DNA of 64,000 nt, taken from Escherichia phage vB_EcoM-PM133. Both the position numbers and the translations under genes were made by a program. Position 1 is the stretch's first letter. Every line of letters begins with the position of its first letter. The notes under the pieces are model-generated. The model saw only the letters and a list, made by a program, of their open reading frames with translations. It was not told where the DNA came from and searched no databases. The DNA lies in the sequence record MZ234052.1. The stretch is one strand, 5' to 3'. This document shows, piece after piece, positions 1 through 64,000 of the stretch.

Positions 1-8
1 TTTATTGG

Positions 9-338
9 ATGGCTCGAGGAGAGCGTGACAATATTCCAAAAACTGCTCAGCGAGTTTATACATGGAATGATGTAGAAAATAAGCTTTTTTCACCGAAGGA
101 AAATAAAGAAAGTTTTGATAGTGAAAAAGCTATAAAAGATGTAATTGAAAAGATGATTAAAAACGATTCTTTTCCTTGGAACACTACCTGGAGAACTCCT
201 GGATTTAATCCTTATAATCCATATCATCCATATCAGACGCATCCGTTTCAGACATGGAACTATATTAAACCCGGTGGCATAGAGTATTTGTATAATAGAC
301 CTACTGGTGCTAATAATATTTTCCAAGGAGCATTCTAA
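9..338 (+). CDS. hypothetical protein (gene 30.x position); may be 5'-truncated by window edge
   Basis: 109-aa ORF, frame open to window start; stop overlaps next start (TAATG). Confidence 0.4.
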   Translation: MARGERDNIPKTAQRVYTWNDVENKLFSPKENKESFDSEKAIKDVIEKMIKNDSFPWNTTWRTPGFNPYNPYHPYQTHPFQTWNYIKPGGIEYLYNRPTGANNIFQGAF

Positions 339-607
339 TGTTTGTTGTTCACACTATTTATGAAAATGAAGGTAATACTACGCGTGATTACGGTCACGTA
401 AATCAATTTTTTAGATGCAATCCAGAATTCCGAGCTCAAAAAGACGAACGAATTTTTAAAAAATGTGTAGAGCAAGGTTTCATTTACGTCAAGCACTGGA
501 TGCAAGGAAATAAAGTTAGAACCACGTACCACAGGTCTTTGACTGAGCTTAATGATGAATTGATTTATAATAGAGCTGTAAACCAAACTCTAAAGGATGA
601 ACAATGA
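338..607 (+). CDS. hypothetical protein (gene 30.x position)
   Basis: 89-aa ORF, start/stop overlaps with neighbours typical of T4 early operons. Confidence 0.45.
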   Translation: MFVVHTIYENEGNTTRDYGHVNQFFRCNPEFRAQKDERIFKKCVEQGFIYVKHWMQGNKVRTTYHRSLTELNDELIYNRAVNQTLKDEQ

Positions 608-2067
608 TTCTTAAAATTCTGAACGAAATAGCATCTATTGGTTCAACTAAGCAGAAGCAAGCAATTCTTGAAAAGAATAAAGATAATGAATTGCTTAAAC
701 GAGTATATCGTCTGACTTATTCTCGTGGGTTACAGTATTATATCAAGAAATGGCCTAAACCTGGTATTGCTACCCAGAGTTTTGGAATGTTGACTCTTAC
801 TGATATGCTTGACTTCATTGAATTCACGTTAGCTACTCGGAAATTGACTGGAAATGCGGCAATTGAAGAATTAATTGGTTATATTACTGACGGTAAAAAA
901 GATGATGTTGAAGTTTTGCGTCGAGTGATGATGCGAGACCTTGAATGTGGTGCTTCAGTATCTATTGCAAACAAAGTTTGGCCAGGTTTAATTCCTGAAC
1001 AACCTCAAATGCTCGCAAGTTCTTATGATGAAAAAGGCATTAATAAGAATATCAAATTTCCAGCCTTTGCCCAGTTAAAAGCTGATGGAGCTCGGTGCTT
1101 TGCCGAAGTCAGAGGTGATGAATTAGATGACGTTCGTCTTTTATCACGAGCTGGTAATGAATATCTAGGATTAGATCTTCTTAAGGAAGAATTAATCAAA
1201 ATGACCGCTGAAGCCCGCCAGATTCATCCAGAAGGCGTGTTAATTGATGGCGAATTGGTATACCATGAGCAAGTTGAAAAGGAGCCAGAAGGCCTAGATT
1301 TTCTTTTTGATGCTTATCCTGAAAACAGTAAAGCTAAAGAATTCGCCGAAGTAGCTGAATCACGTACTGCATCTAATGGCATCGCCAATAAATCTTTAAA
1401 GGGAACCATTTCTGAAAAAGAAGCACAATGCATGAAGTTTCAGGTCTGGGATTATGTACCGTTGGTAGAAATATACGGTCTTCCTGCATTTCGTTTGAAA
1501 TATGATGTACGTTTTTCTAAACTAGAACAAATGACATCAGGCTATGATAAAGTAATTTTAATTGAAAACCAGGTAGTAAATAACCTAGACGAAGCCAAGG
1601 TAATTTATAAAAAGTATATTGACCAAGGTCTTGAAGGTATTATTCTCAAAAATATCGATGGATTATGGGAAAATGCTCGTTCAAAAAATCTCTATAAATT
1701 TAAAGAAGTAATTGATGTTGATTTAAAAATTGTAGGAATTTATCCTCACCGTAAAGACCCTACTAAAGCAGGTGGATTTATTCTTGAGTCAGAGTGTGGA
1801 AAAATTAAAGTAAATGCTGGTTCAGGCTTAAAAGATAAAGCCGGTGTAAAATCGCATGAACTTGACCGTACTCGCATTATGGAAAACCAAAATTATTATA
1901 TTGGAAAAATTCTAGAGTGCGAATGCAACGGTTGGTTAAAATCTGATGGCCGCACTGATTACGTTAAATTATTTCTTCCGATTGCGATTCGTTTGCGTGA
2001 AGATAAAACTAAAGCTAATACATTCGAGGATGTATTTGGTGATTTTCATGAGGTAACTGGTTTATGA
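604..2067 (+). CDS. 30: ATP-dependent DNA ligase (T4 gp30-like)
   Basis: 487 aa as in T4 ligase; adenylation motif KADGAR present (AQLKADGARCF). Confidence 0.95.
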   Translation: MILKILNEIASIGSTKQKQAILEKNKDNELLKRVYRLTYSRGLQYYIKKWPKPGIATQSFGMLTLTDMLDFIEFTLATRKLTGNAAIEELIGYITDGKKDDVEVLRRVMMRDLECGASVSIANKVWPGLIPEQPQMLASSYDEKGINKNIKFPAFAQLKADGARCFAEVRGDELDDVRLLSRAGNEYLGLDLLKEELIKMTAEARQIHPEGVLIDGELVYHEQVEKEPEGLDFLFDAYPENSKAKEFAEVAESRTASNGIANKSLKGTISEKEAQCMKFQVWDYVPLVEIYGLPAFRLKYDVRFSKLEQMTSGYDKVILIENQVVNNLDEAKVIYKKYIDQGLEGIILKNIDGLWENARSKNLYKFKEVIDVDLKIVGIYPHRKDPTKAGGFILESECGKIKVNAGSGLKDKAGVKSHELDRTRIMENQNYYIGKILECECNGWLKSDGRTDYVKLFLPIAIRLREDKTKANTFEDVFGDFHEVTGL

Positions 2068-2252
2068 AAGCTTACTTAGAAACAATTGTCATTGCTCAAA
2101 AAGAAGGTGGAGATGTTTCTACTTCTGTATCACAAGTCATTCTCGAATTTGTAGATGCATACGCTTATAATAAATTCACAGAAACATTTGATGCCTATGA
2201 AAAAGGTCCAAAGTTTGAAATATACCGTACTCTCTTACCACTAGATTATTAA
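2064..2252 (+). CDS. hypothetical small protein
   Basis: 62-aa ORF overlapping ligase stop (ATGA); followed by hairpin terminator. Confidence 0.45.
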   Translation: MKAYLETIVIAQKEGGDVSTSVSQVILEFVDAYAYNKFTETFDAYEKGPKFEIYRTLLPLDY

Positions 2253-2274
2253 AGGCCTTCGGGCCTTTAATTTT
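2251..2274 (+). terminator. rho-independent terminator-like hairpin (AAAGGCC ttcg GGCCTTT + T-run)
   Basis: GC stem-loop followed by TTTT. Confidence 0.5.
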
Positions 2275-2281
2275 ATAAATA
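2274..2281 (+). promoter_or_regulatory. T4-type late promoter motif TATAAATA upstream of alt
   Basis: exact TATAAATA about 24 nt upstream of the alt ATG. Confidence 0.5.
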
Positions 2282-2304
2282 GAATAAACACTAGAGAGGC
2301 TATG

Positions 2305-4359
2305 ATGGAACTTATTACAGAATTATTTGACGAAGATACTACTCTTCCGATTACAAACTTAAATCCAAAGAAGAAAATACCGCAAATTTTTTCAGTTCAT
2401 GTTGATGATGCAATTGAACAACCAGGCTTTCGTTTATGTACCTATACATCTGGAGGTGATACTAATCGCGATTTAAAGATGGGCGATAAAATGATGCATA
2501 TTGTTCCTTTTACATTAACTGCTAAAGGTTCAATTGCTAAATTAAAAGGTCTTGGTCCAAGCCCAATTAATTATATCAATTCAGTTTTTACTGTTGCGAT
2601 GCAAACAATGCGTCAGTATAAAATTGATGCCTGTATGCTTCGTATTCTTAAGTCTAAAACCGCTGGTCAAGCTCGACAAATTCAAGTTATTGCTGATAGA
2701 CTTATCCGTAGTCGTTCAGGTGGCAGATACGTCCTTCTTAAGGAACTCTGGGATTACGATAAAAAGTATGCATATATTCTTATACATCGCAAAAATGTAT
2801 CACTAGAAGACATTCCGGGAGTTCCGGAAATTAGTACTGAGCTCTTTACTAAAGTTGAATCGAAGGTCGGTGATGTTTATATCAATAAAGATACTGGAGC
2901 TCAAGTAACTAAAAATGAGGCAATTGCAGCATCTATTGCGCAAGAAAATGATAAACGTTCTGACCAAGCTGTAATCGTTAAAGTTAAAATTTCCCGTAGA
3001 GCAATTGCGCAAAGTCAATCATTGGAATCTTCTAGATTTGAAACGCCGATGTTTCAAAAATTTGAGGCTTCAGCAGCAGAATTAAATAAACCTGCTGACG
3101 CTCCTTTAATTTCTGACGCTAATGAATTAACTGTTATTTCTACTTCAGGATTTGCATTAGAGAATGCTCTTAGTAGTGTTACAGCTGGAATGGCATTCAG
3201 AGAAGCTTCTATAATTCCTGAAGATAAAGAATCTGATGTTAATGCAGAAATAAAAAATAAAGCTTTAGAAAGATTACGAAAAGAATCTATTACTTCAATA
3301 AAAACTTTAGAAACTATTGCTTCTATAGTTGATGATACTTTAGAAAAATATAAAGGTGCTTGGTTAGAAAGAAACATTAACAAGCATTCGCATTTAAATC
3401 AAGATGCTGCGAATGAGTTAGTACAAAATTCTTGGAATGCAATAAAAACAAAGATTATTCGAAGAGAATTGCGTGGATATGCTCTTACCGCTGGATGGTC
3501 ACTACATCCTATAGTCGAAAATAAAGATTCATCTAAATACACACCGGCACAAAAACGCGGAATTCGTGAATACGTAAGTTCAGGATATGTAGACATAAAT
3601 AACGCTCTTTTGGGATTATATAATCCAGATGAGCGTACAAGTATTTTGACAGCATCTGATATAGAAAAAGCTATTGATAATTTAGATTCTGCCTTTAAAA
3701 ATGGTGAACGATTACCAAAAGGTATTACTTTGTATCGTTCACAACGAATGTTACCTTCAATATATGAAGCACTGGTAAAAAATCGAGTTTTTTATTTTAG
3801 AAATTTTGTGTCAACATCATTATATCCAAATATTTTTGGTACCTGGATGACTGATTCATCTGTGGGTGTTTTACCAGACGAAAAGCGTTTAAGTGTTTCT
3901 ATTGATAAAACTGATGAAGGACTAGTAAATTCTAGCGATAATTTAGTTGGAATTGGATGGGTTATTACTGGGGCTGATAAAGTCAATGTTGTTTTACCAG
4001 GTGGAAGTTTAGCACCTTCAAATGAAATGGAAGTCATTTTGCCACGTGGATTAATGGTCAAAGTTAATAAAATAACCGATGCATCTTACAATGATGGAAC
4101 AGTTAAAACTAACAACAAGCTTATTCAAGCTGAAGTTATGACCACAGAAGAACTCACCGAATCGGTAATTTATGACGGTGACCGTCTAATGGAAACCGGC
4201 GAAGTAGTTACAATGACAGGTGATATTGAAATAGAAGACAGAGTTGATTTTGCATCATTTGTTTCATCAAATGTTAAACAGAAAGTAGAATCATCTCTTG
4301 GAATTATTGCGTCTTGTATAGATATTGCAAACATGCCTTACAAGTTCGTTCAAGGATAA
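2305..4359 (+). CDS. alt: Alt-type ADP-ribosyltransferase (capsid-packaged, injected)
   Basis: about 684 aa; N-terminus MELITELFDE (protease-cleavable leader); R/STS/E ART motifs (LYRSQ, FVSTS, EVILPRG); SD GAGAGG before second ATG. Confidence 0.85.
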   Translation: MELITELFDEDTTLPITNLNPKKKIPQIFSVHVDDAIEQPGFRLCTYTSGGDTNRDLKMGDKMMHIVPFTLTAKGSIAKLKGLGPSPINYINSVFTVAMQTMRQYKIDACMLRILKSKTAGQARQIQVIADRLIRSRSGGRYVLLKELWDYDKKYAYILIHRKNVSLEDIPGVPEISTELFTKVESKVGDVYINKDTGAQVTKNEAIAASIAQENDKRSDQAVIVKVKISRRAIAQSQSLESSRFETPMFQKFEASAAELNKPADAPLISDANELTVISTSGFALENALSSVTAGMAFREASIIPEDKESDVNAEIKNKALERLRKESITSIKTLETIASIVDDTLEKYKGAWLERNINKHSHLNQDAANELVQNSWNAIKTKIIRRELRGYALTAGWSLHPIVENKDSSKYTPAQKRGIREYVSSGYVDINNALLGLYNPDERTSILTASDIEKAIDNLDSAFKNGERLPKGITLYRSQRMLPSIYEALVKNRVFYFRNFVSTSLYPNIFGTWMTDSSVGVLPDEKRLSVSIDKTDEGLVNSSDNLVGIGWVITGADKVNVVLPGGSLAPSNEMEVILPRGLMVKVNKITDASYNDGTVKTNNKLIQAEVMTTEELTESVIYDGDRLMETGEVVTMTGDIEIEDRVDFASFVSSNVKQKVESSLGIIASCIDIANMPYKFVQG

Positions 4360-4362
4360 ATC

Positions 4363-6420
4363 ATGGAACTTATTACAGAATTATTTGACGGCGCTTCGGC
4401 GCCGGTTGTTAACTTAAATCCTAAGCATAAAATACCACAAATTTTTGCTATTCAAGCCGGCGAAGAAAGCGTGCTTCCTGGATTTAGATTTTGTACATAC
4501 ACCTCTGGTGGTGATACGAATAAAAACGTTAAGCCAGGCGATAAAATGATGCATATCGTAATGATAGGTGTTAATGAGAAACTATCATTAGTTAAGCTTA
4601 AAAACTTGGGTGGAAATCCAATTGGTGTCATTAATGCCGTTTTTGATACTGCTCTTCAAACAATGAAACAGTATAAAATCGACGCATGCCTATTCCGCGT
4701 ACTAAAAAGTAAAACAAATGGCGCAGCTCGTCAAATGCAAGTTATTGCTGACCGTTTAGTACGTACTAAAGGAGCAGGTCGATATGTTCTTTTAAAGGAA
4801 ATCTGGGACTATGATAAGAAATATGCATATATTATGGTTTACCGTAAAAATGCCAATTTAGAAGACATTCCAGGTGTACCTCCTATTTCAACTGAGTTAT
4901 TCACAAAAGTTGAATCAAAGGTCGGTGATGTTTATGTAGACGTTAAAACAGGAAATGCTGTTCCTAAAGCTGTCGCTGTTGCTGCTTCTATTGCTTTAGA
5001 AAATGATAAGCGCACGGACCAAGCTGTTATTCAGAAAACTAAAATCAGTCGTCGATTAGCAGCACAAGCTCAATATTCTACTGTTGATGCTTCACTTCAG
5101 GGTGATAGCTTTGCTGCCAAGAAATATCAAGAGTTTGAATCTAAAGTTCCGGTATATAAAGCAGAAGGTCCGATGAACTCTGGCGTTATCCAGATTGGTT
5201 CAAACTTCAGCAAAGGAGCTATCGGTGGTATGAGAAGTGCTTCTCGTTTTAAATCTAACGATTATGAACTAGAAAGCTTCCGAAATCATATTGCATTGGC
5301 CCATGCACGTTTACGTGATCCATCTATCAAGTTGCAGAGCGATATAACATATCAAGGTTCTCAAGAATATTTAAAGAATAAAGAATTCTTTGATTATAAA
5401 ACTGATAAAATTTTAAGCGATCTTGCTGACATTAATATTTCTAATAGCTTTGATGTTATTAAGAAAATTATCAATGATTTGGTTAAAGGTTCTAAAGCCA
5501 CGCCAGATGAAAAGACAGCTATTATTCAATTTGTAATGAATGGCATTTATAAATTGATTAATGAATCTGCTGCCCAGGCATATGAATACGCAAGCACCGA
5601 AGTAGCTCCAAAAGGACTGACTCAGGCTGAATCTGATGTAATTGAAGATTATTGTGCAGATTCATATGTTGAAATGAACTCGTTCCTTTTGGGTAAACCA
5701 GATTCTACCCGTGAAGAATACATGGAACGAGCTATTAAGCACATCGAGACGTTAGATTCTGCCTTTGCCAAAGGATCAGTTCTTCCTCCAGGAACTACAC
5801 TTTACCGTGGGCAAGAAGTTACCTTTAAAACTTTGCGTCATAACATTGAAAATAAAATGTTCTATTTCAAGAACTTCGTATCCACATCGCTTAAACCAAA
5901 TATCTTCGGTGAGCATGGTAAAAACTATATGGCTCTAGATGATTCTGGCGCAGTATTTTCTGGCGAAGGAGAAGGTTCCGTTGATACAGAAGATTTGATG
6001 CATATGGGTAGTCATTCTACATATGCTAATGAAGATGCTGAAACTAGCGTGGGTATGGTAATTAAAGGAGCTGAGCGAATCAAAGTTATCGTTCCAGGTC
6101 ATTTATCAGGATTTCCATCAGAAGCTGAAGTTATTCTACCACGTGGAATTTTACTGAAGATTAATAAAGTAAGTACGTACTTTATGAAAGAAACTGCTTA
6201 TAACAAGTATCTAATCGAAGGTACAATCGTTCCTCCTTCTGAACAATTAGAAGAATCAGTATATGATGGAGACCATCTAATGGAAACTGGTGAAGTTCGT
6301 CCAATGGCTGGATTTAATCAATTCCTTGTAGAAGAATCAAAAGAAGAGGAAAATGAAGTTTCTCAAATCTTGGCTTCTTTGGTTAACATCAACGGAATGT
6401 CTAAAAAGTTCAAAATGTAG
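4363..6420 (+). CDS. second Alt-type ADP-ribosyltransferase (diverged tandem paralog)
   Basis: 685 aa; N-terminal ~200 aa closely similar to upstream Alt, central region unrelated, C-terminal ART motifs retained (LYRGQ, FVSTS, EVILPRG). Confidence 0.8.
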   Translation: MELITELFDGASAPVVNLNPKHKIPQIFAIQAGEESVLPGFRFCTYTSGGDTNKNVKPGDKMMHIVMIGVNEKLSLVKLKNLGGNPIGVINAVFDTALQTMKQYKIDACLFRVLKSKTNGAARQMQVIADRLVRTKGAGRYVLLKEIWDYDKKYAYIMVYRKNANLEDIPGVPPISTELFTKVESKVGDVYVDVKTGNAVPKAVAVAASIALENDKRTDQAVIQKTKISRRLAAQAQYSTVDASLQGDSFAAKKYQEFESKVPVYKAEGPMNSGVIQIGSNFSKGAIGGMRSASRFKSNDYELESFRNHIALAHARLRDPSIKLQSDITYQGSQEYLKNKEFFDYKTDKILSDLADINISNSFDVIKKIINDLVKGSKATPDEKTAIIQFVMNGIYKLINESAAQAYEYASTEVAPKGLTQAESDVIEDYCADSYVEMNSFLLGKPDSTREEYMERAIKHIETLDSAFAKGSVLPPGTTLYRGQEVTFKTLRHNIENKMFYFKNFVSTSLKPNIFGEHGKNYMALDDSGAVFSGEGEGSVDTEDLMHMGSHSTYANEDAETSVGMVIKGAERIKVIVPGHLSGFPSEAEVILPRGILLKINKVSTYFMKETAYNKYLIEGTIVPPSEQLEESVYDGDHLMETGEVRPMAGFNQFLVEESKEEENEVSQILASLVNINGMSKKFKM

Positions 6421-6480
6421 TTTACAAGTCCCTCGTGTTGTGTTATAGTAGTCTTACTGACATAACATGAGGAACACAAA

Positions 6481-6771
6481 ATGAAATCTTCTTTGCGCTT
6501 TTTAGGTCAAGAACTTGTAGTTGAAGGAGTTATTCCTGCTGATAACGTTTTTAATGAAGCAGTTTATGATGAATTTATCAAAATTTTTGGAACAGATAAA
6601 AAGTTCGGAATTTTTCCTTCTGAAAATTTTTCAAAGCCAGAACAGACTGAAAGTATTTTCCAAGGTGTAGTAACAGGTAAATTTGAGTCAGAAGCTCCGG
6701 TAAAAATTGAGGTTTATATTGAAGAAACCTCTGTTGCTTCAGTTGCTGCTTTTATTTCATTCCGTAAATAA
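6481..6771 (+). CDS. hypothetical protein
   Basis: 96-aa ORF followed by bidirectional terminator. Confidence 0.5.
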   Translation: MKSSLRFLGQELVVEGVIPADNVFNEAVYDEFIKIFGTDKKFGIFPSENFSKPEQTESIFQGVVTGKFESEAPVKIEVYIEETSVASVAAFISFRK

Positions 6772-6773
6772 AA

Positions 6774-6797
6774 TATGGGGACCTTTCGGTCCCCATT
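6774..6797. terminator. bidirectional terminator hairpin (GGGGACC tttc GGTCCCC) between convergent genes
   Basis: perfect GC-rich stem, A/T-rich on both flanks. Confidence 0.55.
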
Positions 6798-6798
6798 G

Positions 6799-7764
6799 TT
6801 ATATTGCTCCTAATATTTTACTTTGCGAATTGACAATTCCTGTCATAGTATTAATATTTGAAATGCTTCCTGCAGTTCCCCCTAATCTACTAAGTCGTGA
6901 AAGCGAATTAGATAGTCCAGTAACACCTCCACTATTTCCGAGAACGCTTTGAATACCATTTATAGTAGCAGATTCAAGCCATTCAAGGGCAGCTTGTCTA
7001 TCAACTGCTCCAGCCTGCATCACTCTATACGCAAAAGTAACATCAAATGTAGTTATTTGGTTATCTCCATCATATGATAACTCAGGAGCGCTTACGGACA
7101 CTGGAATGCATCCAGTGAACATCACCGCAGTATGTGGTAATCCATTGCGAGAATGAAGATTAACCTGAATATCTGCCTCGACATCTTGCGGCAAAGCACG
7201 CAATCCAGTTACTGGGTCTTGAACAGCGTTAACCCAGTCTTGCATTGCACGATAGTTACAAGCTTCTGAATCCATTCTGAATGAAATAACCAAAGGGTCT
7301 AATTCTCTCCCAGTTATACGAATATTAGGAGAATTATAGTTCCAGTCAGTTTCATAGGATAATCTATTCTCTGGCATTTTTACAGAGTATATCATCAATC
7401 CAGATGAGTTATATGCCATGTTAAAGAAGTCAATTAAATATGTACCAACTGTAAATGAGCCTAATAAACTTTGAACTGTACGTTGACTCATGGCACCAAT
7501 AAGATATTTACTAACCCCTGATTTTCTTATCAGTTTTTGTGTGCCAGCTGTAATTAGCGTAGTAATTCCCTGATTAATATCGCCTTGAGTTAATCCTAAC
7601 CAATCTGAATTTAGGCCCAAGTTATTATAAGAAAAGTTGCTAATTGAACTTATCAACGAAGAGCTTTTAGTTGATGGAGTTGTAGCAAAAACACAGCTGA
7701 ACATATTATTACGTTGGAAATCTGCGTTTATTGCTTGATTATTAAATTCCTCTAAAGAATACAT
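6799..7764 (-). CDS. 54: baseplate tail-tube initiator (T4 gp54-like)
   Basis: 321 aa, synteny alt/54/48/29. Confidence 0.85.
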   Translation of the reverse strand: MYSLEEFNNQAINADFQRNNMFSCVFATTPSTKSSSLISSISNFSYNNLGLNSDWLGLTQGDINQGITTLITAGTQKLIRKSGVSKYLIGAMSQRTVQSLLGSFTVGTYLIDFFNMAYNSSGLMIYSVKMPENRLSYETDWNYNSPNIRITGRELDPLVISFRMDSEACNYRAMQDWVNAVQDPVTGLRALPQDVEADIQVNLHSRNGLPHTAVMFTGCIPVSVSAPELSYDGDNQITTFDVTFAYRVMQAGAVDRQAALEWLESATINGIQSVLGNSGGVTGLSNSLSRLSRLGGTAGSISNINTMTGIVNSQSKILGAI

Positions 7765-8858
7765 TAAAAAGTCCCCGCATATAAAGAAGCACGGTTTAAC
7801 GTGATAATTTCTCTCATAGTAATCTCGAGAGTAAATGTACTAGGGAGATTTGGAGCAATAGCTAATCCGTTAAAGTTACCATTAGGTGTTTTATCAAATC
7901 TGATACTCTGGATTTGACATGGACCGAATATTTCCGTTTTTCCATCAAACTTAGATGTTGCACCAAAGTTTTTCACCATCCAAATTGTCGGGTTTGAAAC
8001 TACAAGAACGTTAGTTAAACTCGATGTCATTTTCTCAAATAACGTCTTATTTTTAACTGCATCTTCTGGAGTTAACGGCTCAATAAAAGTAGAACGGTAC
8101 CACTCATCTAAATATCCTTTTATTTCAGCAGCATATTGAGATTTACCAGTTTCACCGTAAGAAAAATAGTTAAAATACTGATAGATATTAATAATAGCCA
8201 TTAAATCTTCTGTTGAGCGCGGAGTCAAATCCCAAGTGAACACTTTAGTTCTATTTTCAGCACCGCCGTACATGCTTCTGGCTGTCGTATAAATCTGTTC
8301 ATTATTATCAGCCATTATACCTTGTGTTATACTTTCCAGCGCTCCAAATACTGCGGTTGAAGCCATATTGCTTAGCACACCAGTAGCAGTACCTCCACCT
8401 TTTGTAATAAGACTATCTTGAACATCATTAAATCTATGTGATGACGTATCGACGTCAGATTTAGATCTAGGTAAAAGAATATTTGCAACAGGAACTTTAC
8501 TTATTTTTCCTGAATTATTATCTGATATTAGTCCATTTGATAGTTTTGATACTGTATTACTGATAGTGTTTCTGGCTGTACGTAAAATACTCGAAGATGA
8601 AGAAGAGTAGTTAGATCTCATCGTTCTAAGACTTCCAGAATCCCTAGATGACATATTGTATGCAGTAAATAATAATCCATTCTTATATAGATCTGTTACC
8701 TGGAAGTCCCCTGTAGTGTCATTACCACTAGCACGCCCAGTTGGAAACTGGGCTGTGTATGTTTTAGTTCCTACTTCTGATTTAGTACTCTGTCCGGCTG
8801 AAATTGTTTCACCGGACTTTTTAATTAAATCAGCAGTTATTTCTTTAACAATTGCCAT
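7764..8858 (-). CDS. 48: baseplate tail-tube cap (T4 gp48-like)
   Basis: 364 aa, synteny. Confidence 0.85.
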   Translation of the reverse strand: MAIVKEITADLIKKSGETISAGQSTKSEVGTKTYTAQFPTGRASGNDTTGDFQVTDLYKNGLLFTAYNMSSRDSGSLRTMRSNYSSSSSSILRTARNTISNTVSKLSNGLISDNNSGKISKVPVANILLPRSKSDVDTSSHRFNDVQDSLITKGGGTATGVLSNMASTAVFGALESITQGIMADNNEQIYTTARSMYGGAENRTKVFTWDLTPRSTEDLMAIINIYQYFNYFSYGETGKSQYAAEIKGYLDEWYRSTFIEPLTPEDAVKNKTLFEKMTSSLTNVLVVSNPTIWMVKNFGATSKFDGKTEIFGPCQIQSIRFDKTPNGNFNGLAIAPNLPSTFTLEITMREIITLNRASLYAGTF

Positions 8859-8866
8859 ATTATTCC

Positions 8867-10639
8867 TTAATTAACTCCCGTCGCACCAAATACACCAGGA
8901 GCAGTTGTGCTTGTGACAGGTGTCATATTATGAACGACAGTATTTTTCTTAATAACATTATTAGTATTATTGATTGAAGGAGATGCTTGTTGAACAGGAG
9001 CTTGTTGTGCTTTGTTCTTTTCAATCACCTGGACCTGTTTTGCTTCTGGTGATTTAGCAGAAGTTTCAGGTTTTGCTTCAGGTTGATTTTTCTTGAGCTC
9101 TTGATAAGTGGCATCAATTTTAGCAAATCTAGAAGCAAGTTCTTTTTTAACTGCTGGTGAATTATTTAAATCCGGATCATTCATTCGTTTTTTAAGGTCT
9201 TCATGAGCAGCTTCAATTGATTTAACTGTCGAGTCTTTGCTCATATCAGCTGAATCAGCGTATTTTTCAAAACGAATCATCGCAGCACGAGCTTCATTAG
9301 CTTTCATTAAAGCATTTTTTCTTTCTTCCGGTGAAAGTTGTTTTAATTTTTCTTCTTCTGCTGCACGTTCTTCGTCAGTAGTCAATGCTTCTTTATTATC
9401 TACACCACGAATCCAGTTAGATGCACGAGTTTTCCAGTTCGCAATTTTGTCTAATCCTTTTGCTATTGGGCCAAGATCATCATTCATTCGTTTATCTTGA
9501 TAATTTGCTACTTTTTCTTGGTCTTCTTTATTAAGAGATGCTCCAGTAGAATTTTGGAAATTTTCTAATGCTCTTCCTTCTACTTCATCAGCAGTATCCT
9601 TCATGCCAGGAATGACTCGAAGAATTGCTGCAGATAATTTAGCCATACCTAATTGAATAAGCTCTCCTAAATTATAAAGAACACTTCCAAGCCCTTCAAC
9701 AATAGCTACTGTTAATCCGCCCCAATCTCCAGCTTCCCAGAACTTTTTAATTTCATCAATAGATTCAAAGATGCTTTGTAATAAAGGGCCCCAAGTTCCT
9801 GTTTCGCTTGAGAAAGTTTTAAAATCAGTGCTAAATAAATCCCAGGCTTTTGAAAATTTATCTGACCAGTATTTAAAATGAACCATCAGCAGGTCTATTC
9901 CAATAACAACAGCCATTATCAATGCAACCATTTTAGCAGCTTCAATAGCAGCACTGACGGTATACTTAAATAGCATGCTAGATATTTTATCAGTAATTGA
10001 AATAGATTTCTTAAATCCGAAATCAACTGTCTTTGTTAATTTATCTAAAGCTTGAGATAATTTTAAGTTAAATGCGTCTCTTTTTTGCTTCTCTTCTGGA
10101 GACTCTTGTTTTGGTTCAATTGGCTGAGGAGTAGGGAAAAAATCAGCATCAGGATCATTATTAACTGCTTCAGGAGCCGGTAATAAAGGACCCACAGATT
10201 CAGCTGTATCATCCTCGACGACTTTAACAGGAATAGCATTTTCGACTACTGCTAAACTCGTTCCAGTCTGTTGAATTCCAGCTGTTTGAATTTTTTGTTC
10301 TAATAAACTCGTTAATTTATCTAATTTGCTTCCGAGTGATTCGCCTATTTCTTTATTGATATTATTGCCAATTTCAACAGTCTCGGCAATTAACTCAGAA
10401 CCGGCAGTAGTATCACTTACTGCGCTTTCAACGTTATCAATTGCTCCAACTATTTCATTTGATTTTTCTTCAACAGTCTGAGCTATTAATTCAGAGGCAG
10501 CTTGAGCATCATCTAATTTTGTAGAAATGTCATTAAGACCAGATAAAGTATTAGAAGCGGATTTAGCCGCTTCCTGTGTTGGTTTATTATCTGAAATAAC
10601 TTTTCTACGCATCGTTTGCATTTCTTGTGGCTTTTTCAT
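8867..10639 (-). CDS. 29: tail tape-measure / baseplate hub protein (T4 gp29-like)
   Basis: 590 aa, synteny. Confidence 0.85.
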   Translation of the reverse strand: MKKPQEMQTMRRKVISDNKPTQEAAKSASNTLSGLNDISTKLDDAQAASELIAQTVEEKSNEIVGAIDNVESAVSDTTAGSELIAETVEIGNNINKEIGESLGSKLDKLTSLLEQKIQTAGIQQTGTSLAVVENAIPVKVVEDDTAESVGPLLPAPEAVNNDPDADFFPTPQPIEPKQESPEEKQKRDAFNLKLSQALDKLTKTVDFGFKKSISITDKISSMLFKYTVSAAIEAAKMVALIMAVVIGIDLLMVHFKYWSDKFSKAWDLFSTDFKTFSSETGTWGPLLQSIFESIDEIKKFWEAGDWGGLTVAIVEGLGSVLYNLGELIQLGMAKLSAAILRVIPGMKDTADEVEGRALENFQNSTGASLNKEDQEKVANYQDKRMNDDLGPIAKGLDKIANWKTRASNWIRGVDNKEALTTDEERAAEEEKLKQLSPEERKNALMKANEARAAMIRFEKYADSADMSKDSTVKSIEAAHEDLKKRMNDPDLNNSPAVKKELASRFAKIDATYQELKKNQPEAKPETSAKSPEAKQVQVIEKNKAQQAPVQQASPSINNTNNVIKKNTVVHNMTPVTSTTAPGVFGATGVN

Positions 10640-11169
10640 TCAAATAATCCAATAATATTGCCAATTCCGGTTATTGGACCATTAGGGCCAGGAATTGCTA
10701 AAGTTGTAGAAATATCATTTGCCCATTTTAAAACAAATGCTGGCATCTCAAGAAAATTAATTTCTTTAACTTCATCATTGACCTTAAGCAAGCATTTGGA
10801 TAACATATCGCTTACAGTTAAAAATTGTTCAAATTTTCCAGGAGGTCTAAAATAAAATGTATTTCCTTGGTATTGAAATTCCAATCTTTGACATACATAA
10901 ACGTCATTAATATCATAAGTATAACCATCTATTTCTTTACGAGATTTAATCTTTCCATTAAATTCCAATAAATGAATAGAAACGAAATCAACTTCTGCCG
11001 GTGATAAATTCGGACAAATAGAATCAATAAGAAGTTTTAAATTTTCATCAGGACCTTTAACATCTTTTAAAATGTTATAATGTTTAAGACCCATCTTAGG
11101 AATAGAAACTTCTTTATTACTTATTGGAAGAACTACTTTCTTCAGTGGTAGTATCAGATTTAAATTCAT
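10636..11169 (-). CDS. 28: baseplate hub distal subunit (T4 gp28-like)
   Basis: 177 aa, overlaps gp27 3' end. Confidence 0.8.
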
Positions 11170-12289
11170 TTTTAACCTTAACTGGGTCTATTGTTTCCAG
11201 TTTCGTCGCATTAGTGAACATATATAGATGAGTTACTGAATTATTATTTGATAATTCATGGATAACTTCATCAACGTAAAATTCTGTTTTAAATTGGTTT
11301 TTACTATCATTAAAAATAATTTTAACACCAGGAGTCAAGTTAAAATTACCGACAGTAGAACATTTAGCATAGCCATCATATTGCGCCATAGTTTGAAGAC
11401 GAATAGCTTCTTCATAGCCATTTCTATAAGTCATTTCAGAATAAGCACCTGACCTTGACACTACAATAGAGTTTTCACCCTTTCCTGTAGTAATCATTGG
11501 CAGTGAAGAATCTAAAAACGAATGAGCATAGATAGTAGCATTTTTCATTGGATCACGTTTATGCGGGTTTGATTTAGTCAACCAAACAAAATCATATGCT
11601 AATGGATATTTCAATTCTTGGACGAATTGACCTATTAAAGTTGGCTCACCTACAATCATTGGATATGGTTCTTGATTTATCATCATATCATAGTCCATCA
11701 TGTTAACTCCCATGATGTCTTGCCATACAAATACGAACTTATCGCTTCCTACCGCTAGAGCAACTTCTCTTACATAGGACAAATAATTTTCAAATGTACT
11801 AGTCCATGGAATATCAGGAACATAAGCATTTATAGCATTTATTGCTGGAGTTAATAACGTGCGATCCTGATAAATGACACCAAGCATTTCCTTTATAGAT
11901 TCACCTGCATCAGAGAAAAACGGTCTGCCAAATTTAAGATTTTCTATAGAATGAATAGTTCCCAATTCAATAGCAATGATGTTATCACCCTTTGAATCTA
12001 CCGATACGGAAAAGTGCTTACATCCATAAATTCGTGTTTTAACATTATTAATATCGTTTGCATTAGCTACAGAAATCTGAATTATTTCATTTCCATCCAT
12101 TTTTGTATGGATATTTTTAGAATCATAAAATTGTAGCATTCCTTCATTTCGACCATAAAGAGAATCCCGCATAGTTAATGTGGTAATAGTAGCAGCTAAT
12201 TCAACAAATCTATTATTACTCCAAGCGTCATAACTCTCAAATAATTTAACGCTGAGATTTGGATATCCGGGGCGTTGCAACATACTCAT
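11117..12289 (-). CDS. 27: baseplate hub subunit (T4 gp27-like)
   Basis: 390 aa, synteny. Confidence 0.85.
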
Positions 12290-13038
12290 TGTTGTTTATC
12301 CTTCTCAATCAGTTTTAATACGAATCCGCGCTCAGCAGGAATCATTTTCATTATTGAATTTAAGCTATAATTACTTTTTACAAGTGTGTGATTAATTTGA
12401 TAAAAAGTAAATATCTCATCTGGATTAACTAATAGCTTAAACACATCTACTATATCAGTGTATTTTTTTACATACTTATTACAACACGACATATGCAGTG
12501 TTAAATTAATAGGATTCATTGCATCGAGAATTTTTTCTAATGTTTCTATCTCGATGGCATCAACAAGTTCTATTTGACTCGATTCGCTAATTTCCTTCCA
12601 ATCATACCACATTTCATCTACTTGAACGGAATGAATATTTTCAGTAATCATCTTTGCTTTATTTTCATAAAACTCAGAAGGAAACTTTAATTTAATTTTA
12701 ACATTAGCTACATCAAAATCAGGTTCCTTTAATTCTTTTTGATATATTTCAAATGGAACTGTCTTTTCTTTTTTGCATTTTGGACATACAAATGTAACCG
12801 GTACTTTAGTTTTACCTATTGACCCTACAAATACCTGCAAAAATATAAATGGTTGCCAAGTCTTCGGATAGTCTCCAAAATAATCGGCAATTAAATCAGC
12901 AATTATTTCTTTTTGTTCTTGTGGTGACCGATGTTCTATATCGTTTCGAACTAACAAAAAATCTCGATAATCTTCTACCGTAAATGGTTTAAAACGATGA
13001 ACACCATCTGGTAATTTACAACGAATAATGTTTGCCAT
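12286..13038 (-). CDS. 51: baseplate hub assembly catalyst (T4 gp51-like)
   Basis: 250 aa, synteny. Confidence 0.8.
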
Positions 13039-13055
13039 AGATGCTCCTTTTATTC

Positions 13056-13067
13056 TATTTATAAATA
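13056..13067. promoter_or_regulatory. overlapping divergent late promoters (TATTTATAAATA) for genes 51 (minus) and 26 (plus)
   Basis: TATAAATA readable on both strands within 12 bp, 18-22 nt from each start codon. Confidence 0.55.
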
Positions 13068-13088
13068 TGATAAATAAAGGAGCTAAAT

Positions 13089-13715
13089 ATGTATGAATAC
13101 AAATTTGATGTGAGAGTTGGTTCTAAAATAATCAACTGTCGCGCATTTACTCTTAAAGAATATCTAGAACTTATTACTGCTAAAAAGAATGGTTCAGTAG
13201 AAGAGATTGTTAAAAAGCTAATCAAAGACTGTACAAATGCAAAAGATTTAAACCGCCAAGAATCAGAACTATTACTGATTCATTTATGGGCGCATTCTCT
13301 TGGAGAAGTTAATCACGAAAACTCCTGGAAGTGCACCTGTGGAACTGAAATACCAACCCATATAAATCTATTACATACACAAATAGATGCACCAGAAGAC
13401 CTCTGGTATACACTGGGTGACATTAAAATTAAATTCCATTACCCTAAAATTTTTGATGATAAAAATATAGCCCACATGATAGTATCATGTATAGAAACGA
13501 TTCATGCTAACGGTGAAAGCATTCCAGTTGAAGACTTAAATGAAAAAGAACTGGAAGATTTATATTCTATCATCACAGAGTCAGATATTGTAGCTATAAA
13601 AGATATGCTTTTAAAGCCTACTGTTTATTTGGCTGTTCCAATTAAATGTCCAGAGTGTGGAAAAACTCACGCTCATGTAATAAGAGGACTCAAAGAATTC
13701 TTTGAGCTATTGTAA
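13089..13715 (+). CDS. 26: baseplate hub subunit (T4 gp26-like)
   Basis: 208 aa, synteny. Confidence 0.8.
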
Positions 13716-14113
13716 TGGCAAATATTAATAAGCTTTATTCTGATATTGACCCAGAGATGAAAATGGATTGGAACAAAGACGTTTCAAGATCACTTGGATT
13801 AAGGTCAATTAAAAATAGTCTTTTAGGAATTATTACAACAAGAAAAGGTTCAAGACCGTTTGACCCTGAATTTGGATGCGATTTATCTGACCAACTTTTT
13901 GAGAATATGACTCCTCTTACTGCTGACACGGTTGAGCGTAATATCGAAAGCGCAGTAAGAAACTATGAGCCACGTATTGATAAATTAGCAGTTAATGTAA
14001 TACCGGTTTATGATGATTATACTTTGATAGTAGAAATACGCTTTTCAGTCATCGATAACCCTGATGATATTGAGCAAATAAAACTACAACTGGCTTCCAG
14101 TAATAGAGTATAA
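13715..14113 (+). CDS. 25: baseplate wedge subunit (T4 gp25-like)
   Basis: 132 aa, synteny. Confidence 0.85.
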   Translation: MANINKLYSDIDPEMKMDWNKDVSRSLGLRSIKNSLLGIITTRKGSRPFDPEFGCDLSDQLFENMTPLTADTVERNIESAVRNYEPRIDKLAVNVIPVYDDYTLIVEIRFSVIDNPDDIEQIKLQLASSNRV

Positions 14114-14179
14114 TGCTTCACGTATAAACGTGGTATAATGAATCTAAGTCCATCCAATAACAATTGAATAGAGAACAAT

Positions 14180-14593
14180 ATGAGATTAGAAGATCTTCAA
14201 GAAGAATTGAAGAAAGATGTGTTTATAGATTCGACTAAATTACAGTATGAAGCAGCTAATAATGTGATGTTATATAGTAAATGGCTTAATAAGCATTCAA
14301 GTATTAAAAAGGAAATGCTTAGAATTGAAGCACAGAAAAAAGTTGCTCTTAAAGCTAAATTAGACTACTACTCGGGACGAGGAGATGGTGATGAATTTAG
14401 TATGGATCGTTACGAGAAATCAGAAATGAAGACAGTTCTATCAGCTGATAAGGATGTTTTAAAAGTTGATACTTCATTACAATATTGGGGAATTTTATTG
14501 GATTTCTGTAGCGGAGCTCTTGATGCTATTAAATCACGTGGATTTGCTATTAAGCATATTCAAGACATGCGAGCATTTGAGGCTGGAAAATAA
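14180..14593 (+). CDS. uvsY: recombination mediator UvsY
   Basis: 137 aa, synteny. Confidence 0.85.
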   Translation: MRLEDLQEELKKDVFIDSTKLQYEAANNVMLYSKWLNKHSSIKKEMLRIEAQKKVALKAKLDYYSGRGDGDEFSMDRYEKSEMKTVLSADKDVLKVDTSLQYWGILLDFCSGALDAIKSRGFAIKHIQDMRAFEAGK

Positions 14594-14817
14594 TGAGATA
14601 TAGCATTGATGATGCTTTTAATTATGAAGAAGAATTTGAAACTGAGATTCAATTCTTAATGAAAAAGCATAATCTTAAGCGTCAGGATATTCGTATCCTG
14701 GCCGATCACCCGTGTGGTGAAGATGTCCTTTATATTAAAGGAAAATTTGCCGGATATCTTGATGAATATTTTTATTCTAAAGATATGGGCATTGATATGC
14801 ATATGAGAGTTGTATAA
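14593..14817 (+). CDS. hypothetical protein (uvsY.-1 position)
   Basis: 74-aa ORF with ATGA overlap. Confidence 0.5.
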   Translation: MRYSIDDAFNYEEEFETEIQFLMKKHNLKRQDIRILADHPCGEDVLYIKGKFAGYLDEYFYSKDMGIDMHMRVV

Positions 14818-14845
14818 ATAGATATATAATTCAGAGGAGACAATC

Positions 14846-15013
14846 ATGTCAGATAAGATTTGTGTTGTCTGTAAAACTCCAATCGATTCTGCATTGGTTG
14901 TTGAAACAGACAAAGGTCCTGTACATCCTGGGCCTTGCTATAATTACATTAAAGAACTACCAGTTTCAGAAAGTTCGGAAGAACAATTAAATGAAACGCA
15001 ACTTTTGCTATAG
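14846..15013 (+). CDS. small Cys-containing ORF (CVVCK...GPCYNY), possible zinc-ribbon peptide
   Basis: about 55 codons with SD GGAGA; below ORF-track cutoff. Confidence 0.35.
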   Translation: MSDKICVVCKTPIDSALVVETDKGPVHPGPCYNYIKELPVSESSEEQLNETQLLL

Positions 15014-15036
15014 TGTGACCTTTAGTCTATAGTTTT

Positions 15037-15066
15037 GGCCCTTCCTTTTTGGTTGGGCCTTTTTTA
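15037..15066 (+). terminator. hairpin plus T-run at end of uvsY operon
   Basis: GGCCC...GGGCC followed by TTTTTT. Confidence 0.45.
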
Positions 15067-15068
15067 AT

Positions 15069-15311
15069 TTAAAAGCTTTCTTCTACTTCATCGTCTGAAT
15101 CTTCTAATTCAGCTCTTTTTCCTGCCAAAGCATCTCTGACTGAGATGTCATCAGTATCTTTTAATTCAGTTTCTTTAACTCTTTTCTTATAATAAGCTTC
15201 AAGTTCTTCTAAACCTTCTAATGTTTGACAAGAGGCAATTTTACCCATAAATTCATCAATAGAAGCTTCATAAAGAAATTGTTTAAATTCTAGTAACATC
15301 TTTTTCTCCAA
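15069..15311 (-). CDS. UvsW.1-like small acidic protein
   Basis: 80 aa directly downstream of uvsW. Confidence 0.6.
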   Translation of the reverse strand: MEKKMLLEFKQFLYEASIDEFMGKIASCQTLEGLEELEAYYKKRVKETELKDTDDISVRDALAGKRAELEDSDDEVEESF

Positions 15312-15324
15312 AGGGCCGAAGCCC

Positions 15325-16836
15325 TTATAAATTAACTGTTTTCATTACGTAATTAAATTTTTCATCTGCGTAGCGCTGAATACGATCAATGCCGTGTTTT
15401 AAAAGATAGTTCAAATGAACGTATTTCTTTTTCGTATTAGCAGATTTTGGCTTAACGCCACAATCATCTATGAGGTCCCAGACTGTTGCGATTGTTTTAG
15501 AACCATGCTTACGTAATACACGACCGATTGTTTGTAATACAATGATTTTTGATTTAACACCGTGTGCTAAAACAACGTGATGCAGATTTTTAACTGAAAT
15601 ACCAGTAGAAAATACACCATAACTAGCTACTATAATTATTCCTTTACCGTTTTCAGCTAAGGTTTTCATTATATTGCGGGTTTCGGTATCAACTTCCCCT
15701 GATACGTAATAAACTTTATCGTATTCATTTTTAATTAAATCGAAAATAGCTTTACCATGCGATACATGTTTAAACATGACAAAAGCGTTTTCATCTTTTT
15801 GTGCAAGCTTAATAGCCAATTTAGCGATCCATTTATTTCTTTTACTAAGCCCAGTAATAATTTTTATTTCTTCTTGGTAAGTTTTTCCCTTTAATTTAGT
15901 AGTGAACTCATCGGGATAGCGAAGAAAAATACTATTAATTTTTAACTCAGTTACTTGTCCATCTTCCATTAATTTAGAGGTCGTTACTGGCTTAAATATT
16001 TCACCAAACATTCCAACATACTGCATGATATTGGCTTTGCCATCACGTAATGAACCAGACAAACCAAATTTGAACATGCAGTTATTTAAACCTGATATGA
16101 TAGATGAAATACTTTTTCCTGTAGCAAGATGACATTCATCATTCATCATCATTCCAAACTGTGAGAACCATTCTTTCGGTTGTTTTACTACAGTTTGCCA
16201 TGTACCAACGACGACTGGTGCATCATTTTTATATTTATCATCTTTTGATGCTCCGCCACCAATTTTCTTTATCATTGCATGGCTGAATAAACGATAGTCG
16301 ACGAAGTCATCAGCCATCTGAGTTGTTAGAGCAGTTGTTGGAACAATGATAAGAATTTTACCTTCATAATTTTCCAAATAATATCGCGCAAGCAAAGCTT
16401 GAATTAACGATTTACCAGCGGATGTTGGAAGATTAAGAATTCTACGACGATTAACTAATCCTTCGAACACTGCATCTTTTTGATACCAGTGTGGTTCAAT
16501 TCTTTTATTTCCTGAATAGATTTCTAATTTAGAAAGCCATTCATCAAAATCTTTTCTTGATAATTCTTCTTTTTCGTTAATCTGTGGGTCAATCCAGGCT
16601 TTATAGCCAAAGTTATCACAGAACTTTTTAATTTGCCCGACTAAGCCGAATGGAAGAAGACGATTATAATCTAACAGACGGATTCGTCCATCCCAGTGGC
16701 CATATCTGTACTTCGGATTAAAACGATACCCATCAGCTTCAAAGCTAAAGAAATCACGGAGTTCATGAAATGTACTTTCTTCACAATCAATTCTCACGTG
16801 ACTAAAATCATAAAAATGTACTTTAATGTCAGTCAT
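15325..16836 (-). CDS. uvsW: UvsW DNA/RNA helicase (SF2)
   Basis: 503 aa; Walker A PTSAGKS and DECH box present. Confidence 0.93.
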   Translation of the reverse strand: MTDIKVHFYDFSHVRIDCEESTFHELRDFFSFEADGYRFNPKYRYGHWDGRIRLLDYNRLLPFGLVGQIKKFCDNFGYKAWIDPQINEKEELSRKDFDEWLSKLEIYSGNKRIEPHWYQKDAVFEGLVNRRRILNLPTSAGKSLIQALLARYYLENYEGKILIIVPTTALTTQMADDFVDYRLFSHAMIKKIGGGASKDDKYKNDAPVVVGTWQTVVKQPKEWFSQFGMMMNDECHLATGKSISSIISGLNNCMFKFGLSGSLRDGKANIMQYVGMFGEIFKPVTTSKLMEDGQVTELKINSIFLRYPDEFTTKLKGKTYQEEIKIITGLSKRNKWIAKLAIKLAQKDENAFVMFKHVSHGKAIFDLIKNEYDKVYYVSGEVDTETRNIMKTLAENGKGIIIVASYGVFSTGISVKNLHHVVLAHGVKSKIIVLQTIGRVLRKHGSKTIATVWDLIDDCGVKPKSANTKKKYVHLNYLLKHGIDRIQRYADEKFNYVMKTVNL

Positions 16837-16865
16837 GTCTAAATACCATGTAATAAATATATCTA

Positions 16866-16873
16866 TATTTATA
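16866..16873 (-). promoter_or_regulatory. late promoter motif (TATAAATA on minus strand) upstream of uvsW
   Basis: tatttata on plus strand 30 nt from uvsW start. Confidence 0.5.
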
Positions 16874-16886
16874 CTGAGGAAATATT

Positions 16887-17567
16887 ATGATAGATAAAGA
16901 TTATATTGCAGAGCTGAAGGCTCTTGATGATAACAAAGAAGCTAAAGCTAAATTAGCTGAATATGCTGAACAGTTTGGTATAAAGGTCAAAAAGAATAAA
17001 TCTTTTGATAATATCGTTGTTGATATTGAAGAAGCCCTCCAGAAGCTCGCTAGTGAACCTATGCCGGAGACTGATGGGTTATCTATTAAAGACTTAATTG
17101 ATGCTGCTGATGCTGCAGAGGGGTTAAAATATGACGATGAAGAAGTCAATCCAGAAGCAGCACTTTTGATTGATTCTCCGGTTAAATCTGACATTAAAAT
17201 TGAAGTAGTAGAAACAGATAAAATTCCTGAAAATACCACTGTTTTAATTGAAGATACTCCTTTTGTTGAAGAAAAATTCGAACAGGCTGTAGCTGAGATT
17301 ATTGAATCTGAAAAGCCGTCTGTATTTACTCTTCCGGAAAACTTTAGCCCGAATCTTCAGTTGATTGGAAAAAATCCAGGATTCTGTACTGTTCCTTGGT
17401 GGATTTATCAATGGATTGCTGAAACTCCTGATTGGAAATCTCACCCAACTAGTTTTGAACATGCGTCAGCACACCAAACTTTATTTAGCTTAATTTATTA
17501 CATTAACCGTGACGGATCAGTTTTAATTCGTGAAACACGCAACTCTTCTTTCGTAACATTAAAATAA
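16887..17567 (+). CDS. inh: Inh-like inhibitor of prohead protease
   Basis: 226 aa, position between uvsW and hoc. Confidence 0.75.
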   Translation: MIDKDYIAELKALDDNKEAKAKLAEYAEQFGIKVKKNKSFDNIVVDIEEALQKLASEPMPETDGLSIKDLIDAADAAEGLKYDDEEVNPEAALLIDSPVKSDIKIEVVETDKIPENTTVLIEDTPFVEEKFEQAVAEIIESEKPSVFTLPENFSPNLQLIGKNPGFCTVPWWIYQWIAETPDWKSHPTSFEHASAHQTLFSLIYYINRDGSVLIRETRNSSFVTLK

Positions 17568-17576
17568 GGATAACTT

Positions 17577-18995
17577 ATGACTTTTACAGTTGATATAACT
17601 CCTAAAACACCGACAGGGGTTATTGATGAAACTAAGCAGTTTACTGCTACACCCAGTGGTGAAACTGGAGGCGGAACTATTACATATGCTTGGACTGTAG
17701 ATGATGCTCCACAAGATGGAGCTGAAGCAACTTTTGATTATGTATTAAAAGGACCTGCTGGACAAAAGACTATTAAAGTAGTTGCAACAAATACAGTTCC
17801 AGATACTGATGCTGAAACAGCAGAAGCTACTACAACTATCACAGTTCAAAATAAGACACAAACAACTACTTTAGCTGTAACTCCTGGTAGCCCTGATGCT
17901 GGAGTGATTGGAACTCCAATTGAATTTACCGCTGCCTTAGCTTCACAGCCATCAGGTGCAAACGCTACGTATCAATGGCACGTTGACGGTTCTCCTGTAG
18001 ACGAAGCAACTGACGCTACATTCAATTACACTCCTGACACAAGCGGAGTTAAAAAAATCAAGTGTGTAGCTCAAGTAACTGCGGCAGATTATGATGCACT
18101 AAGCGTTACTTCTAATGAAGTATCATTGACTGTTAATAAAAAGGAGCAGACAACTACTTTGGCAGTAACTCCTGATAGTCCTCCAGCGGGAGTAATCGGA
18201 ACCCCAGTTCAATTTACTGCTGCCTTAGCTTCTCAACCTGATGGAGCGTCTGCTACGTATCAGTGGTATGTAGATGATTCACAAGTTGGTGGAGAAACTA
18301 ACTCTACATTTAGCTATACTCCAACTACAAGTGGAGTAAAAAGAATTAAATGCGTAGCCCAAGTAACTGCTGAAAATTACAATGAAAAGGAAGTTACTTC
18401 TAATGAAGTATCATTGACAGTTAATAAGAAGACAATGAATCCACAGGTTACATTGACTCCTCCTTCTATTAATGTTCAGCAAGATGCTTCGGCTACATTT
18501 ACGGCTAATGTTACGGGTGCTCCAGAAGAAGCACAAATTACTTACTCATGGAAGAAAGATTCTTCTCCTGTAGAAGGGTCAACTAACATATATACTGTCG
18601 ATACCTCATCTGTTGGAAGTCAAACTATTGAAGTTACTGCTGTCGTTACTGCAACTGATTACGATAGCAAAACTATTACAGCAGAAGGTCAAGTTCAGGT
18701 AACTGATAAAGTTGCTCCAGAACCAGAAGGTGAACTACCTTATGTTCATCCTCTTCCACATCGTACTTCAGCTTATATCTGGTGCGGTTGGTGGGTTATG
18801 GATGAAATCCAAAAAATGACCGAAGAAGGTAAAGATTGGAAAACTGAAGATCCAGACAGTAAATACTACCTGCATCGTTACACTCTTCAGAAGATGATGA
18901 AAGACTATCCAGAAGTTGATGTTCAAGAATCACGCAATGGATACATCATTCATAAAACTGCTTTAGAAACTGGTATCATCTATACCTATCCATAA
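17577..18995 (+). CDS. hoc: Hoc highly immunogenic outer capsid protein with four Ig-like domains
   Basis: 472 aa; repeated Ig-like modules plus conserved C-terminal capsid-binding region; two adjacent modules nearly identical. Confidence 0.88.
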   Translation: MTFTVDITPKTPTGVIDETKQFTATPSGETGGGTITYAWTVDDAPQDGAEATFDYVLKGPAGQKTIKVVATNTVPDTDAETAEATTTITVQNKTQTTTLAVTPGSPDAGVIGTPIEFTAALASQPSGANATYQWHVDGSPVDEATDATFNYTPDTSGVKKIKCVAQVTAADYDALSVTSNEVSLTVNKKEQTTTLAVTPDSPPAGVIGTPVQFTAALASQPDGASATYQWYVDDSQVGGETNSTFSYTPTTSGVKRIKCVAQVTAENYNEKEVTSNEVSLTVNKKTMNPQVTLTPPSINVQQDASATFTANVTGAPEEAQITYSWKKDSSPVEGSTNIYTVDTSSVGSQTIEVTAVVTATDYDSKTITAEGQVQVTDKVAPEPEGELPYVHPLPHRTSAYIWCGWWVMDEIQKMTEEGKDWKTEDPDSKYYLHRYTLQKMMKDYPEVDVQESRNGYIIHKTALETGIIYTYP

Positions 18996-19020
18996 TCATA
19001 AGGGGCTTCGGCCCCTTTCT
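18989..19020 (+). terminator. terminator after hoc (AGGGGC ttcg GCCCCT + T-rich)
   Basis: GC hairpin followed by TTTCTTCATTTT. Confidence 0.55.
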
Positions 19021-19084
19021 TCATTTTGAAAGCACACAAAACACAATCAGAAAATGATGTATATAATGGCACCAACTCGATAAC

Positions 19085-19300
19085 ATGAGATTGATTATGA
19101 GAACTGAGGTTGTGGTGTTTACTCTTCATGAGTCTGGAAAGTCATTCATTGAAATTGCTCGTGAATTAAACTTACAGGCAAAAGAAGTGGCTGTATTATG
19201 GGCTCGAGCTATGACTGCTAAAAATAAATTTGAAACTCGAGAAAAAGTCGTCTATAGAAAAAGACATATCAATAAAAAGGTGAAAAATGGAACAGTATGA
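19085..19300 (+). CDS. hypothetical small protein with helix-turn-helix-like segment
   Basis: 71-aa ORF; first ATG likely at MRTEVV. Confidence 0.4.
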   Translation: MRLIMRTEVVVFTLHESGKSFIEIARELNLQAKEVAVLWARAMTAKNKFETREKVVYRKRHINKKVKNGTV

Positions 19301-19565
19301 TCTTTATGAAAATGAATCTTTTGCTAATCGATTACGCGAAAAAGCACTTAAAAGTAAACAGTTTAAGCTAGAGTGTTTTATTAAAGATTTTTCGGAACTT
19401 GCTAATAAAGCAGCTGAACAAGGTAAAACATATTTTAGTTATTATTGTACTGCTCGCGATAAATTGATTACTGAAGAAATTGGTGATTGGCTGAGAAAAG
19501 AAGGATTTAGCTTTAAAGTCAATAGTGATCAGCGTGATGGTGATTGGTTAGAAATTACATTTTGA
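19287..19565 (+). CDS. hypothetical protein
   Basis: 92-aa ORF. Confidence 0.45.
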   Translation: MEQYDLYENESFANRLREKALKSKQFKLECFIKDFSELANKAAEQGKTYFSYYCTARDKLITEEIGDWLRKEGFSFKVNSDQRDGDWLEITF

Positions 19566-19574
19566 GGATTAATT

Positions 19575-20579
19575 ATGTTTAAAAAGTATAGCAGTCTTGA
19601 AAATCATTACAACTCTAAATTTATTGAAAAACTTTATAGCTTGGGATTGACTGGTGGGGAGTGGGTAGCTCGTGAAAAGATTCACGGCACAAATTTCTCA
19701 TTGATTATTGAGCGTGATAAAGTAACTTGCGCTAAACGCACTGGTCCTATTCTTCCTGCTGAAGATTTCTTTGGGTATGAAATTATTTTGAAGAATTACT
19801 CTGATTCCATTAAAGCAGTACAAGATATTATGGAAACTTCAGCGGTTGTATCTTATCAAGTTTTTGGCGAATTCGCTGGACCTGGCATTCAGAAGAATGT
19901 CGATTATGGCGATAAAGATTTTTATGTATTTGACATTATTGTTACTACAGAAAGTGGTGATGTGACTTATGTCGATGATTATATGATGGAATCATTCTGC
20001 AATACATTTAAATTTAAAATGGCTCCACTTTTAGGTCGCGGTAAATTTGAAGAACTTATTAAATTGCCAAATGATTTAGATTCTGTCGTCCAGGATTATA
20101 ATTTTACGGTAGACCATGCTGGATTAGTTGATGCAAATAAATGCGTTTGGAATGCTGAAGTAAAAGGCGAAGTATTTACCGCTGAAGGATATGTATTGAA
20201 ACCTTGTTATCCTTCTTGGATGCCTAATGGCAATCGCGTAGCTATCAAATGCAAGAACTCTAAATTTAGTGAAAAGAAAAAGTCTGATAAGCCTATTAAA
20301 GCTAAAGTTGAACTGTCAGAAGCTGATAACAAATTGGTTGGAATTTTAGCTTGTTACGTTACACTGAACCGAGTAAATAACGTTATTTCTAAAATTGGTG
20401 AAATTGGTCCAAAAGATTTTGGAAAGGTGATGGGGCTAACTGTTCAAGATATTTTGGAAGAAACTTCTCGTGAAGGTATTACTCTAACTCAAGCGGATAA
20501 TCCTTCTTTGATTAAGAAGGAATTAGTTAAAATGGTACAAGATGTACTTCGTCCGGCTTGGATTGAATTGGTAAGTTAA
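19575..20579 (+). CDS. rnlB: RNA ligase 2 (Rnl2)
   Basis: 334 aa; nucleotidyltransferase motif KIHGTN. Confidence 0.92.
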
Positions 20580-20582
20580 ATA

Positions 20583-20610
20583 AAAAGGGACCTTTCGGTC
20601 CCTTTGTTTT
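20583..20610. terminator. bidirectional terminator (AGGGACC tttc GGTCCCT) between rnlB and gene 24
   Basis: perfect stem with A-run upstream and T-run downstream. Confidence 0.6.
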
Positions 20611-21892
20611 ATTCATCAATGATAATTTTTGGTAGCTTAACACCTAATAAAACAGACAAATCTGAACGACCCGCCATTTTATCCATATCTCCACCATCAA
20701 TTACTCTTGCTTCTTTTTCATCTTTTGCTACAGTGTAAGGATTTGCAGATAAAGCATATCTAACTAATAAACCGATAGATGGCTGCAAACTTTCTGGATC
20801 AACTACAACTTTAAATGCACCTACATGTTCAGGGTCATCTAAGTCAAGACCTTCTGTATACGGAGCATAGAAAATTGATCCAACAATTTCTTTTTCACCA
20901 ATATTTTCTACTACGCCAACGATTACATAATCTAATGGACTGTTGGTATCGCAATAAAGCGGTAAACCATTAGCTAAGAACCCGTAGGCATTTTGTGAAA
21001 GATATTTGTCATCTTCTGGTTTATGTTTTAACCAACCTGATGCAGCAAGAATCGCAGCGGCACGAGCTGAAGCAACACAGAACGTTGCTGTATAAGTTGA
21101 TTCTTTCTGGATATGTGAAACCATTTCACACACCATTCGGTATAATGAACGACCAGCTTCAGGTGCAGATGCATAACTCAAATCAATGAATCCAGTATCA
21201 GTAATTCCTGTAACTTTATAGCGTTTTGACACTGTAATCAAAGACTGCAGAATATCTTTATTGATTTCATCTGCCATTTCAGTTGCAAGCAAATCTTCCA
21301 AGAAATTAGGAGCATCGAATCCATTTGCTTCTAAATCTTGTGCTAATTCAACTGTGATACCAGTTTTAAGTTTACGAGATTTAACTGCGGTTTGCCATTT
21401 ATTAATCTGAAATCTAGCATCCGCAATTTCACTATCAGAGCTTTCAAATTTGCTTGTTGACGCTGCGTCAGAAAATAGACGAACCTTTAAAAGAACAATT
21501 GCAATCTGAAGAGCTAATTCTAAATCGCTTTCTTCAATATCAGCAAATGGTGTATCTTCTAATACTTTATAAACGATATTATTATATTTGAATAAATCGC
21601 CCTTATTGAGAGTTAATTTAGACTCTTCTGTTAATTCTGTGATTTGTTCTCGGTCTACATATCCAGCTTCGCCAGCATAAGTAGCACCAGTTTTAAATGT
21701 AAATTCATTGTCTGGGTTAAGGTATTTTATACCATAAAAAGCAGCAACAGGTTGATTAGTTCTTTGCGTTGCTACAATGTCAGAATATATTAATTTAGTG
21801 GTAGCGCGAGTCAAAGCAACGAGATTTGGGCGACCGATTGAGTTGCTATTCGTTGTGGTTGATTCGCGCAGAAGTTCGTTGATTTTAGCCAT
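20609..21892 (-). CDS. 24: capsid vertex protein (T4 gp24-like)
   Basis: 427 aa, paralog-like similarity to gp23 region, synteny. Confidence 0.92.
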   Translation of the reverse strand: MAKINELLRESTTTNSNSIGRPNLVALTRATTKLIYSDIVATQRTNQPVAAFYGIKYLNPDNEFTFKTGATYAGEAGYVDREQITELTEESKLTLNKGDLFKYNNIVYKVLEDTPFADIEESDLELALQIAIVLLKVRLFSDAASTSKFESSDSEIADARFQINKWQTAVKSRKLKTGITVELAQDLEANGFDAPNFLEDLLATEMADEINKDILQSLITVSKRYKVTGITDTGFIDLSYASAPEAGRSLYRMVCEMVSHIQKESTYTATFCVASARAAAILAASGWLKHKPEDDKYLSQNAYGFLANGLPLYCDTNSPLDYVIVGVVENIGEKEIVGSIFYAPYTEGLDLDDPEHVGAFKVVVDPESLQPSIGLLVRYALSANPYTVAKDEKEARVIDGGDMDKMAGRSDLSVLLGVKLPKIIIDE

Positions 21893-21919
21893 TGCGCTTT
21901 CCTTTCAGTTTATATGATT

Positions 21920-21927
21920 TATTTATA
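21920..21927 (-). promoter_or_regulatory. late promoter motif upstream of gene 24
   Basis: tatttata on plus strand 28 nt from start. Confidence 0.5.
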
Positions 21928-21939
21928 CCATAAAAACAA

Positions 21940-21966
21940 CTAAAGGGACCCGAAGGTCCCTTAAAT
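21940..21966 (-). terminator. terminator after gene 23 (AGGGACC cgaa GGTCCCT, T-run on minus strand)
   Basis: hairpin followed on minus strand by TTTAGTTGTTTTT. Confidence 0.6.
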
Positions 21967-21975
21967 CGTCAAAGA

Positions 21976-23541
21976 TTAGATACCTTTAACATATACACGG
22001 CGGAAGTAAGCGTTTTTACCAAGGCTATTCAGAATAGAAGGCATACCGCTCTGGATGCGAGAAGCCGGAGCCTGAGCAGCGGATTCTGCAAATGGGTTGA
22101 TACCGATACCGTAACGAGTTTTGAATCCCATTACCGGTTGGAAGTTCTTCGGATCGGAACCACGCAGCGGAGTCAGAGCTACATATGGAGCATAGTAAAT
22201 ACCAGCATCCATTTCGTTCGGACCTTTATAACCTACGGTGAAATAATCCTGTTTAGCATACTGGTCGATATATACACGGTATTTACCACCCAGAACACCA
22301 GCAAATACTGACTTGGTAGTATCAGTGTTAAAGCCAGTAGCCAGACCTTGTGCAGCATAAGAAATGCCGGTATCAACTGAAGCCAGAACGTTAACTACGT
22401 TACGGGAAGCGATAATGAAGTTACCTTCGCCGCGACCAGTCTGACGAGCAATTTCAACTGCTTCTTTGTCAATCTGGAACAACAGAGCTTTAAAGGATTC
22501 ACCCGCCCAGCGAGCACCACGAATATCGATTGGGTCCTGGAAGTCAAATACACCAGCTTTAGAACCCGGAGTCAGGGTCATACCAGATTTACCAACCTGA
22601 GCAGAGTAGTTAATCCAATCAACAACTTCACGGTTGATTTCCAGCATAATTTCGGTAGCCAGAATACCAGACAGTTCAGCATCAGCATCCATACCATGAA
22701 CAGCGCGAAGGTCTTGTGCTAATTCAATAGAGTAAGCAGCTTTCAGCTGACGAGATTTAGCTTCGATAACTTGCTTATCGATACGGAAGCCCATTTCATT
22801 CCATGGGTTATCGGTAGAACCGTTAAAACCTTCCTGAAGTTCAGCGATAGAAGTAGCCATACCTTCAGCGATTTCTACCAGTACACCAGCTTCCATTTGT
22901 TTCTTAATTTCAGCATCTAATTTGTCTGCGTCAGATGCGCCTGAATCAATTTGTTTAACTTCTGTAGCTTGCAGATATACTGTACCAGTTTCCTGGAAGA
23001 AGTGAGTGTAAATAGTTCCGACTTCAAGAGTATCACTTGCTTTCAAAGCAGCGAATTTCTTAGCAGCACCCTGACCAGAGAACATTGCATCTGGACCATA
23101 CATTGGGTGGAATGCTTCTTTAGCACCGGAAGCGATTGGGTCTTTACCATATACTGCGCGCAGTGCGAATACCTGGCCAGTCGGGCTGTTCATTGGCTGA
23201 ACACCACAAATATCGAAAGCAATCAGGTTAGGAATAGCACGACGTACCATACCCATAACAGCTGGGCCAATCTGAGTTACTGCTCCAGAAGTCTGACCTG
23301 CAGCGATGTTGGTAGCATTGTAACCGTGGTCACCACCGATTTCAGCTTCTGTTAAGAAAGAACCGAATGCCTGAGCAATTTTTTCGTCTTTATATTCCGG
23401 AGCTGTCTGGAAATCTTTTTCCTGGTTTTCAAAGATTTTAGCGATAATCGCTTGTTTGCTATTAGCAATTTCCGGTAAACCTTCACCTTCCAGTAATGGC
23501 TTCCATTTGTTCAAAAGTTCAGCTTTAGTTTTGATAGTCAT
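21976..23541 (-). CDS. 23: major capsid protein (T4 gp23-like)
   Basis: 521 aa, N-terminus MTIKTKAELLNKWKPL. Confidence 0.97.
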   Translation of the reverse strand: MTIKTKAELLNKWKPLLEGEGLPEIANSKQAIIAKIFENQEKDFQTAPEYKDEKIAQAFGSFLTEAEIGGDHGYNATNIAAGQTSGAVTQIGPAVMGMVRRAIPNLIAFDICGVQPMNSPTGQVFALRAVYGKDPIASGAKEAFHPMYGPDAMFSGQGAAKKFAALKASDTLEVGTIYTHFFQETGTVYLQATEVKQIDSGASDADKLDAEIKKQMEAGVLVEIAEGMATSIAELQEGFNGSTDNPWNEMGFRIDKQVIEAKSRQLKAAYSIELAQDLRAVHGMDADAELSGILATEIMLEINREVVDWINYSAQVGKSGMTLTPGSKAGVFDFQDPIDIRGARWAGESFKALLFQIDKEAVEIARQTGRGEGNFIIASRNVVNVLASVDTGISYAAQGLATGFNTDTTKSVFAGVLGGKYRVYIDQYAKQDYFTVGYKGPNEMDAGIYYAPYVALTPLRGSDPKNFQPVMGFKTRYGIGINPFAESAAQAPASRIQSGMPSILNSLGKNAYFRRVYVKGI

Positions 23542-23559
23542 TTGTGTTAACCTTTAAAA

Positions 23560-24369
23560 TTAGAAACGAGATGCGACTTTCGCATATACACTTACAATAT
23601 CTTCTGCACCTTGTGCAGATTTATCTTCTACAGCTTCAGTGACGAAATTCAGTCCGGCTGCTTCAGTATCAGGAGTATTTATACTCTCAGTAATAGTGCT
23701 TTCATCTTTATTAGATTTCTTCACCATTTCTACGATTGCACTCAATTTACTTGAGAATGCATCTGAATAATCCATACCTTCGACCAGAGCAGAGACTTTT
23801 TCTTTTTGAGACTCAGTCAGATCTTTAGTACTTTCGCTCAATGCCACTTCACGCTGCACATAATTGATATATGCGTCACGCTTATTGAGTTCTTCGAACA
23901 GACGAGCTGATTCTTCTTTATGTTCTTGCAGTTCTTCTTCCATTTCAGCTACAACATCAACTGATTCTTCTGGAACAACAACGTTGTGTTCAACGAAGAG
24001 CTCTTTCAATCCACCAAGCATGGATTCAAACAGTTCGGCTTTGATACCTTTATCTACTGCTAATTTATTTTCAGTGAGCCATTCTTTTGCAAGATGGTCA
24101 AGGAATTTAGAAGCTTGCTCAGCGATTTTCTTCTCAGCTTTTTCTTCTGCTTCTTCTTTATTTTTTTCTACTTCTTCTTCTGCTTTTTCAGCAATTTTAG
24201 CGATATGAGATTCAGCTAATTTAACGGCGTGCTGCTTGACGGTAGCTTCGAATACAGTGCCGAAAGTTTCTTTTGCTTCCGGAGAAATATTAACTGATTC
24301 GAAAATACTATCAAGAGCAACGGAAGCATCAATTTTCTGCGCTTCGGCAATCAGTTGTTCTTTAAGCAT
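23560..24369 (-). CDS. 22: prohead core scaffold protein (T4 gp22-like)
   Basis: 269 aa, acidic coiled-coil. Confidence 0.88.
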   Translation of the reverse strand: MLKEQLIAEAQKIDASVALDSIFESVNISPEAKETFGTVFEATVKQHAVKLAESHIAKIAEKAEEEVEKNKEEAEEKAEKKIAEQASKFLDHLAKEWLTENKLAVDKGIKAELFESMLGGLKELFVEHNVVVPEESVDVVAEMEEELQEHKEESARLFEELNKRDAYINYVQREVALSESTKDLTESQKEKVSALVEGMDYSDAFSSKLSAIVEMVKKSNKDESTITESINTPDTEAAGLNFVTEAVEDKSAQGAEDIVSVYAKVASRF

Positions 24370-24396
24370 TTTGTAGTCCTGTTGTTTAGATAATAA

Positions 24397-24404
24397 TATT
24401 TATA
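24397..24404 (-). promoter_or_regulatory. late promoter motif upstream of gene 22
   Basis: tatttata 28 nt upstream of start. Confidence 0.45.
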
Positions 24405-25038
24405 ACGCTTTTTTCATGGCCTCTGCGAGAGCCATATAGGCGTCATCGGCACTTGTATCGGCTTCCGCCGTCTGTGATTCGGTAATTTCCTTAGGAGTTA
24501 CCCATGCATCTGGAGCACTTGGACCCCATACTGCATCAACACCTACAGTTAATTTGAATCCTTCGTTTACGATACGATAACCTTTATTTGTGTCAGTCAA
24601 TGAACCTAATCCACGAGAAGAAACTCCTGGAATCCATCCGGCACGAATATTAGCTGCTAATTTATCTCCAGGACCGTGGTCACCTTCAATAACACGAGCT
24701 CGTCCGTATACGTCATTTCCTTTCCACCACATATCTTCTATAATGATAGCGGCTTGCATCGGGTCAACATTAGCGCGTGGAGGATGATTTAATTCTCCGA
24801 GAGCTTGTTTAGTTAAAACTTGCTCATTAATATAGTCTTTTACCGCTTTTTCTAATATACGTTTTGGATAAAGACGTTTATTTCTATTGACGACTTCCGC
24901 TTGCATGAATATTCCTTCGATGTATAAACCCGGTTTTAAACCTAAGTCTTTTCCATCATGAGATTCAAGCATTGGTACGCCATCAATAATTTCGCCAGGT
25001 TGACCCCAAGTTTCAATTAGTAATTGGGGTTCATTCAT
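24400..25038 (-). CDS. 21: prohead protease (T4 gp21-like)
   Basis: 212 aa, synteny. Confidence 0.9.
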   Translation of the reverse strand: MNEPQLLIETWGQPGEIIDGVPMLESHDGKDLGLKPGLYIEGIFMQAEVVNRNKRLYPKRILEKAVKDYINEQVLTKQALGELNHPPRANVDPMQAAIIIEDMWWKGNDVYGRARVIEGDHGPGDKLAANIRAGWIPGVSSRGLGSLTDTNKGYRIVNEGFKLTVGVDAVWGPSAPDAWVTPKEITESQTAEADTSADDAYMALAEAMKKAL

Positions 25039-25463
25039 TAGCTTAATCCTAATGCTTTACGGCGTTTAAGAGCTTTTTTACGCTTACGCTGAGCACGAGA
25101 TTGACCTGCTGGATTGGCAATCTTCGTTTTGGTAGCTTTACGAGCAATTTGTCTACGTTTTGCTTTAGACAACCCGGTAGTTTGAAATGCATTACGTTCG
25201 CGGGTTTTGCGATCTTTAGTGCGAGTAATTTCACCACGGGCAGAAACATGTTTAACGATAAATTCATTTAACGGCATATTTTCATTAATAGAAGCTAATG
25301 CAACCGCTAAATCAGTTTCATCATCAAGCATATTCTCGACAATTGTATTTATATCGTCTTTATTTAAAGCAGAAGACAATTCGTCAAAGCGACCCTGTGC
25401 TTCAGGAATAAGTGCTTCGACATTCTCGAGAACTAATTCATGAGTTTCAGGGATCAGAAGCAT
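25038..25463 (-). CDS. 68: prohead core protein (T4 gp68-like)
   Basis: 141 aa, basic C-terminus. Confidence 0.75.
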
Positions 25464-25701
25464 TATTCATCATCCTCGTCTTCGTCAGAGTCTTTGTCTT
25501 TTTTGTCGTCTTTATCATCACTATCTTCGTCTTCGTCATCATCCTCGTCATCAGGTTCTTCACCTTCGATTAAGAAATTACGAGCGATAGCGATTTTTTC
25601 TTCTTTAATTAAATCAGTCGTTCTTGCAGCCATGGCTTCAGCAAATAATTTACGAGCGGCTACGAGGTCGTTTGATTTAATAGCTTCAATTAAACCTTCC
25701 A

Positions 25702-25702
<1 letters not shown>
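25463..25702 (-). CDS. 67: prohead core protein (T4 gp67-like), acidic C-terminal tail
   Basis: 79 aa, D/E-rich tail. Confidence 0.75.
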
Positions 25703-27327
<1,625 letters not shown>

Positions 27328-27338
27328 TTAAGCAGGAT

Positions 27339-27352
27339 GGGGATTTCTCCCC
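27339..27352. other. GC hairpin (GGGGA tttc TCCCC) between genes 20 and 19
   Basis: inverted repeat; no clear T-run. Confidence 0.35.
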
Positions 27353-27359
27353 ATTCATT

Positions 27360-27851
27360 TTATTCCCAATAATCGAGAGCAAGAGTTACTTCAAAGGTTT
27401 GGATTTCATTGTTTGAATCCCAATCTAATTGAAGTTCACCCACGTTAGTAGGCCACAGACCTTTAATTTCAATTTCTTTTGTTACTGTTTTAGCATCACG
27501 AGCATATTGACGAACAATAGCGCTCTTTTTATACTCTGCAGGTTTTCCACCAGTAATTTCGTTTCCTTGACCAGCAGCAATGCTTTGCCAATCAACAAAC
27601 TTCTGGCGAGCATCATGAGCTTCATCGTTCATTACTGTAACAGTCCAGTCATCGAATGTACGATCGCCTGCTACGTTAATTTTACGGTTCATAAATCCAA
27701 CTGGAATTTTTTCTACAATACCAGCTGGTAAAGCAGTGGCTTTACATTGGAATGTAAAATTTTGTCCAAGATAAGAAATTTCTACTTGGAATAAGTTAGG
27801 TCGAGCAAAATCACCAGATTCAAACGCTCGTGTTACATCATCTACAAACAT
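27360..27851 (-). CDS. 19: tail tube protein (T4 gp19-like)
   Basis: 163 aa. Confidence 0.9.
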   Translation of the reverse strand: MFVDDVTRAFESGDFARPNLFQVEISYLGQNFTFQCKATALPAGIVEKIPVGFMNRKINVAGDRTFDDWTVTVMNDEAHDARQKFVDWQSIAAGQGNEITGGKPAEYKKSAIVRQYARDAKTVTKEIEIKGLWPTNVGELQLDWDSNNEIQTFEVTLALDYWE

Positions 27852-27865
27852 ATTAGCCTCTGTAG

Positions 27866-27873
27866 TATTTATA
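27866..27873 (-). promoter_or_regulatory. late promoter motif upstream of gene 19 (second copy at 27925-27932)
   Basis: tatttata on plus strand 15 nt upstream of start. Confidence 0.5.
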
Positions 27874-27933
27874 TCCCTATGTTTAACCTAGGGCATATAG
27901 AATTAAAGAATTAAGGATATAGTGTATTTATAT

Positions 27934-27951
27934 GGCCTGCCGAAACAGGCC
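27934..27951 (-). terminator. hairpin after gene 18 (GGCCTG ccgaaa CAGGCC)
   Basis: inverted repeat in 18/19 intergenic. Confidence 0.4.
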
Positions 27952-27967
27952 TTTAGAATGCACCGTA

Positions 27968-29947
27968 TTAACCAGCAAGACCAGTTAACTCATCGAAATC
28001 TGCACCAGTAGCAGTTGCGACGAAATTCAAAGTAATATAATTTATACTGCGCGCCGGTTGAATATAGAATGTTGCAACAAACTCATTTCTATCAATTACT
28101 GACGGAGTGTTATTTGTTGTATCGCAAACTACACGATATTCATAAATTCCACCGAGAGCTTTAATTCCCTGTAAGTATTGGGCAGTTTCTGTGCGGAATG
28201 ATGAACGAGTAAACGCGTTGTTTAATTCGAACAAACGATATTTTGAACTACGTCCGATATTCGTTTTCAACATATTAAACAGACGACGAACGTTAATACG
28301 ATCAAATGGAGAAGGAACAGAAGTAGCTGTTTTATCACCATACAATACGTAACCATCACCACCTGTACCAGTTACTGGGTTGATAGCTTCTTGATATAAA
28401 CGGTCGCGCTGAGCTTGGCGAGTTTCAATAGCAAGTTTAATAACGTTAAGAATCTGACCACGATTATAACCAGCTGGAGACATCCAAGTCTGAGAAACGT
28501 TATCAGTTCTCGCGCATAAACCGGCAATATCAGCTGCTAATGGAACCCAACGATTCACATCATTATATTTGTCATACTGATATTTGTAGTTGCCGTCGAT
28601 TGCTGCATAGGTTGAACTGATATTAAAGTTATTATCAGTGTATGAACCTGCCGCAGTTCTCCAGTTAACTAAATTATCTACTGCACGAGTTACAGGAATT
28701 CCAACAACAGTTTCACGCGGTGGTGAGCACAATACTAAGCAATCTTGGCGAGCATCTCCAATTGAAACGACGTGTTTTTGGACAGTAGATGCTGTTTCTA
28801 AAGATTCACCGGCACAAGAACCCGCAATAAACAACTGAACGTCAACAGATTCGCGGTCAGCAAAGAAGTCCCAAGCTTCCATCAAATCTCCTGCTGTTAC
28901 TTCAGCATTTGATGATAATCCACCGGACAGAGTTAAAATTCCAGAGAAGCCTTCTGGCCAGTTTTGCGCAGTTGCGAAAATATATTCTGAACCACCTTTT
29001 GCGAAAAAGTCATCAATATAGATGTTACTATCGTAAATATCTTTTTCACCACGCTTAGTTGAAAGAACAACGCTTTGAACAATAGCATCATTTCGACGAA
29101 CTATAATAGCGTACTGTGAGTCAGTCTGCGGCCCATATCCAAATACTGCCTTGGCAGTAGATGCACGAGTACCACCACCTGGATAAATTGGCAGTAATGC
29201 AGAAGCGCCTTTCGCATAGTCAGCTTTAGATACGATTTCAATTTCAATTTTATCGCCTAATTCGCCTGGATAGAGAGCTACTACTCCTGGAATTCCATAT
29301 TTTTCAAGATTTGCTTGAAAGTCAACCGCTGTCATAGCAGCTTCAGCATTTTCAATTTCAGCTAATAAAATACCAGAATCAGTAATAATTTTTCCAAGAG
29401 TTATTACTGCAGCTAAACCGGAAGAAGATGAAGAAATTTCTGCAGTCCAGTTAGAACCTAATGTTGGGTATTCGCCAACTTCTTTAGCTTTAGCAATAAT
29501 TTTTGCAGTAGGAATATTAATTTTCTTAATTTTTCCATCAGCATCTACTTCGGTAATTTTACCTTCTGTTTCAACATCTTCTGAAACATATTTGACCGTG
29601 ATTTTATCTCCAACCGCGTAGTTACTACCTGGGGTAGAAATTGTGTATTCAATATTACCAGCAATCGGAGATGAGTTTTTAGCGGTATCTCTATCGACAG
29701 CGCGCACAACTCGCAAATCATTTCCATATTGTAAGAAATTCATTGCAGACATAAAATAGTCAGCAGTTTCAGCTGTAGGTTGACCAAAAGTATTAACTAA
29801 ATCTACTTCGTTTGTAACCTGTTTAATCTGAAAAGCAGGACCCCACTGGAATTTACCGGCCAAAGCTGCTGTACCAGTAGAGTTATTAACCACGGTGCTT
29901 TGAACCGTAGTTTCTTTGAGCTCAATGCCCGGAGATAATAAAGTCAT
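27968..29947 (-). CDS. 18: contractile tail sheath protein (T4 gp18-like)
   Basis: 659 aa. Confidence 0.95.
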   Translation of the reverse strand: MTLLSPGIELKETTVQSTVVNNSTGTAALAGKFQWGPAFQIKQVTNEVDLVNTFGQPTAETADYFMSAMNFLQYGNDLRVVRAVDRDTAKNSSPIAGNIEYTISTPGSNYAVGDKITVKYVSEDVETEGKITEVDADGKIKKINIPTAKIIAKAKEVGEYPTLGSNWTAEISSSSSGLAAVITLGKIITDSGILLAEIENAEAAMTAVDFQANLEKYGIPGVVALYPGELGDKIEIEIVSKADYAKGASALLPIYPGGGTRASTAKAVFGYGPQTDSQYAIIVRRNDAIVQSVVLSTKRGEKDIYDSNIYIDDFFAKGGSEYIFATAQNWPEGFSGILTLSGGLSSNAEVTAGDLMEAWDFFADRESVDVQLFIAGSCAGESLETASTVQKHVVSIGDARQDCLVLCSPPRETVVGIPVTRAVDNLVNWRTAAGSYTDNNFNISSTYAAIDGNYKYQYDKYNDVNRWVPLAADIAGLCARTDNVSQTWMSPAGYNRGQILNVIKLAIETRQAQRDRLYQEAINPVTGTGGDGYVLYGDKTATSVPSPFDRINVRRLFNMLKTNIGRSSKYRLFELNNAFTRSSFRTETAQYLQGIKALGGIYEYRVVCDTTNNTPSVIDRNEFVATFYIQPARSINYITLNFVATATGADFDELTGLAG

Positions 29948-29975
29948 TTTTAATCCTCTTTAATATGCTTTAATA

Positions 29976-33116
<3,141 letters not shown>

Positions 33117-33157
33117 GATTTCTCCTAATCTGGGCTTTAATTAGTTTATAATATTTA

Positions 33158-34859
<1,702 letters not shown>

Positions 34860-34871
34860 TTAAAATCCTTT

Positions 34872-34887
34872 GGGGCCTTGCGGCCCC
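34872..34887. other. GC hairpin (GGGGCC ttgc GGCCCC) between wac and gene 13
   Basis: perfect inverted repeat. Confidence 0.35.
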
Positions 34888-34890
34888 ATG

Positions 34891-36348
34891 TTATGCTGGT
34901 GATAAAAAGGTAGAAAGCAATACCCATTCGCCGTCTTTACGAACGTAAGCTTGGCCATCTTTTGGAGCTTCAGGAATATAACCTGCTTCTTGTAGAGCTT
35001 GAACGCTGCTCTGTAAAGAGGATATATTGTCTTTAGCTGTATTTACTTCATGCGTGACTGCCGCAATGTTGGTTTCATTCGTTTTTATAGAATTAGTTAA
35101 TCCTCGTTCTTCAACAGTTGATCCGTCAGGATTATTTCCATTTATAAGTGAAGTAAGTTCAATAACTTGACCTTTAATTCCTGTTCTATTATTTCCTATT
35201 TCAACTTGTATATTTTGAACATTATTGTTTAAAACTGAAACTTCTCCTTCAAGCACTGAAACTTTATTTAATAGAGATCCAGAAGGAGACGGTTGTCCTC
35301 CGCTGGAGTCAGTTCCAACAATTTGATTTAACCACGAAACATTCGCTCTTAAACCAGACGAAGTGTTTTCACCAACAATTCCGTTTAAAGACTCAATAGA
35401 AGTTGTGTGATTTTTAATTTTTCCTTTAATACTAGAAGGAATATCATCTGAACCTATAGAAGTTTCAATAGCCGTTAAGCGCTGTTTAACACCTTCACTC
35501 TGATTTAATTCATTATTAATAGCTTCAATGCTACTTTTGTTATTATTAATTTCTGTTATTATAGAAACATTTTCTGGGTATCCAATAGAAGATTTAATTT
35601 CTGCTATATCAGAATTTATTAAAGTTTGTTTATCATCTATAGTGTTTAATCTATTATAAATATTTGGCCCAAAATCTACTGGTTTATTACCAAGTTCATC
35701 ACGTAATTTACCAACTTCAACAGTTAATGATCCTACGTCAGATTCAGTAAATTTATTTTCTAATTCGCTTAAACGAATGCCTTGTGAAGATAATAATGTA
35801 CTATTTGTTATTATTCTGTGTTTCATTCCTGTGCTAGCATTACCAACAACAGGAAGACCGTTAATGTCTTGGCCAGAATATTGTCCTAATTCCTGTTTAA
35901 TCCACAATAAATCATTTCTAATTGTTCTATAAACAGAGTTTTCTTCATCATTAAATGGACCTATATCAGCAATAATTTTGTCAACTGTATTATTAGTTCC
36001 AGTTAATATATCAGTGTGTTCACTGGTAAGTGTCTTTAAATTCGATATGTCATTTTTATTAACACTGATCTGCGATAGTGCTTCTATATCTCCTGATACA
36101 TCTAAAACTCCTTGAATTGTTTTAATATCTTTCTGTGATGTTTCAATGGCAGTTTTAAGAATTCCCACATTTTCATCAAGAACTTCGACGTTTTTAAACA
36201 CGGAAACAATTGGTCTATTCATTGATCCATCATTTCCATACTTAGTACTAGCTCCTAATATTTCTTCACCATTTTTAATCCATGAAATACGTTCCTGACC
36301 TTCGTCAGGAACGCTATCAACAAAAGGTAACTCTTTTAATTCAATCAT
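34891..36348 (-). CDS. wac: fibritin (whisker) Wac
   Basis: 485 aa, coiled-coil repeats. Confidence 0.85.
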
Positions 36349-36357
36349 TTGTAATCC

Positions 36358-37908
36358 TTAGTAATGAACTTTAATAATATAGTTTAATGATATATTCCAT
36401 GGTCTAGTTTCATAACCAATTAATCCTTCACGATTAAGTGTACCATGAGCATCTCTCGGTCCACCTAATTCAAATCCATCATTAGTGAAGTATGAAGCAT
36501 TATCCCAGTCGGAATATTTTCTAGTTCCAAGATATCCTTGATAAACTGACGCGCCAAATGGGCCTTCACTTCTGTTATATTCACCCCAACCACCAGCATG
36601 TTTATGGTATGACATTTGTTGTGCCTGAACACCACCAACATGCATTCCGTCACATCCTACGCCCAGTCTATCCTTTCCATAGCCATCTTGTCCACGTTGA
36701 TTTAAAATATGACCGCCTGTGCCGGCTCCTCTGACGAAAAGACCCCGCATATCAGGAACGCCAGGATTATTCCAATCGCCACCAAATCTTGTTCCAACTA
36801 CGTTTCTATAATCAGGAAATTGGTCACCTGACACGGTTCCACCATGACACATAATCCAACCTGGAGGTGCTGAATCACCCGCAAACATCATAATAGTTCC
36901 AACCGGAACTCGTTCGGACGCATATCTTTCAGTGGCAACAGGTTGATCGCCATTTTTCCACATTCCACCGCGTGACCAAATTCCATTTGCTGTAAGATGG
37001 TCTAAATTTAAAGAACCATTAATAGTTTGTCCACCACGAGTATTAATTACATCTGCGTTCCATGCTAATGCTCCAGAGCTATCACCTTCAGGGGCAATAC
37101 CGGCTTGCGTCGTTAATTTAACTACTCCACGCATAGAACCGGTAGCTCCTCGACCATTTAGTGTTTCACCTGTTACTGCAACACCACCCAAATTATTATT
37201 AATTTCAGTCTGCGTTCCTAGGCGTATAACACCCTTATATTCATGTGTTGCAACAGAATTCATAAAGGTATACGGGGAAATTGCATATCCTTCGCGGAGA
37301 GTTCCTTGACGAATTTGTGCAACAGTAGATAATTGAACTACTCCTCTCACCGATTCTGTTGCAGTGTCTTCTGAAGGAGCTATTTGCGAAATTAATTTTA
37401 TTGCAAGTTTTTGGGTTTTTAGCGGAGTCATCGCAGTAGTATCATCAACTCCAGCCAAAGCTGCAGGTGTAGATGATATTTTAATAACCCCGTTTGATGA
37501 CTCAGACGAATATCTATTTTTGAACACATCGTCAGTGTGGTATTTCAGTTTTTGTGGTGTTATTGATGAATTATTATCTGAGCCTTTTAATGTTTCTTCA
37601 TTTGTTGAATAACGCGTTAAACCATATTTAGTTTCAGTAGCATTTGGATACAATAATCTTGTTGCTAATGTAGCTGGTGTAACGATTTTAGAATTATTAG
37701 TTCCATCTAAAACCTCTTGCTCTGACGCAATCATTGCTATTCCTTTAACTTCCATAGTTGCATCAGGAATACCATTTACGCCGATATTACTTATTTTTGA
37801 TAATGCAGACTGTACTGTCGTAACAGTGCCAGGAAAATTCGATCCAGTAGGATCGAATTTAACATATTTTGATTCATTTGATACGTGCTGATATGTATTG
37901 TTACTCAT
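36358..37908 (-). CDS. 12: short tail fibre (T4 gp12-like)
   Basis: 516 aa. Confidence 0.85.
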
Positions 37909-38582
37909 GCTACTCTCTCAAAATAATAAAATACTGTAGGTTGTGTGTGACTATCTAGCGTAACAGTTTGCGCACCTAATAATTGCCAAGTTCCATACCC
38001 AGGTTTAGAAGGAGAAATTATTTCCTGTTTGAAAGTAATTCCTTTATCAGAGTATTGTTCTAAGATATGTTCTTGGTTATCTAAATACTTAACTTGTATT
38101 TTATTTCCTATGGTAGGATGGTCTTCAAATGAATCAATTGCAATAAATTTTACAACCATTTCCTGTAGAGCTATTCTAACGGCACTAGTAAATTCAATTG
38201 AAGTCATTCCATTAGTAGCTTTAACTGGAATACCAAACATGTTAACAATAACTGGGTCACCTGATTTGACTGAAGTATCAGTAACAGTTCCTTCAAATGA
38301 CCAATAGTCGGTTTGTTGCACGCCAGTAGGAGATACGCCGCTTATATTAACTAATACAGCTCCAACCGGTTGCTCTGCCATATTTCTAACATCATTGATA
38401 GCAGATTCTACATTCGGGTCATAAAAACCTTTTGCTATTTGTGAAATTGTTACAGCGCCTACTGGCTGATTATTCATAACCGAAATATCATTTTTCTTAG
38501 TTCTAAAACCAAGAAAATCTGCTAAGCGGGAAATAACTCCCGCTTTATTATTAAGTAAACTCATTATGCAATCCTTATCCAA
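37905..38582 (-). CDS. 11: baseplate wedge / STF attachment (T4 gp11-like)
   Basis: 225 aa. Confidence 0.8.
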
Positions 38583-40369
38583 CGGTATACAGTAATAGAC
38601 GGTTGAATATTACTAATATTAGTAGGAGGAGTATGTGAAGAGTTTGTTGTTGCGTAGTCTTCACGATATTTTGTATATATAGGACCAGTTTCGTCTGGGT
38701 CATATTGACAACCTCCAATAATAACTGATCCGTTTTCATCTTCAATTAAAACTTTTTCATCAGTTTTAGTCGCAGGAAGATTTGCGTTCTCAAGTGTCAC
38801 CGATGTTGTTCCAACTGTTCCACCGGCAGTATGTGAAGGATTTCCGCTAGAATCTAAATCATTATTGTTTAAAGCAAAGTTTGGATCCGTAACATCATCA
38901 TTCCATCCTACTAAAACTTGTCCTTTACCAAATAATTTCCATGAACCAAATCCCATATAAGTCACCGGATTATTTGGATTTATAGCATTTTCATAAATTG
39001 AACCTACAGGATAAATGCTATCGAAAATAGATGATATTGAATTATACGTTCTAGTATAAGAATCAACTTTTTCAACATTTGGCCAACCGATTTTATCAAA
39101 ATCTGTTAAGGCTACATCACCAGTAACTTCGGTAGATGATCCTTTACTAACATAACGGTCATCAGTTAATTCAATAATGTCATCTTTTTCTAAAAGAGTT
39201 CCTAAATCATTATTAAACCATGTTATAACGATTATATCACCTGATTCAAATTTTCTATCAAATAAAAGACTGACAGGTTTTCCATCTTCATATTCTATAG
39301 AATAATCTGTGTTCGATTCTTTCCATTCACCACCAAGAGATATACATCCTGCTTGCGTATCTGAGTTAGCACCTTCACACAAAAACAGAGGATATCCTGC
39401 TGTTCCAGCTTGTTGTTGTAAAATTCCATTAAAACGAACTTCAAGAGAATTAGGATTAATAGGTTCTCCAGGAATTAATCCAAATGCAGAGAATGGAATT
39501 GATTTCATTGTTGATAAATCAGTAACGTAAATACTTCCTTCTAAAGAAGTTTTTGACGTTAATTTTGAATCTAATACTTTTATTTGGCGTCTTGTATATG
39601 AACTTCTCCATTGTGATATACCATCCATAAATGTTTCAATTTGAACAGTGTCACCAATATTACAAGGCTGTCTTAACCTAATATTAAATCCATCAAGAGG
39701 AATCAATTCTCCTTCATTTTCCCCAGGAGAGCCAAAGTCACTGTTTTCACTAAATACATCGCCGTAATATAATTCATTACCACGGTGTTTTACTCGGATG
39801 TTATTAACATTATAGCTAGTTCCGCGGAAAACATCTAAAAAGTCCGTTTGTCCTTGAACTTCTACTAAAAATTCTTTACGTGCTACATTACTAATATCTG
39901 AACTAATAATTTTATCAATTTGTTTGTTTTTGACATATTCCCAACGTCCTGGAGCGCAATAAACGAGCTCTAAATCACTAAATTGAGTATTAATTTCAAC
40001 CGATGATGACGACCCTTTAATTGTATCTCCAGAAGCAGCTACTAAAGTAACTGGATTAATGTTCCATGTTGCAAATACATCCCTAGCTCTAATTACTTTA
40101 TTATAATCATTAACAGTTCCTTTAGGAAGTTGTAAAGTTACTCTTCCAGAAGAGGTATTAATAGCGTATGATTTTCCCCACTTAGCTTTTAATGTTTGAC
40201 CGGATGAAGCATTATAAGTTTTCCAGGCACCGGCTGAATATGGAACATCTCCATCGCCAAGTTCATAATAAAGTTCATCAAAGTTTTCATTTATTTTTAT
40301 ACCACCTTTACGCAGGTAGTCACCGGTACCATCATCAACAACATTACCGATATTAATATTTTGTTTCAT
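38564..40369 (-). CDS. 10: baseplate wedge (T4 gp10-like)
   Basis: 601 aa. Confidence 0.85.
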
Positions 40370-41235
40370 TATTGAGCCACCCCGATTTTCTGCGTAGCGA
40401 TAACTTTAACTGCTGCTCTCATGCCAACGGTAGAAGAACTTATAGTCGCCGTTACATAGTTGGTTTTAATACTAAATGCAATATTAGCAATCTCGTCTTC
40501 TTCTGTTTCATTTCCAACTCTCATGACAGCATACTCAGAAGAAATAACTTCTGAATTAACAGTATCCACAAGAATATTTATTTCTGCTGTTTTAATTTTT
40601 CTTCCATCTACTGATTGGCACGTAACTAGCAATTTAGCCATATTGTATTCAGTGCGATGAAATAGTGGAATATCAACTGATCCGGATGTAGAAATATTCC
40701 ATGTACCTTCAGCTGGTGATTCCTTTTGTCCAAACATACTTTCAATAGAATAATTCCAAACCGATGTAGAATTATCAGATGAAATACAGCGTAAAGTTAC
40801 TTTACTATATGGGCTAGTTACTACTAAATTACCTGAAACGCCTTTAATTGAATCAATAGCCTGAATCGTTAAAGGATTAGTAACTGATATTGATCCATTA
40901 GAGTTAATGAATTCAACACAATCGCCAAGTTCTCCTCTTTCAATAATAACTTTAACACCTACAGTAGAGGTATCAATATCATGTCTAGTGCCAACTTTCA
41001 CTGGAGTTGCGTACTCTGTAATAGAGTGTTTTTGATAATACCCAGTAGCATGGATAATTTGACCATCTGCTCCAGTGCCATTTGCTACTGCCATTTTACG
41101 CTGATCGCCAAACGCATTATAAATTGCGTTAAAATCACTATTAATTTTATTACCACCGTCGAATAAGATATCACCAGTAGAAGCGTTACCAATTTCGCCG
41201 GTATCAATCAATTTCTTTGGTTCTTGAATGAACAT
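40369..41235 (-). CDS. 9: long-tail-fibre socket (T4 gp9-like)
   Basis: 288 aa. Confidence 0.85.
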   Translation of the reverse strand: MFIQEPKKLIDTGEIGNASTGDILFDGGNKINSDFNAIYNAFGDQRKMAVANGTGADGQIIHATGYYQKHSITEYATPVKVGTRHDIDTSTVGVKVIIERGELGDCVEFINSNGSISVTNPLTIQAIDSIKGVSGNLVVTSPYSKVTLRCISSDNSTSVWNYSIESMFGQKESPAEGTWNISTSGSVDIPLFHRTEYNMAKLLVTCQSVDGRKIKTAEINILVDTVNSEVISSEYAVMRVGNETEEDEIANIAFSIKTNYVTATISSSTVGMRAAVKVIATQKIGVAQ

Positions 41236-41259
41236 AGCGGTTTCCTTATGAGTTTATAG

Positions 41260-41267
41260 TATTTATA
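41260..41267 (-). promoter_or_regulatory. late promoter motif upstream of gene 9
   Basis: tatttata 25 nt upstream. Confidence 0.5.
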
Positions 41268-41272
41268 AAGAA

Positions 41273-41297
41273 AAAGGGAGCCCATGGGCTCCCTTAA
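41273..41297 (-). terminator. terminator after gene 8 (perfect palindrome AAGGGAGCC CATG GGCTCCCTT)
   Basis: 22-bp palindrome followed on minus strand by T-rich run. Confidence 0.55.
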
Positions 41298-41298
41298 T

Positions 41299-42303
41299 TT
41301 AAAATGTAAACAGAATATTGATTTCTTCTGTCTGATCCATTGCCATGATAATAGGTGGCCTATTTTCCATATAAATCATTTCGCCCGAATGCCTCATTAA
41401 ATCTTCTGGGTCATAATAATCCTTTTCAGCTTTAACGTTTGGGTCATTTGGATGAGCTTTAGCTTCAAGAGGATTCGTGATTATTGATATTTGTCTAAAT
41501 CCTTTATTTCCTGGCAATGCAGCATCAGGAAAATAAACTGAATCTAAATATGCTTTAAAACGGATAGTATTTGCCTTAACCCGGTAAATTAATCCAAAAT
41601 CATCTTGCTGCCAAGTGAGATTATCTTCATACCCCCATCTAGTTGGATCTTCTTTTAATTCCTCAGGCCAAGGAACTACGATATATTCATTTGTGCATCT
41701 ATTTATAGATACATCGGGCGGAATCTCAAAAAGATATTCCCATACATACCCGTCTCCAGGTTCGATTGTTCCTTCCGCATCTCCTCGACCTTCAGGAGGA
41801 GTCATTGACCTAACAGAAGGAGTCCATTTTCCGCCTAATTTAAGGCATTCATCCTTATCAGTTAAAGATGCAATTGAACACATTCCAGTATCAGGAACAT
41901 CTAAACAACGATATACTAACCAGCCTGCGCCTGATTCAGTAGCGTTGTAAGGAGCTGAGTTACACACTACAATATCGTTAATTCTAAATGTGTATGGATC
42001 CGGATATCTAGTATCTCCCCAATCTCGACGAGGAATAACTGCGTCAAGCATTGATGGAAGAACCTTTACTGTTCCCATCATATGCGTCCACATGTCAGTT
42101 ACGCCTAATACAGAATCGGTTGGATAAGGTGGGGCAAAGCCCACCTCATTTTCATTTGATGACCACGGTTCTGATCTTCCAAATGTGATAAAGATAGTGT
42201 TTTTATCCGGACCACTTCCAATTGAATTATAAAAATTCAACATTTTTTCTGTTCTAAATTTTGAAGTAACTATCGCACGATAGATAACACTTGAATCATT
42301 CAT
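41299..42303 (-). CDS. 8: baseplate wedge (T4 gp8-like)
   Basis: 334 aa. Confidence 0.85.
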   Translation of the reverse strand: MNDSSVIYRAIVTSKFRTEKMLNFYNSIGSGPDKNTIFITFGRSEPWSSNENEVGFAPPYPTDSVLGVTDMWTHMMGTVKVLPSMLDAVIPRRDWGDTRYPDPYTFRINDIVVCNSAPYNATESGAGWLVYRCLDVPDTGMCSIASLTDKDECLKLGGKWTPSVRSMTPPEGRGDAEGTIEPGDGYVWEYLFEIPPDVSINRCTNEYIVVPWPEELKEDPTRWGYEDNLTWQQDDFGLIYRVKANTIRFKAYLDSVYFPDAALPGNKGFRQISIITNPLEAKAHPNDPNVKAEKDYYDPEDLMRHSGEMIYMENRPPIIMAMDQTEEINILFTF

Positions 42304-45300
42304 CTATTTTAACCTGTGTTGGATTTTCAGGGTCTCTTGGATTTCCTATATTATCTTTTAGACGTTTATTAACTAAATCCCTAAACTGTGCAAATGTTGT
42401 TCCAGATGCGTCAAATAGAGGACTCATTAACTTGCGTCGTTCAGAAGGCAATTGACCTTGAAATATTGAATTATTATTTTCAGCATTATAGTCATCAGGA
42501 AGAGGATATTTTACACCAGCCATTGGGCCAGGTTCATAAATTGCTTCTCCTGTTACTGAATCATGTTCAATTTCGCCAGTTGGAGTTAATTTAGCTACTC
42601 TATCAGCATATTCAGTAGGCAATCCAGAATCCCATTTGTAGTTTTTATATTTATTAATTATTGTCTCTGTGTGTTTAAGAGTTAAACCGACATTAATAAA
42701 CATAGTTAAAAGCGTGATTGCTATAAATCCAAATCCTACTGGATGAACAAAACGAATAACGTCAGATTTCCAACGAGAAGAAGGTAAATTGGATTTAATT
42801 TTCATTACATAATATGATCGACTTCTATTAATATAGTCTATATTATTTTGAAGCAAATCCTTTCCTTTAACCCCACGAATAATTTCGCCTTCAAAACTAG
42901 GAAGTCTTTCTGCTTTAACTTCTTGCCCTGCTATTAAACGCCCCAAAAGATTATGTATAGTCACGGTCCATTGCAATTTACCATTAGAATAACTTCTTTC
43001 TATATAAGTAACATTACATCTTCCTGTAGCTGTATAAATCGTTTGTCCTACTAAATCCTCAGTCAAAGAATCAGATTGAACGATTATATCATATTCAGTA
43101 CCAGCTCCAGATTCAATTTCAATTTCAACTTCTTCATTATAAAGAACTTTAAAAAGAAATTTGTATGATGCTTCAATTCCTTTAGTAGAATAAAAATCAT
43201 AACTACGTGATTCAAAAAATCTTGCAACAGCATCACGTTTGTCAGCATTTAAATAAATGTTTCTTTTATATATCTCTGACCACAAATATTCCCACGCATG
43301 CTCTTCTCGTGGATACTGATTACGAATTAAATTTCGTAAATTATTATACTGAGTTCCGTATCCGTCAGAAAGATATTGAATATATGCTTCACAAAATGCC
43401 TCAAAATTCGAATCCTGCAACAAATAAGAATCAGGCATCATTGTGCCAATTAATGGTCTTAAATCAGGGTCAGCTAATCCATGCTCTTCTTCTGGCGACC
43501 AAGGAGTCTCATGCTCTTGGTTTTGTAAAAATGCTTTTAAAAATACTCCAGTCGGCTTCCAAATAATTTCTACTGTATCTCTCACACGATAGTTAAAATC
43601 ATAATAAGAAATTATTTCACCAGAAGATTTATAAAAAAGCATCCCAGACGCATATTTTTTAAATCCCGTGAATTTAACATTTGGCATTACTATCGTACAA
43701 TCACCATCATCCCAGTATTCATGAACTAATCTATCTGGTGATGTTTCCGGAATATTTTCTATAACTTTAGTGTATTTTAAATCAGCATAAACTACTACAG
43801 CTCTATTAGAGTTGTTTATCCAACAGCGTGTGTTAGATTTTTTAGACCAATTAAAGAACGGTTCTGCGTAGTATTTCATTGGCTGAGGCGTAAAAGTTTC
43901 CCAATCAGACTTTTCATCTGCTATAAATGCCATCATATGATAATGCTTATCAGCTAACCATTCACGAGGAAATTCATATTTAACGGCACCGATTAACTGA
44001 TATTTTGCTACAGTTTCAGGGTCATTAACAACGTTATCATTTAAAAATTTAAAATTACTCGAAGATAGAGAAACTAATTTACCATCAGTTGACATATTCG
44101 CATACCCAGGTTGAATACGTCTTCTTTCTTCTTCAGTGTTGCCAAAAACTCTTTTCCACGTTTTTGTGTCATGATTTAAAACATATATTCCTTTATCAGT
44201 AGAATCAATTATTTTTGACGTTCTAGGATTAGCATTTAATGTTTCAACTTCACCGATAATAAGAGCAAAAACTTTATCACCAATAGAATCCATTTTATAG
44301 CATACTGCTTTAGGATTTCCAGTTATAGTCATTGTATCAGATTCAAATAGCCTTTCCGAATATGTTGGAGATAATGGATCAGAATCTATAGGTGCATTGC
44401 TCGTTTTTATATATCTAACTTTATCTCTGGCAACAACATAGATATAATCATCCGTACAAGTAATGGCTTCAGCTATACGATATACATTCGCTGGTAAAGT
44501 CGCATAAGTGGCAAAAATTTCTACATCAAATCCTAGATGTAATTGGTAGCCAAGTTTAGCGAATGTTATATCCTGTGAACTAAATCTGACATCATCAGCT
44601 GACCATCTAACATCAGTTGATTTACGGCCATAGAAGATCTTGTCGTATCCTAGAACGTATGTTGTGTTCGCAGATTGGTAATATACTGTCTTAGATAAAG
44701 GATATCCTACACGGTCATTGAAGAGCTTCACAGCTTTCCAGGTTTGTCCTTTATCATTAGATACTTTAACTACGGGTTGATAGCGCTCAAAAAGATATAG
44801 AATCCCTTCTGATTCCATCAAATAAACTCGGTTAATATCCTTACATACTTGCTGAATGGAACCTTGTATTTCATGATACTCATTTTCACCAATAATAAAA
44901 TTACTTATTGATGAAACATCAACATACGATGGGCTGAATTGAAATGATTCATTCATCAATGCAGCCATTATAGTGTCATTGTTAAAATTAACATAATCAG
45001 AATTATTAAGAGTAAATTTTTCCTGAATGAATTTATTGGCTAATTGCATTTCAATCATGTTTTGAAATGTATAAGCATTTGTAGCAAAAGTTTCAAACTC
45101 TTCGGTATAAATCCAATCAGACTGCTCAAAATCTTGCGCAGCTGTAGCTACTCTGATAATGTATGATGTCAATGGGTCAGCATCATCAAAAAAGAAGCTG
45201 TTATTTGCAGTATATCCTAAGTTAATCCATCTGTATTGATTACTCGGGAGATTTTCCCCCGAGTTCGTTTTTGTCTCAGCGATTTCTACAAAATAGTAGA

Positions 45301-45394
45301 AATTAGCACCAACGTCATCCCAGCGTACTTGCACCTGATTTGCGGATAACTTGGAAATTCTGAGACTAGTGACTGAAGGTGCTTTTACTGTCAT
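42296..45394 (-). CDS. 7: baseplate wedge initiator (T4 gp7-like)
   Basis: 1032 aa. Confidence 0.9.
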   Translation of the reverse strand: MTVKAPSVTSLRISKLSANQVQVRWDDVGANFYYFVEIAETKTNSGENLPSNQYRWINLGYTANNSFFFDDADPLTSYIIRVATAAQDFEQSDWIYTEEFETFATNAYTFQNMIEMQLANKFIQEKFTLNNSDYVNFNNDTIMAALMNESFQFSPSYVDVSSISNFIIGENEYHEIQGSIQQVCKDINRVYLMESEGILYLFERYQPVVKVSNDKGQTWKAVKLFNDRVGYPLSKTVYYQSANTTYVLGYDKIFYGRKSTDVRWSADDVRFSSQDITFAKLGYQLHLGFDVEIFATYATLPANVYRIAEAITCTDDYIYVVARDKVRYIKTSNAPIDSDPLSPTYSERLFESDTMTITGNPKAVCYKMDSIGDKVFALIIGEVETLNANPRTSKIIDSTDKGIYVLNHDTKTWKRVFGNTEEERRRIQPGYANMSTDGKLVSLSSSNFKFLNDNVVNDPETVAKYQLIGAVKYEFPREWLADKHYHMMAFIADEKSDWETFTPQPMKYYAEPFFNWSKKSNTRCWINNSNRAVVVYADLKYTKVIENIPETSPDRLVHEYWDDGDCTIVMPNVKFTGFKKYASGMLFYKSSGEIISYYDFNYRVRDTVEIIWKPTGVFLKAFLQNQEHETPWSPEEEHGLADPDLRPLIGTMMPDSYLLQDSNFEAFCEAYIQYLSDGYGTQYNNLRNLIRNQYPREEHAWEYLWSEIYKRNIYLNADKRDAVARFFESRSYDFYSTKGIEASYKFLFKVLYNEEVEIEIESGAGTEYDIIVQSDSLTEDLVGQTIYTATGRCNVTYIERSYSNGKLQWTVTIHNLLGRLIAGQEVKAERLPSFEGEIIRGVKGKDLLQNNIDYINRSRSYYVMKIKSNLPSSRWKSDVIRFVHPVGFGFIAITLLTMFINVGLTLKHTETIINKYKNYKWDSGLPTEYADRVAKLTPTGEIEHDSVTGEAIYEPGPMAGVKYPLPDDYNAENNNSIFQGQLPSERRKLMSPLFDASGTTFAQFRDLVNKRLKDNIGNPRDPENPTQVKIDE

Positions 45395-47373
45395 TGTGAT
45401 ATAGGCTCCAAATCGATAGTTAAGTATTGCGGACGTAAATCATTTTCAAATACAATCAGTGAACCATCACGGGTAAAGATAACATCATCGGTTGGGTCAG
45501 AATATAATTCAATAGTCTGAACCTCAAATTTTTCAGATGTTAAATTAATTTTAGCGATATTCCAATAAATCATGTCAGCCGGATAATTTATTTCACCGAT
45601 AACATAGTATTTGTCGCGTCCATCAGAATTTGCTAATTTATTAAAATCATTGCCTGTATATGGCTGAATGTTTTCATTTTCTGTAACATCGCCAGAAGCA
45701 AATGGACCAATAATAACTTTACCAATTCCTTTAGAATCTCGGTCTGTTGATACTATGCGAACGTCATATAATACATCTTCTTCTAAACCAGTATCAGGAT
45801 TTACAACCTTTCGTCCAGAATTAAATGAAAACGTATTAGATTCCATAGAACGATCTTTTATTTGATTATTGTATTTAATACCTGCTTCAGGCGTTTTATA
45901 GAAGTTTTGTACTTCACGAACCATTTGAATAGTCGCTGATGAACCAATGACAGAATGATCTGCATCATCTACATAAGTTAACATCTTAGATTTAGCGAAA
46001 GACGAGTTAAAAATTTCTACATCTTCGGTATAATAGCGATCAATTTTATCAATTATTTGACCTTCAAGCCACTGCTCGGATTCTTGTAGTTTATTTAAAG
46101 CATATGTGACTTTTAAATTAGTCTTAATAAAAAGATAATTAGGAGAAATAATTGATGGCGTAATAGGAGCTAAATTATAGTCTTTGAGATAATTTTTAAT
46201 ATCTTCACGCTGTACAGTAGTTAAATACAGACCTGATTTAGGTTTAGCAGCAATAAATGCATACCCAGGTTTAGTAGAATCAGTGAAAGTCTGAACTGCC
46301 TGAATAATAGAACCAAATCTCTCTGAAACGAATGTATCATAGTCAGTCGCAGTTACGCAGCGTTGCTGGGTTTCGCGTTTAATAGTACCCAATTCGCGGA
46401 TACGCTCAATATCTTCTGGATCACCGCCGCCATCTGCCCCAACAAAATCTGGGTCATCGTTTGGATTTTCATTAATATTGATGACAGTTATATTTGTTAA
46501 TGTATCTGCGTATGAAAATCCGACTGCTCCGTTCGCGTCAGCACCATTAGTACTGATGTACTCAATAACAATCGTAGAGTTCTGAGTAGGTTTAAGACCT
46601 CCGATATAATTAGCGGTCAAAGCTCCTTCAGAAGCATTAACAGAAATTTCACCTTCACCAAAATAGAATTCAGTATTTCCATCAATAGTTTCACGCATGT
46701 AGTAAATTGTCGATGTAGAACCAGCATGAACCATTGACTTTCTTGTCCAGTTAATCCATTCTGCTCCATCAACGTATAATTTAACCTGGTTTCTATCAAT
46801 ATTTTTATCATAAATGATAATAGGTGTTAATTTATCATAAATGATTTCAGTTCTTACTATACGTCCCTGGGCCAATTTTAAACGCGGAAAATATTGGTTA
46901 TTTTTATCACGAATAGCAATAACGTCTTCGGTAGAAACGAAGTTATATGGATTAACAGAAGTATCTTTTGCATATGCTAAAAAGCGAGTTCCGCGAGGAA
47001 TAGTAATGTAATTCCTATTCAATGCGTCGGTGCATGTTAACATAATTTCGGTCTGCGCAGCGGATTTTGAAGTAGGTAAATATCCGTTATCTTGTGCAGC
47101 TTGAACAACTGAACTTCGTAAGTTAGCAGTACGCATAAAGCTTTCATACACAGCAGCATTACCAAACTGTTGAATGTACAATGTATTATAAGCTAAAAGG
47201 TCACACAGAACGTTTAATCTTGAGCCTTCAAAATCATAATCCAAAAATTCATTTTGGCCATTAAGCCATTCAATGAGGTTTTGTTTTATTTCAGCAAACG
47301 TACCCCCGACGAATATCTCGGGAATAGCATTTGCTGTTCTTGTTAATTGATAATTTACAGGGGTATTTGCCAT
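45391..47373 (-). CDS. 6: baseplate wedge (T4 gp6-like)
   Basis: 660 aa. Confidence 0.9.
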   Translation of the reverse strand: MANTPVNYQLTRTANAIPEIFVGGTFAEIKQNLIEWLNGQNEFLDYDFEGSRLNVLCDLLAYNTLYIQQFGNAAVYESFMRTANLRSSVVQAAQDNGYLPTSKSAAQTEIMLTCTDALNRNYITIPRGTRFLAYAKDTSVNPYNFVSTEDVIAIRDKNNQYFPRLKLAQGRIVRTEIIYDKLTPIIIYDKNIDRNQVKLYVDGAEWINWTRKSMVHAGSTSTIYYMRETIDGNTEFYFGEGEISVNASEGALTANYIGGLKPTQNSTIVIEYISTNGADANGAVGFSYADTLTNITVININENPNDDPDFVGADGGGDPEDIERIRELGTIKRETQQRCVTATDYDTFVSERFGSIIQAVQTFTDSTKPGYAFIAAKPKSGLYLTTVQREDIKNYLKDYNLAPITPSIISPNYLFIKTNLKVTYALNKLQESEQWLEGQIIDKIDRYYTEDVEIFNSSFAKSKMLTYVDDADHSVIGSSATIQMVREVQNFYKTPEAGIKYNNQIKDRSMESNTFSFNSGRKVVNPDTGLEEDVLYDVRIVSTDRDSKGIGKVIIGPFASGDVTENENIQPYTGNDFNKLANSDGRDKYYVIGEINYPADMIYWNIAKINLTSEKFEVQTIELYSDPTDDVIFTRDGSLIVFENDLRPQYLTIDLEPISQ

Positions 47374-47381
47374 TTTAAATC

Positions 47382-47675
47382 CTATTTAATGAATACTTTA
47401 GATGATGCCTGAGCCACAGTATCACCGCATGATATTGGATCAGCCATTTGAACAGCTTTCTTTCCAGTGACATATACCTTAGAAGTTCTGGGTTGTGTCA
47501 CTCCGCCATGTGTTTCATATGGCTTTTTAATTTCTGTATGTTCTGTAATTGGATCACCTGCTACGAGAACAGCAATTCCTCCAGTGAATACTTTACTTTG
47601 TGTAGCATTCACAACTGTTGGAGGCCACGCTTCATGACCAGCAGTAACACATTTATCATAACTTAATCCTGACAT
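47382..47675 (-). CDS. 5.4: PAAR-repeat spike tip (T4 gp5.4-like)
   Basis: 97 aa, Gly/Val-rich. Confidence 0.8.
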
Positions 47676-48230
47676 CTATGACCTCTCATACACATAGCTT
47701 CTTAATTTATTAGCCCAACGACTCCAATTTCCAACTATAGTTTTAGTATAATTTTTAACGAGAGTTTTTCTTACTGGAGCAGGAGGATCTGTCGGTTCAG
47801 TAGTATCAGAAGATGACCTAGAATTACTGCCAGAACCTCCAGATTCACTTTGTTCTTGGTAGTCATATATTAATGTTACTTCGTAAGTGAATGTCTTCTG
47901 GAGGTTTTGAGGAGCTTTCCATAAATACAACTGAGTATCAGAATCAGTAGGAAGTTCTTCCCATGAAGCAGCAGTTTTAAATTCATCGCCTAAACGATAT
48001 TTCAACGCGTCATTTCCAAATCCAAACACAGATTCATATGTTCCGTATAAGCGATTTTCTTCTACTAAAACCCCAGGAGTTTCTTCGTAACTAGTTATAT
48101 TTATAGATACTAACGTTTCACCTGTTTCTAATTGAGCGGTAAAGGTGACGTCGATAGAAGAACCTTCCATGGATTCTCCTAAATCAGCGCTCATTGGAAG
48201 TATATTAGCCAATGTCAATCCTCGATCCAT
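47676..48230 (-). CDS. hypothetical protein (gene 5.1 position)
   Basis: about 184 aa from first ATG; ORF-track start is TTG. Confidence 0.6.
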
Positions 48231-49932
48231 CAATTGTGTATTGACCAGATGAAATAGAACTCATAGATGCCATTTTTTCTGTCCAATCACCACCAACGTC
48301 CCAATCAACTGTCCCAGCAACTTTCCAAGAAAGATTTCCATTTACTGTGTTAGTTTGATTTCCTTCAACTAAAGTGGTAGCATCTCCTTTAACTGTAATG
48401 TCAGCATTACCTTCAACTACAATAGTAACATTACCTTTAACTAGGATAGTTCCATTGCCTTCAACTGTCTTAGTTTCATCGCCACGTACAAATATTGTAT
48501 TGCTTCCATCTATTTGGTGAAGACGATTATCCATGTTGTAATAAATTTCTGATCCACCGACGTTAGTCTTTTTATCACCGGCTACCAAAAAATTACCATC
48601 AGCGTTGGTTATATCATACAAATTATCGACAGTTTTTCTTGTTCTTCTTCCTGACGGTGATACTTCTTCATAAGTTCCAGTCGGATGAACTAATCTGTAT
48701 CGTTCTTGCCCAGGAGTATCATCAAATTCCTGAATATGTCCGCTTTCAGTTTCCATTGTATGCACATAAGGATATTCACCTTTATATGAAGAAACTGGTT
48801 CTTTGAATAAAATTCTCGAGTCATTTGGAATAGGAGGGTCAGCCGGGTCAGAAGATTTAGCTACAGTAGCAGCCATTGCTGATAGAGACCTAGCTGGGGT
48901 TTTCACTTCAACACCATATGATTCCAAATTCCCCGTAAGAATAATCATGGTAACACGGGATGCACGGCCTTTTGTTTGTTGATACCACAATGAATCACGA
49001 CCGGCTTTATATGCTTTTTCCCAATCTCCGGCTAACATAGCAGTTAACATTGTGTTAAATTTAGCTACACCGCCAACACCCATTTGAAATGCCATATTTT
49101 CTAACGCCATTTGACGAGAACGGTTGACAGCTTGCCAGACTGGTCCTACTTTAGAATGTGATTTAATGTCCCGTTGCATATCAGCCAAATCACGTTCAAA
49201 TAAAGTCGTCGCCTCTTCCATCGTAATAGAACCTGGGTTTCCAGTAATTTCACGACCAACTTGTTTTGATAAAACTTTATTAATTTGAGCCATATCACGA
49301 ACTGGCTGCTTCATGATAAGATGACCAATACCAATTGTCGGATATCCTTCAGTATCCCAATAAACTTTTAGTCTTAATCCTTCATCACGGCGAAGCATGT
49401 CAGCCATTGACATATTTGGATTATCATCGGTTGGAATCTCTGATAGTGGTCTATCATCGGGATTTATTGCAGTGTCTAAGTTACTATCTTGGATAATGTT
49501 AGAAGACGAATCATATCCTACTTCTCCGCCTTGGTTTAATACATTAGTATCATTTCCTAAACGTCTAGGATATTGCCCAGTTGGGTCAGAAAATCCTTCA
49601 AGTCTATTCGGTTTTTCGCGAACTATTCCACCATACGTGCCAAGGACAATTCCGTTAGTTTTCCATTTGTCTAAAAAATGACCATAAACTCTAGTTCCTT
49701 CTACCGGTCCAGTAACAGAACCTCCAATTCCAGACATTGCTGCAGAAGTTATAGGTTGAATAACTGACATCCATGGTAATTTTTCAGTTGGAATACCCAT
49801 TACATCGCCTTGTGCTCTTTGAGGTGGATGCAGACCAACCACACGAACACGAACACGACCTAATTTTAATGGGTCCATTCTATCTTCAACAACACCAACA
49901 AACCAATTAAGGTTATTACTTATCATTTCCAT
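48205..49932 (-). CDS. 5: baseplate central spike with lysozyme domain (T4 gp5-like)
   Basis: 575 aa; lysozyme segment RRDEGLRLKVYWDTEGYPTIGIGHLI resembles the e lysozyme N-terminus; C-terminal beta-helix repeats (VEGN..V.G). Confidence 0.93.
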   Translation of the reverse strand: MEMISNNLNWFVGVVEDRMDPLKLGRVRVRVVGLHPPQRAQGDVMGIPTEKLPWMSVIQPITSAAMSGIGGSVTGPVEGTRVYGHFLDKWKTNGIVLGTYGGIVREKPNRLEGFSDPTGQYPRRLGNDTNVLNQGGEVGYDSSSNIIQDSNLDTAINPDDRPLSEIPTDDNPNMSMADMLRRDEGLRLKVYWDTEGYPTIGIGHLIMKQPVRDMAQINKVLSKQVGREITGNPGSITMEEATTLFERDLADMQRDIKSHSKVGPVWQAVNRSRQMALENMAFQMGVGGVAKFNTMLTAMLAGDWEKAYKAGRDSLWYQQTKGRASRVTMIILTGNLESYGVEVKTPARSLSAMAATVAKSSDPADPPIPNDSRILFKEPVSSYKGEYPYVHTMETESGHIQEFDDTPGQERYRLVHPTGTYEEVSPSGRRTRKTVDNLYDITNADGNFLVAGDKKTNVGGSEIYYNMDNRLHQIDGSNTIFVRGDETKTVEGNGTILVKGNVTIVVEGNADITVKGDATTLVEGNQTNTVNGNLSWKVAGTVDWDVGGDWTEKMASMSSISSGQYTIDGSRIDIG

Positions 49933-50506
49933 AAGATTTCTCCATTATACGTATAAGGTCGTTCATAAATGAATTAATGTCTGATTTTGCTATTATTTTT
50001 ATTTGACGAAGTTTTTCATTTTCAAGAACAGCATCTTCATACGTATTAACAGCAGCAAGTGCTCCTTCATATTGAGGATATTTTCTAGCTTTATCACCTT
50101 TATCATACCAAACATATGGATTATCATCGTATGATATTAAATTATAAAATTTTTCACCGTTCTCATTCACATGATATACTATTTGGTCTCCACCTACATT
50201 TTTGTATTTTTGTATAGATGCTTGATAAGCTGCTTCTTGTGAAGTAATCCATCCATAATACGGGTCATAATTATCATTACACATCAATAAAACCCAATAC
50301 AACTGTGGATTTCCATATATAGTATTTGCTAATTCTTCCGGGCGTGGTGAACCTTTGATATAATAAGTACGTAAGCGGTATCCCGCAAGAGCGCGTTTAA
50401 AATAGTCTTTATAGTTTCTAAAAATATCTGTCATAGGAATAGTCGGCGCGTTTTTATTCACCGTTTTGGCCGCATATTCAATCGGATCAAAAAATGTAAA
50501 GAGCAT
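49916..50506 (-). CDS. 53: baseplate wedge (T4 gp53-like)
   Basis: 196 aa. Confidence 0.8.
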   Translation of the reverse strand: MLFTFFDPIEYAAKTVNKNAPTIPMTDIFRNYKDYFKRALAGYRLRTYYIKGSPRPEELANTIYGNPQLYWVLLMCNDNYDPYYGWITSQEAAYQASIQKYKNVGGDQIVYHVNENGEKFYNLISYDDNPYVWYDKGDKARKYPQYEGALAAVNTYEDAVLENEKLRQIKIIAKSDINSFMNDLIRIMEKSYGNDK

Positions 50507-50519
50507 GGGCCCTCCTGTT

Positions 50520-50542
50520 TATAAATATATTATCTATTTATA
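50520..50542. promoter_or_regulatory. divergent late promoter motifs for gene 4 (plus, TATAAATA) and gene 53 (minus)
   Basis: tataaata at 50520-50527 and tatttata at 50535-50542. Confidence 0.5.
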
Positions 50543-50553
50543 AGGAGAATCCA

Positions 50554-51006
50554 ATGGCATATTCTGGAAAATGGGTTCCTAAAAATATATCAAAGTATAG
50601 AGGTGACCCTAAAAAAATTACGTATAGATCAAATTGGGAAAAATTCTTTTTTGAATGGTTAGATAAAAATCCAGAAATTATTGCATGGGGTAGTGAAACA
50701 GCAGTAATTCCTTATTTTTGTAATGCAGAAGGGAAAAAACGTAGATACTTCATGGATATTTGGATGAAAGATTCTTCTGGACAAGAATTTTTTATTGAAA
50801 TAAAACCTAAAAAAGAAACACAACCACCAGTTAAACCAGCACATCTAACAACCGCAGCGAAGAAAAGATTTATGAATGAAATTTATACATATTCTGTTAA
50901 TACCGACAAATGGAAAGCAGCGCAAGCTTTAGCTGAAAAGCGTGGAATAAAATTTAGAATTCTGACAGAAGATGGATTACGAGCTCTTGGCTTTAAGGGG
51001 GCATAA
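50554..51006 (+). CDS. 4: head completion protein (T4 gp4-like)
   Basis: 150 aa, SD AGGAG. Confidence 0.8.
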
Positions 51007-51830
51007 TGGCTATTTTTCAAATAATTAATGAAAGCACTCCCCAAGTTCCAAAGGTTAAGCAATCATTAAACGAAAAGAAATGGATTCAGATAGGTCTTGA
51101 ATATAAAAAGGCCAAAGCAAAAGGAATGACAGGAAAGCAATTTGCTGAAGAAAGAGGAATCAAATACTCTACGTTTACTTCAGCAATGTCAAAATATGCT
51201 TCAGGAATTAAAACGGCTGAAAAGATTCAAAAGCTTGAATCAAAACCAATGAATAAACTCAATAAGCAAGAAAGACAACTGCTTATGATAAATTCATTCA
51301 GACAAACATTGCGCGATAAAATTCGTAATGAAGGCGCAGCAATTAATAATAAAACCAGAAAGTGGTTTGCTGAAACTATTAAGCAAGTAAAAGGACATAA
51401 AGTTGTTCGCCCGCAGCCGGGACGAATATATGCTTTTGCTTATGATGCTAAACACAAGGAAACTCTTCCTTACTGGGATAAATTTCCTTTGATAATTTAC
51501 CTTGGTTTAGGTAAGCATAATTTAATGTACGGATTGAACTTGCACTATATTCCACCTAAAGCTCGTCAGCAATTCCTAGAAGAGCTTTTAAAGCAATATG
51601 CAAATACACCTACTATTACTAATAAAACGAAATTAAAAATTGATTGGAGTCAAGTGAAAGGATTTAGGGGTGCAGACCAAATGATTAAGGCATATATACC
51701 TGGTAATGTTATGGGTAGCCTTGTTGAAATCGCCCCGAAAGACTGGGCGAACGTTGTATTAATGCCACTTCAGCAGTTCGTTTCAAAAGGAAAACGTTTC
51801 TCTGCAAACAAAGTCTGGTCAAATATCTAA
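51006..51830 (+). CDS. 2: DNA end protector (T4 gp2-like)
   Basis: 274 aa, TAATG overlap. Confidence 0.8.
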
Positions 51831-51936
51831 TTCTATTATCTTCCATTCTTTTCTGTTGTTTGTTCTAAATGGAATTGAATGGAAGGGACTTAGACCCATT
51901 ATACCACCAACAGTTATAAAGCATTATGAGGAATAT

Positions 51937-52467
51937 ATGTCGCAAGCACTGCAACAAATTTTTAACCAAGCAAATACAACTAACTTTGTAGTATCAATAC
52001 CACATAGTAATACTACATCTGCTTTTACTTTAAATGCTCAGTCAGTTCCTATTCCAGGAATTAGAATACCTGTTACTGATACCGTGACTGGGCCGTTTGG
52101 ACTGGGCCGAGCACAACGTCCAGGTGCTACATTTGAGTACGATCCACTCATCGTGAGATTTATAGTTGATGAAGAACTTAAGTCATGGATAGGAATGTAT
52201 GAATGGATGCTAGGAACTAGCAACTATCTTACAGGTGAAAATACTGCCCAAAAAACAGGTCCTGAATACATTACGCTTTACATTTTAGATAATAGCAAAA
52301 CTGAAATCGTGATGTCAATAAATTTTTATAAGCCTTGGGTTTCTGACCTATCTGAAGTAGAATTTAGCTACACAGAAGATTCAGACCCAGCTTTAGTATG
52401 CACAGCAACGATTCCTTATACGTATTTTCAAGTAGAAAAAGATGGAAAAATTATAGCGGAAGTTTAA
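51937..52467 (+). CDS. 3: tail completion / sheath stabiliser (T4 gp3-like)
   Basis: 176 aa from ATG with SD AGGAA (ORF-track TTG start rejected). Confidence 0.8.
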   Translation: MSQALQQIFNQANTTNFVVSIPHSNTTSAFTLNAQSVPIPGIRIPVTDTVTGPFGLGRAQRPGATFEYDPLIVRFIVDEELKSWIGMYEWMLGTSNYLTGENTAQKTGPEYITLYILDNSKTEIVMSINFYKPWVSDLSEVEFSYTEDSDPALVCTATIPYTYFQVEKDGKIIAEV

Positions 52468-52491
52468 TGCTTCAGTTTCATGTGTTATAAT
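52466..52491 (+). promoter_or_regulatory. candidate middle promoter (MotA-box-like aaTGCTTcA plus TATAAT) upstream of gene 1
   Basis: TGCTT centred about 30 nt and TATAAT about 10 nt before the likely start site. Confidence 0.4.
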
Positions 52492-52516
52492 CTTAACTAA
52501 ATTTGAGGAGAAACAT

Positions 52517-53241
52517 ATGAAATTAATCTTTTTAAGCGGTGTAAAGCGTAGTGGAAAAGATACTACTGCTGATTTTATCATGAGCAATTATTCTGCAGTT
52601 AAATACCAACTTGCTGGTCCTATTAAGGATGCATTGGCTTATGCATGGGGAGTATTTGCAGCAAATACCGACTATCCTTGCTTAACTCGTAAAGAGTTTG
52701 AAGGAATTGACTATGATCGTGAGACTAATTTAAATCTAACTAAATTAGAAGTAATCACGATTATGGAACAAGCATTTTGCTATCTTAATGGTAAAAGCCC
52801 AATTAAAGGTGTGTTTGTTTTTGATGACGAAGGACAAGAATCAGTTAATTCCGTAGCATTTAACAAGATTATTGACGTTATAAATAATATTGAAGATCAA
52901 TGGTCAGTCCGTCGTCTGATGCAAGCCCTAGGTACGGATTTGATTGTTAATAACTTCGACCGCATGTACTGGGTAAAATTATTTGCTTTAGATTATCTTG
53001 ATAAATTTAACTCAGGTTATGATTATTATATCGTTCCTGATACCCGTCAAGATCATGAAATGGATGCGGCTAGGGCGATGGGTGCTACAGTAATTCATGT
53101 AGTTCGTCCTGGTCAAAAATCCAATGATACACATATTACAGAAGCTGGATTGCCAATTCGTGATGGCGATTTAGTAATTACAAACGATGGTTCTCTTGAA
53201 GAACTTTTTTCTAAAATTAAAAATACACTAAAGGTACTATA

Positions 53242-53242
<1 letters not shown>
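52517..53242 (+). CDS. 1: dNMP kinase (T4 gp1-like)
   Basis: 241 aa, P-loop-like GVKRSGKD. Confidence 0.85.
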
Positions 53243-53939
<697 letters not shown>

Positions 53940-53951
53940 TTTCACAAAGTT

Positions 53952-53990
53952 GTTTACATACTGATGAGGTAGTGATACTATTACCTCATC
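53952..53990 (+). promoter_or_regulatory. early-type promoter (GTTTAC, 18 bp, TACTAT) with 9-bp dyad arms flanking the -10
   Basis: GATGAGGTA gtgatactat TACCTCATC. Confidence 0.5.
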
Positions 53991-54011
53991 AAAATTAATT
54001 AGGAAAATAAA

Positions 54012-54302
54012 ATGAAAACATTTAAAGAATTTACTTCTACTACAACTACCCCGGTTTCTACCATTACCGAAGCTACTCTTACTTCTGAAGTTATTAAAGC
54101 AAATAAATGACGAGAAGGTAAACCAATGATTAGTCTGGTTGATGGCGAAGAAATCAAAGGTACTGTTTATCTAGGTGATGGGTGGTCTGCTAAAAAGGAT
54201 GGTGCTACAATCGTTATCTCTCCTGCTGAAGAAACTGCGTTGTTTAAAGCTAAACACATTTCTGCGGCACATCTCAAGATTATTGCTAAAAATCTTTTGT
54301 AA
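54012..54302 (+). CDS. ipI-position internal-protein-like gene split by an in-frame TGA
   Basis: 32 codons starting MKTFKEF, then TGA followed by C, then 58 further in-frame codons (second ATG at 54126 has its own AAGG SD). Confidence 0.5.
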
Positions 54303-54321
54303 TAAACAATTTCACAAAGTT

Positions 54322-54359
54322 GTTTACATAGGGTTTTAGTTGTGATACTATTACCCTAT
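54322..54359 (+). promoter_or_regulatory. early-type promoter copy with dyad arms (ATAGGGT / ACCCTAT)
   Basis: 23-nt upstream module aatttcacaaagttgtttacata identical to the copy at 53939. Confidence 0.5.
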
Positions 54360-54385
54360 CAAAACAAAACCAAATGGAAATCAAA

Positions 54386-54619
54386 ATGAAAACTTACCAA
54401 GAATTTATTGCTGAAACTGCTGATGTAAAAGTTGAGTTTATTTACACTGGCAAGAAAGATAAAATGGGTGAAATGCCTCATGGAGTTCTTCGTGATGCAT
54501 TAGATAATTTCGGTCAACTCGCCGCAGAAGATTACGGTGATAAAATTGTTGTTACTGGTCCTGCTGCAGTTATTGAAAAATGGGCAGCAGAAAATAAATC
54601 AATTTTTCGTAAAAAATAA
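54386..54619 (+). CDS. internal-protein-like gene with capsid-targeting leader MKTYQEFIAE
   Basis: 77 aa from the ATG that gives the MKTYQEFIAE N-terminus. Confidence 0.65.
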   Translation: MKTYQEFIAETADVKVEFIYTGKKDKMGEMPHGVLRDALDNFGQLAAEDYGDKIVVTGPAAVIEKWAAENKSIFRKK

Positions 54620-54658
54620 GTTTACTTTTAGATAGGGTAGTGATACTATTACCCTATC
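54620..54658 (+). promoter_or_regulatory. early-type promoter with 9-bp dyad arms (GATAGGGTA gtgatactat TACCCTATC)
   Basis: GTTTAC, 18 bp, TACTAT. Confidence 0.5.
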
Positions 54659-54677
54659 TACTACTGAGGAGAATAAA

Positions 54678-54863
54678 ATGAAACGTTGTGAATTAATTCG
54701 AAATGTTGCTATTGCAATTTCTGCTTCCGCTTTCAGTTTTTCAATGTTTGTTGGATTTATATGCGGATTATTGACTACGGCAGAAAATGTTTTTTCACTT
54801 GTAGTAGCATTTTTAATTGGTTTAATTGCTATTGTTATGGATAAAATTTCTAAAGGTGAATAA
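54678..54863 (+). CDS. small hydrophobic (2-TM) protein
   Basis: 61 aa, SD GAGGAG. Confidence 0.5.
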   Translation: MKRCELIRNVAIAISASAFSFSMFVGFICGLLTTAENVFSLVVAFLIGLIAIVMDKISKGE

Positions 54864-55261
54864 TGAACGTTGAATATTATGTATATGCGGATTACGAAAA
54901 TAATCCGTCTAAAGATGAAGATAATCGTTTAGGTGTAGATGCTTTCGATTCCCCTGCGGCGGCATGGCAATGGGTTGAAAGAACCGATATTCCTTACCGT
55001 TATATTGAAGTGGTTGACCACGCAGGAAACAAGTATCCTAAGGAAGCATATGTTGCTTCCGGGAAGGTAAATTTCCTTTTGTTTGCAGGTGATAATTATT
55101 ATCCCCGTGGTGGGTATACCGATTTAATTGCTAAAGCATTCTCTGAAGATGAACTCCGTGACATTATCAAAGAAAATGAAAACAAACCGATGGATTCTAA
55201 TCGCTTTGATTGGTGGCAAATCGTAAATGCTAATACTCACACTATTGTTGATGAAGGCTGA
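54863..55261 (+). CDS. hypothetical protein
   Basis: 132 aa, ATGA overlap. Confidence 0.5.
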   Translation: MNVEYYVYADYENNPSKDEDNRLGVDAFDSPAAAWQWVERTDIPYRYIEVVDHAGNKYPKEAYVASGKVNFLLFAGDNYYPRGGYTDLIAKAFSEDELRDIIKENENKPMDSNRFDWWQIVNANTHTIVDEG

Positions 55262-55263
55262 TA

Positions 55264-55551
55264 ATGATTCTTTATGCGAAAGTATCATCCATTGAAAATG
55301 GATATAAATATGATCAAGACGCGGCTAAAGCTTTGATTGATGATTATGGCATTTTAACATGTTTTGAAGTTGAAAAGGTTTACATTGACCGTTCATCTTC
55401 TCAAGTTAAATTAGTGAAGGAAGAACGTAAATTTAATACAGTAAATTTTGATTTCTTTATTGAAACAGAAAAAGGTCCTCTTGAATATGATATTTTCAAG
55501 AATCCTTTGGGTCTTGAATGCATCGTAAATATGTATTATTATAAATGGTAA
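55264..55551 (+). CDS. hypothetical protein
   Basis: 95 aa. Confidence 0.5.
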   Translation: MILYAKVSSIENGYKYDQDAAKALIDDYGILTCFEVEKVYIDRSSSQVKLVKEERKFNTVNFDFFIETEKGPLEYDIFKNPLGLECIVNMYYYKW

Positions 55552-55648
55552 ATATGCTTTAAGAATTATTTGTTATTATTAACTCATATCGCACTGATTA
55601 ATACCCTCTATCATCAAGGGTTCTTGCTTAAGAGCCTTTGTTAATAAT

Positions 55649-55721
55649 TGGGAATTAGCCAAGTTGGTAAGGCACTGGATTTTGATTCCAGGATGCAAAG
55701 GTTCGAGTCCTTTATTCCCAG
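55649..55721 (+). tRNA. tRNA-Gln (anticodon UUG)
   Basis: cloverleaf folded by hand: acceptor TGGGAAT/ATTCCCA, anticodon loop TTTTGAT, T-loop TTCGAGT. Confidence 0.85.
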
Positions 55722-55722
55722 C

Positions 55723-55809
55723 GCGAGAATGGCCAAATTGGTAAAGGCACAGCACTTAAAATGCTGCGGAATGATTTCCTTGTGGGTTCGAGTCCCACTT
55801 CTCGCACCA
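55723..55809 (+). tRNA. tRNA-Leu (anticodon UAA), long variable arm
   Basis: acceptor GCGAGAA/TTCTCGC, anticodon loop CTTAAAA, CCA encoded. Confidence 0.85.
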
Positions 55810-55814
55810 AATTT

Positions 55815-55888
<74 letters not shown>

Positions 55889-55898
55889 ATTTAATTTA

Positions 55899-55972
55899 CT
55901 CCGTGTAGCTCAGTTTGGTAGAGCGTCTGCTTTGGGAGCAGAATGTCGTAGGTTCAAATCCTGCCACGGAGA
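55899..55972 (+). tRNA. tRNA-Pro (anticodon UGG)
   Basis: acceptor CTCCGTG/CACGGAG, anticodon loop TTTGGGA. Confidence 0.85.
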
Positions 55973-55974
55973 CT

Positions 55975-56063
55975 GGAGGCGTGGCAGAGTGGTTTAATGC
56001 ACCGGTCTTGAAAACCGGCAGTCGCTCCGGCGACTCATAGGTTCAAATCCTATCGCCTCCGCC
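55975..56063 (+). tRNA. tRNA-Ser (anticodon UGA), long variable arm
   Basis: acceptor GGAGGCG/CGCCTCC, anticodon loop CTTGAAA. Confidence 0.85.
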
Positions 56064-56069
56064 AGTTTT

Positions 56070-56145
56070 GCTGATTTAGCTCAGTAGGTAGAGCAACTCA
56101 CTTGTAATGAGAAGGTCGGCGGTTCGATTCCGTCAATCAGCACCA
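56070..56145 (+). tRNA. tRNA-Thr (anticodon UGU)
   Basis: acceptor GCTGATT/AATCAGC, anticodon loop CTTGTAA. Confidence 0.85.
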
Positions 56146-56146
56146 A

Positions 56147-56221
56147 GGCCCTGTAGCTGGAAGGTTCAAGCAAGCGACTCATAATCGCCAGATGGTGGTT
56201 CAATTCCACCCAGGGCCACCA
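56147..56221 (+). tRNA. tRNA with CAU anticodon (Ile by analogy with T4, or Met)
   Basis: acceptor GGCCCTG/CAGGGCC, anticodon loop CTCATAA. Confidence 0.8.
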
Positions 56222-56230
56222 AATTAATTT

Positions 56231-56317
56231 GGGGAGTTATCCCGTAGAGGTAGCGGTGTGGACTGTAAATTCATTGTCATTGCGACTCGGGTGGTTCGAC
56301 TCCACCACTCCCCACCA
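56231..56317 (+). tRNA. tRNA-Tyr (anticodon GUA), type II with long variable arm
   Basis: acceptor GGGGAGT/ACTCCCC, anticodon loop CTGTAAA, T-loop TTCGACT, 3-bp variable-arm stem. Confidence 0.7.
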
Positions 56318-56321
56318 ATTT

Positions 56322-56396
56322 GGATGTGTAGCTCAATAGCAGAGCGATCGCCTGTTAAGCGATTGGTTATAGGTTCGAATCCTATCACGTCCGCCA
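56322..56396 (+). tRNA. tRNA-Asn (anticodon GUU)
   Basis: acceptor GGATGTG/CACGTCC (one G-U), anticodon stem ATCGC/GCGAT, loop CTGTTAA. Confidence 0.8.
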
Positions 56397-56400
56397 AATA

Positions 56401-56476
56401 CGAGGCATAGCTCAGAAGGAAGAGCAAGGACCTTCTAAGTCCTGGGTCGTAGGTTCGATCCCTACTGCCTCGACCA
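56401..56476 (+). tRNA. tRNA-Arg (anticodon UCU)
   Basis: acceptor CGAGGCA/TGCCTCG, anticodon loop CTTCTAA. Confidence 0.85.
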
Positions 56477-56790
56477 GACAAGAAGCCGGGTCGCTACCGG
56501 CAAGTCGTCGGACTGATGTTCCCTGTTTAAGGACTGGTATTAATAAATCTTTATGTTTTGTTAATGTCCCCTTATATCACAGCAGAAACGGCGCACCGAA
56601 TTATCGATTCGAGGAAATATCTTTGCCGTAAGCCGAGTAGCGTTTTTGACGGAACGTTCGGATATGGTCGAGATATGGCCTTTTAAAAATATTGAGTAGC
56701 GTCAACTGCTTAATAACCGGGTTCGAATCCCGGCGTTTCGTACAAACACTTGCCTTAGCAGGTGGAACCCCGACAAGGTTGCCGCAAGGC
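56477..56790 (+). ncRNA. candidate stable structured RNA(s) downstream of tRNA-Arg (T4 species 1/2 RNA position)
   Basis: no ORF; tRNA-like T-arm CCGGGTTCGAATCCCGG at about 56717-56733; ends at terminator. Confidence 0.35.
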
Positions 56791-56820
56791 TTAGCCCCGA
56801 CCGAAAGGTTGGGGCTTTTT
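56790..56820 (+). terminator. rho-independent terminator (AGCCCCGACC gaaa GGTTGGGGCT + TTTTT)
   Basis: long GC stem plus T-run; near-identical copy at 57344. Confidence 0.65.
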
Positions 56821-56822
56821 AG

Positions 56823-56830
56823 TATAAATA
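56823..56830 (+). promoter_or_regulatory. late promoter motif TATAAATA upstream of the 56867 gene
   Basis: exact TATAAATA 37 nt upstream of ATG. Confidence 0.5.
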
Positions 56831-56866
56831 AGTATATTAAAACCCCGAATTAAAACAGGAAATAAG

Positions 56867-57340
56867 ATGAAATCATATACTCAATTTTTAAATGAAGCGG
56901 TGTTAAATGAAGCATCTAGCACTGAAATTCAAGCTGTTGCAAAAGCTGCCATTGCCGCGGGTAAATATTCCTATAAAGATGCTTCCGATGAATCACGATT
57001 CCAATTTGCTCGTGATATGAAAGCCGAAGGATTTACAGGGAATGCAGTTAGTATGGCTTGGAAAAGTTTAGTTGCTACTGGAGCTGCTTTTGCAAAGGCT
57101 TCAGGTAAACCTGCTCCTAAAGCAGATCCTAAAGTCACACAAGAGAAAAATATTGTTAAAGGAATTATCTCCAAATATGAAGCTATCCTTAAAGAGCTTT
57201 TAGTAATCAAAACTGAAGGCCAAAAGCTAGCTCGTGCTTATAGTTTCAAAGATAACCCACATGTTCACTCTCTTGAGTATGTTGAAGACATCCAAAAAAT
57301 TATTAAAGACCGCATTTGGTCTGCTAAACAAATCAAATAA
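56867..57340 (+). CDS. internal-protein-like gene with capsid-targeting-like leader (MKSYTQFLNE)
   Basis: 157 aa, SD AGGAAA; flanked by duplicated terminator. Confidence 0.6.
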   Translation: MKSYTQFLNEAVLNEASSTEIQAVAKAAIAAGKYSYKDASDESRFQFARDMKAEGFTGNAVSMAWKSLVATGAAFAKASGKPAPKADPKVTQEKNIVKGIISKYEAILKELLVIKTEGQKLARAYSFKDNPHVHSLEYVEDIQKIIKDRIWSAKQIK

Positions 57341-57343
57341 CAT

Positions 57344-57374
57344 TCTTAGCCCCGACCAAAAGGTTGGGGCTTTT
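57344..57374 (+). terminator. rho-independent terminator, second copy of the 56790 element
   Basis: identical stem, one loop substitution, T-run. Confidence 0.65.
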
Positions 57375-57509
57375 TGGTATCTAGGCCTTTCCGGGCCTCT
57401 CTAGACATCATTTAGTTTCTACCCTTTATAATATATTATCCTATCTTTTAATTGCCCCTCCCTGCCCTAGAATTCCCTAAAACTTTTTAAAAAATTTTTT
57501 CACAAAACT

Positions 57510-57539
57510 GTTTACACCCCTGTTCTTCCATGGTACTAT
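57510..57539 (+). promoter_or_regulatory. early-type promoter (GTTTAC, 18 bp, TACTAT)
   Basis: same upstream module ttcacaaa...gtttac as other copies. Confidence 0.45.
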
Positions 57540-57581
57540 ACAACTATCAACTACTGATACAAAAACAACTTGGAGAATGAA

Positions 57582-57845
57582 ATGGATAATTACGGCGAAC
57601 TGTTCAACTTCTTTATGAAATGTGTTTCAGAAGATTTCGGTCGTACAGTGAATGATATTAAAGTTATCGGTCCTGACCATCCGATGTTTGAAACCTATGC
57701 AGTAATGGGTAATGAAGATGGTCAGTGGTATACTGTAAAGGTTGTGATTAACATGTTCACTGCTGAAGGTTATGTTAAACTGTCTTCTAAAGTTTACCAT
57801 GATAACGATGAAATCGCAGAAGAATATTTCAATAATATGAAATAA
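57582..57845 (+). CDS. hypothetical protein
   Basis: 87 aa from ATG with SD GGAGAA. Confidence 0.5.
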   Translation: MDNYGELFNFFMKCVSEDFGRTVNDIKVIGPDHPMFETYAVMGNEDGQWYTVKVVINMFTAEGYVKLSSKVYHDNDEIAEEYFNNMK

Positions 57846-57914
57846 TTGTGTACAAACGCCAAGGACGGTGTTATTATAGACTTATCAAAACAAATACAGA
57901 AAACGGAGAAATAA

Positions 57915-58091
57915 ATGACTACTTTAATTATTTGGTTCGACGAAAATGAAGAAACATACTGCGTGAACATTGGCGAAAGCCCAATGCCAGAATTTGAATC
58001 TTCGGATAAAAACTCGGTTGTATCTTGGGCTGAAGGTTATAAAGCAGCAAAAGGCGATGTTGAAATAGTTTACAAACTATCCGGAGTATAA
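57915..58091 (+). CDS. hypothetical small protein
   Basis: 58 codons, SD GGAGAA; below ORF-track cutoff. Confidence 0.4.
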   Translation: MTTLIIWFDENEETYCVNIGESPMPEFESSDKNSVVSWAEGYKAAKGDVEIVYKLSGV

Positions 58092-58134
58092 TACTCTCAT
58101 GGATTTTAAATCTCAATTAACCTAAGGAAATACT

Positions 58135-58728
58135 ATGAACACACTGAAGAAAATTGTTGAGTTTATTCACACTAAACTTGGTTCTGCTATGGCTAAAAAT
58201 CTATCTGTCGAAGAACAGTATACTGCTGCAGCAGCAAAACTACTTGATAAAATTAAAGATCTAAAAACTGCTTCTGTTAAATCTATTAACGAAGAAAAAC
58301 GTATTCGTGAACTTGTTATCGAAAAGAATCGACAGGCCGAATCAAAAGAGCGTGAAATTCGTAAACTTCTTTCCGAAGGCCAAGATGTAACAATGCATGC
58401 TAAACTCGGTTTACTATATCGTCGAACAGCTGAGCAGTTGACTACTAAGGCTGACGGTTATGCTGAAATGCGAATTGAAATCGCCAAGAAAGTAGTTGAG
58501 TTAGATGATGCTCGTCAAGAACTTGCGGTTAAATTGGAATATATCCGTGAAACTCGTGCAGCGAATGCCCTTGGAATTAGTACTGCCGATGATGTAGTTG
58601 AAATTGCAGCACTGACTAAGGTTGATATTGAAGATACCCTTGCTCGAGTTGAAACCTTTAACGGTAATATTTCTGGGGTTGAAACTACCTCTGCCGATGT
58701 TCAGGAATACATTAATTCTCTGAAATAA
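58135..58728 (+). CDS. hypothetical coiled-coil protein
   Basis: 197 aa, K/E-rich heptad-like sequence, SD AAGGAAA. Confidence 0.5.
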
Positions 58729-58732
58729 TGAT

Positions 58733-58757
58733 AAGGGGCTTCGGCCCCTTATACTTG
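58733..58757 (+). terminator. hairpin (AAGGGGC ttcg GCCCCTT) after the 58135 gene
   Basis: GC stem-loop, weak T-run. Confidence 0.4.
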
Positions 58758-58769
58758 GAGTAAATAGGA

Positions 58770-59384
58770 ATGAAAATGAAAATGCAAAGTGATTTCAATT
58801 CAATGTTTGAAGAGTTCCAAAAACAGGTTGATGTTCCAGACCAATTACTAAATGCTCTTAAACGCATGGCAGAAGGACGTAATTACTATTGGGGGTCTTC
58901 ATATGAAACTGATGAAAGCCTTTCCGGAAGATTTTCTAGAGGTAAAAAGTCTTTAATACGTCCTGGAATACTCATTAACAGTATTGAATCAATTCATTCA
59001 TTGACGTGTGATTTTGATGTTGAATTTACTGATTTCATTTCTCCTGAATGGACGGTTTGTTATTTAAACGACGATTTTGATTATCTCGGTGTTTATAGTT
59101 TAAGTGACGCATGGTTTAAACGTAATTTACAAAAGTCAAATTTATTTTATATTGATACTACTGTAAAATTTCAGGGCAAGAAATATTTCTTTACTCTTAT
59201 AGTTGATTCTGAAACGAAGCATGAAAATAAACGTATTCTTAGTAAAAAGAATATCTTAACTATTGTTGATGATCTTTTTGATAAATTTGTAGAAAATCCC
59301 AATTTTGAAAGTGATTTATTACTAGAAAAATTTGTTAAGGAATGTAGAGAATATGTCAAAACCATCACTATACCTTCCAAGTAA
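58770..59384 (+). CDS. hypothetical protein
   Basis: 204 aa; C-terminal FVKECR motif shared with downstream genes. Confidence 0.5.
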   Translation: MKMKMQSDFNSMFEEFQKQVDVPDQLLNALKRMAEGRNYYWGSSYETDESLSGRFSRGKKSLIRPGILINSIESIHSLTCDFDVEFTDFISPEWTVCYLNDDFDYLGVYSLSDAWFKRNLQKSNLFYIDTTVKFQGKKYFFTLIVDSETKHENKRILSKKNILTIVDDLFDKFVENPNFESDLLLEKFVKECREYVKTITIPSK

Positions 59385-59745
59385 ACCTGTGAAGTATGAA
59401 CCAAAGCGTCAGATAATTTCTACTGATGTGTTAATAGGTCCTGTTATACTCATATCATTTGTAATTCTATTGATTATTGGAGGTGTTTTAGATGTTATGA
59501 CTGATATTGATTCTGGCGAAATACTTGTGTTAATGCTAATTCTTCCATTAATAGTTCCACTTTTATTAGTACCCGTAAATTGGGTAGGATACTGGTATCA
59601 AGGAAGACATTATCGTAAACGTGTACGTGATTGGAAAGCTCAGTGTAAAAAGATTAAAAAGGAACACCGGCTTAAGCTAGATATGTATGAATTTGATGAA
59701 ATTATGAAATTTGTTAAGGAATCACGATGCAAAAGCCAAAACTAA
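59353..59745 (+). CDS. small 2-TM membrane protein, family member 1
   Basis: about 130 aa from first ATG; two hydrophobic helices; C-terminal FVKESRCK. Confidence 0.5.
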   Translation: MSKPSLYLPSKPVKYEPKRQIISTDVLIGPVILISFVILLIIGGVLDVMTDIDSGEILVLMLILPLIVPLLLVPVNWVGYWYQGRHYRKRVRDWKAQCKKIKKEHRLKLDMYEFDEIMKFVKESRCKSQN

Positions 59746-60089
59746 ATAAAGTCAAATATTCGTTTCCTGAGGCACTATTAATTCTTGCTGTATCAGTATT
59801 TGCAGCTCTTGCGGGTAGTCTTATTGGATTGTTAATTGACTGTTTTATTTTAAATATCGACGGCACAGTAATTATAACAGAGGTTTGGAGTGAACTTCGT
59901 TTTACTATAGCGATTTCATTATTTTCATTCTTTGGTACCATGTTATATTTTCATTATGATAATTTTAAAATAAATTGGCAAAGAAAAAAGGATTACAAAA
60001 TACAATTAAAGGAATATAATAGCTATATGTCTTATATTGAAAAAGAATCAATGGAAGAGTTTGTGAGTGATTGTAGGAAAATTAAATGA
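59727..60089 (+). CDS. small 2-TM membrane protein, family member 2
   Basis: 120 aa; C-terminal EFVSDCRKIK. Confidence 0.5.
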   Translation: MQKPKLNKVKYSFPEALLILAVSVFAALAGSLIGLLIDCFILNIDGTVIITEVWSELRFTIAISLFSFFGTMLYFHYDNFKINWQRKKDYKIQLKEYNSYMSYIEKESMEEFVSDCRKIK

Positions 60090-60574
60090 TTTTAAAAACT
60101 CGCTGGTATGATTTAGATGATGGGGACGATGGCATTTCAGTTGATAGAGTTGACTGGAATGGTTGTTCTGAAGATATGAAAAATTTGTTGATTAGGGAGT
60201 TTAGAATGGGATATCAAGCAGCTAAGCCATTTACTGTAACAGATGATAAGTTCGTATGTATTCAAAACGGTCGCGCTAAGTTAACGAATGCTGATTGGTT
60301 CACAGATAAGAAGGTTCTTCTGTGGTATATCATTAGTCTTCCTATATCATCGTTCGTATTTTACTTTTTTATAAAAAATCCAATGGACAGAATAGGAGAT
60401 TGGGTTCTTTTAACTATACTTGTTAATATTTTTACAGCAGCAGTATTATCAGGAATATGGCGTATGTTCATTGAAATGCCATGGCGTTTACGCAGACAAC
60501 AAAAGATTTTTGATGAAAAGAAATATACTCAAAATTTAAATAACTTTATCACTGAATGCAGGAAATTAAAATGA
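60086..60574 (+). CDS. 2-TM membrane protein with N-terminal soluble domain, family member 3
   Basis: 162 aa; C-terminal NFITECRKLK. Confidence 0.5.
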   Translation: MILKTRWYDLDDGDDGISVDRVDWNGCSEDMKNLLIREFRMGYQAAKPFTVTDDKFVCIQNGRAKLTNADWFTDKKVLLWYIISLPISSFVFYFFIKNPMDRIGDWVLLTILVNIFTAAVLSGIWRMFIEMPWRLRRQQKIFDEKKYTQNLNNFITECRKLK

Positions 60575-61003
60575 AAACATTATCAGCTGGTATTATCTTT
60601 ATGACAGAAGATAAAGATTTATTTATGGGACGAGTTACCGGTTCTCGTAAACCTGGAATGATTGCACATCGCTGGGATATTCCAAAGGGGCGTGTAGAAA
60701 GTTCTGATTTGAATGCACTGGAAGCTGCAAAAAGAGAATGCTCAGAAGAGACTGGTTTTATCGATTATAATCCAGACCTTCTAGAAGACTTAGGTGTATT
60801 TAAATATTCTAGTAATAAAGACTTACAGTTATTTTATTATACGATTCCAGTAGAGCATGAGATGTTTAGAAATTGCCATTGCGAGTCTTATTTTGAAAAT
60901 AAAGATGGCGTTATGATTCCAGAGATGGATGCTTTTGCTCTTATTCCTCGTACTCAGTGGCAATATGTGATGGGTCCTTCACTTTACCGAATAATGAACA
61001 GCC

Positions 61004-61011
<8 letters not shown>
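60556..61011 (+). CDS. nudE: Nudix hydrolase (NudE-like)
   Basis: 151 aa; Nudix box G-x5-E-x7-REC-x-EETG. Confidence 0.8.
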
Positions 61012-61542
<531 letters not shown>

Positions 61543-61546
61543 AGTT

Positions 61547-61583
61547 GTTTACTTTCTCCTAGAATTGTGATAGTATATTCACA
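61547..61583 (+). promoter_or_regulatory. early-type promoter (GTTTAC, 18 bp, TAGTAT) with dyad TGTGA / TCACA across the -10
   Basis: upstream of denV. Confidence 0.45.
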
Positions 61584-61601
61584 GTTACTTGGAGGGATAA
61601 A

Positions 61602-62018
61602 ATGACTCGTATTAATTTGACTTTAGTATCTGAACTTGCTGATCAACATTTAATCGCAGAATACCGTGAATTGCCGCGTGTTTTTGGTATAGTTCGTAAG
61701 CATGTGGCAAACGGTAAGCGCGTTAAAGATTTTAAAATATCTTCTAAATTTATTTTAGGTTCTGGTCATGTTACTTTCTTTTACGATAAGTTAGAATTTT
61801 TGCGAAAGCGTCAATTAGACATTATAACGGAATGCTTAAAACGAGGGTTCAGTATAAAAGATACTGAAGTTCCTGACATCAGCGATATTCCAGTAGAATG
61901 GAAAAATGATTATAATCCATGCAAATCAGCTATTAAATTGAGTCAACAACGACTTGATGAAAAAATTTTAATGAAACCACATTGGTATAAGTATTACGGT
62001 AAAAATATTTACATTTAA
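61602..62018 (+). CDS. denV: endonuclease V (pyrimidine-dimer DNA glycosylase)
   Basis: 138 aa; [18 protein letters not shown]-terminus. Confidence 0.95.
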
Positions 62019-62027
62019 AGGAAACAT

Positions 62028-62345
62028 ATGAAAACATATCAAGAATTTATTGCAGAATCTGCCGCAGGACAACGTGTAGAAGGCGGTTATATTTGGATTG
62101 AACAAGTTGAGCCGCCGAGTCGCACTTCTACAGGTAAATGGAAAATCACTGTTGATGGTCCTGGTGGTAAACGTAGGACTCTTAAAGAAATTAACGGGTA
62201 CTATGAAGAAGCTCTTTCAGACGCGGGTACTTATATGATGCAAATTATGATTAAAAACCCAGAAAATCGTTTTGCAGCTAGAGTTTTTCGTCGTATTGGA
62301 AATAAGCTTTACGACGCATATTCTAAAAATTTTCCTAAAGAATAA
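62028..62345 (+). CDS. internal protein (ipII position) with leader MKTYQEFIAE
   Basis: 105 aa, SD AAGGAAA. Confidence 0.65.
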   Translation: MKTYQEFIAESAAGQRVEGGYIWIEQVEPPSRTSTGKWKITVDGPGGKRRTLKEINGYYEEALSDAGTYMMQIMIKNPENRFAARVFRRIGNKLYDAYSKNFPKE

Positions 62346-62361
62346 AAATTAAAGGAATCAT

Positions 62362-62835
62362 ATGAAAACATATCAAGAATTTATCACTGAAGCAGCTATT
62401 AATTCTCAAATTATTGCTGAATCTTTTACTGATCTTTTGAAATTTAAAAAAGGTCAAAAAATCACTGCTGTATTGGATGATGGTACAGAAGTTGAGATGG
62501 ATGTACAGGGATATAATTATGCAGTAGATGGAAAACTGTATAATAAATCTCATGCTAAATTTGATTCATTTGACGACTTTGTTAATACAGTTGAAGATGA
62601 AAAAACTCGTCGATCCATTGCAACCGGTGATGCTAAGGTTCTTATGGCACATGGTCATGAACGCATTCGCGCTAAACAGAATAAAATGGGCGAAGATAAT
62701 TTCGCATTAGTTGGTTATCAATCTGGTAAACAAACTTATGGTTATCAACGTACTGCTACCATGTATAATAAAAATGGTAAAATTGCCTTTGTAAATAGTA
62801 AAGGTTCTATTCAGTACGTTAAATCGTTCAAATAA
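62362..62835 (+). CDS. internal protein (ipIII position) with leader MKTYQEFITE
   Basis: 157 aa; 5' module repeated from upstream gene. Confidence 0.65.
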   Translation: MKTYQEFITEAAINSQIIAESFTDLLKFKKGQKITAVLDDGTEVEMDVQGYNYAVDGKLYNKSHAKFDSFDDFVNTVEDEKTRRSIATGDAKVLMAHGHERIRAKQNKMGEDNFALVGYQSGKQTYGYQRTATMYNKNGKIAFVNSKGSIQYVKSFK

Positions 62836-62913
62836 TATGGGAACAGCCTGGACCTCATTTGAGGTATTCCCGTCAACCTGTGATAAGGTCGAGCCAAAGC
62901 GCGGTAATGGGTA

Positions 62914-63510
62914 ATGCAGGAATGGACAACTCATGTGCCATGGAATGGCCCAAAAATTAAGAGAGAAAATATGAGAACATTTTTAACTGGCCCGTATCTA
63001 TCCCTGATGAATGCTTTTACACACCATTCTGATGCTAGAGTAGAAGAAATTTGTAAAAACGAATATATCCCGCCATTTGAAGAATTACTTAAGCAGTACT
63101 GCACACTTCGTATAGATGGTGGACGTCAATCTGGTAAATCAATTGCTGTGACTAACTTTGCTGCTAATTGGCTGTATGATGGCGGAACAGTTATTGTTCT
63201 TTCTAATACTTCAGCTTACGCTAAAATTTCTGCAAATAACATTAAAAAGGAATTTTCGCGTTATTCTAATGATGATATACGTTTTCGTTTATTTACTGAT
63301 TCTGTACGCAGTTTTATTGGTAATAAAGGAAGCAAGTTCAGAGGTTTATCGCTTTCGCGAATTTTGTATATAATTGATGAGCCTGTCAAATCTCCTGATA
63401 TGGATAAGATTTATAGCGTCCATATTGACACTGTACACTACTGCTGTAATAGTAAATGTTGTATTGGTGGTATTACTCGTCCACAGTTTTTCGTAATCGG
63501 AATGCAATAA
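62914..63510 (+). CDS. hypothetical P-loop NTPase-like protein
   Basis: Walker A GGRQSGKS and Walker B-like LYIIDE; alternative start at 62971. Confidence 0.5.
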   Translation: MQEWTTHVPWNGPKIKRENMRTFLTGPYLSLMNAFTHHSDARVEEICKNEYIPPFEELLKQYCTLRIDGGRQSGKSIAVTNFAANWLYDGGTVIVLSNTSAYAKISANNIKKEFSRYSNDDIRFRLFTDSVRSFIGNKGSKFRGLSLSRILYIIDEPVKSPDMDKIYSVHIDTVHYCCNSKCCIGGITRPQFFVIGMQ

Positions 63511-63836
63511 TGACAGACACACAGCTTTTCGAATATCTCTATTTTTCGCCAAAAACTATTAAAAATAAATTGGTAAATCATTTTGAAATTTTGGCAAATA
63601 ACAACATTTTAAGCGAATTTTATCCCAAGCAATACAAATTACAAAAAGGTGTATTCAAAGGATGCAGAGTTTTGTGCACTGCTCCTAACGCACAGTTAAT
63701 GAATAAAATTCCATATTTTACCATGGAATTTATTGATGGACCTTTTAAAGGACTAATCACCCAAAGTTTAATGGCATATGATTCTGAGCCATTTTTAATT
63801 AAAGAACAATCTTGGATAAATTTATTTTCTAATTGA
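63510..63836 (+). CDS. hypothetical protein
   Basis: 108 aa from ATG overlapping upstream stop. Confidence 0.45.
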
Positions 63837-63843
63837 GGTTTAT

Positions 63844-64000
63844 ATGAAAGCATATCAAATTCTTGAAGGCACACATAAAGGTACTATTTATTTTGAAGAT
63901 GGTATTCAAGCACGAATTATTGTCTCTAAAACCTTTAAAGAGGACTCTTTTGTAGACCCAGAAATTTTCTACGGTTTGCATGCTCGTGAAATTGAAATTG
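63844..64000 (+). CDS. hypothetical protein, 3'-truncated by window edge
   Basis: [16 protein letters not shown]... runs off the window. Confidence 0.4.

Follow-up and report, generated by a model that had tools for sequence, protein, structure and literature searches.

How does a phage come to carry two full-length alt genes in a row, and what might it do with the second one? T4 Alt (NP_049811) is a head-packaged, injected NAD+:arginine mono-ADP-ribosyltransferase, and the T4 map gives it a single full gene followed by small ORFs, as the first-pass annotation of our sequence had stated. In the 64,000 nucleotides of Escherichia phage vB_EcoM-PM133 analysed here (record MZ234052.1; "the window" hereafter), two adjacent Alt-type genes stand where T4 has that one: copy 1 at 2305–4359 (684 aa) and copy 2 at 4363–6420 (685 aa), both on the + strand, as are the other parts of the alt locus mapped below unless we say otherwise. 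The annotation had seen this pair correctly and had read the second gene as something that T4 lacks, which suggested a host target of its own.

We have tried to answer both parts of the question from the sequence, its relatives and predicted structures. Very probably, this is the two-gene alt locus typical of T-even phages, composed of a T4-type alt and an ancient full-length paralog, alt.-2, both of whose products would be packaged, trimmed and injected in the manner set out below. The pair is the ordinary state of affairs in this phage group, and it is T4 that departs from it.

Layout of the locus

The neighbourhood is that of T4. DNA ligase gene 30 (604–2067) precedes the alt.1 homologue (2064–2252; 62 aa; Pfam PF24647 Phage_blade, E = 1.9e-29), which is the upstream neighbour of alt, as alt.1 is in T4. 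Downstream of copy 2 comes the alt.-3 homologue (6481–6771; 96 aa, DUF5498; PF17602, E = 1.7e-61), placed by the T4 map, and the order gene 30, alt.1, alt, ..., alt.-3, gene 54 matches that map, with a late promoter present. A T4-type late promoter box, TATAAATA, was found by pattern search at 2274–2281, 23 nt 5' of the alt start, and is the sole one before either alt gene; the window holds 24 such boxes against 9.8 expected, with none between 2282 and 13055.

The copy 1 frame opens with two adjacent ATGs, at 2302 (685 aa) or 2305 (684 aa); the latter gives MELITE, agrees with the T4 annotation and has a GAGG Shine-Dalgarno sequence 6 nt away. By ORF coordinates, only 3 nt separate the stop of copy 1 from the ATG of copy 2, whose own Shine-Dalgarno sequence, AAGGA (4350–4354), lies within the 3' end of copy 1. 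A search of the + strand between the two copies found no terminator-like site. The GC-rich hairpin at 6775–6796, where alt.-3 and gene 54 converge, has a terminator-like score on both strands and is probably where the alt transcription unit ends. A promoter scan also gave a sigma-70-like match at 6421–6449, ahead of the alt.-3 homologue.

Two diverged Alt-type proteins

Both products match T4 Alt, Pfam PF03496 (ADPrib_exo_Tox) and phrog_802. Copy 1 is 98% identical to T4 Alt and hits PF03496 at E = 5.6e-35, above the curated cut-off. Copy 2 is 41% identical to T4 Alt, matches phrog_802 over its full length (E = 2.5e-256) and hits PF03496 at E = 4.9e-20, with 72 bits against a cut-off of 23.4. 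PF26846 (Tevenvirinae_ADPRT) appears as a precomputed match on family members, including a 99%-identical cluster representative (P0001). The two copies find each other by BLASTP at E = 1e-158, with 41% identity overall. As judged from these matches, both proteins are Alt-type ADP-ribosyltransferases, and the genes are tandem, diverged paralogs.

That overall figure hides a patchwork. Residues 1–238, an alpha/beta domain common to both copies (2305–3018 and 4363–5076), are 68% identical between them and begin in each with MELITELFD, so the shared N-terminal part that had been noticed at first reading is borne out; copy 2 is also 68% identical to T4 Alt over this domain. Inside it lies the first of two head-protease sites, ITE at residues 4–6 (nt 2314–2322 and 4372–4380). 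Next comes an all-helical middle region, residues 239–405 in copy 1 (3019–3519) and 239–413 in copy 2 (5077–5601, from the AlphaFold model), the latter diagnostic for alt.-2. Here identity drops to 11–12% (residues 239–413): BLASTP found no similarity between the middle regions below E = 0.1, and a profile–profile comparison (hhalign, with small class-specific alignments) returned a probability of 0.8% and E = 0.069. The centre had been called unrelated over some 250 residues; unrelated in sequence it is, with a size of about 175 residues. "Different domain" may nonetheless overstate the case, because AlphaFold predicts a very similar series of helices in both regions, a likeness read from secondary-structure strings of models that are not independent, both input alignments having held both classes.

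The ADP-ribosyltransferase domains follow (3520–4164 and 5602–6255), with 37–38% identity over residues 414–625 and with differing insertions near the loop after the STS motif. What they share is the active site. The catalytic Arg is R478 in copy 1 (nt 3736–3738) and R482 in copy 2 (5806–5808); the Ser-Thr-Ser is 503–505 (3811–3819) and 507–509 (5881–5889); the Glu-x-Glu is E574-M-E576 (4024–4032) and E587-A-E589 (6121–6129). All of these positions are invariant across a 34-sequence family alignment, and the earlier observation that both copies keep the R, S-T-S and E signature survives careful alignment. The NAD-pocket motifs around the catalytic residues of copy 2 (Y430, N439 and F500-Y-F502) are kept as well. 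In Alt, the substitution E577A abolishes activity (PMC11404850); that is the numbering of that paper, and the motif glutamates of copy 1 are counted here as 574 and 576. Against solved structures, sequence searches gave weak CdtA matches alone for copy 1 (E about 0.01) and no match for copy 2.

Each catalytic domain is closed by the second protease motif, LTE 617–619 in copy 1 (nt 4153–4161) and LEE 629–631 in copy 2 (6247–6255), the latter aligned to the LTE-619 cleavage site of T4. Thus, gp21 motifs sit at aligned positions at both ends of both copies, and gp21 is known to cut T4 Alt at ITE-6 and LTE-619 (PMC5694885). The C-terminal tail that remains in copy 2 (6256–6417) is 42% identical to that of copy 1 and carries a Y-D-G-D...E.GE motif and a terminal KF, both family-invariant (columns Y634, D635, G636, D637, E641, G643, E644, K682 and F683). 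The model of copy 2 has low pLDDT at 629–662, and the tail is probably a propeptide.

T4 as a deletion variant

Why, then, does T4 look different? Solely because T4 deleted most of the second gene. Its alt.-1/alt.-2 DNA matches window 4363–4701 at 328 of 338 bases (97%) with one base absent (window 4522), and this 1-bp deletion is the reason that the remnant is split into two ORFs, alt.-1 and alt.-2. The match breaks off at a 9-bp direct repeat, CTAAAAAGT, whose left copy lies at 4702–4710 and whose right copy lies at 6401–6409; T4 is without the 1,699 bp between the two repeats, and its match resumes at 6401. Of a gene that measures 2,058 bp in the window, T4 thus retains the first 338 nt (frameshifted) and the last 20 nt (6401–6420). 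The same junction is common to 91 records. The PHROGs that derive from T4 alt.-1/alt.-2 also find their best match in copy 2 (phrog_23015, E = 2.2e-40; phrog_15247, E = 3.2e-38). With 97% identity to the start of copy 2, T4 alt.-1 and alt.-2 are therefore its deletion remnant, and T4, on this sequence comparison, is a natural alt.-2 deletion variant and not the ancestral state.

An origin of the small T4 ORFs by alt duplication is annotated in the T4 sequence record itself and stated by Nolan et al. 2006 (PMC1524935). The novelty implied at first reading does not hold: T4 has essentially the same tandem arrangement, with its copy 2 as a remnant, and the intact pair is found in about 400 deposited Tequatrovirus genomes and in Dhakavirus JS10.

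Distribution, age and mosaicism

The unique middle of copy 2 (window 5050–5650) is present at at least 90% identity in 401 phage records, T2, RB3 and RB14 among them, and the 4.9-kb region is at least 99% identical in 21 independent records and at least 80% covered in 377, counts that come from a redundant database, in which many isolates are nearly identical and T4 has been resequenced several times. By such record counts, alt.-2 is intact and strongly conserved in about four-fifths of the Tequatrovirus genomes deposited. Elsewhere, the pair is annotated as "Alt-like RNA polymerase ADP-ribosyltransferase (x2)" or "alt.-2" (the latter in RB14), and a tandem pair also occurs in one metagenome contig. 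Tandem alt and alt.-2 are the usual, already annotated and already known arrangement in T-even phages.

The second gene is no relic in these phages. Its frame of 685 codons is unbroken in all five orthologs compared (the window, T2, RB14, BF15 and FL34), and the copy 2 protein is 95–100% identical to alt.-2 of the other four. Among these orthologs dN/dS is 0.03–0.06 overall, 0.02–0.07 in the catalytic domain and 0.05–0.13 in the middle region. Copy 2 is under strong purifying selection, and the idea that it is a pseudogene or decaying duplicate is ruled out by the intact frames and the low dN/dS.

Between the copies, synonymous sites are saturated over the whole length (pS 0.54–0.71). They are saturated in residues 1–238 too (pS 0.64), which rules out recent gene conversion as the source of the N-terminal similarity. 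An older homogenisation of the N-terminal domains is suggested by sequence comparison with JS10, because its two N-terminal domains resemble each other most (65%, as against 42–47% to their positional counterparts in the window). Across genera, the middle region, catalytic domain and tail cluster by gene position, and the N-terminal domains cluster by genome; the T2-type alt cassette and that of JS10 are 83–95% identical in DNA, whereas their N-terminal domains are only about 47% identical as protein.

Losses have gone both ways. Copy 2 is dispensable in some lineages, being absent from T4 and about 90 other records; in PST and ECML-134 it is the effector part of copy 1 that is gone. When the PST-type fusion was sought more widely, it was seen in PST only. 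The alt locus clearly shows modular evolution: the packaging module is conserved, the effector modules can be exchanged, and deletion or unequal crossover has repeatedly led to loss. As separate observations, the effector part of copy 1 shows mosaic exchange, and two independent Alt1/Alt2 fusion genes were found.

What the second gene may be for

The mechanism that we propose extends what is known of T4 Alt, 40 copies of which are carried per head (PMC9026906). Most likely, one late transcription unit, starting at the only TATAAATA promoter, would cover both alt genes, with translation of each beginning at a separate ribosome-binding site. Both proteins would enter the prohead core by way of the shared N-terminal domain and terminal propeptides, where gp21 would cut behind ITE-6 at one end and, at the other, behind L-x-E, which is LTE-619 for copy 1 and LEE-631 for copy 2. 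Injected with the DNA, they would use NAD+ to ADP-ribosylate host proteins on arginine by means of the intact Arg / Ser-Thr-Ser / Glu-x-Glu site. Probably, the two enzymes would act on partly different host proteins, since the helical middle (~175 residues) and much of the catalytic domain differ. Gene structure, homology, conserved motifs, selection, spread among phages and the T4 deletion are shown by the analysis; that copy 2 is co-transcribed, packaged, cleaved, injected and enzymatically active, and on which targets, is what we infer. That it is a second packaged, injected enzyme is the most likely reading of its sequence, because it is under purifying selection, keeps both cleavage motifs and lies 3 nt behind copy 1 with one late promoter. 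The distinct host target set suggested at first reading is plausible, and fits the divergent middle and catalytic regions.

Might copy 2 instead be a spare? One could suppose that it is packaged and active on the same host targets as Alt, chiefly RNA polymerase alpha, and that either gene can be lost at little cost. Alt of T4 is, after all, non-essential (PMC9026906), the catalytic residues are identical in the two copies, and the overall fold and the pattern of helices in the middle are predicted to be similar. The reciprocal losses (the copy 2 effector in T4-type genomes, the copy 1 effector in PST and ECML-134) are compatible with overlapping rather than distinct functions. We nevertheless consider such a back-up rather unlikely. 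Simple redundancy would hardly keep two copies under strong purifying selection (dN/dS 0.03–0.06) across genera after a duplication so ancient that synonymous sites have saturated. The proteins are only 38% identical in their catalytic domains, with different insertions around the loop after the STS motif, and their middle regions, 11–12% identical, show no profile-level similarity. Far less probable still is a copy 2 that has ceased to be an enzyme and serves only as a structural or scaffolding part of the head core. Besides being an enzyme, Alt has indeed been called a core protein (PMC11404850), and the part best conserved between the copies is the non-catalytic N-terminal domain; yet every catalytic residue (R482, S507, T508, S509, E587 and E589) is kept along with the NAD-pocket motifs, the Pfam domain scores some three times its cut-off, and the dN/dS of the catalytic domain is the lowest of the divergent regions.

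Near-equal ORF lengths, a gap of 3 nt and the same first nine residues could also make one think of a recent duplication peculiar to this phage, or of an assembly artefact. The chance of this is negligible: the saturated synonymous sites, the spread of the region over 21 independent records at at least 99% identity and 377 at at least 80% coverage, the pair in JS10 and the remnant in T4 refute it.

Returning to the second packaged enzyme, one can go further, if tentatively. Possibly, though we would put it at somewhat under an even chance, alt.-2 is a second capsid-delivered ADP-ribosyltransferase with substrates unlike those of Alt (a component of defence or translation, for example), and the locus is a modular effector system in which a genome-specific N-terminal packaging domain, similar in both genes, is joined to "middle + catalytic" cassettes interchangeable between phage genera. 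On that reading, its deletion in T4, the model phage, is the reason why alt.-2 has escaped study. Our literature search for a second Alt found no proteomic, biochemical or functional work and no reported substrates, only the 2006 comparative-genomics remark; Petrov 2010 does not mention alt. Only for T4 Alt is it known that the RNA polymerase alpha subunit, along with further host proteins, becomes ADP-ribosylated (PMC5512222). Nearly all knowledge of injected ADP-ribosyltransferases comes from T4, a phage that is naturally deleted for the second enzyme. Through its modular evolution, the alt locus lends itself to studying how phages diversify what they inject.

Relation to known systems

Copy 1 is the same protein as T4 Alt, and copy 2 is the same gene as the full-length alt.-2 of RB14, T2, RB3 and many other Tequatrovirus genomes. 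Copy 2 resembles T4 Alt in length, N-terminal domain (68%), both gp21 motifs, the R / STS / ExE residues and its position between genes 30 and 54; it differs in a middle unrelated in sequence and in a catalytic domain with only 38% identity and other loop insertions.

ModA and ModB of T4 are proteins of about 200 aa, consisting of the catalytic domain alone, made early and not packaged. From these descriptions, the window proteins are set apart by an N-terminal extension of ~410 residues and Alt-type propeptides, and all belong to the same R-S-E ART clade (the Alt/VIP2 and Mod families; PMC5512222, PMC9503650). The bacterial C3-like and binary-toxin ARTs (Vis, C3bot, iota/CDTa, VIP2, Certhrax and SpvB) share only 14–26% identity, are without an N-terminal phage-head targeting domain and are delivered by secretion or a translocon, not a capsid. 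Other gp21-processed, injected head cargo follows the same logic, with a short N-terminal propeptide ending in (L/I)-x-Glu and a cargo that varies among related phages (PMC9026906); it is unrelated to Alt in sequence, and Alt adds a large conserved N-terminal domain and a C-terminal propeptide.

A tandem pair of Alt paralogs and its distribution

The window belongs to a T4-like phage (genus Tequatrovirus), and its gene order agrees with the T4 map with a sole exception, the second of two Alt-type ADP-ribosyltransferase ORFs. Gene 30, encoding DNA ligase (604-2067), and alt.1 (2064-2252) are followed on the plus strand by copy 1 (alt, 2302 or 2305 to 4359) and copy 2 (alt.-2, 4363-6420), then by alt.-3 (6481-6771) and, downstream of it and on the strand opposite to the alt genes, by genes 54, 48 and 29. 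ORFs opposite both Alt genes are short (109 aa at most). Directly 3' of the alt.-2 stop and before alt.-3 (6421-6449) lies a good sigma-70-like promoter match (TTTACA, a 17-nt spacer and TATAGT, with TG upstream), and between alt.-3 and the convergent gene 54 (6775-6796) there is a GC-rich hairpin with a 9-bp stem that scores as a terminator on either strand.

How alike are the two proteins? Copy 1 (684 aa counted from the ATG at 2305) and copy 2 (685 aa) both begin with MELITELFD and align with each other at E = 1e-158; identity is 68% over residues 1-238, 11-12% over residues 239-413, 37-38% over the catalytic domain (residues 414-625) and 42% over the C-terminal tail. Both score far over the cut-off of Pfam PF03496, and both have the Arg / Ser-Thr-Ser / Glu-x-Glu catalytic residues, which are invariant in 34 family members. 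Since regional identities, Pfam matches and catalytic residues all agree, the reading of the first-pass annotation (two adjacent Alt paralogs with a common N-terminus and the catalytic signature in both) is confirmed; the divergent centre that it described is also real, but is about 175 residues long rather than about 250. Judged by its sequence (98% identity), copy 1 is T4 Alt, whereas copy 2 is 41% identical to that protein.

The novelty that had been implied did not survive: the tandem alt finding is real yet already known, because the pair is annotated in hundreds of genomes, what is left of this arrangement can be seen in T4, and a 2006 paper already mentioned the duplication. The 4.9 kb around the pair shares 99.9% identity with Escherichia phage vB_EcoM-CHD16UKE1 and is at least 99% identical in 21 records, and the unique middle of copy 2 (5050-5650) has matches of at least 90% identity in 401 phage records, among them T2, RB3, RB14, RB33 and PP01 (these figures, like all those for distribution here, count records in a redundant database and not independent lineages). 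The full-length gene is called alt.-2 in RB14, and in RefSeq both genes go by “Alt-like RNA polymerase ADP-ribosyltransferase.” The layout of ligase, alt, alt, alt.-3 and gene 54 is also present in Dhakavirus JS10 and in one metagenome contig, L008. The tandem pair is clearly the usual state and T4 the exception. Literature searches found no study of the biochemical role of alt.-2. The pair in the metagenome contig is more divergent (its second copy is 74% identical to copy 2), and the 240-nt gap there between ligase and the first alt (L008 2001-2242) is without any alt.1 gene call.

A deletion in T4

What, then, happened in T4? Its alt.-1/alt.-2 stretch aligns as DNA with window 4363-4701, where 328 of 338 bases match (window base 4522 is absent from T4), and the T4 sequence then resumes directly at window 6401. 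Both break points are copies of a 9-bp direct repeat, CTAAAAAGT (4702-4710 and 6401-6409), so T4 has lost 1,699 bp of a second alt that was formerly full-length, by deletion between these short repeats. The same alignment, to the start of copy 2 and then to 6401, explains why copy 2 is the best match to the two small PHROG families that derive from T4 alt.-1 and alt.-2. The duplication is ancient, but the truncation is no older than ordinary divergence among these phages, since the remnant still shares 97% identity with the intact gene. The T4-type deletion junction is found in 91 records. The T4 record itself attributes alt.-1 and alt.-2 to a duplication of the beginning of alt, and Nolan et al. 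2006 (PMC1524935) gave the same reading and noted that in phage 44RR alt is duplicated over its full length.

Where the gene was retained, it is intact in five of five orthologs (the window, T2, RB14, BF15 and FL34), with 685 codons, pairwise dS of 0.14-0.25 and dN/dS of 0.03-0.06 (0.05-0.13 in the sequence-unique middle and 0.02-0.07 in the catalytic domain). Between copy 1 and copy 2, synonymous sites are saturated over the full length, the conserved N-terminal domain included, so the N-terminal similarity has been kept at the protein level; the same saturation rules out recent gene conversion as its source. AlphaFold predicts for copy 2 (mean pLDDT 75) an alpha/beta N-terminal domain, an all-helical middle and a C-terminal catalytic domain, and the best match of this prediction among viral models is full-length Alt of Shigella phage SP18 (TM-scores 0.70/0.77 over 672 columns).

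Likely expression, packaging and delivery

T4 Alt is present at about 40 copies in the prohead core and enters with the DNA at injection (PMC9026906, PMC5512222), and the gp21 head protease cuts it after ITE-6 and after LTE-619 (PMC5694885). Like T4 Alt, copy 2 has gp21 motifs, as sequence motifs, at both ends: ITE at residues 4-6 and LEE at residues 629-631, in exact alignment with LTE-619. Its C-terminal propeptide has the invariant YDGD...E.GE motif. A T4 late-promoter box, TATAAATA, stands at 2274-2281 and is the sole copy upstream of either alt gene; only 3 nt separate the copy 1 stop from the copy 2 start, copy 2 has its own AAGGA ribosome-binding site, and no terminator-like site was found between the two on the plus strand. 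From the box, the short gap, the lack of a terminator, the kept gp21 motifs and the T4 literature, we infer that both copies would be made from one late transcript and that copy 2, by analogy with T4 Alt, would likewise be packaged, processed and delivered at injection.

The window as a whole has 24 copies of TATAAATA, where shuffles predict 9.8 (0 of 100 shuffles reached 24), an excess that fits a window of mostly late structural genes. The C-terminal stretches (6256-6417 and 4162-4356) correspond to the part that gp21 removes from T4 Alt, and they include residues that are among the best conserved in the family: Y-D-G-D, E.GE and the terminal K-F do not vary across 34 sequences. Such conservation hints at a specific role for the propeptide, perhaps in prohead-core tethering. 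Replacing a glutamate of T4 Alt, numbered E577A in the publication, abolishes activity (PMC11404850); by our count the motif glutamates are residues 574 and 576, so the published numbering is probably offset by one.

Alleles and mosaicism

The alt locus is an unusually clear case of typical phage mosaicism. There are at least two alleles of copy 1: a T4-type (the window and T4; 174 records) and a T2-type of 697 aa (T2, RB14, BF15 and FL34; 324 phage records). The proteins of the two alleles do not differ at residues 1-238 and have 94-99% identity in the tail, but identity is only 33% for the middle region and 65% for the catalytic domain. As DNA, T2 alt (L003, the T2 locus, 417-2510) is 95-99% identical to the window allele (2305-4359) at residues 1-240 and 637-697, while the T2-type catalytic part (residues ~400-600) is 83-95% identical to the first JS10 Alt (L009 3913-5997), although the N-terminal domains of these two are, as protein, only about 47% identical. 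These identities indicate that T2-type alt is a mosaic, with cassette exchange between genera.

Compared between genera, all parts after the N-terminal domain (middle region, catalytic domain and tail) cluster by gene position, but the N-terminal domain itself clusters by genome (2305-3018 and 4363-5076 in the window; L009 3913-8124 in JS10): copy 1 and copy 2 are 68% identical there in the window and 65% in JS10, against 42-47% for cross-genus counterparts. The pattern suggests that the packaging (N-terminal) domain was homogenised or replaced in the distant past. The allele mosaicism, the JS10 cassette identity and the grouping by domain together suggest a conserved packaging module, which stays alike in the two genes of a genome, with effector cassettes attached to it that are swapped by recombination.

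Same or different targets?

Different substrates for the two Alt enzymes would fit their sequences, because the middle regions are dissimilar (no similarity by BLASTP, and none by profile-profile comparison, with an hhalign probability of 0.8%) and the surface loops of the catalytic domains differ. Partial redundancy is nevertheless a serious rival. AlphaFold gives both middle regions a near-identical series of helices, although the two models are not independent, since each input alignment contained both classes, and natural loss has been reciprocal: T4-type phages are without the effector part of copy 2, and Yersinia phage PST and Escherichia phage ECML-134 have a single fusion gene.

In PST (L007 2511-4571) and ECML-134 (L010 2242-4302, minus strand), the only alt gene starts as copy 1 and continues as copy 2. 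The switch falls near residue 103 in the PST gene but near residue 157 in that of ECML-134, so two independent unequal crossovers took place within the conserved N-terminal domain. Only PST records contain the PST junction.

Follow-up and report, generated by a model that had tools for sequence, protein, structure and literature searches.

The internal-protein locus at 54012-54302 of the window, the whole 64,000-nucleotide stretch of DNA analysed here, is very probably a young, predicted loss-of-function allele of the T4-type gene ipI that was created by an opal nonsense mutation, with low-level readthrough and internal reinitiation as by-products that carry no evidence of function. The gene, its function and null alleles of ipI are already known; only the existence of this particular allele, its annotation in GenBank as two hypothetical proteins and its carriage into bred phages that are therapeutic candidates are new.

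Identification of the interrupted ipI gene

An ATG at 54012 on the + strand, the strand of all features described here, starts a 32-codon ORF (MKTFKEFTSTTTTPVSTITEATLTSEVIKANK; 54012-54110 including its stop) that ends at a TGA (54108-54110) followed by a C at 54111. Past the TGA the frame is free of stops and runs through an ATG at 54126 to a TAA at 54300-54302, giving 32 + 63 = 95 sense codons in addition to the TGA; from the internal ATG to the TAA (54126-54302) it encodes 58 residues. All of these features, as well as the AAGG preceding the internal ATG, had been described in the original prediction and proved correct. In PHROG 4363 (internal virion protein), the 32-residue part corresponds to positions 1-30 (E 1.2e-8) and the 58-residue part to positions 37-92; the latter also aligns with positions 19-76 of the 76-position Pfam family IPI_T4 (PF11634, E 3.5e-40). 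Translated through the stop, the product aligns with mature IPI* (PDB 2JUB, residues 1-76; E 1e-44), its residues 21-96 being identical apart from the stop position and its C-terminal 58 residues showing 100% identity to 2JUB over the matching part. The 441 bases around the locus are 97.9% identical to T4, in which ipI is annotated there. Judged from these matches, the two ORFs are consecutive halves of one known protein and no chance pair, and the locus is T4 ipI itself; its earlier description as a gene in the ipI position was right about the place and too weak about the identity.

The window belongs to the genus Tequatrovirus and has the gene order gene 1 (dNMP kinase), 57A, 57B, the ipI locus, homologues of trna.4, trna.3 and trna.2, and ten tRNA genes; as in T4, the locus lies between 57B and trna.4, beside the tRNA cluster. 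The product of 57B (53481-53939) matches Pfam Acb1, an anti-CBASS nuclease (E 2.7e-60), and a known counter-defence gene directly adjoins the ip anti-restriction locus. The tRNA cluster (55649-56476) consists of Gln, Leu, Gly, Pro, Ser, Thr, Met (CAT), Tyr, Asn and Arg; the part of T4 used for comparison carries tRNAs for Gln, Leu, Gly, Pro, Ser, Thr and Ile.

Alignment to T4 and the start of mature 2JUB assign the leader or propeptide MKTFKEFTSTTTTPVSTITE to 54012-54071 (residues 1-20), with gp21 cleavage after ITE and before A; mature 2JUB begins with ATLTSE, at residue 21 of the product translated through the stop. Compared with T4 ipI, the allele occupies the same locus at about 98% DNA identity, shares the leader and the gp21 site and has an identical mature sequence bar the stop, and it differs by the TGA at Gly32 (T4 precursor numbering) and by one additional Thr codon in the leader, which is also found in G28, ECML-134 and RB27. 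The N-terminal fragment adds to the leader the 12 residues with which mature IPI* begins and stops at the opal codon, and the C-terminal fragment comprises residues 19-76 of IPI*, being devoid of the leader and of the first 18 residues of the mature protein. No uninterrupted ORF joins the leader to the mature domain at this locus, the TGA at 54108-54110 lying between them; because the ORF is split in this way, the locus represents a defective allele of the IPI_T4 family and no functional member of it. GenBank annotates two CDSs here; a single ipI pseudogene would be the proper annotation for the pair of 'hypothetical proteins' in MZ234018 and MZ234042.

The opal codon replaces an invariant glycine

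The TGA replaces a GGA through a single G-to-T change at 54108, and DNA alignments with T4, G28 and CM8 identify the lost residue as Gly32 of the T4 precursor, equivalent to Gly13 of IPI*. The closest intact allele is the 96-aa version of G28, ECML-134 and RB27; within the gene, the window differs from the G28 allele only by this G-to-T change and by a synonymous C-to-T change (TAC to TAT) at 54170. That just two changes separate it from its nearest intact relative indicates that the lesion is young, and for this reason the undamaged frame downstream tells little about selection. All five aligned intact alleles (T4, G28, CM8, RB69 and Bp7) have GGA, encoding Gly, at the TGA position. They span three genera, namely Tequatrovirus, Mosigvirus (RB69, 87% identity) and Dhakavirus (Bp7, 58% identity), and the glycine is invariant among them in the motif NKGREGKP. 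A GGA is likewise found in both JGI metagenome contigs matched by the flanking pattern; scans of IMG/VR by DNA pattern and by peptide pattern returned no ipI relatives, making that collection uninformative. A nonsense pseudogene was one of the readings offered in the original prediction, which had pointed to alignment with the ipI loci of related phages as a check; the invariant sense codon revealed by that alignment supports this reading.

Rarity of the TGA allele

A 61-mer with the stop at its centre is matched by 136 phage records, three of them (101117BS1, PM107 and PM108) carrying the TGA version and the other 133 being without it. Counted by exact sequence in a large protein collection, intact IPI variants are found on 395, 89, 43, 37, 36, 31, 29 and more contigs, and the 58-residue call on 4-8. 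The three TGA records all come from one study, that of Loose et al. 2021 (PMC8614997). Related phages with two separate genes and the same stop would, according to the original prediction, speak against an interrupted gene; the only such phages found are these three, which carry one allele by descent, and because they share it via laboratory breeding they show no conserved split. The presence of the TGA in 'two phage species' was also considered as a sign of persistence in nature and was rejected, since PM107 and PM108 are laboratory recombinants of 101117BS1.

A search with the exact 58-residue product returned further disrupted ipI alleles in metagenome assemblies. One of them, L005 (positions 2889-2996; ERZ28666444 scaffold_14), carries one extra base (a +1 insertion) in this very Gly codon, reading AAA GGG GCG A vs AAA GGA CGA, and in L006 and L008 the CCCC of the leader has gained an extra C (CCCCC); a further candidate, L009, was discarded as an N-gap artefact. 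The disruptions in L005, L006 and L008 may represent recurrent natural loss or assembly errors. They are kept only as a weak hint of recurrent loss, as all three are metagenome assemblies and a search by the exact 58-residue product detects only lesions upstream of Met39.

Transfer of the allele during phage breeding

The phage 101117BS1 is a wastewater isolate, and PM107 and PM108 are 'epsilon-squared' phages that emerged from 20 rounds of the Appelmans protocol with a breeding mixture of CHD16UKE1, G3G7, CHD94UKE2 and 101117BS1 (PMC8614997). Over 24 kb the window shares 99.9% identity with PM107 and, on the strength of this similarity, belongs to the laboratory-bred PM107-type group. Instead of ipI, CHD16UKE1, G3G7 and CHD94UKE2 carry in this slot an 85-aa Ip5-like internal-protein gene (PHROG 3499). 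Difference maps against the four breeding ancestors delimit a recombined ipI cassette with zero differences from 101117BS1, which extends at most over 53737-54328 (592 bp) and at least over 53795-54307. Outside the cassette the window follows the G3G7/CHD16UKE1 backbone, with a difference of ~2.4% from 101117BS1 elsewhere. The right-hand crossover (54308-54328) falls within a promoter and stem-loop repeat of the PeSL type. A second 101117BS1-like patch, a 12-nt indel at the 3' end of 57A, lies at 53458-53471; this patch and the ipI cassette together imply about four crossovers in 900 bp.

The presence of an identical 101117BS1-derived block in another backbone indicates that the TGA arose once and was moved by recombination, and given this single origin the phages that share it are not independent. 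We place this single origin in the wastewater isolate 101117BS1 or in a forerunner of it; homologous recombination then carried the TGA cassette (at most 592 bp) into the laboratory-bred PM107-type phages, where the cassette displaced the intact Ip5-like gene. The allele outlasted 20 breeding rounds on uropathogenic strains, and at least three of the progeny genomes have it in place of the intact gene. The Ip5-like gene persists in PM105 and PM123, siblings that were also bred, indicating that the ipI cassette was not uniformly selected. No selection for the cassette is evident, and hitchhiking explains both the persistence of the allele and the replacement, although a benefit to the phage is conceivable.

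Three copies of the PeSL-type element bracket each of the ip genes. The upstream copy (53934-53994), a member of repeat family D1 that was examined by a promoter scan and hairpin analysis, contains a promoter-like TTTACA-17-TACTAT at 53953-53981 and a stem-loop at 53962-53991 (-17.4 kcal/mol, z -6.9). The downstream copy (54304-54364), also of repeat D1, contains a promoter-like site at 54323-54351 and a hairpin with z -3.7, and the third copy is located at 54602-54662. With three copies at gene boundaries, promoters overlapping the hairpins and z values from -3.7 to -6.9, these cassettes have the features of PeSLs, and they fit the consensus TTTACW-N17-TAYWAT published for T4/PST (PMC4122927). 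The ip genes of the window are thus cassette-flanked in a manner comparable to the hyperplastic regions of T4-type phages, for which PeSL-mediated modular shuffling has been proposed (Arbiol et al. 2010; Comeau et al. 2014), and to the ip locus of T-even phages, which is polymorphic (Repoila et al. 1994); the right-hand crossover of the ipI cassette falls in the second of the three copies. Unlike in those systems, the swap took place in documented laboratory breeding and a defective gene replaced an intact Ip5-like one, making this a documented case of a promoter/stem-loop-bounded internal-protein cassette being swapped during Appelmans breeding.

Between ipI and trna.4 there is an additional internal-protein gene (54386-54619) that encodes 77 aa with the leader MKTYQEFIAE, matches PHROG 8111 (E 1e-52) and is absent from T4. 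The start given in GenBank (equivalent to 54374; 81 aa) lacks a match to the Shine-Dalgarno sequence. A likelier start is the ATG at 54386, which has its ribosome-binding site and leader repeat in common with ipI.

Predicted consequences for IPI production

The product of intact ipI is a precursor whose N-terminal leader steers it into the prohead; the gp21 protease cuts off the leader, and the resulting 76-residue IPI* is injected with the DNA. About 360 copies of IPI* are present per head (PMC9958956, PMC4437046); ipI is non-essential, and IPI is dispensable for head assembly (PMC9958956). IPI inhibits one specific GmrSD type IV restriction enzyme, that of E. coli CT596, and only this CT596 type (PMC12373910), and works as an injected protein that is on hand as the DNA enters (PMC12373910, PMC4437046). 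T4 mutants deficient in ipI are viable on ordinary hosts and are restricted about 10^6-fold by GmrSD, and wild-type T4 with its full IPI dose is still restricted 5-20-fold (PMC4437046). On hosts without the target GmrSD enzyme, ipI is dispensable. Like the T4 ipI mutants eG506 (a deletion), HA35 and KAI- of the Black laboratory, the window allele appears to be a null or defective allele of the same non-essential gene; those mutants were isolated in the laboratory, whereas the window allele derives from a wastewater isolate, is an opal nonsense mutation and lies at a different site.

In the mechanism that we propose, the G-to-T change from GGA to TGA, 12 residues into the mature domain, would leave a 32-residue leader peptide without cargo as the main product. 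Basal readthrough of the UGA, which in E. coli K-12 amounts to a few percent, would yield small quantities of the full-length precursor, most likely with Trp in place of Gly and recognizable by a junction peptide such as ANK-W-REGKPMISLVDGEEIK. Reinitiation at the existing Shine-Dalgarno sequence and the ATG at 54126 would give the 58-residue fragment, for which packaging and injection should be impossible because it has neither the leader nor the first 18 residues. Against a strictly null allele, some full-length protein is probably made owing to the UGA-C context.

Alternative explanations

Could the readthrough itself be functional? The UGA-C would then be read by tRNA-Trp or a near-cognate tRNA, and enough full-length IPI would be packaged for partial protection against GmrSD, possibly at a lower cost; we regard this as unlikely. 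The stop does stand in a UGA-C context, reportedly the weakest termination signal in E. coli (Poole et al. in 1995 and Major et al. in 1996 are said to have found this), the leader and the downstream frame are undamaged, and the TGA allele persisted through breeding. Readthrough of UGA reporters in E. coli K-12, via tRNA-Trp, amounts to about 2% at 37 C and 4% at 25 C (PMC10570021), and 2-4% of about 360 copies would correspond to roughly 7-15 copies of IPI per head. However, as wild-type T4 is restricted even at full dose, a 25-50-fold lower dose is unlikely to protect. The stop is also not conserved, the other relatives examined having GGA and the TGA records representing one allele by descent, and as the lost Gly does not vary within its conserved motif, a Trp in its place may itself be damaging. 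No opal-suppressor tRNA (anticodon UCA) is encoded among the ten tRNA genes of the window, the tRNA-Arg having a normal TCT, and RNA folding shows no structure near the stop beyond that of shuffled controls (z +0.64). Of the features that mark programmed readthrough, the weak context is thus present, and a conserved stop and a dedicated decoder or stimulatory structure are absent. The leaky context emphasized in the original prediction is real and would allow a basal few percent, with no sign of programming or selection. The arrangement is reminiscent of coat-to-A1 readthrough in Q-beta, where an in-frame UGA is likewise followed by an open frame and tRNA-Trp would decode the stop. In Q-beta the UGA is conserved and the extension is essential; the stop in the window, by contrast, is rare, derives from a sense codon and interrupts a single-domain protein.

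It is still less probable that the locus is a true split gene, in which the 58-residue part is made from an internal start and serves as an inhibitor within the infected cell without being packaged, and the 32-residue leader is a product of its own. A Shine-Dalgarno-like GAGAAGGT lies within the ipI coding sequence at 54112-54119, about 6-7 nt before the ATG at 54126 (its AAGG, at 54115-54118, is 7 nt before), and its anti-SD duplex of -6.2 kcal/mol, vs -4.2 at the native ipI start, ranks in the top 5% of + strand ATGs. This strong site and the position of the ATG 15 nt past the stop make reinitiation plausible; in addition, the 58-residue part spans positions 19-76 of Pfam IPI_T4, and the GenBank annotation has two CDSs. 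Yet the same Shine-Dalgarno sequence is present in the intact T4 and G28 alleles, and it and the ATG are ordinary R-E-G-K-P-M codons of intact close relatives, Bp7 having Val at the Met position; being unchanged in intact alleles, they have not evolved for a split gene. What stands of the split gene suggested in the original prediction is therefore a site suited to reinitiation, which intact alleles possess as well. The fragment moreover has no packaging leader, and the missing first 18 residues of IPI* presumably include the N-terminal helix that flanks the fold; the structure attributed to Rifat et al. (2008) reportedly consists of N- and C-terminal helices flanking two small sheets. Because IPI acts as an injected protein at DNA entry, its synthesis after injection would also come too late. 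The split is, finally, limited to one allele lineage.

An error of sequencing or assembly, the real phage having GGA, is scarcely credible. The TGA records do all come from one laboratory and one pipeline (MiSeq, SPAdes), but the same base is found in four separately assembled genomes, those of the window, 101117BS1, PM107 and PM108 (the window and PM107 differ at ~0.1% of sites), and the substitution lies outside any homopolymer run, which is atypical of Illumina error; the agreement of the four assemblies and the sequence context together make an error unlikely. We likewise consider it very improbable that phages gain on some hosts from losing IPI or making less of it, for instance where a defence senses injected IPI* or through a packaging cost. 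The candidate lesions in L005, L006 and L008 and the window TGA in environmental genomes would fit such an advantage as a weak hint, as would the replacement of the intact Ip5-like gene by a null ipI cassette in several bred phages with better virulence on uropathogenic E. coli. In a milder variant, UGA-C readthrough may hold the IPI dose deliberately low.

Significance

As a young null allele, by prediction, of a well-characterised and dispensable anti-restriction gene, the interrupted ipI is of small biological weight. The PM107-type phages were bred as candidates for the treatment of urinary tract infection; since they are predicted to be without IPI protection, hosts with a CT596-type GmrSD enzyme should restrict them.

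Follow-up and report, generated by a model that had tools for sequence, protein, structure and literature searches.

A C-terminal peptide motif common to products of the overlapping genes e.5, e.3 and e.2 of a Tequatrovirus, with a degenerate copy in e.4

The products of three genes in an overlapping run of a Tequatrovirus, e.5, e.3 and e.2, carry a common motif, Φ-x-x-F-[IV]-x-[EDG]-C-[RK], close to their C-termini, and a degenerate form is present in e.4. The junctions are a clean example of dual coding, in which a peptide under protein-level selection has had its codons recruited as the ribosome-binding (SD) sequence of the next gene. Our best explanation as a whole, which is tentative and held with less than even confidence, is that an early overlapping run encodes a conserved peptide motif and that anchored tails would present it as a docking helix in an accessory job. 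The genes themselves, for the small inner-membrane proteins e.4, e.3 and e.2 and soluble e.5, have already long been catalogued in T4 and are not new; the motif has apparently not been described so far.

The gene run and its membrane proteins

The window, which is the whole stretch of 64,000 nucleotides analysed, is Tequatrovirus DNA, and its e.5–e.4–e.3–e.2–nudE region is 100% DNA-identical to deposited Tequatrovirus genomes. Synteny comparison gave the T4 gene order e.6-e.5-e.4-e.3-e.2-nudE-e-denV. The original prediction had described three consecutive overlapping genes and pointed to the T4 region for comparison; the three genes are present (Table 1), and the T4 orthologues e.5, e.4, e.3 and e.2 agree with this run in order and in overlaps. 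The overlaps are 32 nt for e.5/e.4, 19 nt for e.4/e.3 and 4 nt for e.3/e.2 (ATGA, 60086-60089). The nudE gene starts either at 60556, as in the T4 annotation, or at 60571, where the ATG has an SD and overlaps the end of e.2 by 4 nt (ATGA). Upstream, e.6 is 74-88% identical across four genera and is also present in PEi20, and its neighbourhood in every genome examined holds e.5 and at least one motif-bearing membrane protein. The AF2 model of e.6 is a helical hairpin (predicted long coiled-coil); an assignment to PspA/IM30 was rejected, there being no match to PF04012 or E. coli PspA. A promoter scan of the region was not above background, an Rfam scan of 57000-62100 gave no match, and scanning with Pfam, NCBIfam and PADLOC turned up nothing of significance beyond the family matches listed here. 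Neither the single sequences nor the profiles of e.6, e.5 and e.2 matched any PDB sequence, literature searches by gene name returned only unrelated papers, and no paper was found on either PF26873 or PF26896.

Table 1. Features of the e.6 to nudE region, in window coordinates
Feature	Position	Strand	Basis and remarks
e.6 orthologue	58135..58728	+	197 aa, soluble; phrog_1203, E 4.8e-87; upstream neighbour of the module
C(UUCG)G-loop hairpin, e.6/e.5 gap	58731..58752	+	Sequence and terminator-like scan; 5′ boundary of the overlapping run
e.5 orthologue	58770..59384	+	204 aa; phrog_2607, E 1.8e-109; without hydrophobic segment (maximum KD 0.87)
Motif copy 1, FVKECR, in e.5	59331..59348	+	AAGGAA at 59337-59342, likely SD for e.4 (ATG 59353)
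e.4 orthologue	59353..59745	+	130 aa; phrog_2604, E 4.8e-70; hydropathy, charges
Degenerate copy, FVKESRCK, in e.4	59710..59733	+	AAGGAA at 59716-59721, SD for e.3 (ATG 59727)
e.3 orthologue	59727..60089	+	120 aa; phrog_2330, E 2.9e-58; hydropathy
Motif copy 2, FVSDCR, in e.3	60060..60077	+	AGGAAA at 60075-60080, SD for e.2
e.2 orthologue	60086..60574	+	162 aa, intact form; phrog_2203, E 3.3e-78
Motif copy 3, FITECR, in e.2	60545..60562	+	AGGAAA at 60560-60565, SD for nudE (ATG 60571)
nudE (Nudix hydrolase), closing the overlapping run	60556..61011	+	PF00293, E 4.3e-13

Each membrane protein belongs to a T4 family of its own. The e.4 protein matches phrog_2604 over residues 1-130 of 130, with a precomputed PF26873 assignment on all 98 homologues, and its gene lies between e.5 and e.3; e.3 matches phrog_2330 over residues 1-118, has 45 homologues including those of T4 and PP01, and lies between e.4 and e.2; e.2 matches phrog_2203 over residues 1-160, with precomputed PF26896 on the homologues, and lies directly upstream of nudE, as it does in VR25, PEi20, L040 and L041. 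Diverged e.2 relatives have 153-195 aa; P0197, a 2100-aa repeat protein, was discarded from them as a spurious match and P0204 as a chimeric sequence.

The proposal that the three form a tandem family is partly supported: it stands for e.4 and e.3, which can be recognised as paralogues even without the motif, but not for e.2, whose similarity to e.3 then falls to noise. The full-length profile alignment of e.4 and e.3 gave E 1.8e-6, and with the motif deleted hhalign gave E 2.7e-5 (z 4.6), which was reached by none of 100 segment-preserving shuffles; both proteins also have an N-terminal M-x-K-P-x-L motif. For this signal the profiles had to include members from RB69, VR26, Dhakavirus, VR25 and PEi20, and neither BLASTP between pairs of the three proteins (E 0.005-0.09) nor profiles built from Tequatrovirus alone (E 0.003-0.06) gave enough strength. 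With the motif removed, e.2 against e.3 gave z 1.4 (9 of 100 shuffles), and e.2 against e.4 was not significant (E 0.07-0.24). As judged from sequence, the likeness of e.2 to the other two is one of predicted architecture and of the last ∼12 residues only. The HMM search that had been suggested separated all three families, as did PHROGs, with HMMER cross-scores of 1-8 bits; merged e.3+e.4(+e.2) HMMs were inferior to those of single families, and the representative-library search used the e.2 HMM alone.

Kyte-Doolittle hydropathy with a 19-residue window finds two hydrophobic segments in each protein, in line with the two helices predicted originally, although the second segment of e.3 is weak. 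The peaks are 2.85 and 3.04 in e.4, 2.55 and a marginal 1.52 in e.3 (1.87 with a 15-residue window), and 1.96 and 2.14 in e.2. In e.4 an N-tail of net charge +4 is followed by hydrophobic segments at about 25-46 and 57-77, separated by an acidic loop, and a basic tail (78-130); e.3 has an N-tail of net +3, a strong segment at 16-43, the weak one at 57-76 and a tail at 77-120; and e.2 has a predicted cytoplasmic N-domain (1-76), segments at 77-96 and 106-129 and a tail at 130-162. The basic stretch noted earlier follows the second hydrophobic segment in all three. Flanking charges are +3/+4 for the N-tails, -2/-4 or 0 for the loops and +2 to +9 for the C-tails, and we infer on the positive-inside rule only that both ends of e.4, e.3 and e.2 are cytoplasmic (N-in/C-in).

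Within Tequatrovirus the cytoplasmic C-tails are nearly invariant and are the most conserved parts, with 62-70% invariant columns against 0-46% in membrane segments and loops, and it is the membrane segments and short periplasmic loops that vary. This is consistent with pN/pS values of 0.00 (e.3) and 0.09 (e.2) for the tails against 0.42 and 0.57 for the hairpins at similar pS, figures that come from 2-3 sequence pairs and from regions that partly overlap other reading frames. Moreover, tail length is constant per family, at about 31-33 aa in e.2, about 44 in e.3 and 45-53 in e.4. The AF2 model of e.2 is poor (pLDDT 51), and for that reason no fold search was run on it.

The label 'early' agrees with T4 omics, which report an early RNA class and detected proteins (PMC9697503 supplements). 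In the T4 proteomics temporal classes, e.4 and e.5 are early, e.2 is middle and e.3 is late (PMC9697503 supplements), and these differing classes do not fit simple stoichiometric coupling. CRISPRi-ART knock-down of T4 e.2-e.6 was scored 'Not Fit', with no fitness effect (PMC11879866 supplement). The e.2 gene of the T4 reference is truncated to 102 aa by a -1/+1 indel pair, UFV10 carries an e.4::e.2 fusion, and the copy number of e.4/e.3/e.2 is variable.

The original prediction noted that proteins of this kind are often factors for superinfection exclusion or host takeover. Being small, early, inner-membrane and dispensable in the laboratory, often lost or fused, and fastest-evolving in their periplasmic loops and membrane segments, the three proteins could be superinfection-exclusion or immunity factors, as T4 Imm and Sp are, or could act in membrane-level defence or counter-defence. 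We regard this as unlikely, although it is compatible with a docking helix. Compared by hhalign, they do not resemble Imm, Imm.1, Sp or Ac (E 0.02-0.95, with scores of 7-17 at shuffle level), PADLOC gave no match, and the main text of the HIDEN-SEQ screens, made with T4 and the 99.4%-identical Bas37 on clinical hosts, does not name e.2-e.4 as hits. Furthermore, their best-conserved parts would face the cytoplasm and not an incoming phage.

The motif and its use as a ribosome-binding site

The strict motif F[IV].[EDG]C[RK] occurs three times in the six-frame translation of the 64 kb, against 0.35 ± 0.59 in shuffles, and all three occurrences are in the e.5-e.2 cluster, 3-11 residues from a stop. 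A sister genome has none in its other 96 kb, so the motif occurs nowhere else in 160 kb. The C-termini FVKESRCK, EFVSDCRKIK and NFITECRKLK read in the sequence as first quoted, and FVKECR, noted earlier for the preceding 204-aa gene, is present in e.5 at 59331-59348. There the protein reads L-E-K-F-V-K-E-C-R-E-Y, and at 19% identity L..F[IV].ECREY.K makes up 8 of the 21 invariant columns of e.5. The e.2 family has only 11 invariant columns, and F154, I155, C158 and R159 are among them. At 19–39% identity the motif is retained in Mosig-, Gapriver-, Dhaka- and Kanagawavirus, which with Tequatrovirus makes five genera; carriers are e.5 and e.3 of RB69, the e.5-like and e.3-like proteins of VR26 and Dhakavirus, the e.2-like proteins of VR25 and PEi20, and PEi20 e.5. 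Eight further e.2 representatives also have it, at 19-36% identity. In IMG/VR the exact junction pattern TTYATHNNNGARTGYMGNAAATGA was found in 23 stretches, 11 of which are T-even e.2/e.3 genes, the others being short or non-coding, as expected by chance.

In the e.4 lineage the place of the Cys is taken by S, I or V (T4, RB69, VR26; V also in PEi20 ORF142), and hence the Cys of the motif is not universally required. The Cys of e.4 'SRCK' is not homologous to that of 'CRK' but results from reading the e.3 start ATG-CAA-AAG in the frame of e.4; e.4 ends in RCK because the e.3 start codon (59727) falls in those codons. The four non-polar motif positions (i, i+3, i+4, i+7) share one helix face, and the peak helical hydrophobic moment coincides with the motif in the tails of e.5, e.3 and e.2. 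The weak AF2 model of e.2 and this hydrophobic-moment arithmetic suggest that the tail is helical.

The nucleotide similarity reported for the junctions holds, since TGTAGGAAAATTAAATGA and TGCAGGAAATTAAAATGA agree in 15 of their 18 positions, and exact copies of the 16-mer AAATTTGTTAAGGAAT start at both 59328 and 59707. Serial duplication is the most likely source of the repeated junction, at least for e.4/e.3. Of 18 junctions examined, 11 have their SD within the motif codons. K-E codons supply AAGGAA in e.5, in e.4 and in the e.3 genes of RB69 and VR26, and R-K codons supply AGGAAA in Tequatrovirus e.3 and e.2. Because at most junctions the motif codons (AAG-GAA/AGG-AAA) would form an SD 5-10 nt before the next start, the overlapping genes are probably translationally coupled. 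One motif position tracks SD use: position +2 is Lys (AAG) where the SD uses it and otherwise mostly T/A/S/M/I, and VR25 has Glu (GAG) there, which is also SD-forming.

These regularities would also be met if the shared C-terminus had no protein function and were a by-product of nucleotide constraints (SD, A/U-rich enhancer, overlapping start) copied in junction duplication. The SD count, the Lys at +2, the exact 16-nt repeat and an e.4 terminal RCKS dictated by the e.3 start all agree with such an origin, yet we consider it quite unlikely. F, I/V, C and R are kept while codons change, with Arg as AGA/AGG/CGT/CGA/CGC and Cys as TGT/TGC; F-[IV]-x-x-C-R persists in the e.5 proteins of VR26, Dhakavirus and PEi20, which have no SD in the motif and the real SD 20-40 nt downstream; and the e.3 and e.2 tails change synonymously and almost never non-synonymously. 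The stop follows the motif by 11-19 codons in e.5 proteins, and the next ATG by as much as 49 nt. Thus, as its Arg and Cys are encoded by varying codons and it is retained where the SD is found elsewhere, it is the peptide that is under selection. The original proposal that the motif doubles as the SD of the next gene is right for most junctions, but the conserved object is the peptide.

A possible docking role for the tails

Our best guess, made with low confidence, is that e.4, e.3 and e.2 are N-in/C-in membrane anchors displaying a common cytoplasmic docking helix whose binding is predicted. The hairpins would be inner-membrane anchors and the cytoplasmic tail the working part, displaying a docking helix that is also carried by e.5. 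Through this helix the four products may bind one common partner or one another, which would place e.5 or the partner at the inner membrane early in infection, and the job may be an accessory one that depends on host or condition. A more specific version, which we hold to be decidedly doubtful, is that e.5, e.4, e.3 and e.2 assemble via the C-terminal amphipathic helix, with the Cys on its packing face, into an early inner-membrane complex that tethers soluble e.5 and perhaps e.6. If true, T-even phages would have a membrane machine that has not been described before, with a common short linear motif as its defining feature. Even in T4, which has been studied more than any other phage, about half of the genes are still without function, e.2–e.6 among them. 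A 10-residue peptide common to four co-located early proteins, one of them soluble, offers a handle, as bait or as mutation target, for a partner. No current concept is changed by the e.2-e.5 findings.

That the three proteins are holin-, antiholin- or pinholin-like lysis regulators still adjoining the endolysin gene e is very unlikely. Their two hydrophobic segments, N-in/C-in charge pattern and charged C-tail resemble class II holins and they lie 0.5-1.7 kb upstream of e, but e.4/e.3 are several kb away from e in Gapriver- and Dhakavirus, and there is no holin family match in Pfam or PHROGs and no similarity to holin T. Moreover, the T4 RNA is early and the e.4 and e.2 proteins are early/middle (PMC9697503 supplement), and knock-down had no effect on fitness (PMC11879866 supplement). 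A membrane segment, a conserved C-terminal peptide, an immediately overlapping next start and tails of constant length in each family might suggest a nascent chain acting in cis (MifM/SecM/TnaC type), pausing the ribosome at the junction and making the next cistron dependent on hairpin insertion, but this is most improbable, as the motif is also in soluble e.5, well before the stop, the next SD, which is within the putative pause site or upstream of it, would be covered by the ribosome and not exposed, and the Cys is lost in e.4.

Comparison with known systems

The closest known system is T4 e.5-e.2 itself (NP_049741 to NP_049738; 'conserved hypothetical, predicted membrane protein'), with the same PHROG families, order and overlaps; here, unlike in T4, the interval from e to denV does not contain ipII/ipIII. 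Imm and Sp of T4 are likewise envelope proteins that are small, early and non-essential, and Imm also has two hydrophobic segments; they differ in having no sequence or profile similarity and no C-terminal motif, and the conserved parts of e.2-e.4 are predicted to be cytoplasmic. The T4 holin is T. Class II holins and pinholins (such as phage 21 S68) share two membrane segments, both ends predicted cytoplasmic, a charged C-tail and a place near the endolysin gene, whereas e.2-e.4 are early in T4, have no family match and carry much longer (33-53 aa), sequence-conserved tails. MifM, SecM and TnaC have a conserved C-terminal peptide at the start of the next cistron, MifM also with a membrane segment; here a soluble protein also carries the motif, at some distance from its stop, and the SD is inside the motif and not in a downstream hairpin. 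The fixed short distance to the regulated start in every member that marks arrest peptides is not seen, as the e.5 motif distance varies. Short amphipathic docking helices are generic hydrophobic-x-x-hydrophobic-hydrophobic motifs. Like them, the present motif would place its non-polar residues (i, i+3, i+4, i+7) along one side of a predicted helix, at the end of an otherwise variable tail, on unrelated carriers (soluble e.5 and the hairpins).

The e.6-e.2 gene run and its relatives

Genes were assigned by lining up the window against the annotated T4 record. Positions 58000-61600 match 652 phage records, among them a deposited Tequatrovirus group (e.g. vB_EcoM-CHD2BS1) at 100% identity and the BASEL phage Bas37/KarlGJung at 99.4%. 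Each product of e.6, e.5, e.4, e.3 and e.2 matched a PHROG family of its own over its full length (1203, 2607, 2604, 2330 and 2203, respectively; E 1e-58 to 1e-109), and these are labelled 'unknown' or 'membrane protein'. Local Pfam, NCBIfam and PADLOC libraries gave no matches to the five products; in a large protein collection, e.4 homologues carry a precomputed PF26873 assignment and those of e.2 carry PF26896. Some GenBank/RefSeq records name e.3/e.4 homologues 'sulfurtransferase' or 'DNA primase' and e.6 homologues 'host specificity protein'; no Pfam or NCBIfam model stands behind any of them.

Location of features (window positions unless a compared locus, L, is named)
Feature	Location	Remark
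e.6	58135-58728	T4 line-up
e.5	58770-59384	T4 line-up
e.4	59353-59745	T4 line-up
e.3	59727-60089	T4 line-up
e.2	60086-60574	T4 line-up
nudE	60556 or 60571 to 61011	T4 line-up
e (lysozyme)	61048-61542	T4 line-up
denV	61602-62018	T4 line-up
e.4::e.2 fusion	L011 1414-1734	Escherichia phage vB_EcoM-UFV10; protein P0098, 106 aa
228-aa protein	L005 1743-2429; L004 1719-2408; L040/L041/L043 about 3315-4001

Between Tequatro-, Mosig-, Dhaka- and Gaprivervirus the e.6 product is 74-88% identical, and it can be recognised in Kanagawavirus as well, a conservation unusual for the region; its predicted fold is a long antiparallel coiled-coil hairpin with generic fold matches, and no sequence link to PspA was found. 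A stable hairpin at 58731-58752, its loop C(UUCG)G, separates e.6 from e.5 and lacks a T-run on the + strand; intercistronic hairpins of this type have long been familiar from T4. The nudE start is ambiguous, because the ribosome-binding site favours the in-frame ATG at 60571 (AGGAAA 5 nt upstream, ATGA overlap with the e.2 stop) while NudE homologues are nearer in N-terminal length to the long form from 60556, the T4-style start, which has no ribosome-binding site. Downstream of denV, the ORFs 62028-62345 and 62362-62835 both start MKTYQEFI(A/T)E, the sequence that directs the internal proteins of T4 to the capsid; ipII/ipIII, which in T4 lie between e and denV, are not at that place in the window. 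A highly conserved 228-aa protein (…PGWYPAIPGYHHDDVPRPDIP…) precedes the e.2-like gene in Gapriver-, Dhaka- and Kanagawavirus and is absent from the Tequatrovirus window.

Relationship among e.4, e.3 and e.2

The original prediction described e.4, e.3 and e.2 as a tandem family of small two-helix membrane proteins, and its descriptive details (overlapping genes, hydrophobic segments and C-termini) were all found in the sequence. The overlaps are 32 nt for e.5/e.4, 19 nt for e.4/e.3 and 4 nt each for e.3/e.2 and e.2/nudE. Kyte-Doolittle peaks in a 19-residue window agree with two hydrophobic helices in e.4 (2.85/3.04) and e.2 (1.96/2.14), and with the first one in e.3 (2.55), the second being marginal because its peak is 1.52. 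By the positive-inside rule, the charge distribution (net N-tail +4 in e.4 and +3 in e.3; loop -4/-2/0 and C-tail +9/+2/+5 in e.4/e.3/e.2) would place both ends of all three proteins in the cytoplasm, including the 76-residue e.2 N-domain. Within Tequatrovirus, 62-70% of the columns are invariant in C-tails and 0-46% in membrane segments and loops, where indels were also found.

Pairwise BLASTP among the three (E 0.005-0.09) and comparison of Tequatrovirus-only profiles (E 0.003-0.06) were weak because the homologues are 70-99% identical. Diverged copies were sought by tblastn against phage genomes and then added to the profiles. RB69 (Mosigvirus) supplied e.3 (39%) and e.4 (52%), Gaprivervirus VR26 and Dhakavirus 005 between them supplied e.3- and e.4-like genes, and e.2-like genes (25-33%) came from Gapriver-, Dhaka- and Kanagawavirus. 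With the enriched profiles, e.4 and e.3 aligned over their full length (probability 89.7%, E 1.8e-6), e.3 and e.2 over the second segment and tail (E 4.9e-6, or 1.8e-7 with a richer e.2 profile), and e.4 and e.2 gave no significant match. When alignment columns were shuffled inside each topological segment, none of 100 shuffles reached the observed score for e.4 and e.3 (40.7; null 18.0 +/- 3.8) or for e.3 and e.2 (38.2; null 15.6 +/- 2.1), and T4 Imm, a two-segment protein used as negative control, scored 13-17 against the three profiles. The decisive control was removal of the motif before profile comparison: e.4 and e.3 still scored 33.4 (E 2.7e-5, z 4.6, 0/100), whereas e.3 and e.2 fell to 18.4 (z 1.4, 9/100). 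Because profile similarity survives this removal, e.4 and e.3, with their common N-terminal M-[SQ]-K-P-x-L...K-[VP]-K-Y, are paralogues; because the e.3-e.2 score falls, e.2 is linkable to them by architecture and the last ~12 residues only. The predicted family of three thus holds for the e.4/e.3 pair, and for e.2 similarity beyond the junction motif is at noise level.

RB69 e.4 (L003 2148) and the VR26 e.4-like gene (L007 2571) seem to be annotated too short; read from in-frame ATGs further upstream, they have the conserved N-termini MSKPTLYMPSKP and MRTLYLPSKP, respectively, matching T4 MSKPSLYLPSKP.

The C-terminal motif as peptide and as ribosome-binding site

A six-frame translation of all 64 kb of the window contains the strict motif F[IV].[EDG]C[RK] three times, where 0.35 copies were expected; these copies sit near the stops of e.5, e.3 and e.2, and a further 96 kb of a sister genome contained none. 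In full it reads hydrophobic (-3), [END] (-2), x, F (0), [IV] (+1), x (+2), [EDG] (+3), C (+4), [RK] (+5), [KEN] (+6).

Motif copies in T-even phages
Gene	Source	Motif
e.5	window	LLEKFVKECREY
e.5	RB69	ILEQFIMECREY
e.5-like	VR26 and Dhakavirus	LNRFI[TA]ECREY
e.5	PEi20	VLDFVEQCRT
e.3	window	MEEFVSDCRKIK-stop
e.3	RB69	IENFIKECRK-stop
e.3-like	VR26 and Dhakavirus	LETFIKECKS-stop
e.2	window	LNNFITECRKLK-stop
e.2-like	VR25	LNSFIEECRK-stop
e.2-like	PEi20	FDSFIKGCRNGRN-stop
e.2	8 more representatives (1.84-billion-protein library)	all end FIxxCR[KN]

At 19-36% identity the e.2 family retains no more than 11 invariant columns, of which the motif F, I, C and R account for four; among the e.5 proteins, which are 19% identical, L..F[IV].ECREY.K holds 8 of 21 invariant columns. 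The e.4 lineage has a degenerate copy, FVKE-S/I/V-R, and its 'CRK' alignment is coincidental because the ending 'RCKS' is dictated by the e.3 start (ATG-CAA-AAG-CC) read one frame over. The conserved motif claimed for all three proteins is intact in e.3 and e.2, and in e.5, and degenerate in e.4. An exact 16-nt direct repeat, AAATTTGTTAAGGAAT (59328-59343 and 59707-59722), encodes K-F-V-K-E of e.5 and e.4, and deletion between its copies would yield the Dhakavirus order, e.5-like followed directly by e.3-like. The IMG/VR contig L043 has an additional 101-aa two-segment protein ending LENFIKECRGK.

The motif had also been proposed to double as the SD of the next gene, and this was borne out at most junctions, where a likely SD lies inside the motif codons with the next ATG 5-10 nt further on: AAG-GAA (K-E) in e.5, e.4 and the RB69/VR26 e.3 genes, AGG-AAA (R-K) in Tequatrovirus e.3 and e.2. 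Lys occupies position +2 where the SD falls on it; the other junctions mostly have T, A, S, M or I, and VR25 has Glu (GAG), also SD-forming. A purely RNA-level origin of the shared C-terminus is nevertheless contradicted by the variable codons of conserved residues (Arg AGA/AGG/CGT/CGA/CGC, Cys TGT/TGC). Moreover, e.5 of VR26, Dhakavirus and PEi20 has no SD in the motif (e.g. TTT ATT ACT GAA TGT CGT) and still keeps the peptide, the actual SD (AAAGAGG, GCAGAGG) lying 20-40 nt downstream. Tequatrovirus e.3 and e.2 tails have pS of 0.13-0.24 and pN/pS of 0.00-0.09, against pN/pS of 0.42-0.57 in the hairpins, figures from few sequence pairs and regions partly in overlapping frames. Because codons vary, the motif is kept without an SD and the tails have low pN/pS, we conclude from the sequences that the motif is selected primarily as a peptide and that the SD makes use of its purine-rich codons.

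Possible role and dispensability

The non-polar motif positions -3, 0, +1 and +4 lie on a single helical face, the hydrophobic moment peaks at the motif in the tails of e.5, e.3 and e.2, and a poor structure model of e.2 (pLDDT 51) draws the second segment and tail as a single continuous helix; the overlapping run adjoins the strongly conserved e.6 in all five genera examined. Because the same helix would be carried by soluble e.5 and several membrane anchors, all in one overlapping run, we tentatively suggest that it may serve as a shared docking element. Superinfection exclusion or defence would be compatible with e.4, e.3 and e.2 and has no homology support. A nascent-peptide coupling device, an unlikely alternative, is hard to reconcile with e.5 and with where the SD lies, and early expression runs counter to a holin-like role.

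As predicted, the genes are early: the T4 RNA class listed in PMC9697503 is early for e.2-e.6, and all five T4 proteins are detected there (early class for e.4 and e.5, middle for e.2 and e.6, late for e.3). Knock-down of each of e.2-e.6 in T4 by dCas13d is listed as 'Not Fit', the label for no effect on fitness (PMC11879866), and none of them is mentioned as a hit in the main text of a HIDEN-SEQ preprint that covers T4 and Bas37. The T4 reference e.2 (NC_000866) is truncated to 102 aa from an intact 162: a -1 deletion hits an A6 run, a +1 insertion follows after 78 nt (window 60373 and 60451), and there is an in-frame stop between. Its last 70 nt are identical to the intact gene, including FITECRKLK. 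Either the gene is a genuine pseudogene or the reference carries a sequencing error of old date; a 102-aa cluster of 22 members (P0192) also exists. UFV05/UFV10 carry an in-frame e.4N::e.2C fusion with e.3 deleted, which in UFV10 joins e.4 residues 1-31, at the microhomology TCCTGT, to the part of e.2 that begins halfway through the first membrane segment, the e.2 N-domain also being lost. Since UFV10 is a complete isolate, e.3 and the e.2 N-domain are dispensable. Dhakavirus 005 is without e.4, and variation of this kind in nature is in keeping with the module being accessory.

As judged by the T4 gene line-up and PHROG families without function, the finding concerns known T4 ORFs, e.2-e.6, catalogued long ago and uncharacterised; what would be new, and modestly interesting, is that T-even genera conserve, at the peptide level, a C-terminal motif common to e.5, e.3 and e.2, that this motif is also used as a ribosome-binding site, and that e.4 and e.3 are demonstrably paralogous.
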